64,000 nt of DNA from Sphaerodactylus townsendi. Taxonomy: Eukaryota. Position 1 is the first letter of the stretch. Every line of letters starts with the position of its first letter. The notes beneath the pieces were generated by a model. The model was not told where the DNA came from and did not search any database. It saw only the letters and a list, made by a program, of their open reading frames with translations. The stretch covers positions 123,132,001 through 123,196,000 of the forward strand of contig NC_059426.1 in the NCBI RefSeq assembly GCF_021028975.2, written 5' to 3'. A program made the translations under genes and the position numbers. Positions 1 to 64,000 of this stretch are shown here, piece after piece.

Positions 1-496
1 GCACTTCTGTCGATGAATTGCAGAAGTTTTCAACAGCTGACTTCAAACCCACGCTGGAAGTTCTTTAGTAATTCACGCCGAGCGGGAATTTTCGTCCAAT
101 TCAGCATGTGCACTTTACAAACCCTCAGGTTTCTCATCGGGACGCTTGTGTTCAACGCGTTTGCATACACAGGACAGGCGAACTGAGTTCAAAACACAAG
201 TACACACCCCGCCATTTACGAACAGGCCAAGCTTTCACTGAGATACAACTAGTTTTCGCTAACTGGACATATCTTGCTGCTGCAGTTTAGAATTCTTTGC
301 AAAGAAACGCAGCAACCAGCATCATGAGTTCATCGGTCAACAATGACTTGGGGGCAATGATGATCCTTCTGTCTACCTAGTGTAGCAAGATGCAGGAGAT
401 ATCTACCTTTATTTCTTAGCTTACTTACCTGTTCACATCTGCTGGCATTTGTGGCCTATTGGTGAAATGCTTTTCTTGCCTATAGGCCCATGATAG

Positions 497-517
497 TACA
501 CACACACACACACACAC
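497..517. repeat. (AC)n microsatellite
   Basis: About 10 AC units. Confidence 0.9.
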
Positions 518-1922
518 CCCTGCCCGAAACCTGGGCTTCTCTCAGAATTATAACTGATCCTCTGGAGAAAACTACAACTTTAGAGGGCAGTTGAAGAAGT
601 TCAAGTATGGCTAGGAAGATAGATGCTTTGGGACTTCTGTTTCTGTTACAGAGGTAACATAATCTCTGAGCCTCATCCCCTGCTCAAACTGTTTCCCAGG
701 TACCACTTGCAAATTTCCAGACATTTCCTAAACTGGAATTGGCTATTTTAGATCATTTGACAGACAAGATAGAAACAAACAAAATAGTTGGCTTACACTC
801 AATATTCAATGACCTAACAACAGAATCTTTAGTATTTAGAGTATCTTAAACAGGAATAGGCAAGGAAATGCTTCTAAATTAAGAAAGTGTGAAAGTAAAA
901 ATGCTTTCATTTGTGTTGCAGAACAGTTTTAAGGCAATCAGATCAGATCAAATGATTAAAAACATAAAGACTGTTACACAGAACATATGAAGCTAGCTTA
1001 TATTGTATCAGAACATTGGTCCATTGAGGTTAATATTGTCTGGAAATGGCTCTCTAGGATCTCCACATCACCCAACTTTTAGCTGAAGATTGAACCATAA
1101 ATCTTCTGTAAATCAAGCAGACGCTTTAGTACTAATCTACAACCCTTTCCTGGATGACATGAAGATAAGCAGTGCATTTTTGTCAGAATCATATAAACCA
1201 GAATTACAATTTATTTCCAGATAACCAAGATCAGTTCCTCAGGAGAAAATAGCAGCTTTGGAGAATGGGTGCTGTGGTGTTATGCCACACTGAGATCCAT
1301 CCCCTCCCCCATGCCACCCGCAAATCTCCAGGAATTTCCCTGGAGTTGGCAACTCTAGGAACAGAGCATAATTTCTCCTGTATTCCCTCCCTATTTTCTG
1401 TTTTCCTTCCCTGCAGCTCCTCATAGCGTTTCCCAGTTTTCTTCTTTTCTTCCCATACACTAGCCACCCTACCATTATTTGTCCCAATGTCTTCATCTTT
1501 TCCTCCTCTTCTTCTGGCAGTCTCCTTCTGGAAGAATCTGGCCATGGCATCATGGCCACAGGGCTCAGCTGTGTAGTGGGTGCCATCACTGGGCCAGAAC
1601 AGTTGAGAGATGGCTGCAAGTAGGCCAGGACAGTTATGTGTTGGTTGCTATTAACAGTCGCATGGTGGCCACTGTCAGGCTTGTCCCCAGCAAGTAGCCT
1701 TCCATCAAGGAACCTGACAAAAGTGTGAGACAAGTCCTTTTCCAGTGCTGTTTTGGCCTCCAAGTTACACAGGCATTGTTCCTATTATTTTGAGGAGTTT
1801 TAACCTGCAATTTTAGATTTTTTCTATAAACCTGGGACATACTTCAGATATGCAGAGAAATCCAGTTCCTGTCCCTAGATCCATGTTGTTGATCTATTAA
1901 TCATATACTCTATGGCACGCAG

Positions 1923-2180
1923 AGAGCCAACTTGGTGTAGTGGTTAAGGTGTCAAACTAAGACCTGGGAAACCCAGGTTCAAATCCCTACTTGTGCCACG
2001 GAAGCTTGCTGGGTGATCTTTGGCCAGTCACAAACTCTCAGCCCTGACCTGGAGACCTCCAAGAAATACCAGGGTCGTGACCTGGAAGCAGGCAATGGCA
2101 AACCACCTCTATACCTCTCTTGCCTCGAAAACCCTATGGGGCCACTATAAGTCAGCTGTGAATTGACAGCAAAAAAGAAA
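1923..2180 (+). mobile_element. tRNA-derived SINE with RTE/Bov-B-like tail
   Basis: A box TGGTGTAGTGG, B box GGTTCAAATCC, GGCAATGGCAAACCAC tail. Confidence 0.8.
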
Positions 2181-2436
2181 AGGCACAACATTCTGAATTA
2201 AATATATGATGGTATGTGCTAGATAAAAATGAGTAAGAAGGTAAACTATGGGTATACTAGTTCACCTCATGTCCACCCATGGCGGCATCTGAGAACTATA
2301 TTTCTATATTGATAGAGTAGTATGAGAATTACTGAATGGGTAGAACTCCTGTGTAGACTATCCCTATCTACCTCACACCCTATAGTTACTTTACACTTCT
2401 AGCCTCTTTCTGTACTCTTCTTGGGGTAAAGAAAGT

Positions 2437-2650
2437 TTATTTATATCCTGTTTTCTCTCCCAATGGAAACCCAAGGCAGCTTTCAATATCATTCTCTTCT
2501 TCCATGACATCATAACAACCCTGTGAAGAACAATAACTGAGAGTCAGTGAGTTGGAAAAGGTAACCCAGCAAGCTTCCATAGGAGAGTGGAGATTCAAGT
2601 CCAGGTCTCCCTGACACTAGTCCAATACTCTAATCAACAAACCACCTTGG
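2437..2650 (-). mobile_element. Old tRNA/MIR-like SINE (similar copies at 5233-5420, 19615-19815, 21512-21645, 49285-49480)
   Basis: ACAACCCTGTGA..ACCCAGCAAGCTTCCAT..GATTCAA pattern. Confidence 0.7.
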
Positions 2651-2680
2651 GGCTGTTGAGGATAGCTCTAAGAAAATGTT

Positions 2681-3442
2681 AGCCAATTACAGAGAAAGCT
2701 TAACTTGGGACTTTTCTCTGCACAGTGGGCTTGTGGAGGGCTCTCCTTGCAGTGCTCTGTTGACACACGAGGAGTTAGCCCAGTGCTCTCCCCACAGCTG
2801 CTTGCTGAAGTCTCAACCAGCCTCTCCTTTTGCTGCTTCTCTTAACTTCACCCATCAAGAGCTTTAATGGCATAGATTTCACTGATATTCTCTTGCCCTC
2901 CTGGACACACACACAATCTTTCGCTGCTGCAAGAGATAGAGGCTTGTTTTTAAAATAAAAGCTTGTCTGAAAAAAAGATTTTAAAATGTCCTCACAATCA
3001 TCTTGGAGGGCAGAAACAGAACGGGGCAGATGGGGTGATGCCAGAAAGAGACCCTACTTGTGCTGTTCCTTTGCAAAAGCCAACTTTGTTATTACTATAT
3101 TGATGTATCAATACAAGCATTTAGAGAAGCAGAAAGGAGTTGGCAACAGAGAGGAGGAGTGGGAGAGGGAAGCATGCAAAGCAGTGCGAGGGAGTGGGAG
3201 GGTGAGACTAGGTGGGTTGGTTGTGGGTGGAGGGAAGAGATCCAGGGCATAGCTGTGCCCACTGGCAAGTCTGCCTGCTCTGGCTGCAAAACAAAATTAA
3301 ATTCATGCTAGAAGTGGTCTCACTTGCTGTGGGGAGAATATAAAGTGAAAGCGGAACTTGAGAAAATACGTCTGTACAAGAAATTTTGCAAAGATGCACA
3401 TTTGCCGCCATCATGCAGCAGATGCCTTGTGTGTAATTGGCC
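2681..3442. mobile_element. MITE related to 5487-7030
   Basis: TIR-like AGCCAATTACA / TGTAATTGGCC; 3150-3442 resembles the reverse complement of 6353-6660. Confidence 0.7.
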
Positions 3443-3807
3443 ATTGATACAACATTAGGTAGCTGTGAAAGGCAAATTTCAAACCAGGGACTATTAAAAA
3501 AAGGGCTGAAAACAAAACAACCACTGTTATAATGTCATTATGTGGATCTATAGTAACTTCATTTGGAATACTAAGTACAGTTCTGGTTTGTGTACCTAAA
3601 AAAAGATATTGCAGAGGTGGAAAAAGTGTAGAAGAGAGGTCAACCAAGATGAGTACTCAATGAGATGGATCTCTGATCCAGCACAGCGATTCTTATATTC
3701 TACAACATCACTTGATCCCTATGAATGGCTGGAATCCTAATTTCTGCTTTAGCATATCCTAATTTAGCTACATCCAAGTATATTTGTAATCATAGTACTA
3801 ATATTGG

Positions 3808-4070
3808 CTAAGTGTGGTAGATTTTAATCTGGAGAACCGGGTTTGATTCCCCACTCCTCCACCTGAGTGGCAGAGGTTTATCTGGTGAACAGCACTCCTA
3901 CATTCCTTCTGTGTGACCTTGGGCTAGTCACAGTTCTTTCGAACTTTCTCAGCTCCAACTACCTCACAAGGTGTCTGTTGTGGGGAGAGGAAGAGAAAGG
4001 AGCTTGTAAGCCACCTTGAGTCTTCTTACAGGAGAGAGAGGTGGGATATAAATCCAAACTCTTCTTCTTT
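3808..4070 (+). mobile_element. tRNA-derived SINE (Squam3-like, CTT tail)
   Basis: GGTTTGATTCCCC B box; ATAAATCCAAACTCTTCTTCTT end. Confidence 0.85.
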
Positions 4071-5015
4071 TAACATTTATTTGCTCAAGTTCAGAGGCGT
4101 TTACGGCCTTTAACCGAGTTAGCTTCACAACAGCTACATATAAGACAGCTTGTTATATTTCAGGTTATAAACACAGAATTGATGTTGAAACATACAGACT
4201 TGCTCAAAATCACCCAGTAAATTAATACTTGTTCTAACTATTTATTATTCTTAAGTCTACAAAATGACCCACAGACTAAATATTACTAGCTGACGACAAA
4301 GAGAAATCAGAATGATTAACATATCTGAATCCTATGTTTGATTGGAATACACTTGTCTCAGCACTTTTGAGACAATACAGTTCCTAATTTCCACTATTTC
4401 TATGAATTTTCTTCCACTTATATAGTAGCTTTTTAGGCCCAAAAAATGTTTAGATAATGTACTTGCTTAAATAACCATGATGTTTTCATAACTTTCCAGA
4501 AATTGCAATTCACTGTAGGACAATCACAGAAACTTCAATCTATTTGTTATACAAAAAAGAGCAGGTTTGCAGTTCATGGTGCTTGGGAAGAAATAATAAT
4601 CTCATTTTATAGTCTGATACTTTTATTGAACTTCAATACACAAAAATATCCTCACTTGCAAAAACAGGTAGGCGTAAAACATCGGGTTACTTACTTCCAA
4701 ATATTGGACATAGATATATGAAGATAATGCTAAATAATGTCATAGGATTTCTGCATTAAAATACTCCTCAGGAAATTTTAATGGCCTTTGGCCTGCTTAT
4801 TTAACATTCCAGTGGATAATTTCTGAGCACATATTAGGTATACATATAAATATATAAATATTCATGTCAGAAGAAAAGACAAATAATTGCATATTTGAGA
4901 GCAAGAACAAAATATGCCTCTGTTGCATGAATCATATAAAACTGTTGAACAGCCACCCTGTTACCTTTCATTCTGTTTGGGATGGGAGGAAACAGGAGAA
5001 ATAAAGAGAGTGTTA

Positions 5016-5171
5016 TTAGGGAGTTCCACTTCTGAACAAAGAATCTGATACAACAGTCAACTGAGAGTTAAAACAGAAGATTCCCATTTGTTTTTCTCTC
5101 CACTTAAATATTTGTTCAGCCAGTTCTTCAGTCTCTGTCACCAACAAATCCATCTTTGTTAATTCACTGTC
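5016..5171 (-). CDS. HAUS2: HAUS2 last coding exon (51 aa + TAA)
   Basis: TCCAG|GAC; [20 protein letters not shown]; stop at 5016-5018. Confidence 0.93.
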   Translation of the reverse strand, partial: DSELTKMDLLVTETEELAEQIFKWREKQMGIFCFNSQLTVVSDSLFRSGTP

Positions 5172-8100
5172 CTGGAATATAATGTAAGAATAATTAAATT
5201 TCAAATAGAGGAACATTTTGTTCAACATGCGCATTTATTTCCTGCCATTCTTCCAAGGAGTTCAAGCTGGTGTACATATTTCTCCCCTTTCTTTTATGGC
5301 AGTGCAAAACCTTGAGAAGTAGGCGAGCCTGACAGCAAAGAAACCCTGGCCCAAGGGCATTCAGCGAGCTTCACGGTAGAATGTGGCTTCCCAGATCCTA
5401 ATCTAATGCACTAACCACTCCTTTGAATGACAAAAAGAAAATGTTCTAGGAAAAAATCATAGTGAACAAAATATAACTGCTTCAATGGCTGATTACGCAC
5501 AGAGGGGTTTCTCCCATTGGGCAAAGTGGGCAGTTGCCCAGGGCGCAGCCTTGTGGGGGGCGCAAAAACAGCAGGTTTGTTTGTGGGATTTTTTGTATTT
5601 TCAGTGTTTTTCCAATTTTGGCCTGCAGAGGGCATAGTTTTTAGGCTAGCTGCGCACCACCAAAATTTCAAGGATTTTTCAGGAGACTCTCCTGATAATA
5701 TCACCCAGGTTTGGTGAGGTTTGGTTTAGGGAGTCCAGTTATGGACTCCCAAAGGGAGTGCCCCCATCCCCCATTGTTTCCAATGGGAGCTAATAGGAGA
5801 TGGGGGCTACACCTTTGAGGGTCCATAACTTTGGACCCCCTGAACCAAACTTCCTGGCTCCTATTTAAACCTAGAGACCCCCAGATTCTCCCTTTAAGGT
5901 GGATTTAAAAGGAGAATCTGGGCTCCCTAATTTAAACACCACTGAAAATAATGTTGTTTGGGGGTGGATTCCAATATCACTTGTTTAAACTAGGGAGCCC
6001 AGATTCTCCTTTTAAATCCACCTTAAAGGGAGAATCTGGGGGCTCTGAGACTAAACTAACTTTGTTGAAGTGATGCTGTTTTAATTAGAGGGGGGGACTG
6101 GATACAACACCATAACATGTTTTCATAGCAGTAATAAAACATTTTGAAAGCATTTTGAAAATGTTTTCACAAAAATATTTCTGCTGTGTTCAGATTTGTG
6201 AGTTGGGGCATGTTCTATAATGTGATGGTGACTTTGAAACAACCTGGTGGAAAAAATCTTTGTGTGGTCACGGTGGGGGAGGGTGGCGGTCCATGGGGGG
6301 GCATCAAACCCAGGTTTTGCCCAGGACTCCAGTTTGCCTAGGTATGCCACTGATTACGCACGAGGTGTTTGCTATGGGGTAGAGGCAAATGTCAGCCACG
6401 GCAAGATTTTTTGTACGGATGTATTTCTTCTAGCCCCACTTTCTCTTTCTACTCTTTCTCTGTGGCAAGCAAATCCACCTATAACACAAATTTAATTTTG
6501 TTTCACTGCCAGACCAGGATAGATTTGCCAGTGGGCACAACTTTGCTTTGGACCTCTTCCCTCTGCCCACAGCCAGTCCGCCTAGTCTTAGCCCCCACTC
6601 CCTCACACTAGTTTGCACGCTTCCCCTTTGCCCTTATTGTCCTTTTGCAGTTTGCATGCCGCCATAACCACCACCACCCAGCCTGATTTCCCATCATAAA
6701 AGATAATCAGTGTTTGGGCAAAGTATACAAATGCCATATTCAATACTTTTCTTTAATAGTTTGCCTTTTTATGTTGATATAGCAATAGATCTATTGGTAA
6801 GATTAAAGATAAAAATTAATCATATTTAAAATTAAAACAAGCATGCACAATAGAGAACCAGCAAAACATTGCCGCTCCCCCCAACACAAGCAAAAAGTCA
6901 GCTGATGGGTAATGCCGCCTTGCTGCAAATGGGGAGTGATTAGGTGTGTTCTAATGCCAAGCATTGCAGAACTTAAGGAATGCAGTAATTCTCTCTGAAG
7001 TTGTGGGAACCTCACTATGCATAATCAGCCAATATTTGTCACACACTACAGAGTGACATCCGTTCACACTGTTTCAGGTAAGATGGCTGTGCACAGTCTC
7101 TCTTATTACAGGGGAAGCTAAGTAGTACTTAGTTGTCTTTACACACATTGTCTCATAACAAAGACCTGAGTTATAACTATTCTGAAACCAAGAAAATTTA
7201 ATCTTGAGATTTCCAGCTCATACGGTTACAACTATAAACCAGCTGCAGATTGTTGAGGAAAATTGCTACACAAAATTGTCTCATTTGCTACTCACCATTT
7301 TCTTTATAGTCGGAGGTATTTGAGGAATGCTCCTTATTGCTATTAGACGAGTTTCTAGTTTTTGAATGGAAACCACTGCCAGCGCTAACAACTTTACAGC
7401 ATATCTGGAGCATAAGGAACAAGTGCAGATAAGACATGCAATTACAAAACTTAAATTCCATCATTTAAGAAATTGCATCTGGTAGGCTACTAATATTGCT
7501 AGTCTTACAAAAGCTTGTAAATTCAGGCAAAGAAAATCCATCCCCCCACCCCCCCAAGTTTGAATTATGTCTGAGCCAAGCACAAATTCATTAACTGTAC
7601 ATTAATATATGTTTTACATTGCTGATATACAATGTAATTGTTACACTTGTACTAAAACTATCAGAAATATATTAAGACACCTACTCTGGAGGATAGGGTA
7701 GAAGAGGGGAGAACAATGTGACAAGACTTTGTAAGTCCCAGAAAAGTGGGATTTAGATTTTAAAAAGCAAACCAGAAATATTATTTGTAAGTGGATTATG
7801 TCAATACTATATTTCATTTGTAGAAGAACAAGTTAAACATAGGTTGGACTGTTTGTTAATGGCTTACCTGTGAAAGTCAGCTTCAATGGGCAGACTGTCT
7901 TGACACAATGATTTCATTAGCCTCTGCCTAAGAGCTCTTTTCTCTTTCAACACTGCATCTAGGTGCCTATTCATCCCTTGAAGAACTTGGCATTTCTGAG
8001 CTATACAAGATTAAAAAGTATTTTGTCAAAATTTAATCAGCTTCTACTTCAGTGTATGTCCTTTGTAAAATATATTGGGTTAGATCCAGTGGACTTTTCC

Positions 8101-11100
8101 ACAAGTGGAACAATTTTCACTTTCAAAGCATGACTTTTCTACTGCTATGTATAACATACTAAAACATTCCCAAGCACAGGATTGTGGACTTCCATGGTAG
8201 GAAGAAAGTCTATGGGAAAAAACCTTCCACCTGTCAAAAAACTCCAGTGGATTGAAGCCATTTGGTTTTTCAAAGGCACATATTTATAAAATACTAACAT
8301 TAATTACGTTAACCTGTATTTTGTAACAAAAAAACATAAATCATTCAGCATCTGAAAATCATGTCAAGACATTCTTTATCAAGGAGATTCTGAAGAAAAC
8401 AGCAGCAACAGATAAAGCCCAAGTGTTCCCCACCCATGTTGGGGTTCCACAGAAATTTACGAAAGGTCCTTTGACAAGATGAGCAATAACACACAGGCTG
8501 CTGAAAAAGGCAATTAGTCCAGCATTACTAGATTAGTATGATTTAGAGGTATTTGGGATGATAGAAATTTTGAAAATCACTGTAGCTGAAAAAGAGAATT
8601 TATGCTGAAAGCAACTATGCATAGAAGAATGGCTATAAATAGACAATAAAGGGGTTTCTAAAAGGCATGATATCTTAGAAATTATTAGTTATAAGAACAC
8701 AAACCATTATTTGTTTAAAAGTGAACATATACAAGGACGCCTTATATTTGTCTACTGGATGCTTCAGGTTTGGGTGTTTCTGTCAGGAATGGCCTTCCAT
8801 TTCTTCTTCTTTGTGAGACCTTGCCCAGATTGTTGCACTTTGGCTACTAGATGTTTCTTGGAAAATCAAATGCTTGGTCAGCAGTAACCAGTGGCGTACT
8901 GCCCTAGGGTCATGGGGACACCCAAGTCCCTGGGCACACGCCTTTCGGTCACATGGGGGGGGGGGCACTGGACACCCTCCTCACGTGGTCAAATGGCATG
9001 TGCCCCTGCCCCCCAGGAGCCGGCCTGCAGGGAGGCGGGAAGGTGGGGCTCAGCAGTGGGCTGCTGTGGCATCTGCCTGCCGCCTCCCCGCAGGAAAGCT
9101 AACTTTCTAAAGTTTTCAAAAGCCAGCTTCCCTGCATGGAGGCAGGAAGGTGGGCCTCGGAAGCATGGCCCCACCTCCTCCCCATGCCAGGGGGTGTGAC
9201 TTGGGAGGCATGGCCCCGCCCCCAGTCTCCATGCAGGAAAGCTGGCTTTCAAAAGCTGGCATTCCTGCACAGAGGCGAAGGGGGCGTAGCTTAGGACATG
9301 GCTCTGCATGCCCTGTGCCTGGGGGTGTAGCTTGAGGGAGTGGCCCAGCCCCCGGCCTCAGTGTAGGAAAGCCAGCTTTTGAAAGGAGTTGTCTCCAGGT
9401 GCCATTTCCTCCCCATACGCCTCTGGCAGTAACCAAGATAGTTCTAGAGACTACTTAACCAAACACACTATTAATAATTCTTGCAATGACCAGAAAAATA
9501 GAAGCTTAGTAAAGATAGAACTTAAATTAAACCCAGTATTCACAGCTCTTAGAAGCAAATAATTGTCTTCAACAACGATACACTTACTCAGGTAGAATGG
9601 ATGAACAATATCTGCTGTTTCTTTTTCTATCTGCAAGATTTCAGTATCCAGATTGTTCTACATGCAATGAAATAGACACACTTTATTTCCATGCAACATG
9701 CTCAATCACTTGCCACTGGTTTGATATATATCTTACCGTCTTCAAGGACTTAAACACAGATAATTTAGTGTCGGTGAGAGCCAGTATATTTGGATGAATT
9801 GATTAGAAATCTGTTCATTGAAATGCCATCTACCCTTAACATCATCTCTTCTTAGGGTTGCTTACCTACTGGTGGCAGCTAGAGACCTCCCTCTATTAAC
9901 AACTGATCTCCATGCAACAGAGATCAGTTCTGCTGGAGAAAATGGCTGCTTTAGAAGGTGAATTCTATGGTATTATACCCCATAGAAGTCTGTCCTCTCC
10001 CCAAACACTGTCCTCCTCAGGCTCTACTCCCAAAATACCTAAGCATTTCCTAACATGGAGCTGGCAACTCTGTGGCAGGTTCCACATGGGCCAAAAACAG
10101 TGGTGTAAAAACAGTGTAAATGGGTTTACATCGTTTTCACACCACTGTTTTTGGCCCATGCGGAATCCTCCTAACTCTTCTGAAAGTAAATTCCAGTACT
10201 AGTACTAGCTTCAGCCTCAATTTTCTAGTCTCCTTCTGTTGTCAACAGCTGATATTTCCACTTGAATAGGTGAAGCATTTCTTCAGATATTTTCAGGAAA
10301 ATAAAAATTCCTAAATATCAGAATAATTTCTAAAATGGATTAAAGAGGCAGGAAGACAACATTAGTTTTTGCAGTCAAGCATAGTTTACTACCATTTCTG
10401 TACTAGGTGATAGCTTTTCAAGGTAAATTCCTTGCTAATACAACTGTTAATAAATATGGTACAAAACCACAAAGACAAACCAATGTTTGGGCCTGAGAAA
10501 ATGAGGTAAAATGATCTGAGAAGTCTTTAATAAAAAGGGAGATTTTCAAAAATCACAGGTCTTTGGAACAACAATGAGAAGGTAAAGGGAGTATCTAGGT
10601 GAACCATTCTACATTCTCTCTTTTAAAGTTGTTGATAAAGAGCAATTTTACCATTATATCACATCACATGTATAGTCCAGAGGAAACTGTATTTATTTTT
10701 GTCTTCATGACCAGAAGGAATTTGGTCATAATATCAAAATATTATTTTACCTGGTTGATTTCAGCTTGGTGGTCAACAATTTGTTCTGCCTCTGACAGAT
10801 GAACCAAGCAAGGTCTTGGTTTACCACATGCATCAAGAGTTTCCTGTAATGGTATTATAAAAGTTCACTACAGAGGCATATCTAGGGAAAATGGAACCCG
10901 AGGGTAAAAATCTGAGTTTTGCGCCACCCCCATGGGCGGCTGCCCTCCCCCACGTTGACCAAACAATGATTTTTTACACCACGTCATTTCAAAGTCACTA
11001 TCACATTATAGAACATGCCCCAACTCACAAATCTGGACACAGCAATGGGCCATACCACACAGCAGAAATATTTTTTTTGAAAACATTTTCAAAATGCTTT

Positions 11101-14100
11101 CAAAATGTTTTATTACTGCTATGAAAACATGTTATGGAGTTGTATCCAGTCCCCCCAATTGGGAGAAACAACATCACTTTCAATGTTATTTAAACTGGGG
11201 ACCCCAGATTCTCCCTTTAAGGTGGATTTAAAAGGAGAATCACTAGTTTAAACAAGTGATGCTGGAATCCACCCCCAAACAGCATCATTTTCAATGGTGA
11301 TTAAACTAGGGAGCCCAGATTCTCCTTTTAAATCCATCTTAAAGGGATAATCTGGGGTTTCCAGTTTAAACAATATTGAAAGTGATGCTATTTTGGGGTG
11401 GATTCTCCCCCACCCTGAAACAGCATCACTTCCAATGTTTAAATTGGGGACCTCAGATTCTCCCTTTAAATCCATGCCAAAGGGGGTGGATTTAATAATA
11501 ATAAAAAACCTTTATTAGGCATTGAGAGAATAAAAGAAAGAAAGCAAACAAGCACTGGCAGAAAGGGGGTGGATTTAAAAGGAGAATCTGGGGAAATTTA
11601 GGGGGTGCCTGCTGTCAGGGGTGCAATTATTAAGATAGCAGCAGCAAAATTTCAGAATATCTTTATGTTTGGTGAAGTTTGGTTCAGGGGGTCCAAAGTT
11701 ATGGACCCTTAAAGGTGTAGCCCCAATTCCTATTAGCTTCCACTGGAAACAATGGGGGATGGGGGCACTCTGTTTGGGAGTCCATAACTTTGGACTCCCT
11801 CAACCAAACCTCACCAAACCTGGGTGATATTATCAGGAGAGTCTCCCAAAAAATCCCTGAAATTTTGGTGCTGCTAGCCTAAAAACTGTGCGCCCTTCAG
11901 GCCAAAACTGGAAAAAACACTAAAATACCAAAACACACAAACGACCCTGCATTTTGGCGCCTGCCACAAGGGGGCACCCGGGGGCAAGTGCTCTCCCTTG
12001 TCCATAGGCAGATACGTCACTGGTTCACTGTAAAGAAGTGCAACATGTCACAGGCAACTCAGGTCTCCTTGAGGAAAAGGCTTCAATCCCTGCTTACCTC
12101 GGAGCTAACCCCAATGAATGCAGCAGGACTTACTCATGAGAAAACATTTGATATATACAAATACTCTCTATCTTCCTGGCATTCAAGATGGTTTAAAATT
12201 CAAATGAACACCTACAACATGAAGAAGGAAAAGGGTGCAAAAAATGGAAAGAGGAAAATAAGCAAATACAGGCAGTGGAGACGAGGCATGCCTTTCACCA
12301 GTTTTGGACGGTGAGACAGCTGCAGCCTTGAGCAGGAAAGATCTGGCCACTGTGGTGCATTCTCTGGTAACATTTAGTGTAGATCACTGTAATGTGCTCT
12401 ACCTGGGGCTGCCCTTGAAGACTGTCCTGAAGCTATGTTTGCAAAATGCTGCAATTAGAATGTTGACTGGGGTGGATCATTAGGTACCATACCACTTCAG
12501 CCTTGTTCCATAAACAGTGGCTCCCAATTTGCTTTCAGGCTCAAAGTGCTGGAATTTATTGTTAAAGTCCCATGCAGCTAAGGGACAACACACCTGAAGG
12601 ACTACCTTTTCCCATATCAGACTACTCATCCACTCCAGTCATCTTTCGAGGGTCTGCTTTAGATGCCCCCACCATCAGAGTATGCATTGATGGCAACCCA
12701 AGAAAGGACATTCTTGGCTACAGCATCAAAACTGTGGAACTCACACCCCAAGGCAGCGATGGCGAACCTTTTTGAGACCGAGTGCCCAAATTGCAACCCA
12801 GACTCCACTTATTTATTGCAAAGTGCCAACCCAGCAATTTGACCTGAATGCTGAGGTTTTAGTTTAGAAAAAACCGATTGGCTCCCTCTTCCTCTGCCCT
12901 ACCCGCTCGAGAAGGGGTCAGCCTGCTGTAGCCTCCAGCAAGTCCCACGTGCACCACTCTGAGCCTCTCTAGCATCTTTGCCTCCTCTGTACACCCCCCC
13001 CCCCGACAGCAGCCACCCGGAGAACAGGCACCAGGCCCGCCAGCCAAGTCCTCCCTACTCACAGTGGTGCGTGCACATCGTGCTCAGTGGCCCAGGCCAG
13101 CCTAGAAGTGTGTGTGTGTGGGGGGGGTGATTTTCCGCCCCCCACATGACAAATTCTGTGTGTGCGTGCCCACAGAGAGGGCTCCGAGTGCCACCTCTGG
13201 CACCCGTGCCATAGGTTCGCCATCACTGCCCCGAGGAGATTGGTCTGTCTCCTTCTATGACTGTAATCCATCAGTGGTTTAAGGTTTTTATTTTTGGTAT
13301 ACCGGTACCTCCCCACCAAATAATTGTTACTGGCTTTGCCCCCTGGTTCTGTTATATGCGTTTATATGTTTTTTTATTATTAAATTATATTATGTATACC
13401 TTGTTTCAAATGCTGTTTTAATGTTGAAACATTTTGATGTTTGGTTGGAAAAGCAGCATTTAGAAGTTTTATATAACAACAACAAATAACTATTCCATAG
13501 CGGTGAGATGGGGTGGCTCCTGCACAGGTAAATTCTGAGGAAAATCTGCAGTTGGTCCCAGGCAAGCTGACGAAAGGGTCTGCCTTGCCTCTCTCTCTGA
13601 TGCAGCTAGATGGAATAGCTGCTGAGGGAAGTAGTTTAATTATCTAGAATCAAAATATGTAGAAGCAAGCAGTTTTAGCACATACATGACTGTGAAAATG
13701 TAACCTGTCATACTAATTTTTCCAGGAACTAATGAATGAGATAAGGAATATACTTTTTTTTAGTTCGATTATTCCCAATCTCCCCACTTAAGAGTAAAAT
13801 AAAAACATGAAACTCTGGTATTGTCCTGTTTTGTAAAGCACCTTTGTTAACTGACACAATTATTAGTTTATCTCAACATTAAATAGAGTCAATATGGTAC
13901 AGTAGTTAAGAGTGTCAGACCAGTATCAGGGAGACCAAGGTTCAAATTCCTGCTCATGCAATGGAAGCTCACAATTGAGAGGAAGGCCATCTTGGCAGTA
14001 GTTCCAAAGACCTAAATCAAAACCACTCTCTGCTCTTCAAGTATGTGGAGCGCTCCTGGGGATATTTAGGGGAAAATCACGCATATACACACCTCCTTTA

Positions 14101-15952
14101 AAAAGGAAAGTTTACAGGATACTGTCAAGTCTACCATGCACAGATCCACAGAAAACATAATGGCATAATGCAGAAATGAGAACTTTGAGCGCTTATCCAT
14201 GTGGCTAGCTAAGTTGAAAGAATGGGTTTTGCTGAGTAACAGAAGATTGTTGGAATTAGAAGGATGTGATATCAGATTAGGATGGCACACCTATTTACAA
14301 TATGGCAAAGTCAAAGTTAATAAGGATTTAAAACATCATTGTATTAGATGTGCCATACTGAGAGTATGGGGAAAATATAAATCTAGGTTGTATCAGAAAA
14401 CGCTACTAACGGCTCACAGCACAAGCACTATAAAGATAATAAATGACTGTTGAAAATAAGTGATTAACATATTATAACATACTAGACTGTTTCAAGGGGA
14501 TTGTAAAATGAAATCAAGAGAAGATTTAACAGTAGAAGGTCATATCTGTTATTGTTTTTTAATGCACAATTATTAGAAATAATTAAAATAGATATTTTAA
14601 TAGATATAAGAATGAATAGCTTTGAAGACTCCAAGACTGAATTTGAAGCAGAACTACGAAAGGATGATTATTATGTTACTGCCAAAATATATAAGCTTCT
14701 GTTGAAATTTGAAACAGAAGAACAAGTGAGAGAGGGTATGATAAAATGGGCCAGTAACTTTGGGTACAATATAGAAATGGGTCAGTGGGAAAATGAAGTC
14801 AAAGAGCCTTAAATTTACATTAAATTCTAATCTCAAAGAACATTTCTGTAAAATAAAATCACTGGTATCTCTCACCAGAAAAATTAGCAAAAATCTATCA
14901 AAAGGTTCCAAACGTGTGACTAGAAATGTGGACAACATATAGGGGCGGTACTACAAGTATGTGGGCCCCAAATCTGGAAAGGCTTTATAGGTAAGCACCA
15001 GCATCTTGAATAAGATCTGCAAACAAACAACCAGTGAAATGATAAGGTTCCTGACTGCCACATTTTGTGCCAGCGAAAGTTTCCTGATCATTTTCAAGGA
15101 CAGCCCCTTGCAGTGCCCATAACAGTAATCTAGCCTAAAAATTATTACAGCATAGATCATCAGTCAGATCCAACATGTGCAAACAGGGAAATAGCTTTCT
15201 AACCAAGCAAAGCAGGGTCTTTTTTTTACTGTCATGGCCACTGTTTCTCCACCATAAGCCGTGAATTCAACAAAACTCCCAGACTTCTGAGTCTTTCAGC
15301 AAAAGTTGCACTGCCTTGATGACAAAGACAACAATCCCATTTAAAGTGGCAGACTTTCCAACCAGCATCATATCCATCTTTTCTGGATTCATCTTCATTT
15401 TTTTTTTTGTGCAAACTTAGGTGAAAAAAAAGCCCCACTGAATTCAACGGGACATTCATTTTATGGTATACATATATAGGAATGTTGTTGGTTTCAAGAA
15501 AGTTATGCAACACTAAAATTACAAGTAGTGACTACTAGAAGTGGTAAATAATAGGGTAAACATTTTAAGGACTCCAGTCCACAATTTCCTTGACAAGTAA
15601 ACTAATCATTTGGGATTGAGACAAAAAAGCTATAAAGGAAACACTGAACTATTACCAGATCTCTTGATACAACAAGTTTGAAATCACTGAGGAGAGGTAC
15701 GGGATACTTTTTCCATTCGGGAACTCTAACAATATGAAATACTGAACAGAGGAGGCAACCACCACGCCTTAACCGTTACACCAAATAGGCGACCATGGGA
15801 CAAAACAACGTGGCACGACAAGAATGGAGGGAAAAGAAGGAAAAGTGGACTAGCTGCCTCACCTGCGACACCGTCCCCAAAGACAGACACCGGGACAGTA
15901 TCAGTCCAGCCGCCGCGGGCTGCGCAGGATCCCAAGGATTGCACGAAGTCAT
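5016..15952 (-). CDS. HAUS2: HAUS augmin-like complex subunit 2, spliced CDS complement(join(5016..5171,7296..7404,7868..8000,9588..9657,10751..10843,15863..15952)), 651 nt, 216 aa
   Basis: Hand-spliced translation [145 protein letters not shown].. matches recalled vertebrate HAUS2. All introns GT-AG, frame continuous, synteny with LRRC57. Confidence 0.95.
5487..7030. mobile_element. Outer MITE (PIF/Harbinger-like) hosting the hAT copy
   Basis: TIR GGCTGATTACGCA / TGCATAATCAGCC, 3-bp AAT flanks; related inverted copy at 2681-3442. Confidence 0.75.
5500..6352 (-). mobile_element. Non-autonomous hAT element nested in another MITE
   Basis: Perfect 8-bp TSD ATTACGCA (5492-5499 / 6353-6360); CAG..CTG termini; same family as 10871-12022. 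Confidence 0.9.
7296..7404 (-). CDS. HAUS2: HAUS2 coding exon 5 (109 nt)
   Basis: CAG|A TAT..AAA ATG|GTGAGT; [27 protein letters not shown]. Confidence 0.92.
7868..8000 (-). CDS. HAUS2: HAUS2 coding exon 4 (133 nt)
   Basis: TAG|CT CAG AAA TGC..CAC AG|GTAAGC; [16 protein letters not shown]. Confidence 0.94.
8889..9425. mobile_element. Non-autonomous hAT element
   Basis: TIR CAGTGGCGTA / TACGCCTCTG; perfect TSD GCAGTAAC. Confidence 0.9.
9588..9657 (-). CDS. HAUS2: HAUS2 coding exon 3 (70 nt)
   Basis: TAG|AAC..CTG A|GTAAGT; [13 protein letters not shown]. Confidence 0.93.
9853..10072 (+). mobile_element. hAT (Blackjack-type TIR) MITE; partial relatives at ~525-750 and 1230-1358
   Basis: TAGGGTTGC / TGGCAACTCT termini; CTGGAGAAAATGGCTGCTTT core. 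Confidence 0.7.
10077..10168. repeat. ~92-bp hairpin inverted repeat
   Basis: Arms CATGGGCCAAAAACAGTGGTGT / ACACCACTGTTTTTGGCCCATG with a short loop. Confidence 0.9.
10751..10843 (-). CDS. HAUS2: HAUS2 coding exon 2 (93 nt)
   Basis: TACAG|GAA ACT..AAC CAG|GTAAAA; [31 protein letters not shown]. Confidence 0.9.
10871..12022 (+). mobile_element. Non-autonomous hAT element with internal subrepeats
   Basis: TIR CAGAGGCATATC / GATACGTCACTG; TSD GTTCACTA / GTTCACTG. Confidence 0.9.
12290..13480 (+). mobile_element. Degraded L2-like LINE fragment split by a hAT MITE
   Basis: GATCTGGCCACTGTGGTGCAT..GGGCTGCCCTTGAAGAC..AATGCTGCA similar to the L2 ORF2 3' region. Confidence 0.7.
12754..13228 (+). mobile_element. 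hAT (Charlie-like) MITE
   Basis: TIR CAGCGATGGCGAACC / GGTTCGCCATCACTG; TSD CCCCAAGG / CCCCGAGG. Confidence 0.9.
14060..14940 (+). mobile_element. L1/Tx1-group LINE ORF2 3' fragments
   Basis: A-rich degenerate ORFs ([16 protein letters not shown]; KIYKLLL..IKWA) resembling lizard L1-like ORF2. Confidence 0.55.
14950..15380 (-). mobile_element. Degraded L2-like LINE fragment
   Basis: [32 protein letters not shown]. Confidence 0.75.
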
Positions 15953-16950
15953 GACCGAAAGAGTTCGCCCTCTGAATCTGGCGCGGACTTTCCCAGCCAT
16001 GCGCACGACCCCACTACGCAAGAAACTCCGCCCTTTATTTCCTTAAAACTCGCACCGCCATTACTGGAGTGGCGAACAGCTATCGCCATATTAGGGACTG
16101 AAAAAGAAAGAGGTAATTTTTTTCCTGTGTGTGATGGGAATAAAGAAGTCTCGTCTTTGCTTAACTCCGCCATGTTGGGTGTGGCGGAGAGTCGAGGCAC
16201 TCTGCTCAGAATGGCGGTACCGGGAAATGAAGTCAATAGCCATCCTCCCCCCTTCCACGGTAGCGGAAGCCTATCCAGTAAGCTGGGTCATACGTGCCCC
16301 CTCCTTTTAAACTCTTATTCCGAGTCAGGGTTCGCCATTGTTAATGCTATCAGGCGATCCTGACTGTGTCCAGGTCGCGCGTTGTCGGGATTGAAAAACT
16401 GCCACTGCCGATTCTGGTGTGGAGGTTTGCTCGTTGCTAGGATGCAAGGTGGCGGCTGTGGTTGCAGGTAAATGGAGTTCACTTCTGATCAAGCACCGAA
16501 GCTTTGTTGCTTCCATTGCTAGATGTGGTAGCGATTTACACCCTGAAGTGCGTAAATCTGCTTTGGATATCTGCGTGCACTTGGAGAGGAGCTGCAATTT
16601 TTACTTTTTTAGCTACGAGGGACTTGTTTGCAGATGTGTGCATTGCGTAATATTGCAACTATTCAGGAGTCAGCTTCGTTGGATGTTGCGAGTTACGTTT
16701 CTCCTGTCCAGTAAGACTAGCAACGGCTTGTACTTCCTGATCGAGATGAATAGTCTTGAGCTGCGAGCCCCTTCCCTTTAGTCGCTGCAACTTAAGCAAC
16801 CCGTTGCAACATAACGCAGTTTTCCGCCCTTTTAACAATAGAGAGACGACACTGTGGGCGGGTCCCTTCCGCCTTTTTCCGAGCCGCGTGTTGTAGGTAG
16901 TTATTCTGTGGGACGGGATTAGGTCTGACCTCGCAGCCTTTCTGGAAGCT
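15750..16950. promoter_or_regulatory. CpG-island bidirectional promoter HAUS2/LRRC57; candidate LRRC57 non-coding exon ending at donor 16467 (CAG|GTAAAT)
   Basis: High CpG density against a CpG-poor background; several YY1-like CGCCAT/ATGGCG cores, ETS GCGGAAG, GC boxes; lies between divergent genes. Confidence 0.85.
15863..15952 (-). CDS. HAUS2: HAUS2 coding exon 1 (30 aa)
   Basis: ATG at 15952, NPWDP motif, donor CAG|GTGAGG. Confidence 0.93.
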
Positions 16951-17509
16951 GCAGCTTTTCATCTCATCCTCTTCAAGTCACGATTTCTTACTCCCTCCCA
17001 TCTCCCTTCTCAAGCTCCACTTCAGGGCTGCTTCAAGTGCAGGCAGACTGTTTGGGAATTCTAGCGCAGTAGGTGTGGATACCAAATCATGGTAATTTAA
17101 ATGGATTTAGAAGGGTGGAACTCTGTTATGGTTGCACTACAAATGCTATTGTTGAGTGCCCGAAGGATTTGCTGTTCATCTCTGATAAACCTTACAGGCA
17201 AACCTCCGAGGCGAAAGCTGAATGAATGGCATTGGGCTTGGAATTGCCAATGTTTATTTGTGTCGCAGGTACTGTTATGCAGGAATCTGAGGGAAAGGAG
17301 GGGATTAATTTTGTCTGAGTTGGGATCCTTCCTTCTTCTTGAGTCAGTGGGTGTGTTCATTTTCCATCCATTCCCGAATTCACTTTTATAAACTAGGCTG
17401 TCTAAGCATGAAAATCAGAGCCCTATCAATGAAAGAATAGCCACTTTTCTAGTGCAGTTGATGGGGATGATTGTTGCTCATTAGCTGGATCCTGTTGTGA
17501 TGTGCACTT

Positions 17510-18205
17510 CATTATTATTATTACTGTTATTTTGTTCAGTATCACAGTTGACAATTTTTCAGCTGGTTGTTGGCCTTTCATTATAATTCAAGCCTCACCC
17601 CAAAGCCTAGGACGTTATAATGTATGGGGGAGTATTTGTGCAGATTCCAGCAGGGCTACTTTTTGAATTTGACAGATGTTGATTTGAAGATTGTTCAAGT
17701 GCCGCCCTAGTGTTTTTGGAATGGTGCTCAGGGTGCCTATTATTATTATTTATTAAACTTGATAAACTGCCCACCCCCAAAGGGCTCTGGGATGACCTCG
17801 GCTGGTTTGTATCATAGTCTCAATTTTCAAATCATGGTATTTAGTGACCTTCTCATGTTCTTTTTCATAGATCCTGCTGTCACTAGGTATTGCTATGTCG
17901 ATGATGGTCACTTTCTTGTCCTCCATCACTGTGATGTCAGGTGTATTATGCACCAACGCTTTGGATTTGAAAGTCCCACAAGATTTTGACCTTCTCATTT
18001 TCCATGACTTTGTCTGGATGGTGTTCCCACCAGTTTTTAGCTGTCCTGGTGTAATTCTTGCATAAATTCCAGTGAATCATCTTGGCCACTGAGTTGTGCC
18101 TCTTTTTGTACTCAGTCTGGGCCATCTTTTTGCAGCAGCTGAGTATGTGATCTGTAGTTTCGTCAGCCTCCTTGCACAATCTGCTCTTTGCATCATCTGA
18201 GGATG
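17510..18205 (-). mobile_element. R4/Dong-like non-LTR retrotransposon 3' fragment with restriction-like endonuclease
   Basis: CRLCKEADETTDHILSCC zinc knuckle, RHN, PDITV..IIDIAIP..EK..KY; (TAA)n tail. Confidence 0.85.
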
Positions 18206-19940
18206 ATTATTCGTATTTGATTTAATACCCCACTCTCCCCACCGAAGTGGGCTTAGAGCAGCTTCCGATACATATAATTACAATTTATGAATAAATACTA
18301 TTTAAATAATAAAACATCAGAATCAAGATATCAATAATGTATAAAACAAAGATCCAGTGAAGCTTCTTAGAGTGGATTGTGAATGTTATCTTAACATGAT
18401 AACTTCACACACACATCCCATCCAGGTATCTGCAGACAGCAGAGGGACTACCACACGCTGGAAAAATTGGGAGGCTGCCTGAGGAATGCAGGATGAAAAA
18501 AATGCATAACTGATAGCACCCTGTGTAGGTAGTATGTGTTTCATCTGCCATTCACCCTGCATCAGTAACACCCATGCTTCTCTTGTCTCTCTATAGGCAA
18601 CAGTTCACAGAGACAAAACATTTCCTATTCAGTCCCATGCAGATTATAAGACCTGCAACAGCAGCAATATCAGGTGGGGAACCAGCTGTTCCCATATTGG
18701 ATTTTATCACCCCATTCCTTGTAGAACTCCTGAGTCTTTCACTAGCACATGACAGATGTAAACAGGAGCAACTATATCCTGGCTAAAGAGATAGCACCTT
18801 ACCTCTCATACATAACGCAAATAGGTGGTGGTATAAGATATACATTTGCATTGTTAGTTTCTGCCTATAAATTGCACACATTTGTCTCTCAAATATTCCC
18901 AAATATTTAAGAAGAATGTACTTGTGATGCTCATGTACAACTGTTTGGCCAAAAAGATTTATTTCATGCAATCTGTTGAGTCTAATTTTGGTGAAATGTG
19001 TGAATAATGTGTTTGAAGCCTGGTTACTGACATCTGTACTGGGTAAGTAATTTGTACATATATGGATCTCATTGCCAAACTGTGGCTCAGAAGCAAAACT
19101 GCAGAAAGTACATCTGAGTCGACACAGTGTTGGTGAAAGCTATCAGAAGTGATTTAATTCATGTTTATTTGACGATAAGGCCACTCTGTTCAGTGGAGCT
19201 TTTTCTTTAATTTGCAATATGCTGAACTCCTGGGTTAGGATGATGTATAAATAAATAGAAGTCAAAGTAAACAGTGTAAATCATTTTTAATAGGTTGAGT
19301 TGCTCGCTGCTTGTATTATGTAACCTACCTACCAGATATTTTTGTGCCAGACTGACTAATCTTCTTAAGCTGAGAGCCTAAGCACCCCTTGGAAAGAAAT
19401 GGGTTTTAGATGAGCTGCTTGCCTAGTGCTTTACCTTTTCTCTTGCATATTTCCATAGGGTTCTTTTTTCACCAGCGGAGATGTATTTGTAATGCATCTG
19501 TAATATGATAAAATTCATAAATAATGTATGTTCTTTCATGGACACTATGCTAAAATGAACGGTATGTAAAGCATTTACCTAGGTGGGCATTCCATTAGAG
19601 AATTATGTGTTTGCTGCGTTTTTATCTCACCCTTCGTCTTGAGAAGCTCATGGTGGAATTACATTATTTTGCCTTGTCTTTTATCCTCAGAACAACTGCT
19701 GTGAGGTAGGTTAGTCTGTGTGTGGGAGGGATGGGCCCAGTAAGCTTCTGTAAGAGTGGAATTTGAATTCTGGTGTCCCATATCAAAGTCTGACAGTCTG
19801 ATTATTATACCATATTGCAAATATTTATTTAAATATCTTCTAAACTTTTATCAGAAAATAAACTCGTGTGACCTAATACAGAGTGAATGAAAGTTACCAA
19901 GCTGCAGTTGTTCCCCAACAACCATTTTGTCAGTTTCTGA

Positions 19941-24497
<4,557 letters not shown>

Positions 24498-25389
24498 TGG
24501 ACAGTTTTATCTCGTGAAGGAAAAGTTCATGAAATGTGGATCATACATGCTGCTAGCCTATTTTGAGAAGGAAAATCAAGGTTATGTCAAGGAAACACCA
24601 GCCACATTGATTTTGCAGTGGTCTAGTGCATAGACATTTGATGCTGCAAAGTGAAGCTAAGATACAGCCAAAGGTTTAACTTAGAGCAGACAGAGAATGT
24701 CTGCCTTACATAATTCTCCATCTTCAGGGATCTTTATGGATTGGGAGAAGAATCTTGTATATTCCTTGAGCTGTACCAGTTTGTTACAGCTGTCAGCAAG
24801 TTTCTTTTGAGGAAGTTCTAATTATATGAAGTGTGAATTTAATATGTCTGGGGAACACTTGCCAAGGAGTGCACTGAGGCTGTATAACTGCTTAACAATG
24901 CAAAGTCATCTCTTTGCTCTAAATGTCCTATAATGCAGAAGAGGTTGGCTCTGCTTTTTTAACAATGTAGTTTATGAAGCACAAAGTTAATTTTAGTATG
25001 TTGTTTTGGCTTCACTTTACAAGGACAGCCTATAATTGGCTTGTCTTCCACTTGATGGTGAAATGCACTACAACTCATCTCCAAGCATGCTGATGATGGT
25101 GTACGTGACTGGATCTAGATATCCACACTGACTTCACTGGGGGAAAGAAGATGGCATTCTGCACTGACTGTTATGTGGTGGTAGAGCGAACACAACTGCT
25201 GAATCTGGTCAATCACCTTTCTTATTGCTGCCTTATACAAAGCACGGCGGAGAACTGAAAAATATGCAACTTCCCTGAATAACTTGTATATTTTTACTTT
25301 AAACAATTTACACCCACAAATGTCTTAAGCTTTTTGGCACCTTTAATATTAAAGCTATGTTATAAACTATTCAATTATATGCTATGAAT

Positions 25390-25395
25390 AATAAA
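25390..25395 (+). terminator. Candidate LRRC57 polyadenylation signal AATAAA
   Basis: AATAAA about 0.9 kb after the stop codon, followed by T/GT-rich sequence. Confidence 0.5.
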
Positions 25396-26567
25396 TATAT
25401 ACATGTGCATAACTAAAATGAGTTTTGTGAAAGTAACAGTGCTACCCAAAAGGGTAACACAAGTCAAGGACCTGGGCTGTGGCACTAGTGCAAACGCAGG
25501 AGCTGACTAACATTGGCTCAATTCCTGGGACTCAACCAGCTCCTACCCCCCACCCATTGGTGTCTGATCGGGGAGGGGGGGAGGGACTAGTTGCCAGCAC
25601 AGCTCCACAGCAGCCTAGACTTCCAGATTTCGCTGACCGGCTGCTAGCACCTTTCCCCCCTCCCCAAACGCAGGTCACGGAGGTGTATGCAATTCCTGCA
25701 ATCCCCTGTGCTATTACTGAGGGCTTCTTTGTCTGCAGGAACAGTATTGCAAGGGACTGGTGTGGAAAGTCAGCAATTCAGCCTTTTGGTTGGATCCAGC
25801 CCATTATATTTGCCTTGTAAAATATGATCTAATCACTCCTTTGGCTCAGTATCAAGGACCAAAAACCAATCAATATCTTTTCTCATCAGCACAGAGATGA
25901 GCAGGACTTCTGCTATTAAAGGGGTGGGGGAGCTGAAGATCTTTTATATGCTATACATAGGTGGAAATTGTGTCCAAGTCTGTTCTTGGGTAGCTGTGAA
26001 AAACCTGATAGTTGATCGCAAACTGGTATTTTACCCAACGAATAAAAGTTAACAGCATTCACATTTTTACTTACACATAGACAAAGATTTTAGAAAGAAG
26101 ACACACACAATAAGCAGAAACATGATTATGTATAACTTGGTGTCCCTTCATCCATAATTCAGCTGCCAAAAGGAGCTAAGGCCAAGGAAAAATGCAAGGG
26201 AATAATAATATAGTGGAAGATGCCTGCTGTGTCTTGAACTTCACCAACACTGCCATGCTGAAGCCGCTATTACTCCTTACATTCACACTTCCCATATTAC
26301 AACTCACTGCAATAATGTGCATTGTGTGATCCATCATGAGTCTCAGTGAAAGAGGTAGATAATGAAAAAATAAAGATCAGTGTTTGGGCCAAAAATCTGG
26401 CACATGCAATACAAATCAGTCTAGGTTGTTTTAATGCAGAACAATAATCAAGTAAGAGTTAAGAAACCACCAGGAATAGTTGTTCTAGTGGTCTGTAATT
26501 GTAATGAAACATGAAATGATTCCACATTATATGCTTTTGTAAAATAAAAATCTGGTGTACATAAATG

Positions 26568-26573
26568 TTTATT
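26568..26573 (-). terminator. Candidate SNAP23 polyadenylation signal (implies a ~2.7 kb 3'UTR)
   Basis: TTTATT on + (second copy at 26607-26612) at the end of a long stretch with no repeat I could recognise, following the SNAP23 stop. Confidence 0.45.
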
Positions 26574-29244
26574 CAGTCTTCACTAGTTTAAGAAAACCTG
26601 AGGCATTTTATTGCATCACAGCTCAGCTAGGCAACCTAGCAAGTCCAGCAGTTTCATAGTACAGTTCACTCATTTGCATTCTTCATAAATCCAGATATTT
26701 TTATCAATCACATATAAAAGCAGATTATACCATCTGTCCTGAAGTGCTTTGTCACACTGACATGCAAACTGTACATGGCTTCCAAAGAATTTGCGAGGGA
26801 ATGTGCGCAACATAGCAACATTTTACTTAAGAGTCTAAGTGGCTGTAGCTCCAATTTCACATTAAGTATTAAGCCAACAGCAACAGATATAATTTAGCTT
26901 CAGAGGGGAGTTCTCTTCCAGTTTCTAGAACATACTGGTAAGATTTGTTCTTCTATTTCCAGCAGAGTTATCTTTAAAACATTTCCAATTTGAGGAAAGT
27001 CAGAGATAACACACGATGTGGTAAACACTAAAATTAAATATAAGGTATAAAGCTGCTACCTACGCAGATAAGCAGACCTTCTCTCCTTTGACAGTTTACA
27101 CCCAAGACTGAGCTTTGTGATTACAGAGACATTATGGCTCTGTTGAAGGCAAACAAACAGGATAGTACTGTGTCAATTAAAGAAAAATGAGAGTACTGCA
27201 TGCAAAACTGTTTTTAACATCTATATGGACAAATTTTTCATCTGTAGAATGTGACTTCTCCCCTTACTGTATGTAGTCTAATGGCCCGTGAAATGGCCCT
27301 CAGGAACAGCATGCAGGAAGATGGAAATCTGTTATGGGAGAAGAACTAGCGACCCATTCCCACTGGTGTAAATTCTTCAGTAGCTTTTAGTCTGTATGAT
27401 CAGTTCACGGTTCTCTTGTGCAATATTTTTTTCACTGTAGAGAAAAAACAAAGCTAACTTCTTTCGTAAGGGAGAAGAATGTTTGCTAAACTCCTAATTA
27501 CAAGAACTAAAGCTTTTTTAGACAAGCCTGAGAATTTAAGACTTTATAAAAACTAAAGAATTCCTTCCACCAGATCATCACTCTCATGTAGAACTAGAAC
27601 ACTAGATCAGACATCTGAAATGGTTCACGTGCCTAGAATTCACTATAGCAGAACTATGCAATTTGTAACTGAAACTCAGCATAGTCTACCATGAGCCATA
27701 GATGGCCATCTTCCTGCCTGAGACAGCAAAAACAGATAGCTGAGTGCCAAGCAGGTGACATACAGCTGACAGACTATGTTAATGCTTGATGGGTAACAGC
27801 TTGCACATGTCTGAGTGAAATTGAGCCTGAATGTGTGATATATATGACTAGTTCCAGTCTCATGCAAACAGCATCAGCTACAAAATTAAATTTCCGCACT
27901 GCCGTTAAAAAGTCAAACAGTTCAAGCTAGAAGGTAATGAGATAACTGTACTCTATAGTATGCCAGTTTCCTAAAGAAAATCTTACTCACATACACAGAC
28001 CCATCACTGGGTGAGTACCCAGGATAATTTACAGCACAGACTCTACCCAAGCAACAGTAGATGCTAACTCACTAATGAGCAGAGTTTTAACATGCATTAG
28101 ACCATGGGCTGTGATCTGCATCTGAGGTGTTCCTAGAAACTACACAAAAGATTTTAAATAAGATACCAAGACAGTGTTCTCCAGAAGTTGGTTTCACATG
28201 CTCAACTAGATCTAGAAGGTGTAAACTGAAGGGAAGGGACTTTTCTTTAGTAAACAGTAATTCCAAAATAGCTTTCTTTCAGCTTTAAACTTTGAAAAGT
28301 TTTACTAAACTTGATTTTTGAGAAGATACAACAACGCTTCTATGGAGATCAGTTCAGGGTGAGTCACACATTGCATCAGGGTCTGTCCTTCGAAGTGCTC
28401 TGCTTGTGATCTCCCAAAGGTGCTTACTGATGGGCTCAGAGGGATATAAGCACAAGTGCTGTATGTCCACTTAATATCTCAAGGAACTGTAAAACTGCTC
28501 TGGAAAAAGCAAAGGAGTTTTAGATTGGTGCAAATGCCAAAAACCATCACCCAGTGTGGAAACAGGAAATAAAACCTAATGATCCAAGTATGTCATATTT
28601 ACAAACCATACAAATGTAACCAAAAATATAGCATAATTTGATCAGTTATACCTTCACCATCCAAGGGAGACTTGCATCTTTCAAATCAACAATTTTGTCT
28701 TCCAAAATACCATTAGCCAAAGAAACAACCATTAAACCATTTGTTCCCACTAGTACAAGTTTCCTCCATCCCTCCCTATCATGTAAGACATGATAACAAA
28801 ATGAAGTGGCATCTAAAACTATGGGAAACTTGATTAATTTAAGGCAAAGTTCATAAAAGTCACCAATTCACCATTTCAGCTATGACATGCACCATTAAGT
28901 GAGGTAATTAAATCCTGTGAAGCACATTATCTTCAGCTTTTTGCGCAGGGGATACTATTCAACTATTAAGGGGGGGGAGGAAATGGAAGGAGAAGAGACC
29001 ATGGAAAGACTCAGACAATGAAGCCCTGAGAATATACAAAAAGGGCAAGAAAGATGAGTTTCTACTGTGCTGCTTTCTCAGATTCTCAAGCCAAGTCTGT
29101 ACACATGCAGTCAGAAAAGGCTGAAGGTGAAGTTCCTGCTCCATTTCTGCTTTGGAATCCGGCTACCCCTCTTCTTTGGAAACTGGGTAGGTTTTGTGGA
29201 CTGAAATGGGCACTTCAGCTGGATAAAGAATTGGCATCAGGCTT

Positions 29245-29310
29245 CTAGTTGTTAATGAGTTTTTCAGCTTTTACATTGGCTATCTCAATACGGTCTTTGT
29301 TGGTTTCAGC
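29245..29310 (-). CDS. SNAP23: SNAP23 last coding exon
   Basis: CCAG|GCT GAA ACC..AAC TAG; [21 protein letters not shown]. Confidence 0.94.
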   Translation of the reverse strand, partial: AETNKDRIEIANVKAEKLINN

Positions 29311-32300
29311 CTGGAACAGAAAATACAATGCAAGACTTCTAAGCAAACAAGTAGGATAAAAATTTAAACTAATCAAGTCACTTGCTTCAAGAACGGGCCT
29401 ATATAGGGCAAATGTCACCTACCAGACATATTAAACAAATACAAATACTGGATGGCTGAGACCCTGAATAATTTGGTAACTGGCCATGGTTGCATATTAC
29501 ACCAATGCTTCAAGATGGATTTCTGCAGAGCAGAACTGATTATTCCTGTTTTGGCACACAAAGTCCTCAATGCCCTCGATCTAATAGTTTTAAAAATTCA
29601 TCTGCGTCTTGTGGTGAGCAAGGACTCCATAGCTTTAGTGCAAACTTTTTCCAGAAAGACCAACAAAACCCAAGCCTAGTGTCTTCTAGAAGCACAAGAC
29701 ACAATTAAGTTAGATGTTGAGAGGCCAGGAGCCATATGATCAGTGTGTACTAGAAATACACCCTAACTTTAAAGAAATATCTGTATTAATCTGTTGCAGC
29801 AAAATTACACAGGAATCAAGTTTCACCATGTGCTTTTGCAAGTCAGAGCTCACTTCTTAAGAAATCCTGAAGTGCATAAAGCAGGCCAGAATAATCATCT
29901 CCTGGTCAGAACAGGGAAGGGTTGGCAGAAGCAGGAAGATTAATATTCTCAAGGATAAGGGGATTCATACGTAAGTGGATATTGGAATCAAGTAGACTTT
30001 CAACTCCCAGTTTAACCTGCTATGGGAACATAATTACTACTTTATTTGTGCGCTTATATCCAGTAGAGGGATTCAGCCAGTTCGCTCGCGACTCCAAGGT
30101 TTGCGGTGGTGGAACTGATACTCTAATTCTGCTAGAGCTATGCGCTCGAGAACCAGGTTGTTGTAGAAGCGGCTTTCAGAGCCCCAGAGCAGCCGGGTGC
30201 CTTGCTGCCCAGCTGCTCTAAGGTGCTAAAAGTCCCATCGCGCCCTCTTCCAGGAGAAGGGGAGCGAGGGGGTTTTCAGAGTTGCCTTGCCGCCCAGCTG
30301 CTTCGAGGCGCTAAAAACACCATCTCGCCCTCTCCCAGGGGAGTGAGGGGGCTTCCAGAGTGGTGGCAGCAAGGCTCCATTCCCCCTCGCTCCACAAGAA
30401 GTTCCTCCGCAGCAGGTAAGTGGGCGGCGGGGGGCACAGCAGGGGGCAAATTGTTAAATTATTAGAATTAGAATTATTAGAACAATTATTAGGAATTTTT
30501 AAATTATCAGAATCCCACCACTGCTTATATCCCATCACTCCCAAAACTCAAGTTGCTCTTTATAAATGAACTGACCCAGTTCTAAGATCCATGTCCCCAA
30601 AGGGTGGACTTGATGTTAAATTAGAATTTCTCACCTTCTCATTTATCCGGTCTATCTGTCTGTTTTGTGAATCAATCTCATTGCCCATATCCATGGCCAT
30701 ATGTTTCAGATTCCCCAAGATGTTTCCCACTTGAGTCAGGTTTTCATCCATTTCATCCTCTCTGGCATCATTTGTCACCCTGTTGAAAGCATCAGAGGAA
30801 ACCTATGTTGAGAAATCATAGCTCTTTTCTTCTATATGAAAATACAAGTGGGAAGCCATGATAATCACTTGTGGGGGGAAACCCTTCTAACTGTTATGTG
30901 CAGAGTCCCCCCACCCACCCACCCCGCACTGTCAGCAAGCTGGGCACAACTTTGGCTTCCCACACAACATCCATCCCCAACGAGCCTCCATCTCCACCAC
31001 TGGGCCTGCCACATCTCCCCCCCCCCTCCTTTACACTGCTGCTAGGCTTGCCACATCTCCCAACACCTTCCCCCCCCCCCACAATCACCTCCACGGATGC
31101 AAGCCTGGCATAGTTCCGGTCCCCCCCCTTCCCCAACAAGCAATTGCATTCTCAGAAAGCCTGGTGTGGCTCCTGGCTCCTGCTGCCTGGTTGCCCATAT
31201 CTTCTGATCCCTCTCCCCGCCTCCATTCCCAGCAAGCCTAGTATGGCTTCCAGCCTCCGATGCCAAGCCTACCATAACTCCCAACTCCCCCCACATCTCT
31301 ATTCACTGCCTGGGCCAATATGGCAGCCATCAACTCCAGTGTTAGAAATGCAACAGGAAAAGGTAGGTGCACTGTGTGTATCTAGACAACAAATGTGTTT
31401 TTGGGGGGAGATTTAAATTCTACCTCCCATTGTACTCTTTAAAAGTTTTCGGATTTTTCTTGATTCACAGATTCAGGTATCTGTAATGCAGATGAGAAAC
31501 AGACATGGATACCATAATGTTACCGTCATCGTTTCTAGAAACTGCATTCTCACTGAAGTGTTACTGTGACAACCAAAATCAGAAAGTGATTTTAAAGTGT
31601 ACTACAGACTTATTCGTTTTGTAGATGTTGCATATTTTATACAGAATGAGTTTCTCTTCAAATTTTTCAAATGCAGTCATCATTGCTGCGGAATAGGAAT
31701 TGCTCAGTCTTCCATTCAGCAATGGACAGGAAATAAAAGCATCTTACCGTGCAATATAACCTCCAGTTGGTCCTCCTGACGTCTGCTGCTGACAATTTGC
31801 TACACGTGCTGGCTGTTTAGATACCACATGATCTTCATTTTCACCACTATCTCCCCAAGTTGTCTTATAATTCTTATTAGACTCAAAGTTCCTTGTTCTA
31901 TTAAAAAAAATAACACATTAGATCGACTACACTAAGGGAGCAATCCTAAACAGTTCTATTCAGAAATAGGTCCTATGTTTCTTGGTAGGGCTCACTCCCA
32001 GAAAAGTGACTTCAGGTTTTCAGCCAAAGTGCAATAGTAGAATTTTAATTGATTTAGGTTTGCCAAAGGATCAGGAAGCTGAAGCCAATCCTCGCTTCTG
32101 CCTAGACTAGTAAAACTCGTAACATGTTTTCAAACACCTGTTATATTCACTCCATTAAATAACATCCCAAGCAGCCCTAAACACCATGTTTTTACATTAT
32201 TTATTTTTACTTAATTTATACCCCACCTTTCTCTCCAATGGGAATGCTATATTTATACTTGAGGTCATTTACGTGTAATATCTCAGTTCAGTTTTTTTCA

Positions 32301-35300
32301 ACTCAATGTTTATTATTGCTTCCAATGACTGCTATATTGAACTTTAAGTGTCCTGCAACCTGAACCATATTGTATGATACAAGTAGGAATAAACGCTATT
32401 TAGGTTTGAACAGTAACCTCCTGCACAGGAGTACCCATTAGTAGTTACATTCATGTCTTCAAAATGAAGTTTCAGTAGGCTTAGGGATTCTTACATCAAT
32501 ATCATTTTGCGTGTGCATATACAATGAAACAGTTACTGGTGAGTCATACAATTGCATGGGAGATAAACACTTACCACATGGTATACATTTAAATATCTGA
32601 CTTTCAAGTAAAAATGAATTTATTATTCCAAATATAAGTGAAATTTGTCTGACAAGCCTTCACTGTCACTTTTCAACAATATTTCTCCAGCATCTAAATA
32701 TTTTTTCCAGTCTATAAACCACTATTTCCAATAGATTTAGAACTCCAAACATGAACTACTAGTATCCAAGTAGTTTCAGTGTTTGTTCAAATTAATTATG
32801 TCAGAACAAATAGTTTAACACAACATCACGGACACATACACCTACGAACCATGACACGACTGCTTGCATGTTAAGGAAGCATGCGCATGCAAACATGCAC
32901 CCAGTTAGGACATCACCTTCAGATAGCTGATTAACAGGCTGCTTCATAAGACTGATATTTTTCTAAAGTCCACTTTGCCCAGTTAACCGAATCCAATCTC
33001 TGGTGTTAAATCTTCATTTAGTAAGCAAGGAAAAGTGATATGGTTAGGGACAAGAGAGAGAAAGAGAGAGAGAACAAGAAAGTGAACAGCAAAACCAGCA
33101 AACTAATAAACAGCTCTCAGCAAATGCAGGTTATTTCAAAAGTAAAGCTGGGATTACGCCTAAGACTACAAAAAATGTAGGCTCAAATAACCCCAGGGGA
33201 AAAAAGAAAGATTTCACAAATACTGTATTCTCCATTTGTGTTAAAGGTATCCCAGAATGGAGCCTTGGAACTTCCTTCTACTTCAAGGTAAAGAGGGCAT
33301 CTTAGGGGTGCTCAGGGAGGCAGGACTAAAACTTTCCACTGTCCTCCATGCAGAAATTAATGGACCAATTTAAATTCTCTCTGAGCTAAAGAACAGGACA
33401 GGTGGGACCAACAAAAGATATAGAACAGAAATAAACAGTAATCATAAGAACAGGAGAAGATGAGCAAATTCATTCCCATTCTTAGCTATTCCCAAACACG
33501 TAACAATTCATTGACTTTCTATGCCTTTCCTTTTTGTTTCTGCAGCAAGTAGAATCTTGTTTCTTCCACCATGTTCTAAATAGCCATTCTCCAGGTAGGC
33601 AAGGATACCCTCCTTACCTCAGAACAGATGGAACCTTCATGATGAATTTCCAAGGTTTCATTCTTGCTTTGAGGAGGAGGACATCTTGGAAGTTTGGGAC
33701 TTCCAACAGTGGCATCCTTTTGCCTTCAGATGGAATTATGAGTCATCCACCATTTGCTGCAGGACTCGTCATCTGAAGGCTATATCAGCTGAAGAGGAAT
33801 TTAGCTTGCAGTGAATGATAAAGGTTAATATGGATGACCATATGGCCACTCTGCAGATCTCTCAGACTGAGGCTTGATGGCTGAATGCAGTGGGGGTGGC
33901 CATGCTTCATACTGTTCGAGCTGAGATGCTGAAGGAACTGGGATATTGCTACATCTGTATGCCTAAGAAATACATTGCTATATGTTGTAACTTATGGCTG
34001 ACCTGGATATTTTCTTTCCCTTGTTTGGGACTGCCAAGGAAATGAGTAAAAGGCTCGTTTCACAGATGGACTCTGTTCCCCAGTTGTATATCTTAAGAGC
34101 TCTTCTCAAATCTAGCTTATGCCAATCTTTTTCTTTTGGATACTTTGGTTGTTGAAATAAGGGTGGTAGATGAATCTCCTGCCTTCTGTGGAGTGACCAG
34201 TTAACCATGGAAATAAAGGTAGGGTCCAGTCGGAGCACCAACTTGTCTTTGTCGAAGACTCCCAGTTCTGATACTTTGTCGAAGACTCCCAGTTCTGATT
34301 CAAAGGTACTGTAGATAAGAACAAGGTTTTCATGTGAAGCCACTTAAGGGGAATCTCTTTTAACAGTTCAAAGGGAGCCTTGGAGGGAGCTGATAATACG
34401 TGTAGTCTTCACATAGGAAACTGATGGAATGACTAGAGGACTAGTCTGAATTATCCCACTTTGGAATGAGACTTTGTGTGGATGTTTTGTCATTGGAACT
34501 CCTGTTACTTGAGGAAGAATAGCTGCCGCCAACATAGCATGGAGGCCCTCAATTGCTAATGGACCACGTCTTGAAAGAAGGCCAACAACTGACCTAACCT
34601 TGGATTCAAAGAAACTTCCTTCTTGTGTTAACACCATCTCACAAAGACCTTCCATGATGTATATAAATACTTCGGGTGGATGGTCTTCTGGAGGCCATGA
34701 TGGCTTCAGCCACTTCCAGATGAACCCCACCCTTTCAAGAGTCACAGTCAAACGTTACAGTCCAGCTCTGGATGCTAAACCAGATCTTGCAATAACATAT
34801 CCTGGCTCACAGGAATTCACCACAGGTCTTGAACTGAAAGCTCCACTAAAGATGGAAACCAGGGCCTGGGGGGCCAGTCTGGAGCCATGGAGATAACAAG
34901 GGCTCGTTCCTGGCGTATCTTCCTCAGAGCTTTCAGAATAATCAGTAGAGATGAAAAGGCATATATAGCAGACCTAAGCCACAGAGAACTCAGGGCATCA
35001 ACTGTCTGCCCAAGGATGTTGGCACCTGGAACAGAATCATAGCACTAGATGGTTGGAGGCCAAGGTGAAGAAGTCCATGCTCAGAACACCGAATATGATC
35101 GTGATCAACTGAAATGTATCATTTTTTACAGACCACTCATTCTTGTCCATTCTCATCATGCTCAAACAGTGCACTTGCTGAGAGACCATTGGATATGCTA
35201 TGCTGAAATAGACTATAGGAGAATTTCTGTTCAAGACAAAATGCTTCTCACTTTCCCTTGCTTGTTGATGTGGGGCCTGATTGATATGTTGTCCATCCTG

Positions 35301-38300
35301 ATAAGGACCGACCCTAACCAATCGGATTGGCATACCATCTTAGAAAAGACAGGTCATCAGTATGGACTTGGAACAGAGACCTGCTTGCTATGCATGAAGT
35401 CAGGGGTATGTGCCTGCTGGTAGCAGCTGTTAACAAAGAGAATGCTGCAAAGGTCATACTGGCTAGGAAGGCATCTGCCAGAAAGGAAACAGTCTTAATG
35501 ATGTGATTTATGACTTCAGTAGCCCTTCTATTACCTCTAGGAATCAATTAGCTCAGTTTACACGCCCAGACAATGGAAGCCCTAGAAATAAAGGGTTGAC
35601 GTGGCCACTGACCTGATGGCTAGAGCCAACACTTCATGGGACTTTCTGGATGCAAAACCCAAATGCCCCAACTGGACCTCTCCGCTCAGCTGAGGTGAAT
35701 TTACTAGTAGTCCCCTACCCCTCCATGATGCGGCTGGCCTCTACCTGGGCAAGGGCTTTTACGGTCCTGGCCCCTGCCTAGTGGAACGCTCTCTCTCCAA
35801 CTGTTAGGACCCTGTGGGACCTTGGTGAGTTCTGCAGGGCCTGCAAAACTGAACTGTTCCACTGGGCTTTTGGGGGGCTGGAGTTACCACCCCTCTTTGA
35901 TGCCTAGTGTACTAGCTGCTTTCTGGTACTCTCCCAGAGAGTAGGTACTCTCCCTTTCTGGTACTCTCCCTTTCTGGTACTCTCCCAGAGAGTAGGATCG
36001 GACGCCATCCACTAAATTGTGAGTGGGCTTTACTGTTGCTACTGATTTTATTGTACTTTAATTGAATTTTAACTTATTAGATTTGTCTTTTTGTAATTTG
36101 TTATTTATTGTCTGTTTGTATGCTGTAAACCACTCTGAGCCCTTTGGGGGTAGAGTGGTCTATCAAATCAAATCAAATTATTATAGTTGTTGTTATTGTT
36201 AATTTTTTTCCTTTGGGCGGCTTGGTACTGGGCCGAAGGATGGCAGAATGATGACTTGACTCAGTGTGGAACTGGGTCCTCACTTTAGGCACAAAAAAAG
36301 GATCTAGTTTGAGGGCCACTGAATTATTCTGGAAGATGCAACATTCCCATCTAACTGACAAGGCACCTATCTCTGTTACTCCTCTGGCTGATGTTATGGA
36401 GACCTGAAAAGCCACCTTCCATGTGAGGTATTTAAGATCAACTGTTTTCAAGGGCTCAAAGGGTTTCCCAGTAAGAGTCTTTACATCTTACCCAGACTCC
36501 AAGTGTGATATCTGTGGGGAACTGGAGGTGCTAATTGGGCAACTCCTTTCAGAACTTCCTAATCAGTACGCTGGAAGCTAAAGGTCTTTACCTTCTTTGT
36601 CCCAGAATTGCTGCTGCTGCAGCAACATGCCTCCTTAGAATGTTTGTTTTGAGCCCCAGCTTTGCCAAATCTAGCCCACACTCTTTAGTGATGTGTGTGA
36701 GTGATGTTACATTATCCATGGAGCCTTTGTTTTCAATATCTGTGTTAAGCAATCCAGGTCTGAGAGGTAAGGCCTGCGATCATTGCCACAATGGGTCAAA
36801 TTGGCAGCCATTAGAAGTCTTTTCTGTATGGGAAGCCCTTTTCATGCCTTTTTCTAATGGTGTATTACGCCACTTTCTTTTTGTTGGCTGAGAAGAGGAA
36901 GCCCTTCCTTGCTCCTCTCTGCTAGATTCATAGGCTCCCCGCTGTGAAAAGAACAGACCCGACTCTGCATCCTCATTAGAGAGAAAGTCATCTCCTTTTA
37001 TACATATAGCTCTACTTTTATACATACAGCTCCATGGAGTTCTCCTTTAGCAGTAGTGGGGTGAAGGAGGAAAGCACCATAGAGCCGTGGTGGCGAACCT
37101 TTGGCACTCCAGATGTTATGGACTACAATTCCCATCAGCCCCTGGCAGTATGGCCAATTGGCCATGCTGACAGGGGCTGATGGGAATTGTAGTCCATAAC
37201 ATCTGGAGTGCCAAAGGTTTGCAACCACTGCCATAGCGGCAAAGAAAAAAACCCTACACATGGCAGTTGAAAAAGTGCACCTGGTAAGACAAAAGGCTTA
37301 AAGTAAAAGGAAGACCAGAAAGAGGTTAGAATAAGAAAAGAAGCAGAGAGGAGGAAAACTCAACCGCTGCAGAAGACTATCTGAGCTGCTCTTCCTTTGC
37401 AAGACAGGAATAAAACTAGTCCACAAGTTCCCACCTAGAAGCCAGGAAGTAGAAAGTTTCAGTCCAGCCTCCCTGAGTAGCTAGTGGGAAATACCCAAGC
37501 TTCCAGAATGCCCTCCTCTTCAGAGCAAACACTTATTGTTAAGAGAAAGTTACACAATGATGTAGCTCTGGACTACGAAAAAAGCCATTTCAGTAGTCCT
37601 TCTTCCTCGAAATCTCTACTGATGCTTCTCCTGTGCCTCCTCTTGCCCTCACTGGGGATTTGAAATCTAGACAACAGCAAATATCTTTCTCAAGTATGTA
37701 AATTTGAACAAACACCAGAAAAGCCCTAGGATAAGGTAAGTACTCTTCATAAACACTAGTAATAATATGATAGAAAAAGAAGGAAGAAGAACAGAAACTT
37801 ATTGGGCATATTACACTTTCACTAAACTCTCAAGGCACATGCAATTCAGATTTTTTGCTTTTGGTCATTCAGTTTACAAAGATGCACACTGGAATTAAAA
37901 GTGACATTTTAAATGTATGTACTGATCACTATGTTTTCAAAACAGTCAACAGTAGTAATTTAAAACACCATCTAAACTACATTAATATTCTATTCCTTTT
38001 CCTTTACCCAGGTTCAACCTCCCTAATACTAAAGAGAGAGAGCTGAAACGCACCCCAGTAAAAGCCTGCCAGTCTTTGAATGTCTGAATGTTTCCTAATA
38101 AGATGCTCAAAGAAAACTAGTCTGTCTTGGAATTAAATCTTCATTTAACTGACCTATTCCAAGGACAGACACAAAGGCCACAACACTTGTTCAGCTCGGT
38201 CAAGTTCTTCTCGGCTTCTCTCATGTCTCTATTTATCTGGTCCATGCCTTCTTCTATACGGTCTAGTTGCTCTATGGAAAACATTAAACAAAAGAAAGTT

Positions 38301-41300
38301 TCAAAAATTTAAATGCTACAAGAGACTATCGCATTAGAAGGAACAAGATTTATGTTCAAAATGCTTCTAAAAACAATTAAGCTAAAAAAATTGCCTATGG
38401 AACAGACTAAAGATTGTTAAAAATTCTAGTATGGAGAGTTGTTTGTATTCCATATTCCTTTTCCACTTGTGGAAGTAACTTTGGAAAAAGAAATCTTTGC
38501 TGATTCCCCTCCTATTGCAGACTTCCACTTCACCCCCAGCGCTGATCCCCGGAGTCCACTGATCCCCAAGGTCATGATTTCAGGTGCACAGCAGGAGATG
38601 GGAAACTTTCCTTTACCTAGCTCAGCTCTGCTAATACTAGCTAGGATCCACCTCTCAGTCAACTCATCTAGACAAGTTAAAAATCAGATATTTGGTAACA
38701 TTCTGGATATAAAATTAGGTGGAAGATCGAAACAACCGTGGGACGAGTCCACAATCTGACATCTGAAGGAAGCCGTGGTGTTAACTTGCCATTTAAATAT
38801 AGACTCTTTAATATAGTTTTATCATCTCACATCTAAATGTAATTTAGAAGATGAAGAGCAATCTCAGATTGTTAAAACTGCAGCTGAACAAAAATGCCAT
38901 GTATACCAAAATATACCCACGGTGCTCCAATTCCAGTTTAAATAAAACCTTTCCCCAAAATATGAATTTAGAAAGGAAAGGGGCCTTTTTAGTTCAAAAG
39001 AGCAGGCAGCAATGAGGCAACGTGAAAAAAATTACTACCAAAGACCCTAGAGAGCCACTGTCAAGGTTTAATGGCTTGATTCAGTACAAGGCAGCTTTCA
39101 TGTGCATTCTAGTGCTGAAGTAGACGTTTTAGGAAAATCAAAAGACATGGATGTGAATGCTGCCTTTGCCTGCTTCTGGACCACATTACTCATATGACCA
39201 TACTTATTACTGAAGAAAAAAATATCCACACAATAGATTAATCCAAAATAAATCCTTGCCATCATACAGTGCCTTTGGTCATGGGCAACTCACCCCCTTG
39301 TTCATCCAGCATGGTGATGGTTTTAATTCCTGCATCTTGGGACTATTTAGGAAGGGAAAAAAATGTTGACTAGCAATACAAAATATGGTGCAAAATATAA
39401 TCAATAAATTGAATTACAATTTGCAAAAGAATGATGGCACTTCAGCAACAACACATTTATCATGGACGTAGGATTTTGTGAACCAGAGCTTGATCATATA
39501 GGTTAACAGGAAGAAAATAAACATCACAAAAGAGGTGGATTCATATTTTTGGCTTGTAAAAGTAGAAAACTGGGAATCTGCCAATGGTCTACAGAAAAGC
39601 CCAAGTGCATGTAGAAAAACCACAGACATTACTTAAAAATGAAAAAAAAGTTGATGGGGAAACATCAGGAATAAATTGCTCCCAAAGAATCTGACTTCAA
39701 TTTCTTCCAAATCTTACATGAAGGCATGAAAGAAAATTTCTTTTCCATACAATCCCCCTTCCCAACTTTAAAAAAAAATTCCAAAAAGAATATATTGAGA
39801 AGTCTGAGGAGAACTGAGAAAGGATCTTCTCCTAGGGTATGCCTTTTTAACACAAGGTTTTATTTACTCAAAATACACAGTATGAAGATTTTTTTATTTA
39901 AGACAATTTACATTATTGGGTGTGTACACATTGCTGCGTATCCTGCAGATTTATTCCCATGGAAATAGTTTGTTTAAATGAAAACCATTTTGTCCACAAT
40001 TAATATGCTACCAATAGATACCAGACTACTGATTAATTCAATTTTTTCAATGTTGCCTAATTCTCAGCCTAAATACACTACTAGTGCTTTTGTGACTATG
40101 ATATTATCTGTGCAAATGTCTTTGCTACAAAATTTGTGTTTTTAATTTATTTTTTCCTACCTGTCAGATAGCAAAAACTAATATACATGTGCTAACACAG
40201 TACAGGGCAGTTTACAAATCAGTGTCTCTAGTAACTGGGTATATAAGTAGTTTCTCTTATAGGAAATAAAAGCCATTCTTTTACATTTCAGAAATATGCC
40301 AAACAATGCATATTTGCCAACTAATGTATAAGTAAGTAGTTAAAAGTTTAGTTTGATAAGTATTGTAAATGTCTCAGTTTTCCCTGAAATAGAGAATACC
40401 ACCCTTTTTCTCCATAGTATCAAGATTTCTGGAAATTTTATCAGTAACTCCTTCCCAACAATGCCTCTGAAGTTCCTTCTTACCTCAATAGCTAAGCCAA
40501 GAATCCTCCTTGTGCTTTCCAAAGACTAAAAACAAACAAAAACTGTTTAAGAATGCAAACTTAGATTGCAGATATTTAGCTGCCACACTATAGAATACAA
40601 TTTTTTTCAAACCTCAGAACGTGTGGTAACATCCAAAAGAATACAACTCTTTCACAACATTCTGCTTAGTTAGTATTTTTAAAAACAGTATTCTCTTGTG
40701 AATGTGCTGCTTATATTTTGCAATTAAGACCTCTGAAATATAGCTGCATTCTGGTTTCTTAAGTTGTCAAATCTGGAGAATTTTACCTTTCTTTTTTGCT
40801 AAGTACTCAAATTCTACATCACAGGATCATGTGATTCAGTGATAGCGAACCTTTTCGAGACCGAGTGCCCAAATTGCAACCCAAAACCCACTTACTTATT
40901 GCAAAGTGCCAACACGGCAATTTAACCCGAATACTGAGGTTTTAGTTTAGAAAAAATGGTTGGCTCCGAGGTGTTTATTACTCAGGAGTAAGCTTGGTGG
41001 TAGTCGGTGGCTTTGCTTTGAAGCAACCGTGCAACTCATCCAACAGGTGAATCATGACCCTAGGAGGGTTTACTCAGAAGCAAGCCCCATTGCCAGCAAC
41101 CGAGCTTACACCCAGGTAAAGGATTGCGCTTTAGTTCTTCGCGTGAAAATCAGTGGGGTTTAACAGTGCTTAACAGGGTTACCTACACTGCTTCCCCAAA
41201 ACGAGATTTTAGGTTTAATGCTAATAATCAAGCCCAGCGGCCCAGGCCAGCCTAGATGTGTGTGTGTGGGAGGGGACTCTGTTTGCGCGTGCCCACAGAG

Positions 41301-41793
41301 AGGGCTCTGAGTGCCACCTCTGGCACCCATGCCATAGGTTCACCACCACTGATATAAATGCTCAGTGATCCATGCCTGCTTGTTTTGGAACATCATGGGT
41401 TATTATTCCTTTAAAATTAACTGTATTATGTCCTTTATAATGTGTTATTACTGTTATTGCAATTCAGCTCAAGTTTTTTAATAAATGATTACATTAACAG
41501 CTGTTTTGTTTGGAGTGCATCACTTGGAACCCTCAATGGAACCTGTCATAAATTTCTCTGTTATTCACTTGGTAAGTTAAAAGATTTAACATTTAAGAGA
41601 AAGCTCCACACACCTACCCCCAGAACAACAAAAAAGTCATTTGGAAAAGAAGGCTTTGAACATCTTAAACTTGTTTCCTAGAGTTTTTTAAAAGCTACAT
41701 AAGCATTAGAGGAAGAATGAGTAAGGAGATACTTACTTCATCTGTAACCTGATTGGCCCTCAGTTGAATTTCTTCAGGTGACAAGTCAGCCAT
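29245..41793 (-). CDS. SNAP23: Synaptosomal-associated protein 23, complement(join(29245..29310,30635..30779,31748..31897,38154..38271,39294..39342,40484..40525,41737..41793)), 627 nt, 208 aa
   Basis: [75 protein letters not shown]/..[31 protein letters not shown]../[12 protein letters not shown]; two SNARE helices and Cys cluster; synteny. Confidence 0.97.
30061..30523. mobile_element. hAT MITE
   Basis: TIR CAGTAGAGGGATTC / GAATCCCACCACTG; perfect TSD CTTATATC. Confidence 0.9.
30635..30779 (-). CDS. SNAP23: SNAP23 coding exon 6 (145 nt)
   Basis: [48 protein letters not shown]; |GTGAGA. Confidence 0.96.
31748..31897 (-). CDS. SNAP23: SNAP23 coding exon 5 (150 nt, linker)
   Basis: [28 protein letters not shown]; |GTAAGA. 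Confidence 0.95.
32979..33011 (-). CDS. SNAP23: Candidate SNAP23 alternative microexon (33 nt with GC donor, or 24 nt 32988..33011 with GT donor)
   Basis: Branch point CCCTAAC, long CT tract, AAG acceptor; frame-preserving and stop-free ([10 protein letters not shown]); downstream CTAAC and two TGCATG. Confidence 0.6.
35690..36180 (+). mobile_element. L2-like LINE 3' end inserted in the DIRS remnant
   Basis: Similar to the 21120-21490 3' end; TCAAA-repeat tail. Confidence 0.8.
37085..37230. mobile_element. 146-bp palindromic hAT MITE
   Basis: Whole element folds back on itself; TSD CCATAGAG / CCATAGCG. Confidence 0.9.
38154..38271 (-). CDS. SNAP23: SNAP23 coding exon 4 (118 nt, Cys cluster)
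   Basis: [40 protein letters not shown]; |GTCAGT. Confidence 0.95.
39294..39342 (-). CDS. SNAP23: SNAP23 coding exon 3 (49 nt)
   Basis: [16 protein letters not shown]; |GTGAGT. Confidence 0.95.
40484..40525 (-). CDS. SNAP23: SNAP23 coding exon 2 (42 nt)
   Basis: [14 protein letters not shown]; TAG| and |GTAAGA. Confidence 0.95.
40837..41351 (+). mobile_element. hAT MITE, same ends as 12754-13228 but a different core
   Basis: Shared ~130-bp left end and ~110-bp right end. Confidence 0.88.
41737..41793 (-). CDS. SNAP23: SNAP23 first coding exon (exon starts at 41816)
   Basis: ATCATGG Kozak context; donor GAA|GTAAGT. Confidence 0.95.
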
Positions 41794-42976
41794 GATGAAT
41801 ACTTATTTTCCAGTATCTGAATATTCACAAACAATGGACTTTCTCCTGTAACAAACATTTACAATGACAAAATCATCACTGAATTCAAACATGACAAGAG
41901 CAAGAAGTGCCACAATATTTACAAGCAGACTCATTTTCTGAGGAATACAAGTTCTCAAAACCAGAACAATCCAAGATAGGAAAAACTGCATAAGACAGGG
42001 AGAGAAATCTGCAAATACACCGCTACTGATTGATTCAATAGCTCATGAGCTACTGTCCAACTTATGTACTAAACATGACAAAAAAACCTCAGCGCATGTA
42101 CCGTTTCCAGATTTGTACACAGTGCATTTGCCTTCTTTTGCTAAAATGATTCAAATGTTGCGAACAATATTTAAATTATTTATTTAAATTTGAATAGGTA
42201 CATTAACTGCCGGCAGCAATCATCTACCTAGATTTGAATCCGGGAGCCCCTTAGAGAGAACAGGATTTCCAGTGCTTAAGCTGTTAAGAATCAAAGCTTC
42301 CTTCATTAGAGCTTTGACTCTTAATAGCTTACATCCTGAAAATCTTGTTGCTCTCTAAAGAGCTACTGGACTCAAATCTAGTTGTTCTACTACAAGCCAA
42401 TATGGCTATTCTCTAAAACTATCTTCAAAGATGGGCTAAAATAGTTTGAGGATGGAGAGCATTTAGGAAAGCATGGAGCAGGTGTCCAATGAAGTAGCTG
42501 ATCAAGGAAAACGATCCATTGGTTACTTACCGTGAAGGGGCCTTCTACTGGACATCGGAAGGACATCTTGATGGGTGGTTTCCAACCCGTTCTCAGGGAG
42601 GCAGGATGTGAAAACTTGCCACTTCCTGTGAACTGCTTGGTCGCCCATTTAGATCCAGTAGACGACTGTCAAGAGCAGTGAGAGCCATATTGCCCTAACA
42701 CGTATCAGGAAGCGACAGAATAACACGAAGAACGTATAACAAGTCAAACATGACAACAATGAAAAAACACTCTGCACGGAAAACTTGGATAAGTCAACAA
42801 ACATAGTCAGGAATCCATTATCGGGGACTAATGCTGATCCAGGGAGGGCCAAGATGTCCTTCCGACGTCCAGTAGAAGGCCCCTTCACGGTAAGTAACCA
42901 ATGGACCGTTCTACTGGAGGCGGAAAAACATCTTGATGGAAACTCCCAGAGCAGTCCCAAAATTGGGTGGGTCAGA

Positions 42977-43400
42977 TCATTCCCCGATAATGTGTTCCAA
43001 CACTTGTCTGCCAAAGGTGGCTTCAGAGGCTGCTAGGGAATGGAGTTTATAGTGTCTGACAAAAATGGATGCTGAAGACCAAGTAGCAGCTCTACAGATG
43101 TCTATCAGGGGGACCTGTTTTCTGAAGGCCACGTTGGCAGCCACCGCACGCGTGGAGTGAGCCGTGATCCTCTGAGGGAGGGGATGGTTCGATGCTTTAT
43201 AGGCTTCAATGATACAGGCCTTAATTGTTTTACTAATTGCTGCCTTGGTCATTCGACCAAGCGACCTCACGAACGCTTTCCACGAGGAATTGTAGATGTT
43301 ATTTGTAGAAGAACGTCGTGAGGCTAGAAGCGTGTTGGTGACTTGTTCAGAGTATCCCTTGCGTCTTAGGAGATTCCTCTCAAGCGCCACACGGTCAGTT
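42977..43400 (-). pseudogene. DIRS tyrosine recombinase, internally deleted
   Basis: GYS..LLASRR.ST..IY...WKAF N-terminal part fused near 43264 directly to the AHSTR..ATWSS..FVRHY C-terminal part. Confidence 0.85.
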
Positions 43401-45230
43401 TGAACCACTGCGGGTTCGGGTGGGAAACTGGACCTTGAGTCAACAAGTCTGGTGGCGTTGGAAGTGGAAGGCCCGGGGAGACTACCATCTCCAGAATGGA
43501 TGAGAGCCAAGGCCAGTACGGTGCTACTAGAATCACCTCGGCTTGTTCCGCTGCTATTTTCCTCAACACCTTGGAAATAATGGGGAGGGGAGGGAAGGCT
43601 TATAACAGAGCTTTGGGCCATGGCATTACTAAGGCGTCCACTTCTGCCGCCTTTGGATGACAGAACCGGGACACGAAGCAGGGCAGTTGACGGTTTTCTG
43701 CTGAAGCGAACAGATCTAACTTGGGGTACCTGAAGGTCCTCGTGATCATTTGGAAGATTGCTGGCTTTAGCCTCCATTCTGCTTCTGCAACAGTTTGCCT
43801 GCCGATCCAGTCGGCTGTGATGTTCAACTGTCCCCTGATGCGTTCCGCCGATAGCGAAAGTAGGTGAGTTTCGGTCCATGACAGAATGAGCATGACTTCC
43901 CTGTGTATCTGGGATGACTTGGACCTGCCTTGGTTGTTTAGGTACGCCTTTGCTGTGGTGTTGTCCGTACGTATGGGAACATGGGTCCCTTGAAGCACTG
44001 ACTGAAAATGCAGAAGGGCTTTGAAGATAGATCTCGTCTCCAGAAAGTTGATGGGTAAGATCGTTTTGTCTGCTGACCAGAAACCCTGAACAAACTGTTC
44101 TCCCAAGGATGCTCCCCACCTCGGAGACTGGCATCTGTGATCACCTGGTTCCTGTCTGGATGGAGATATACTTTTCCCTTCGATAGGTTGCGCTCAGAGG
44201 TCCACCACCGGAGATCCTTGCGAAGGCAGAGCAACTATGCGATCTTGCTTCAGCATGATCTGTAGTTGGAAGGGATGCAGAAAGATTTGCAAGGGCCGGG
44301 TGTGGAGTCTGCCCCACTAAAGCATATTGAATACCAACACCATCAGACTCGCCAATAGAAGGAGAGATTATGTTAGCTTGGAGATGATGAGTGAAACCGT
44401 CCGTTGGAAGCGTAGTCTCTTGTCCTGTGGGATGAATAGAAAGTTCTTGGAGGTGTCGATGAATGCTCCCAAGTGTTCCATTGTCTGCGATGGAATGATT
44501 GTACTCTTGTCTAGGTTCACTATGAAACTGTGATCTTGCAGAACCTTCTGCGCTGTTTGGACATCCTTGGTTGCTTGTTGAGCTGATCTTGACCGGACCA
44601 GGATGTCGCCGAGGTATGGGTAAGCATGAATCTTCTGCTCCTGAAGCAGGGTAATGGGACACAGCAGAATCTTGGAAAAAACTCAAGGGGCTATGGCCAA
44701 CCCGAAAGGTAGAGCTCTGAACTGGAACTGTGGCTTGCGTACTGCAAAGTGGAGATACTTCCTGTGAGAATGGTTAATCGGGATGTGGAGGTAGGCCTCT
44801 GTCAGGTCTAAGGAGGTCAGAAAGTCGCCTGGACGAAGATTTTCTACGATGGAACGAAGTGTTTCCATCCTGAATCGATGTAGCTGTAGATGTCGATAGA
44901 TGAACTTCAGATTGAGTATTGCTCGCCAGTCCCCGTTGAGCTTTGGCACTGTGAAAAAGTGAGAGAACACCCCCAAGGATCTCTCCAATTCTGGCACTGG
45001 TTCTATTGCCTGAATACTGATAAGGTGTTGAATGGCCCGTTGTGTTCTTTGTGCCTTGTCTATGTTGGCATTGATTGCGAACGCGCGAAAACGCTGCGGG
45101 GGTAGGTGAGCAAATTCGATCGAGTAACCTAACTGAATGACCTCCTGAGACCAGCGGTCTACATGGCTGCCTTCCCATTGATGACTGAAAAATTGAAGGC
45201 GGCCACCTACCGGGGTTAGGTGAGAGTCAT
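43366..45230 (-). pseudogene. DIRS RT/RNase H/methyltransferase ORF, inactivated
   Basis: Stop at 44683 (AP*VF, expected APRVF), YLGD instead of YLDD at 44605-44616, frameshifts, stop before AFPP at 43600. Confidence 0.88.
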
Positions 45231-46877
45231 TGTTTGGTGGATCCTTCGGAACGGAAGGGTTTTCCGGATTTTGAGTTGGTACGAAAGGAACTATTGAATT
45301 GTCCAGTGTGTCTACGGAAACCCTGTTGGGCTTGCCAGCGTTTACCATCACGGGAAGGTCTAGGAAGGGTTTTATGCGACCGGAATGTGGATGTTGGCCT
45401 GCTGTTCTGATTAGAATGGTCAGCTCTGAGCAACTTGGGCATGGCTTTTTTGTTGTCCTTAGTTTGCACTAGAACTTGTTCCAATTCTGGGCTGAAAAGG
45501 GTGCCACCCTGGAATGAATAACCTGCCACGAGATGTTTTGACTGAACGTCTGCTGGCCAGGCTCTGAGCCAAGCATGCCTCCTAGCCACTACACTGTTGG
45601 CCATAACCTTTACTGTTAGTAGAAGGCCTTCGTGGTTAGAATCTGCCAGGTAAGAAGTGCTAAGGAGAATTCTTTCCACTCCCTCTCTAATGGCTTTAGA
45701 CTCAGGCGGGAGCATATCCAAAATTCTGCGCAGCCAGATGATTGCAGCCCTAGCCATAGTGGCTAATGAAAGAAGGAGCTTTGCTAATGCTGCAAGGCCA
45801 TTGTGGGCTTTTTTGGGAATGGCCTCAGAATGCTTGTCTAGTTGGTCTTTGATGGTACCAACACCATCTTTGGACACCAAGCCCCCCCGATTGGAGAGTG
45901 GAGATGGGGGCGTCCACCAGGGGAATCTGGAGCATTCTGGTGATGTAGTCTGGCACTGGGTACAACTTTTTGAATGATGGAGACAGGTTTTTAGCCAAGG
46001 TGGGAGATGCCCATTCTTTGAGAATTCCTCGTTGAAAATACTCTGGCATTGGCAGAAACTCAGAGTTACAGTCCTATTGTGGAAAAATGTCTTTTCCCCC
46101 TTTAGGGCAGCCCTTGATGGGCTTATCTGATTTAGAAGTGGCTGCAGGATCAAAGGCATCTTCAGAGTCCTTAAGATCCAGTGCAGAAATGGCTTTGGTA
46201 ATAAGAGAAATATTTTCTATATTGAAAAACTTTAAAGGTTGCTCCTGATTGTCTGAACTGGCCCCATCCGACTCTGAAAAATGATCAGAGTCCTCTCCTA
46301 TTTCCCCTTCACTGATGTCTTCATCTCCCGGGAAGGCTAAGGGGTCCCTGCATCTAGGTCTGCCCCTGTGTGTTGGGGAGATAGAGCAGTTGGAGAGGGA
46401 GAGGGAGACTGCCTCCTGCATCTGGGACCATGCTCTTTCTTATGATAAGACTGAATCTCCTCTCTCATAGCTTCTCTGAACAAGTTAACTAGGGGGGAGG
46501 TGTCATGCCATCTGTTTAAGCTGGGGAGAGCTACGGGGCGATCACCCTGCCCCCCTCTCCCTTGCAACATGGGCGCGATCTTGCCTGGTCGAGAAGGAAT
46601 CGCTTTCTTCTCCCTCCTCCTCGTCTTCGTCTGATTGTGCTGCGTTCCGAGCCTCCGTGGCGGTGTCCTCTGTTGCCAGACAGTGGGGCTGCCAAGACGC
46701 CTGCTGCTGCGTGCGAGGCCTCCGGGTCCTGCACGTGATCGTCAACCCCCTGAGGGGTAGGAAAGCGCCGGGAGGGAGCAGAGGAGACCCAGGGAAAAAA
46801 GGCATCCTCAGCGGTTGTGCGGGGGCCGCCGGTGCTCGGCTCCTGGCTCTGGGTTTTTTCTCACCGCTTCTTGCCAC
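45227..46877 (-). pseudogene. DIRS gag-like ORF1, frameshifted
   Basis: Fragments in ORFs 46542-46877, 46074-46421, 45825-46049 (KEW..KKLYPVP..IPLVDAPI) and 45227-46159. Confidence 0.8.
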
Positions 46878-49509
46878 TCGGCTCTTTTATCCATGGCTTC
46901 TTTGTCTGTGGCTGAGCCCGTCCTTCCCTGGATGGGAAGGGAGTGAGTTCGACTGCCTCCTCCCGAGCGGCTCTATTAGAGTTTTTGTGGGTGGCAGCCC
47001 TAGTGCTCTCTGCTGACGACCGAACAAAGGTCTCTCTGGGAGGAGAGAAACCGTCGGCCATTTTGGCGGTCTTTTTTGGCGGGAAGAATCCCTATGCATG
47101 AATCAGACCTTCCACTAAACGAACGCAGGATAAGGAGAGGGAGGGAGGTAAAACCACTGGGTGAAGTATGTAAGGAAGGATAGACACAGACACACACTAA
47201 AAAACTGACAAATAACAGATAAACTCGCAGAGCCTAGAAAGGATGCTGCTCTCCCTGTGAGGCAGGAAAGTAAACTGGATCTAAATGGGCGACCAAGCGG
47301 TTCACAGGAAGTGACAAGTTTCTACATCCTGCCTCCCTGAGAACGGGTTGGAAACCACCCATCAAGATGTCCTTCCGCCTTCAGTAGAACAACAGGTCTA
47401 GCAGATGAAGAGTTGGATGGGGGACAGAGAATTTTCAGCCACTAATTTTGTTGTAGTGATGTATGTATTGATAGATCCCTGAAGACAACACTCTTGTTAT
47501 ATTTAAAATGCCTTAAAGCAGAAGTCTCCTTGCAATCTTGGTTTCCTCCCACAAAAAAACCCAATTCATAACAACTTCCTCAATTCTATGTACTGAACAG
47601 AGAAACACTTCACTTTGGGGCCTCACAAACCTTTGATTGCAAAATGTATATTCATGGTGCAGAAAATACACATTTCAATTACAACTTCTATACTAAGTGA
47701 ACAAAGTTAACATAGTTGTGATAACTTACATGAAAAAAAGATCACCTAGACTGAAGTTCTGAAAAACAAGCTTGTAAAATACCTCAACTATCTTGCCTTC
47801 CCTTATTACACAATGGCCTTGTATTACAAGATACTACCAACATTGCCTGGATAGCTAAGAGCTTCCCTAAAACTATACGCTCACTTAGAATACACAAAGC
47901 TCAGACTTTCACATAGTACACATGTTAAAGTAAGAGAGTAGTTTATTAATTAATACTTCAATCTTTGGTACTACATTGGAATTTTTTAATAACCTGTGGT
48001 AAAAAAAATACAGGTTCTGTTACTAACCCTAAAATACATTTGTCCCTAGTCATGACACTCATTCAATGAGGTTTATTAATGAATATTTTCAATTGAACAA
48101 TATTGGAATATTTTTGTTTTGCTCAATTAAAAGTAGAATATGAATCAATTCCAAAAGTAAAGGTCTTTTAATTTATTAACAAACTTGGCACGATTATTCA
48201 GGCCCTGAACAAGAGTTATCGGAGCTAGTTCTCTCGCTACAAAAAGTAATTGTTTCCTGATTAATTACCAGTTGTATTCATACCTACTGTTACCACAACT
48301 TAGCACTGTACCAATTAACATGTACTTTACTCATAGCTTTTATTTTGTTATACTGAGTTATCCTACACTGTGCATACACTGTGCCCAGGGACTTCGCTGA
48401 TGGTTGGGAAATAAGTGCAAAGATAAATGTATAAATACAATACCAAGTACTTTCTTAAGCTACTTGTCACATAGGCGGAAGTGGAAAATTCACATCACAA
48501 CAATTGATAGACTATCAGCAGCAAAAGTTTTCTGCTTTTAATGAAAGGATTTTTTTATTGATTTATACTGCCGACCAGCCTCTATGACAGACATTTTTGC
48601 TGAGTGAAAACAAGATACATAAATCTTCTTAAGGTAACAAACATGTTCTTCCTTGATTGAAGAAGATTTTTCACATTTGCAAACCAGAACATACAGAAAC
48701 AATGGTGATATAGCCAAGGTTTGAGATAGTAATTGCATTTTAGATTAAATGTTGCTGCTTGTTCGTGAAATTGATGTGGGAAGGGTAATCCTAAACAATA
48801 AAACGCTAAGAAGTCGAATGTCCTGATGATGAACCCTCCACCAATGGGACTCATTTTGTGAGTCCTGTTCTGCCATTGGTGTAGGGGTCACTATTGGGAC
48901 TTTTGAGTTCTTCCTGGCCCACAGAGCAGTAGCGCCTTGGATAAGGCCCAGCCGACACCCCCTGCCTTCCCTTCCAGCAGCAAAGGTAAGTGCCCTGAGA
49001 GGGGAAGGGCACCAACACTTCAGACCATTGGGAGGGAGGGGGGGATGCTTGCTAGAGCCCATTGCATTCCCCATTGCCCCTGCAATGGGACTTTACTGCT
49101 AGTGAGGTATAATCAGCTAGTCCACAGAATGTTGTATTGTTGACCAGCCACATCTGAGCATTAAATCTAAGCAGAAATAAGTAAAAAACATATAACGAGG
49201 TAGAACAAGGGCCACAAACCTTTAAATGAGCAAGTCTTTAGATAACACAGTAATTGCCTAGAATAGCACTTAAGTGGTCATCAGGGCAGCCAGTGTGGCA
49301 TGGGGGTTAGTATCAGACTAGCATCTCAGACCTAATTTTGAATTCCATTCTGCCATGGAAGTTGGGAGTGTCATACATACTCAACATAACCTACCTCAGC
49401 CACCCTGGGAGGATAAAATAAGAAAGTGTGAGAATGATTCAAGATACTTGGGAAGAAAAGCAGAGTACAAATGAAGAAAACAAGTAGTAACTCAAGCCTG
49501 AGAAAGACT

Positions 49510-49648
49510 TTTTCTTGCTGTGAGTCATGAGTTCCCCCTGGGAAGACAGGAAGTTTTAGCCTTGTCTCCCTGAGCCGCCAGAAGGAAACACCCCAGCTTC
49601 CAAGATGCCTTCCTTAAAGCAGAAGGAACCCTCATGGTAAGTTCCCAG
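49510..49648 (+). mobile_element. Isolated DIRS terminal-repeat fragment
   Basis: CTCCCTGAG..CTTCCAAGATGCCTTCC..GGAACCCTCATGGTAAGT resembles the ITR/ICR of the 33-37 kb element. Confidence 0.6.
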
Positions 49649-49873
49649 GACTACAATTCCCATCAGCCCCTGCCAGCATGGCCAAGTGGCGGGGCCGATG
49701 GGAATTGTAGTCTATGAACATCTGGAGTGCCACAGTTTGCAGACCCTAGCCCAAGAACATTAAAAAGCCATACTGGATCAGACCAAGGCTCATCAAGTAT
49801 AGAAGTCTGTTCACACATCATGACTCGTATCCATTTTGTCTAATATCAATGGATAGCCCTATCCTCCATGAAC

Positions 49874-50168
49874 AGCAGTGGCGTAGGAGGTTAAGAGCTC
49901 GTGTATCTAATCTGGAGGAACTGGGTTTGATTCCCCGCTCTGCCGCCTGAGCTGTGGAGGCTTATCTGGGGAATTCAGATTAGCCTGTACACTCCCACAC
50001 ACGCCAACTGGGTGACCTTGGGCTAGTCACAGCTTTTCGGAGCTCTCTCAGCCCCACCTACCTCACAAGGTGTTTGTTGTGAGGGGGGAAGGGCAAGGAG
50101 ATTGTAAGCCCCTTTGAGTCTCCTACAGGAGAGAAAGGGGGGATATAAATCCAAACTCCTCCTCCTCA
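49874..50168 (+). mobile_element. Young tRNA-derived SINE (Squam3-like) inserted in a CR1 fragment
   Basis: A/B boxes; highly similar to the copy at 58384-58680. Confidence 0.88.
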
Positions 50169-50574
50169 CAACCTTTCTAATTGGCAGCCATCACCACATT
50201 CTGGGGAAGGGAGGTCCATAATTTAACTACTTGTTGTTTTGAATCTCTCAAGCTTTAGCCTCAGAAGATAACCACACATTGTAGTATTATGAGAGTGGGA
50301 GAAAAGCTTCTCCCTGTCTACTCTCTTCACATCACTGTGGTAATCACGTCAGCATAAGTGTCAACATACAGGACATTTATTTTCTAGTTTGTGAGATAAT
50401 TATTTCTTCAACAGGTCTTAACGTTTTGTATTTCAGGCAGAAACTTTTTCAAATTCACTTCCTCCTTTACATAACTAGTAAGTCACAAGGGAACTGAAAA
50501 ATGAGGTAATCTTTCAACCTCAAACAGTGTCTACTGAAGAGCTAACAGAGAATACAATATAAAACTTCCCTGTA

Positions 50575-50760
50575 CAATGTTTCACCTGGTTCTATGGCTG
50601 GCATCTTCAGAGGCACACATCTCACCATGACATGCATGAGAAGATTCCAGCCATAGATGCACGTGAAATGTTAGGTGCAAAAACTACCAGACCACAGCTA
50701 CACAGCTTGTAAAATCAACAGCCAGTTGATTTTAGCCATGAAACCCTTCAACAATACATT
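50575..50760 (+). mobile_element. Penelope-like element terminal fragment
   Basis: GGCTGGCATCTTC..GAAGATTCCAGCC inverted pair and ACCAGACCACAGC..CCTTCAACAATAC end, recalled from lizard PLEs. Confidence 0.6.
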
Positions 50761-51309
50761 CCACTTGTTGTCGGCAGGCTGATCAATCATTATTTTAGAG
50801 CTCAAATAACATTTAAATATATATATACACACACTAGTTTCGGTGGGGGGGCAGTTTCCACTATTTCTACTTGAAAGATGAATTTTTAACTTCCATGCCG
50901 ACTCTGGACATTTGTCCCTATATTTTAAAAGAATGAGAACACACTCCAGTTGACCACTGCCTTATTTATTTATTCAATTTCTAACTGGCTTTTTGATCCA
51001 GAAATATTAAAAGCCTATTTATAGAGAATGATGAAATATAACAAATTTGGAAATGTTTCCACCTCCATACCTCAGCATAAGGATGAACTGGAGCAACATT
51101 TCACCAAAATCCTGGTTTTTATTTTGTTCTTTGAAAACATTTATTAGCCACCTTCCTTATGTCCTTCATAGAGGATAATAAAAACATAAAAATAAATTTT
51201 TAAAATCACAGTTCAGGACTGCTAGTAAACTTAATCAAATGCAAAGAAAATACATTTGGTGGAATGTAGATAACTTCCATATGCACAAAGCAAATATTTT
51301 CTGGCATAT

Positions 51310-51580
51310 AGGTAAAGGTAGTCTCCTGTGAAAGGACCAAGATCCACTGGGGTGACTTCACATCATGATTTTTACTAGGTAGACTAGAAAACCACAGGGT
51401 GGTTTGCCACTGTCTTCCCCAGTCGTCTACACTTAACCCCTAGCAAAAGTATTCATTTTACCAACCTTGGAAGGCGGAGTCAATCTTGAACTGGCTACCT
51501 GAAACCAACTTCCGCCAAAACTGAACTCAGGTCGTGAACAGAACTTTAACTATATTACTGCTTTGCACCATGGGATTCCT
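51310..51580 (-). mobile_element. Sauria SINE-like element
   Basis: AGGTAAAGGT tail, GGTGGTTTGCCA, CATTTTACCAACCTTGGAAGG core. Confidence 0.7.
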
Positions 51581-51879
51581 ACTCTAGCTGTATAGTAGTC
51601 TAAAACATATGCAGTTTAGATTAATCGCTAAGAAGAGAGGCAACTGTCTTGATCCAAGAGCATTAGTCAACATTGGGGCTATTTATTTAAATGGTCACAA
51701 GTGCCACACAAGCTTTTTGCAGCTTCTGTCTTAATGCAGGCCATTTTTACTCTTGAAGTGGGAACTGCTGACATAATCAATTGGCTCTGCTCCCCCCAAA
51801 AGCAATTTTAAGAGGTACCCTGAATTGCACATATATTACCCTCTACACAGTATGGTCTTTACATTCAATTATGTAAAGT

Positions 51880-53950
51880 TCAATAAGAACATCCTAGATC
51901 AGACCAATGGTTCATTTAGTCCAGGATTCTATCTCACACAGCAACCTACCAGTTCCTCAGGACAGCCAACAATAAAGCATAAACACTGAGGCTGTGTAGC
52001 TACAATACTGATGTAGCTTCCTGGCACAGATATTCAGAATTTTATTACCTCCAAATGGGGAGGTTTGCTGTAATCTCTACTGCTAGTAGTCACAGATAAG
52101 TCTTATCCTCGATGAATCTGTCTAATCCCCTTTTAAAACTATCTGTGTTTGTGGTCATCAATACGTCCCTTGGCAGCAAATTCAACATTTTAACAACTCA
52201 TTAGGTAAAGTAGTAATTATTTTGTTCCCTGAATCTACTGATTCTCAACTTCATTGGATGCTGTCAAGTTCTAGTATTTTAAGAGGGAGAAAGTTATTTC
52301 TGTCAGTTTTCTCCACCCTTGCATAATTTTATAAACCTCTATCATGTTCCCCCCGTCGACTCTTTTCCAACCTGAAAAGTGCCAGATCCTTCAACTTTCA
52401 TCATAGGGAAGTTGCTCCAACCTCTTAATCCTCTGGGTCCCCCTCTTCTGCATTTTTTCTGGCCCCATGATGTCCTTTTGAGATATGGAACATTATACAA
52501 TATTCCAAATGAGGATGCAACATAGGGGAAGTATAATATCAGATGTTTTACTTTGAATCCTTTTCCTGCTAATTCCTTGCAGAGTTTGCCTTTTTCACTG
52601 CTGTGGCACACTAGGTTAACATTTTCACTGACTTACTACAACCTCAAGGTTTCTTTCTGTCTCAACTGAAATAAGTTCAGGCCCTATTAGCATATTGTTG
52701 AAGGTGGGATTTTTTGTTCCAGAGTGTATCACCTTACATTTACTTCTCTGAACTTCATGTGCCACATTGCTACTCACTCAGAGTTAGCCTTGGTATTCAT
52801 CATCCTGAATAGTTCTGTGTAATCTGCAAACTTGCTCCTATGTTTACCAACAGTTCTAGATCAGTTGTTAAATTAATTAAATAGCACTGGCCCCTATACC
52901 AATCTTTGTGAGACCCTACTGCTTACAAGCCTCTATTAAAAGAACTACCAATTTATTCCTTCTCTTTGCTTCCTATTCTTTAATCAGTTCTTAATTCAAA
53001 AGAAGTCTTGGATGAGGTGCCTCATAAAAGTCCAAATACATAACATCTACTGGTTCAGATATCTACAGGTTCACTTTTTCAAAGAACTCCAAAGGGTTGA
53101 TGAGGCAGGACTTGCCTTTACAGAAGCCATGCTGATTTTCTCCCAGTATGCTTTGTTCATCTATGTGCCTATTACTTCTACCTTTGATTGCAGTTTCTAA
53201 GATTCCCTTGGTCAGACATTAGGCCAACTGGTCTGTAATTTTCTGATTTCCCTCTAGACTCCTTTTAAAAAGTAGTGCAACATTCTCTATTATTCAGTCT
53301 CCTGTGGCTGATTTTAGTGACAATGTACATATACTGGATAAAAGACCAACAATCTCACTTCTGAGTTCTCTAAGAACACTTAGGTGTCGCCAGGATAGGA
53401 CCAGGTTCCCTCATCAGTGCCTTCACCAGCATGGCCGGGCACTGGCCATGCTGACAGGAGGCCGGGATGGGAATTGTAGTTCCTGAACATCTGGAGAGCC
53501 GCCAGGTTCTCTACCCCTGCCATTAGGACAGGGGTAGGGAACCTGCGGCTCTCCAGATGTTCAGGAACTACAATTCCCATCAGCCCCTACCAGCATGGCC
53601 AATTGACGTACTGACAGAAGGAAGCTGATAGAATTATGGATGAGCTGTCGACACTACGATAGTTATAGAAAACTAAAATGGATTTTCCTGATTTTTTATT
53701 TTATCTCATCACCTCAATTTGATTGAGTTATCCAGACTCCCTTTCTGGAAACAATACCTGTGGTTGGGGCACATGCCCCACACTTTTTAGAGATGTAAAG
53801 AATTCACAGAGCTTCTCTATCATCATCCTCCCTCCCATCTTCCTTTTGCACTTCTTTTATTCTTTTATCTGCATCTCTGAACTGCATCTCTGACCAGATT
53901 CCTGCCTAGAATGATTATTATTTGTCTTGACGATTTCAAAGTTTAAAGGA
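51880..53950 (-). mobile_element. Degraded CR1 LINE 3' portion
   Basis: ATAAGAAC..GATCAGACCA..GTCCAG 3' end; TCTGCAAACTT/CATC (FADD remnant); interrupted by a MITE pair. Confidence 0.8.
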
Positions 53951-54559
53951 AATTAAACTTATCACTTTCTTAAAGATCACAAAACAATTCAGGGATTATG
54001 ACATAATAAATCTGACCCTGGGATCTGCTACAAATGTAATCCCCTAAAGAAAGTAACAGCCAAAGACACGAACCTCAAAGAAAGGTCACACTCTCCCACT
54101 CCAATAATTTAAATCCATGCACTAGATTCATCAGATAACATTTGAATGATCACAGAACTGGGATTCTCTCACATACCTGGTCTACAAGAAGAGCAGCAAG
54201 TGGACTCCTTATCCAATACAAAGCGATGTCCAAAAAACTATTTCAAAAGCAACAAAACTATGTCAAAAAATAGTTGATGAAGACCACTATTCAGTGATCA
54301 AAGTTCACATATATCCGTGTCATTCTGAACGAAATTCCCCAAGCCCCCATCTTATTTTCACTTGTTTTAAGCCCGCATCCCTGCGGAAGCAAGACACAAA
54401 ACAAAAAGAAACGTATTCCCCCCCCCCTTTTAAGGGACAAAGCCATCTCAACGCCTAAAAATAAAATCATCACCTCCCACACGGAAAAATCTTTTGAAAG
54501 AGTCTTGAAATGACATAAATCGCCTCTCCAAAAGTACTCTTGTATATCCTTAGCCTTGT

Positions 54560-55340
54560 GTGATCGCTGTGGCACCATCTGGGAGGCCTGTGTCGGAAAC
54601 CGGATACCAGATAAACCTTCAGTCTGGATCTAGCGGGGGCTCGTGCTACCTTTTTCGATCGAGAAGCGCCTCACACACGACTGTCACCCCCTCCTCTCCT
54701 CCAGCGGCACTTCCCCCGGTCGCCTCGGGCAGCTCTCCGAGTCTCAGACCCCGCCCAGCCACCACTTCCCCCTCAGAGCAGCCCCACATGGGTCCCCCCG
54801 CCTCTGTCAGCCCTCAAAAAAAACCCCCATTTCACTTTTCTCTCCTGCGTCTTCAGCCGGATCCCATTCCGGAGATTCACACGCCGCACAAGTCCTTCCA
54901 CCCGCTCCACACACACAGGGCGTAACTATCGCCCCTTCGCCACCTCCGGCCTTTGGCCCTTCCTACACCGGCCCTGGCCCCACCCCGCCCGGTTCCTTCG
55001 ACCCCCACCAAGGCTCCGCCCTCGTCTCCAGAAGGCGCAACCAATTGGCCGCTTGGTATCGAATATTTCATAACTACTGGAGAAAGTCGACGCCAGTCGA
55101 GATTCAACTCCGCCTTCTTTTTCCCCTCACAGAATCATAGTAGTGCTTTCTCACTTTTCACCCTCCCGTCTTTTTTTGTTTGGTGATTGGTTTAAACTCT
55201 GAAACCGGGGGCTACAATAGGCTAGTTGAGATATCAGTCGTAGAGGTATTTCCGCCCCCCTTTTCGTTGGTTCCTGGAAGTGCTTATCTCTGCGGAGTTT
55301 AGTTGTGCGGAAGGAAGAGGCGCCGTTCAAAGACTTGGAA
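54560..55340 (-). promoter_or_regulatory. CpG-island promoter / non-coding first exon region of SNAP23
   Basis: CpG-rich, CCAAT/ATTGG, GC boxes and ETS-like motifs upstream of the SNAP23 coding exons; exact exon 1 donor not resolved. Confidence 0.7.
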
Positions 55341-55904
55341 AGTTCGGGTTGAATCCCTTCCTGTTTGAAGCAGTTTAAACGGTTGGCTTTCCTAGTTTTA
55401 AATGCTGAGCAACTGATAATGAGGGGCAAGATGAAAAATATAAAATATTCCAGATTAATTTGCTGTCTAAACTGTTCCCCTGCACCATCATACCTTTTCA
55501 GGGTTTTTTAAAATGACAATTGTATATCAGGATATCCCCTAACATAAAAATAAGTTCTGTGAGTTCTCGTCATTTTAAAAACATCTCTAGATATGTTTTT
55601 CTCTTTGTATCTTACAGCAAAATATTCTGGATACATTTTTTAAAAAATGAAAGTTGCGGATTTAAAGAATCTGTTACACGTCAGTATAGCTAATTCTCAA
55701 TATATCCAAATTTGAGGATACTTCTATCCAGAGACTGAAGCTATAACCGGACAAAACATGTCTTTCCACAAACCTGAAAAATGTCCCAGGTTTGCAGAAA
55801 AATCTGAAATCAGTGGGAAAATGGGGAATGAAAGGGAAATTAGAAGCAAGCAAATGGCAGTAAAAATTATATCAGCTTCCATGTCACTGGCTGCAATTCT
55901 ACAT

Positions 55905-55960
55905 ACAATCCTGGGAGATAGCCCATTGAATAACAATCCTGGGAGATAGCCCATTGAATA
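55905..55960. repeat. Perfect 28-bp tandem duplication
   Basis: ACAATCCTGGGAGATAGCCCATTGAATA x2. Confidence 0.95.
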
Positions 55961-56539
55961 ACATTCCGCACATTTCTCATGTTTTCTCCAAATGTATTTA
56001 GATGGCCAGGGCTGTGCATAATGAAGTTATCACAGGATGTGGTACATGTGTTCATCTTTTGTTTCCTTCAATAACACGAAGTACAACCAGTTTTGCAAGT
56101 TCTTTAAGGCTTTCAAACTGTAGTCTGTGCTCTGGTGTTTATCTATTTGAAAATACAGGAACAGCTTCCGCCTTACCACTGTTTTGACACTAGCTGTCAT
56201 CCTGTGTCAATATCTTAACAACAGAACGCTCACTGTGTAATTTTTTTGTTTGTTTTCTTTTGGGAAGTCCTTTGTTTTTTGTTCCCAGCAACTCATTTTA
56301 CAGGCTAGTCCTAGTCATCTTTACTTCAGAATATCCCACTACATTCTATGTGCTTTTGAGCTAATTTAACTTAAAAGTGCAGAATAAAATCACAAATGCA
56401 GAATTAAATCCCATTTAGTGGTACTTAATCCCAGGCAGAAACAAAAAAGCAATCTCGTGGCAATTTAGCAATTTATTGTGGCATACACATTCGCCAAAAT
56501 AAATGTTAGACTTTTTTTTTGTGGTTTTTTGCTGCAACA

Positions 56540-56990
56540 CAATAGCGCGCCTATTCTTCTGAAATTTAATCCCCAGATAAATTTACAAGCTGCAGCCCCG
56601 GTAGTCAATACTACAACGCCCATAATGCATTGCATTGCATCTCGCTCAACCATCCATTTCTGGGACAAGTCGTTTCCTGTTTTTATGACGCAGACAAACT
56701 CGTTATGATGACATACAAAACTACTATTCCCAGCATGCATATGTGCATAGAATTTGGCCGCCTGATTGGCTGAATGCAAGGACACGCTCTCCGCCTTGTG
56801 GCGCGGTTCTCTTTTGGGTCGTCTTCAGCAAGTCCCTGGAGAAGGAAGCCGCTATGATGGTGGAGGGGCCCTGCTCCATTCATCTCGCTTGGTGATGGGC
56901 GTGTCGGTTGTCGCTGCGTTGTGCGGTGTAGAGGGTACGGCTTGTGAGTACTGAAAGGCGGACTGTTTCTCCTGTTCCGCGTTTGGGGTA
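56540..56990 (+). promoter_or_regulatory. CpG promoter and non-coding first exon (donor CTT|GTGAGT after 56943) of the next gene, by synteny ZNF106
   Basis: Two ZNF143/SBS-type motifs (56610-56629 ACTACAACGCCCATAATGCA; 56720-56739 ACTACTATTCCCAGCATGCA), ATTGG at 56765, CpG-rich. Gene identity is inferred only from the conserved order ZNF106-SNAP23-LRRC57-HAUS2. Confidence 0.65.
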
Positions 56991-57039
56991 TGGGTTAAGT
57001 TTAAGTACTGATACATTTGAGGAAGGTTGGCTAATCTCT

Positions 57040-57180
57040 GGCCCCTTCCGCACATGCGGAATGATGCACTTTCAGTCCACTTTACAGTTGTTTGCAAGTA
57101 GATTTGGCTATTCCGCACAGCTGCAAAGTGCATTGAAAGTGGATTGAAAGTGCATTATTCTGCATGTGTGGAAAGGACCT
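57040..57180. mobile_element. Palindromic MITE just downstream of the putative ZNF106 first exon
   Basis: GGCCCCTTCCGCACATGCGGAATGATGCACTTTCAGTCCACTTT / AAAGTGGATTGAAAGTGCATTATTCTGCATGTGTGGAAAGGACC. Confidence 0.8.
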
Positions 57181-57981
57181 CTGTTTGGGTGAAAGACTTA
57201 CTCCAACTGGGGTTGAAAGGAAAACTCTGTGGTGATGGCACTGAAAGTGAACCATTTTAAGTAGATTTTAGGCCCGCTAAGCCCATAGCCCTGTAGTGGA
57301 ATGTGAACTGCAGACCGTGTATCTTTTCTTATTATTTTCATTCTAGCCGTGGAACCCAAATGTTTTATGGACCAAACAGATAACAAAACAAAAAAGGAAG
57401 TGTCCAATTCAGAAATTCTGTGACCTCCTACCATCTTTTTGAGAACATGAGAGAAATCTGTTTTTACTTTTACAACTCAACACTGTGATGGCAACAGTTG
57501 AGTTGCAGTGGGATCATCCAGAACAACCTTTATGGATAAAAGAATCATGTTTTGAAGGTGGCAGTAAGATAAATCCCACACCAGTGGTTTTCAAATTGCA
57601 GTTTACTGATTGCTAGTAGTTTCTAAAACATTTTCAGGTGGTTCTGAGATCAAAATGGAAAAATACGGAGAAAAGTATTGGACAGCTATGCATTTGTTTG
57701 ATATGTTTGACCATTACTGAAGGCACAATCTACTCTTTATTTTAAAAGTGCAATCAAAAGCCAGCCTTTTTCTTTAGCAACTCAAGTAACTGCAGTAGAA
57801 ACTTCCAAGACGCTTGTAGCAGTGTGTGTAGTTTTCTCCATAGACTTGTGGTGGTGTGTGCAGTTTCCTCCATAATCTTGCATAAGGGTGGCTAAGTGTT
57901 GGAGTTCAGTAGTTGAATATAATATGGAAGTTTGTCAAATCAAATCAGTTTTGGTCATAGATCAACATAATATGAATAAAA

Positions 57982-58017
57982 TTAAAAACATAAGGCATGT
58001 TAAAAACATAAGGCATG
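57982..58017. repeat. 18-bp tandem duplication
   Basis: TTAAAAACATAAGGCATG x2. Confidence 0.9.
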
Positions 58018-58383
58018 TTAAAACAATAGCTAAAGGATCTGCAGGAATGAATAGGAATACTTTAAAAAGTGTGGGTGCATAGAGAGGGTGGGCTAAGAAC
58101 AATTAAAGGAAACAAAAACTTTAGAAACTACAAAAGAACATTCAGTAAGGACAGGGAAATGTCAAAATTAGCAGATGAGAGGCTATAACTATCAAGTCAT
58201 AGTGCACTCTAATATGGCATACTTAAACTTGGATTATAGCATAATCTTCCTGCGATATGTATCAAGTGCTGCTGTGCAAAACCTGACTACACTATATGTT
58301 ATATCACGGTTGGTATTTGTTAGCAACAAAGCAATATAGATTGGTCTTGTGAGACTTGGGAATCTATGCATCAATGGTAAAAT

Positions 58384-58680
58384 GAAGAAGAGAAGTTTGG
58401 ATTTATATCCCCCCTTTCTCTCCTGTAGGAGACTCAAAGGGGGTTACAATCTCCTTGCCCTTCCCCCCTCACAACAAACACCCTGTGAGGTGGGTGGGGC
58501 TGAGAGAGCTCCGAAAAGCTGTGACTAGCCCAAAGTCACCCAGCTTGCGTGTGTGGGAGTGCACAGGCTAATCTGAATTCCCCAGATAAGCCTCCACAGC
58601 TCAAGTGGCAGAGCGGGGAACCAACCCCGTTCCTCCAGATTAGAATGCACCTGCTCTTAACCACTACGCCACGGCTACTC
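58384..58680 (-). mobile_element. Young tRNA-derived SINE (Squam3-like)
   Basis: Reverse-complement match to 49874-50168. Confidence 0.88.
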
Positions 58681-58930
58681 CTAAAATGAGGCATGTATAT
58701 CTTCATAGTACTGGCATTGGAGAAGCACATATTCTATTGCTCCTGTATGTACAGATTCACAAGGGCATTGTCTCTCCAGGTAAGGAATCTTCTTATATCA
58801 GTCTTCAAGGACAGCTGAGGGAAGGACATGCATCGTGCCAAAGTAACAGCCCTCCACAGTTTAGATACTTAATGGAAGCCAGTCAAATGTCCTTCCACAT
58901 GAAATATATAACAATCCCATGAGGTGGTGA

Positions 58931-59801
58931 CAGGGGTGTATCGGGGGGAAATGGAGCTCAGAGACAACCCCTTCTCTGGGCGCCCCCCCATGCTTGGGGG
59001 CGGGGATGCCAGCCGCTGAGCCACCTCATGTTTCTGTGCAGGCCAGCAGGACCTGTGGAGGCCTGCTCAGAGGCCGGAGGCAGGGCTGGGGGCCCCCATT
59101 GCTGAGCCCTGCCCCCCCAGCCTCTGTGCAGGCTGAGCCTCCCCACCCCCAGCCTCCATTCAGGCCCCAGGGAGGCCTACATGGAGGCTGGGAGCGGGGC
59201 AACTGCCGCCGAGCACCAGCCTCCATCCAGGTTGAGCCGTGCCATCTCAATCCCCGCCCCCTGTGCAGGACCTGGGGAGACCTGCACAGAGGCCGGAGAT
59301 GGGGCTTTGGGAGCAGGGCCACTGCCGCCAAGCCCCCCCAGTCTCCGTGCAGGACAAGCCCCTCCCCCCGGCTTCCGTGCAGGCCAAGAAGGTCTGGGGA
59401 GGCTTGCACGGAGACCGGAGACGGGGTTTCAGGGTGGGGCTGCCCGTGGCCTCCATACAGGCCGAGACCTGCCTCCTGGCCTCCATGCATGCTGAGCCAC
59501 ACCCACCATGCAGGCTGGCAGGGCCTGGAAAGACCTGCACAGATGCTGGGAATGGGGCCACCCACCACCATGCCCCGCCCCCTGGCCTCCTTGCAGGCCA
59601 AGCCCTGCCCCCCAGCCTCCGTGCAGGCCCACAGGGCCTAGGGATGCCTGCACGGAGGCTGGGAGGGGGTGGGGCTTGGTGGCATGCGGCTAGAGCGCAT
59701 GCCTTTTGGTCATGGGGGGCGCCTGGCGCGCTCCCTGAGACCAAAAGGCGTGTGCCCGGTGACATAAGTGACCCCTTATCCCTATAGGCTGTACGCCTCT
59801 G
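58931..59801. mobile_element. GC-rich non-autonomous hAT element with internal CCTCCGTGCAGG-type repeats
   Basis: TIR CAGGGGTGTA / TACGCCTCTG; TSD GGTGGTGA / GGTTGTGG (6/8). Confidence 0.8.
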
Positions 59802-62593
59802 GGTTGTGGTCCCTAAGAACAAACCAGGAGAGTTATTCTTGATGCAATTTATTTAACTGTAGTAGTACTCATTTTTATTTCACAGATAAATTTATAATGC
59901 AAATTCTGAGCTAGTTTCATGTGTCTTAAGCGTAAACTTTTAATATAGAAACAACCTTATGTTCATGAAAAAAGTAATATGATTACATAAAATATTAGTA
60001 ACTTTTTTCTGTTCTTACAAAAATCTTCTCCAACTAATGTTCATTCTGCCTTAATCCATGGAGGCATTAGGCATTATTTCTCATTCAGAAGTGTTTATCA
60101 GCTTCTTATATTAATGGTTTGTTTTCCCATTTTTATTAAGACTTTTATTAGCTTTCTGTCCGTTATGAAATATGTGATTCAACAGTAATGTGCCTCAAAA
60201 TTTTCTAACTTGCTCACCCTAATGCAACACCCACTTAAAATAGCAAAACATAAAATAAATTTAAAGAAGACAAAACATCAGTAGAAGCTTTTAGGATGGT
60301 TAGTATAGCCAGGCCTCAATTTTCAAGCTCCTTCCACTTCCAGAGGGAATTCTCTGCTGCAGGTATCCAGACTTCAGCTCTCCCCCTTTTCTAAAGTCCT
60401 TCAGAGCTCTCTGCCTTGGCTGACTAAGTCTGATCTACTTATAGGTTGAAGGGGTATTGAAAAATTTGACTGGCTCTTAACGCAGGTTGTTAAAGGGACC
60501 AATAGGATTGCTACGTTCTCCCTACTATGCCTGAATTTGCATGATTGTTCAGCTTTCTAGAACACATAAAGATCTTAAATTCACTCTAATACATACACTT
60601 TTCTGCTTATAATCATGTACACACAGATATGTACATTTTAAAAAATCTTCTCAGAAGCTAAGGAAAAAAGAGTAATCTTCTGTTGCTGTGTCCGTAGAGT
60701 TTCAGGAAAGATTCCCTTGCATGTTTTTATTTATCCTCTATTTGTTGATAACCAAATGTAACTTAATATTTTCTCCACACAATCAAGGAAGTCCTCCATC
60801 CTCTATTTCTCTATACTTGGTCAAATAGTTAATTTCCAAGGATAAGCATGTGGGTGCTTTTATCATGCACAGTTTCTATGTTGAGAGCAACTTCCATGAG
60901 AAAGTTATTTCATTTTGACCTACTGAAGTCCTAGATCTAATTTTGTTTAGTAATTTTACTCAGTTTATACCAGTGTGATAATTGGATATTATATCCTGAT
61001 TCATTGGACAATTTGGATTCTAGAGATTTAGAAACCACTAAAGCATCTGGTTAAAATTATTTTTGAAGATTGCCTTTTCATTACATATATTGGCAGAATG
61101 TAGTGGGAGGTAATGAGAATTTTTCTTGCAAGGTATTGAAGGATTTAAAAGTGTCACTTGTCTAGTTGCTGAGGCTACTAGAATTCTTTAGATAGTGTAT
61201 TTAATCAGAACCTTTTATTCCCTTCTAACTTCACTGTGACTTGCTTACTTTCAAATGGATGTCTTGACTTTCAGAAGTTCTGTAACTAAAATGGCAGGAA
61301 ACAGCTGAAAGGGGTTTCTCGTCAGAGTCCTGGGCATGAAAATGTTGAAGACTACTTCTCTACATTATTTCTTACCAGATATTATATAAGGTTTTCTTGA
61401 TTAATGGAAATTTCACCCAGCTTCAAGAGGCATCAGCTGAGCTAATGTCACTTGGAAGAGCCTATAAGAGGAAGAACAGACAACCCAGACCATATGATTC
61501 AGAAAGCGTGGCACTCAAGCTGGCGCCTGTATGGTGCCTCTTGCTTTTTTTGCATTGTCTACTCTAGAACATGCCTTTTGGGTATGAGCACATCTTACTT
61601 CTGCAGCAACCTGTGTGTGTCCTGTGGGGGTCACCATCCTCTTAAAAGAAGTTGGAGGCTTTGTGAAGGGACTAAGGAAGTCCTTTTCTATGTGACCTGA
61701 CTGTCTGCTCTGTAAAGATCCTATGAGGACCTGAACTGGTTGCCTGCTTGGCATAGCTACTTTTAGTAGTTTGCTTCTTTGTTTTCTATTGCTTTTTCTT
61801 GTTTTTATATTTTTTTCTCTTAAACTTTATAATTGTAGCCTGAGTCTGGTGTGTCAGAATAAGGGTTCTCCTAATAGTTGCCTAAGAACTATTCAGAATG
61901 AGTCAAATTGATTTCCCTTGTCGACCATCGTTAGAAGTTATAACAAATCATTACAACTTAATTATATTTAATTTAAAAGTCAGAGGTAACAGTTCTTGTA
62001 ACTGTTCTTGTAATTAGTGTAACTGTCAACCCCATTAATTGTTTGTGTATTTTTCTGTTGCACTTATGAAGTCACTTTTAAGATAGCTAAGCAGAATAAT
62101 TCTTTGGGCCTGTCAGAATCCCACTGGTGAAAATGAGTGGCTACATTTGGCTAAAGTCAGTGGCAGAAGTGGACTGGGAAGTGAAAAACTCAGACACAAG
62201 CTAAACCGAGTGACCACTGAGGCATTACTGTTACCAATGAAAGGCCTGAGCCAAGTTGCACATGAGTTACTGACAGAGTTTCTGGCACTTGGCTTTGGTT
62301 GTTTCTAGCTGCCAGTGGGTCACTAAGGCAATGGACCGCCAAGAAATTTACCTGTAAATACTCAGTGTTCCCGGGTCAGTCTGCTTAGAAGTGTGCAGCT
62401 GTGTTTGGGGCAGCACAATTAGACTTTCATATCTTTTGAGTTTCCATACGAAAGAAAGTCCACATTATCTCGTCTCTTTTTGGCTCATTGAAACAACTTT
62501 ATTCTAGAAGGCATTTGGAGTAACAGGTCTCTGAGCTCAAATTGTCCTGTTTAATTGTTGCTAGTTTTGATTTCTTTGTTTCTTCTAGTTCTT

Positions 62594-62690
62594 AGAATCA
62601 CAGAATCATAGAGTTGGAAGAGACCCCAAGGGACATCAAGTCCAACCCCCTGCAATGCAGGAACACATAAAGCACTCCTGACAGATGACA
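62594..62690 (-). mobile_element. CR1 3' end fragment
   Basis: AGAATCACAGAATCATAGAGTTGGAAGAGACC..ATCAAGTCCAACCCC. Confidence 0.8.
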
Positions 62691-64000
62691 GTTGAATGAG
62701 TTGCTGTAATAAGACTTGCTTAGTTTATTCTTCATAGTGGATTAAATATCATTTTTGATGTTGGATGTGTTATATTGTTAGACAGTTTTGTGGATTTTGC
62801 TGCGAAATAATTGGATAAGTATTTTAAATAAATTCTCATGCATCTTGCTTTTGATGGGGGGAGAGAGAATATCTCCACCTAAGAATTTGTATTTTGATGG
62901 AGACACTTGAAATAGTTTGCTTTGCTTTGGAAGGCTCACTGAGTATGACAGCCTTTTGCCTCTTTGCCTGCTGTCTGAGCAGGCACTTTGCAAAAAGAAA
63001 CTTGATCTTGTCTTTCATAGTGACAGCCAGTAACATTTGAATTCAGATAGTATTTTTAGACTTCATCGTAAGTGACTACAGCTGATTGGGTAGTTGGCAG
63101 AAATCTTAAACTCTCCGTGCCATCACGTACAGTTACTTGGATATGCTAATTCAACAAAGCAGGTGTAATTTTAGATCTGCTTGGCAAACGTCACTTTAGC
63201 TTTGCATTCTAATGGATGGGAAAAGTCATGGCTACTCCAGTGACCTCTTTGTCCTTTTTAACTGCATGACTTCCCTTTGCGCTTGTGTCTGAATTCCAGA
63301 AGTGCTGAGCCAATTTTGACCAATATCCTAAACATATTGAAGAGCATTAATTCATTAAACTACAAAGTGACCCTAGTATAGGAAATTGGGGAAGCAGAAC
63401 AGGTCATTGAGCTCAAGGATTAGCACTCCTGCTTCTTAAGAATACTTGCATCTTCTTCAGAAGTTTGTAAAGATGCTTCTAATGTTCCTGGCAGCAACAA
63501 TCCTGAGCAGCCTCCTCTGTCATCAGTGTCATGTTTGTCATGTAGGTGTTGTTTTCCTGAGTAGATGTTTAACGGTTGTCTACTTAGAATGTAAGATATT
63601 TTCCAGAGTTTGTTTCCAGTGTAAACTTTTGTGTGTATGACTGGCAAGGTTTCCTTTGGTAATTTCTTGATAGTTGTTATTAAAACTCTTTATATGAGAT
63701 CTGAGCCCTTGAAGTGCCTGAGAATGTATTTAGAGGAATGGACCCAGTCACATCTCACATTACATTTCAGACCTCCTTACATTCCTTGTCTTTAACTGCT
63801 ACTTGGCATGTGAGAATGCTGATCCATGTATAAAATGTGTGAAAGTATATAAATGTATGCATTTCATTAATCACAAGTTCTGTTAGCTTTGAACAGTTTT
63901 GCTTTCCATTTTAAGTGTATTTGGGCATTGTTATTTTTTCTTGGAAAAAGTTATGTTTGAGCACGTATATTATTAATGTCTTGCAGCATACACATGGGCA

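What the first reader, a model, noticed from the sequence alone, without database searches (positions are those of the whole stretch)
32860..33130. Hidden SNAP23 microexon with RBFOX/QKI/MBNL-type regulatory motifs, possibly using a GC donor
Seen (minus strand): a long CT tract, branch point CCCTAAC about 33 nt upstream, then AAG|ATTTAACACCAGAGATTGGATTCGGTTAACTGG|GCAAAG. Either 33 nt (32979-33011, GC donor) or 24 nt (32988-33011, GTTAAC donor) keeps the phase-2 frame with no stop. It would insert FNTRDWIR(LTG) right after the Cys cluster. Downstream are CTAAC (32904-32908), TGCATG x2 (32886-32891, 32894-32899), an extra GCATG and YGCY motifs. Established (from memory): mouse Snap23 has a 33-nt muscle-enriched microexon regulated by MBNL, QKI and RBFOX2. 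Inference: this is its squamate orthologue, too short to appear in the ORF track.
Basis: partly seen in the sequence, partly recalled or inferred. Interest (0 to 1): 0.7.

Follow-up and report, generated by a model that had tools for sequence, protein, structure and literature searches.

The report
Muscle splicing enhancer outlasting its microexon
The proposed hidden mini-exon in the gecko SNAP23 gene matches the intronic control sequence that lies behind the known mouse muscle mini-exon rather than that exon itself, and the exon's own counterpart likely sits about 120-150 bases upstream with no usable splice donor, so this gecko likely keeps the control element without making the mammalian muscle form.

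Summary
That match is the best in the 64-kb window (0 of 300 shuffles reach it). In mouse this site is intronic, 83-194 nt downstream of the exon donor. The RBFOX pair also matches. The exon's counterpart therefore lies upstream, probably 33165-33130: acceptor intact, no GT/GC donor (weak alignment, p about 0.16). The block 32670-33256 is 88-91% identical in another gecko, like coding exon 6 (88%). Four of four own-species or near-relative runs show the skip junction. No inclusion joint was displayed, but rows were hidden and tissues unknown. None of 20 named squamate proteins has an insert; placentals and two swans do. Verdict: a conserved muscle splicing enhancer whose exon likely decayed. 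The scan noted similar worn SNAP23 exons in two shark genomes (unchecked).

The parts
38154..38271 (-). SNAP23 exon 5 (118 nt, cysteine cluster, ends in phase 2)
   Evidence: translation; exon 6 is identical to P0001, named Sphaerodactylus townsendi SNAP23, whose cluster reads as in this exon; spliced in X18 contig and reads
31748..31897 (-). SNAP23 exon 6 (mouse exon 7); joined directly to exon 5 in the RNA examined
   Evidence: skip joint 31897-38154 in 4 of 4 runs
32670..33256 (-). conserved intronic block carrying the microexon's regulatory region
   Evidence: contigs of another gecko (X2): 35 differences and 12 gap letters over 32670-33046, 21 and 7 over 33083-33256; exon 6 has 19 over 154
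33130..33165 (-). likely decayed counterpart of the mammalian microexon: T-rich TAG acceptor at 33166, open in frame for 36 nt, no GT/GC at the donor-equivalent place
   Evidence: best match of the mouse donor primer in the 250 nt upstream of the QKI#2 anchor is 33139-33118, not significant alone (16% of random windows reach it); donors listed
33047..33082 (-). CT microsatellite / pyrimidine tract; mouse also has a pyrimidine run just before QKI#2
   Evidence: mouse primers; repeat skipped by read laying
   Evidence: top hit of the mouse morpholino target in the whole window, 0 of 300 shuffles; 2 of 1000 random windows; A-run is 3 here, 4 in X2's gecko, 5 in mouse
32880..32899 (-). RBFOX cluster (two TGCATG and one GCATG), counterpart of mouse RBFOX2 #1+2
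   Evidence: only such pair in the window; 5 of 1000 random windows match the mouse morpholino target as well
32904..32908 (-). CTAAC, partial QKI-type motif just before the RBFOX cluster
   Evidence: function untested
38128..38147 (-). second copy (18 of 20 identical) of the QKI#2-type element, starting at +7 of intron 5
   Evidence: direct repeat D4; second-best hit of the mouse morpholino target; a pattern built from both copies occurs only at these two places in the genome

Best explanation
The stretch matches the intronic QKI and RBFOX binding sites that lie downstream of the mouse Snap23 muscle microexon, so it is likely that exon's conserved splicing enhancer and not the exon, whose gecko counterpart likely lies about 120-150 nt upstream (33165-33130) with an acceptor but no donor. 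[quoted passage not shown] In the gecko the same proteins would still bind (inferred from motif conservation), but at the donor-equivalent place the sequence reads AAC|CTG, so there is no 5' splice site to rescue and exon 5 would join exon 6 directly, as in the RNA examined. The 11-residue muscle insert behind the cysteine cluster would then be missing. Shown: motif homology and order, conservation of the block in a second gecko, the skip junction. Inferred: exact position of the decayed exon, protein binding, absence of inclusion in adult muscle. Why the block stays conserved is not settled; residual use of the 33165 acceptor (rival 1) is the likeliest reason.
For: (a) The mouse QKI#2 morpholino target has its best hit in the whole window, both strands, at 33019-33001; 0 of 300 intron shuffles reach it, 2 of 1000 random windows. 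The QKI#2 probe printed extends the match 5' and differs only by two A in the A-run (read by eye); X2's gecko has the intermediate run length (one inserted letter at 33016). (b) The paper puts both QKI and both RBFOX motifs downstream of the exon and none upstream. Primer lengths put QKI#2 83-194 nt after the donor (my hand sum), which maps the donor to about 33105-33216. (c) Order is kept: donor-like 33139-33118, QKI#2 33022-33001, RBFOX 32900-32873. (d) The mouse also has the pyrimidine run and the AAG at this site, yet the paper reports only exon 6 as alternative. (f) Skip joint in 4 of 4 runs (contig depth 44.8; 7, 13, 7 reads); the bin 32808-33151 has depth 0 in X22 and 0.24 in X20. (g) 0 of 20 named squamate proteins carry an insert; a search aimed at insert forms gave placentals and swan only among the best 120 of 307.
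Against: The donor-primer match at 33139-33118 is not significant alone (16% of random windows), nor is QKI#1 (21%). Its GC donor could pair better with one bulged A (my inference). RNA tests are weak: tissues unknown, few reads, 42 joint rows and 28 'letters between' rows hidden, contigs drop rare forms. Conservation as high as a coding exon is not what a wholly dead element should show. Only one other gecko could be compared, and 41 of its 81 differences were not displayed.
Confidence: 0.6

Rival explanations
1. The enhancer still controls an exon that starts at the ancestral acceptor (33165) but ends at another donor: a 6-nt in-frame exon (GC at 33159) or a frameshifting exon (8, 17, 38 or 44 nt) that would send the mRNA to nonsense-mediated decay in muscle.
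For: The acceptor is as T-rich as true SNAP23 acceptors (80% pyrimidine at -14..-5). Conservation in X2's gecko starts about 90 nt upstream of it (33256). X2's mRNA contig ends 3 letters beyond exon 6, a branch that an exon ending in TAG would give. Exons under 31 nt would not break an intronic contig (inference).
Against: All these donors are weak. The branch at 31900 is explained as well by unspliced RNA, which that run holds at depth 12-15 against 133. No such joint or inserted letters were displayed.
Confidence: 0.2
2. Exon turnover: the ancestral exon died and a new 33-nt (or 24-nt) exon at 32979-33011 now uses the same RBFOX sites 80 nt downstream, adding [10 protein letters not shown] behind the cysteine cluster.
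For: First AG after CCCTAAC and a pyrimidine tract; same length, phase and donor type as the mouse exon; peptide in the top 5% against mammalian inserts (rank 166 of 3661); no indel shown inside it in X2's gecko.
Against: AAG acceptor preceded by purines and overlapped by a QKI site, which upstream of an exon represses; the same AAG is not reported as used in mouse; donor without +5G; 24 such 33-nt candidates in this intron; a titin-holding run of another gecko gives one contig running straight across it (presence of the unspliced form only); no joint displayed.
Confidence: 0.12
3. The block is a slowly decaying relic without splicing function in geckos.
For: No donor at either orthologous register; no insert in 20 of 20 named squamate proteins; a nearby intronic piece without known motifs is still 84% identical in X2.
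Against: 88-91% identity over about 550 nt while 32479-32670 is replaced; QKI#2 and the RBFOX pair are still recognisable against mouse.
Confidence: 0.08

Closest known systems
Mouse/human Snap23 exon 6, 33-nt striated-muscle microexon (PMC12064062)
   Same: Same gene and intron, phase-2 slot right after the cysteine cluster; QKI#2 site with half-site and tandem RBFOX motifs kept in order; YGCY motifs near the QKI site.
Swan SNAP23 isoform X1 models (P0075, P0121)
   Same: An insert at the same junction, SDIWFLRS / SYMWFLRS, that resembles the mammalian SDVGCFYET minus two residues, which suggests the exon predates the mammal-reptile split (my reading).
   Different: 27 nt, database models only; neither gecko candidate peptide clearly matches; DNA context not available.
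Cltc microexon 33 (PMC13676984)
   Same: A muscle microexon whose homologous sequence exists in other species but is not spliced there, attributed to weak splice sites (passages).
   Different: There the region is poorly conserved and the exon is a rodent gain; here the enhancer is deeply conserved and the exon looks lost.
SNAP25 exon 5a/5b tandem duplication (PMC2581893)
   Same: Paralogous gene, same exon; the 20-nt repeat hints at an old local duplication in SNAP23.
   Different: No significant likeness of the block to exon 5 coding sequence; gecko SNAP25 5a/5b lacks the element.

Membership tests
   it starts inside the QKI#2 counterpart
   peptide rank 166 of 3661, score about 0; the donor primer has no top intron hit there and its best anchored match is upstream
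   GC present but no -2A or +5G; 4 of 11 pairs plus one wobble
   only skipping displayed; tissues unknown, rows hidden
Orthologue of Snap23 exon 6 microexon (33165-33130) | Upstream of QKI#2 at mouse-like spacing, with an acceptor | tested here: met
   108 nt before the core, mouse range 83-194; T-rich TAG
Orthologue of Snap23 exon 6 microexon (33165-33130) | GT or GC donor at the exon end | tested here: not met
   AAC|CTG
Snap23 exon 6 downstream enhancer | QKI#2 core plus half-site, followed by two RBFOX motifs | tested here: met
Snap23 exon 6 downstream enhancer | QKI#1 ACUAAC site | tested here: inconclusive
   best match not above chance (21%); CCTAAC at 33048-33043 is a partial motif
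Snap23 exon 6 downstream enhancer | Bound by QKI and RBFOX2 and needed for inclusion | not testable with these tools
   shown for mouse only

The most novel reading that the evidence does not exclude
Probability: 0.25. Interest if true: 0.6.

Novelty: new variant of a known kind. Interest (0 to 1): 0.3.

Why it matters
The function of the mammalian 11-residue SNAP23 insert is unknown, and its conservation was reported for mammals only (PMC12064062). Swan models with a related insert and a gecko enhancer still alignable to mouse suggest the switch is at least as old as amniotes. If geckos kept the enhancer but lost the insert, they are a natural knock-out of the peptide and hint that the regulatory block is under stronger constraint than the peptide. 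It also warns that QKI sites, which resemble branch points, plus a pyrimidine run can mimic a 3' splice site. The effect is one small exon in one gene, so the reach is modest.

Tried and rejected
Run search with a titin stretch to favour muscle-containing runs: no RNA holder listed on record and tissues not given. X18 and X2 proved to hold spliced SNAP23 when laid. X1, X4 and X5 gave no SNAP23 cover, so they say nothing. The first lay was crowded by intronic repeats, hiding 42 joint rows. Idea that the block is a decayed tandem copy of exon 5, as in SNAP25: the exon-only alignment is no better than random (598 and 595 of 600 windows reach it) and gecko SNAP25 lacks the element; kept only as a possible origin of the 20-nt repeat. 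Likeness of the mouse donor primer to the exon 5 donor: 6% of random windows, not accepted. The exon 6 and exon 7 rows of the U1 table were one base off and are not used. Literature: no paper found on a reptile or bird SNAP23 microexon in searches of this library (open-access PMC and bioRxiv only). Figure S2B and Figures 4A/5E of the mouse paper are pictures and could not be seen; the full mouse intron was not available. Earlier-findings look-ups by place and by sequence were empty.

Full report
Setting. The window holds SNAP23 on the minus strand. The exon at 31897-31748 is 100% identical to a protein named SNAP23 of Sphaerodactylus townsendi. Exon 5 (38271-38154) ends after the cysteine cluster in phase 2, and a 6256-nt intron follows. 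The 401-nt stretch around the finding is single-copy in the genome.

Observation. Every motif is present as described. The TGCATG pair is the only pair within 20 nt on either strand of the window, so the motif cluster is real. The exon call is not unusual in itself: 463 open phase-2 AG..GT/GC candidates of 3-51 nt exist in this intron, 24 of them 33 nt long.

What is known. From PMC12064062 I read the abstract, introduction, sections 8, 22, 23, 28, 31-35 and the supplement text, but no figures. [quoted passage not shown] Two QKI and two RBFOX2 motifs lie within 300 nt downstream and none upstream. Conservation was shown for mammals.

The test that changed the reading. The supplement prints oligos covering the mouse donor and the four motifs. 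The QKI#2 morpholino target has its best hit in the whole 64-kb window at 33019-33001; 0 of 300 shuffled introns reach it, and 2 of 1000 random windows. The QKI#2 probe extends the match 5' and differs only in the length of an A-run: 3 here, 4 in a second gecko, 5 in mouse. The RBFOX morpholino target matches 32900-32873 (5 of 1000). In mouse these sites are intronic. Summing primer lengths by hand puts QKI#2 83-194 nt after the donor. The mouse also has a pyrimidine run before QKI#2 and the same AAG.

Where the exon's counterpart is. The spacing maps the donor to about 33105-33216. There the mouse donor primer fits best at 33139-33118 (score 22, next 14), but 16% of random windows do as well, so this placement is inferred. 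A T-rich TAG acceptor at 33166 opens a stop-free 36-nt frame to 33130, followed by CTG, not GT or GC. Other donors behind that acceptor are weak and give 6 nt in frame, 8, 17, 38 or 44 nt out of frame, or longer forms with a stop. In both registers no intact exon exists. The QKI#1 match is not above chance.

Conservation. Contigs of run X2, another gecko with spliced SNAP23, cover 32670-33046 at 90.7% and 33083-33256 at 87.9%; coding exon 6 is at 87.7%, a further intronic piece at 84.4%, and 32479-32670 is replaced. No indel was displayed inside either candidate exon; 41 of 81 substitutions were not displayed, so the splice dinucleotides could not be checked.

RNA. All 4 runs (one of the own species label, three raw-read runs of a near relative) show exon 5 joined to exon 6: contig depth 44.8, and 7, 13 and 7 reads. 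No joint to 33011, 32979, 32988 or 33165 was displayed, but 42 joint rows were hidden. Depth in 32808-33151 was 0.24, 0.75 and 0 in the raw-read runs. Tissues are unknown, so muscle-specific inclusion is not excluded.

Proteins. Of 251 SNAP23 proteins fetched, 207 could be parsed: 52 carry an insert at this junction (49 named placentals, 1 unnamed of mammalian type, 2 swans) and 155 do not; 44 were unparsed. None of the 20 named squamate proteins has one, and the three accessions listed for this species' protein share one 208-residue sequence. favours skip forms, but one search was aimed at insert forms and listed no squamate insert among the best 120 of 307. The swan inserts resemble the mammalian one minus two residues, which suggests an amniote-old exon.

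Mechanism and odds. Most likely (0.6) this is the conserved QKI/RBFOX enhancer, and the exon it rescues in mammals has lost its donor here, so the gecko makes the skip form.

Unexplained. The QKI#2-type element has a second copy, 18 of 20 identical, at +7 of the same intron. A pattern built from both occurs only at these two places in the genome. An exact 15-nt repeat arose in 22 of 500 shuffles, and in 0 of 500 with one copy in the first 30 nt, a condition set after the fact. An old duplication of the exon 5 end is possible, but exon 5 coding sequence shows no likeness to the block, and gecko SNAP25 5a/5b lacks the element. For PMC2581893 and PMC13676984 I saw passages only.

Earlier notes of this scan describe worn or altered SNAP23 exons at this place in two shark genomes. 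They are unchecked AI notes and are not counted as support.

Verdict. Observation confirmed, interpretation partly supported: a variant of a known system with a probably decayed exon. Interest 0.3.

Noticed in passing
window 38128-38147 and 33001-33020 (-): Two copies (18 of 20 identical) of the QKI#2-type element, one at +7 of intron 5 and one in the conserved block; a pattern built from both occurs nowhere else in the genome. Origin and role unknown.
   Followed up: partly
window 38159-38161 (-), exon 5: The last cysteine of the cluster is Trp (CCGLCVCPW) here, in Heteronotia and Gekko, and in three marsupials (P0072, P0078, P0080), but Cys in Eublepharis and the other squamates listed: likely independent loss of one palmitoylation site (role recalled).
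   Followed up: no
P0075, P0121: Swan SNAP23 models carry a 9-residue insert at the microexon junction, outside the mammals for which the exon was reported.
   Followed up: partly
window 37084-37231: 148-nt palindrome (74-nt arms, 93% complementary) hit by very many RNA reads and contigs from elsewhere: likely a high-copy small transposon.
   Followed up: no
window 33311-33340/37448-37477 and 32779-32793/37701-37715: Two nested inverted repeats across intron 5 (30 nt at 90%, 15 nt at 100%); the inner would loop out 4.1 kb before the conserved block, the outer would enclose it. May be chance or transposon-derived.
   Followed up: no
window about 34200-36500 and 43400-46400 (-): Broken ORFs that look like DIRS-type retroelements inside SNAP23 introns (label recalled from the translations).
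   Followed up: no
window 22471-23835 (+): Leucine-rich-repeat exons, likely the neighbouring gene LRRC57 (name recalled).
   Followed up: no
L143 (G000:C1:180590035-180590430): Gecko SNAP25 exons 5a and 5b, with a run of TGCC repeats (YGCY, MBNL-type) right after the 5b donor.
   Followed up: no
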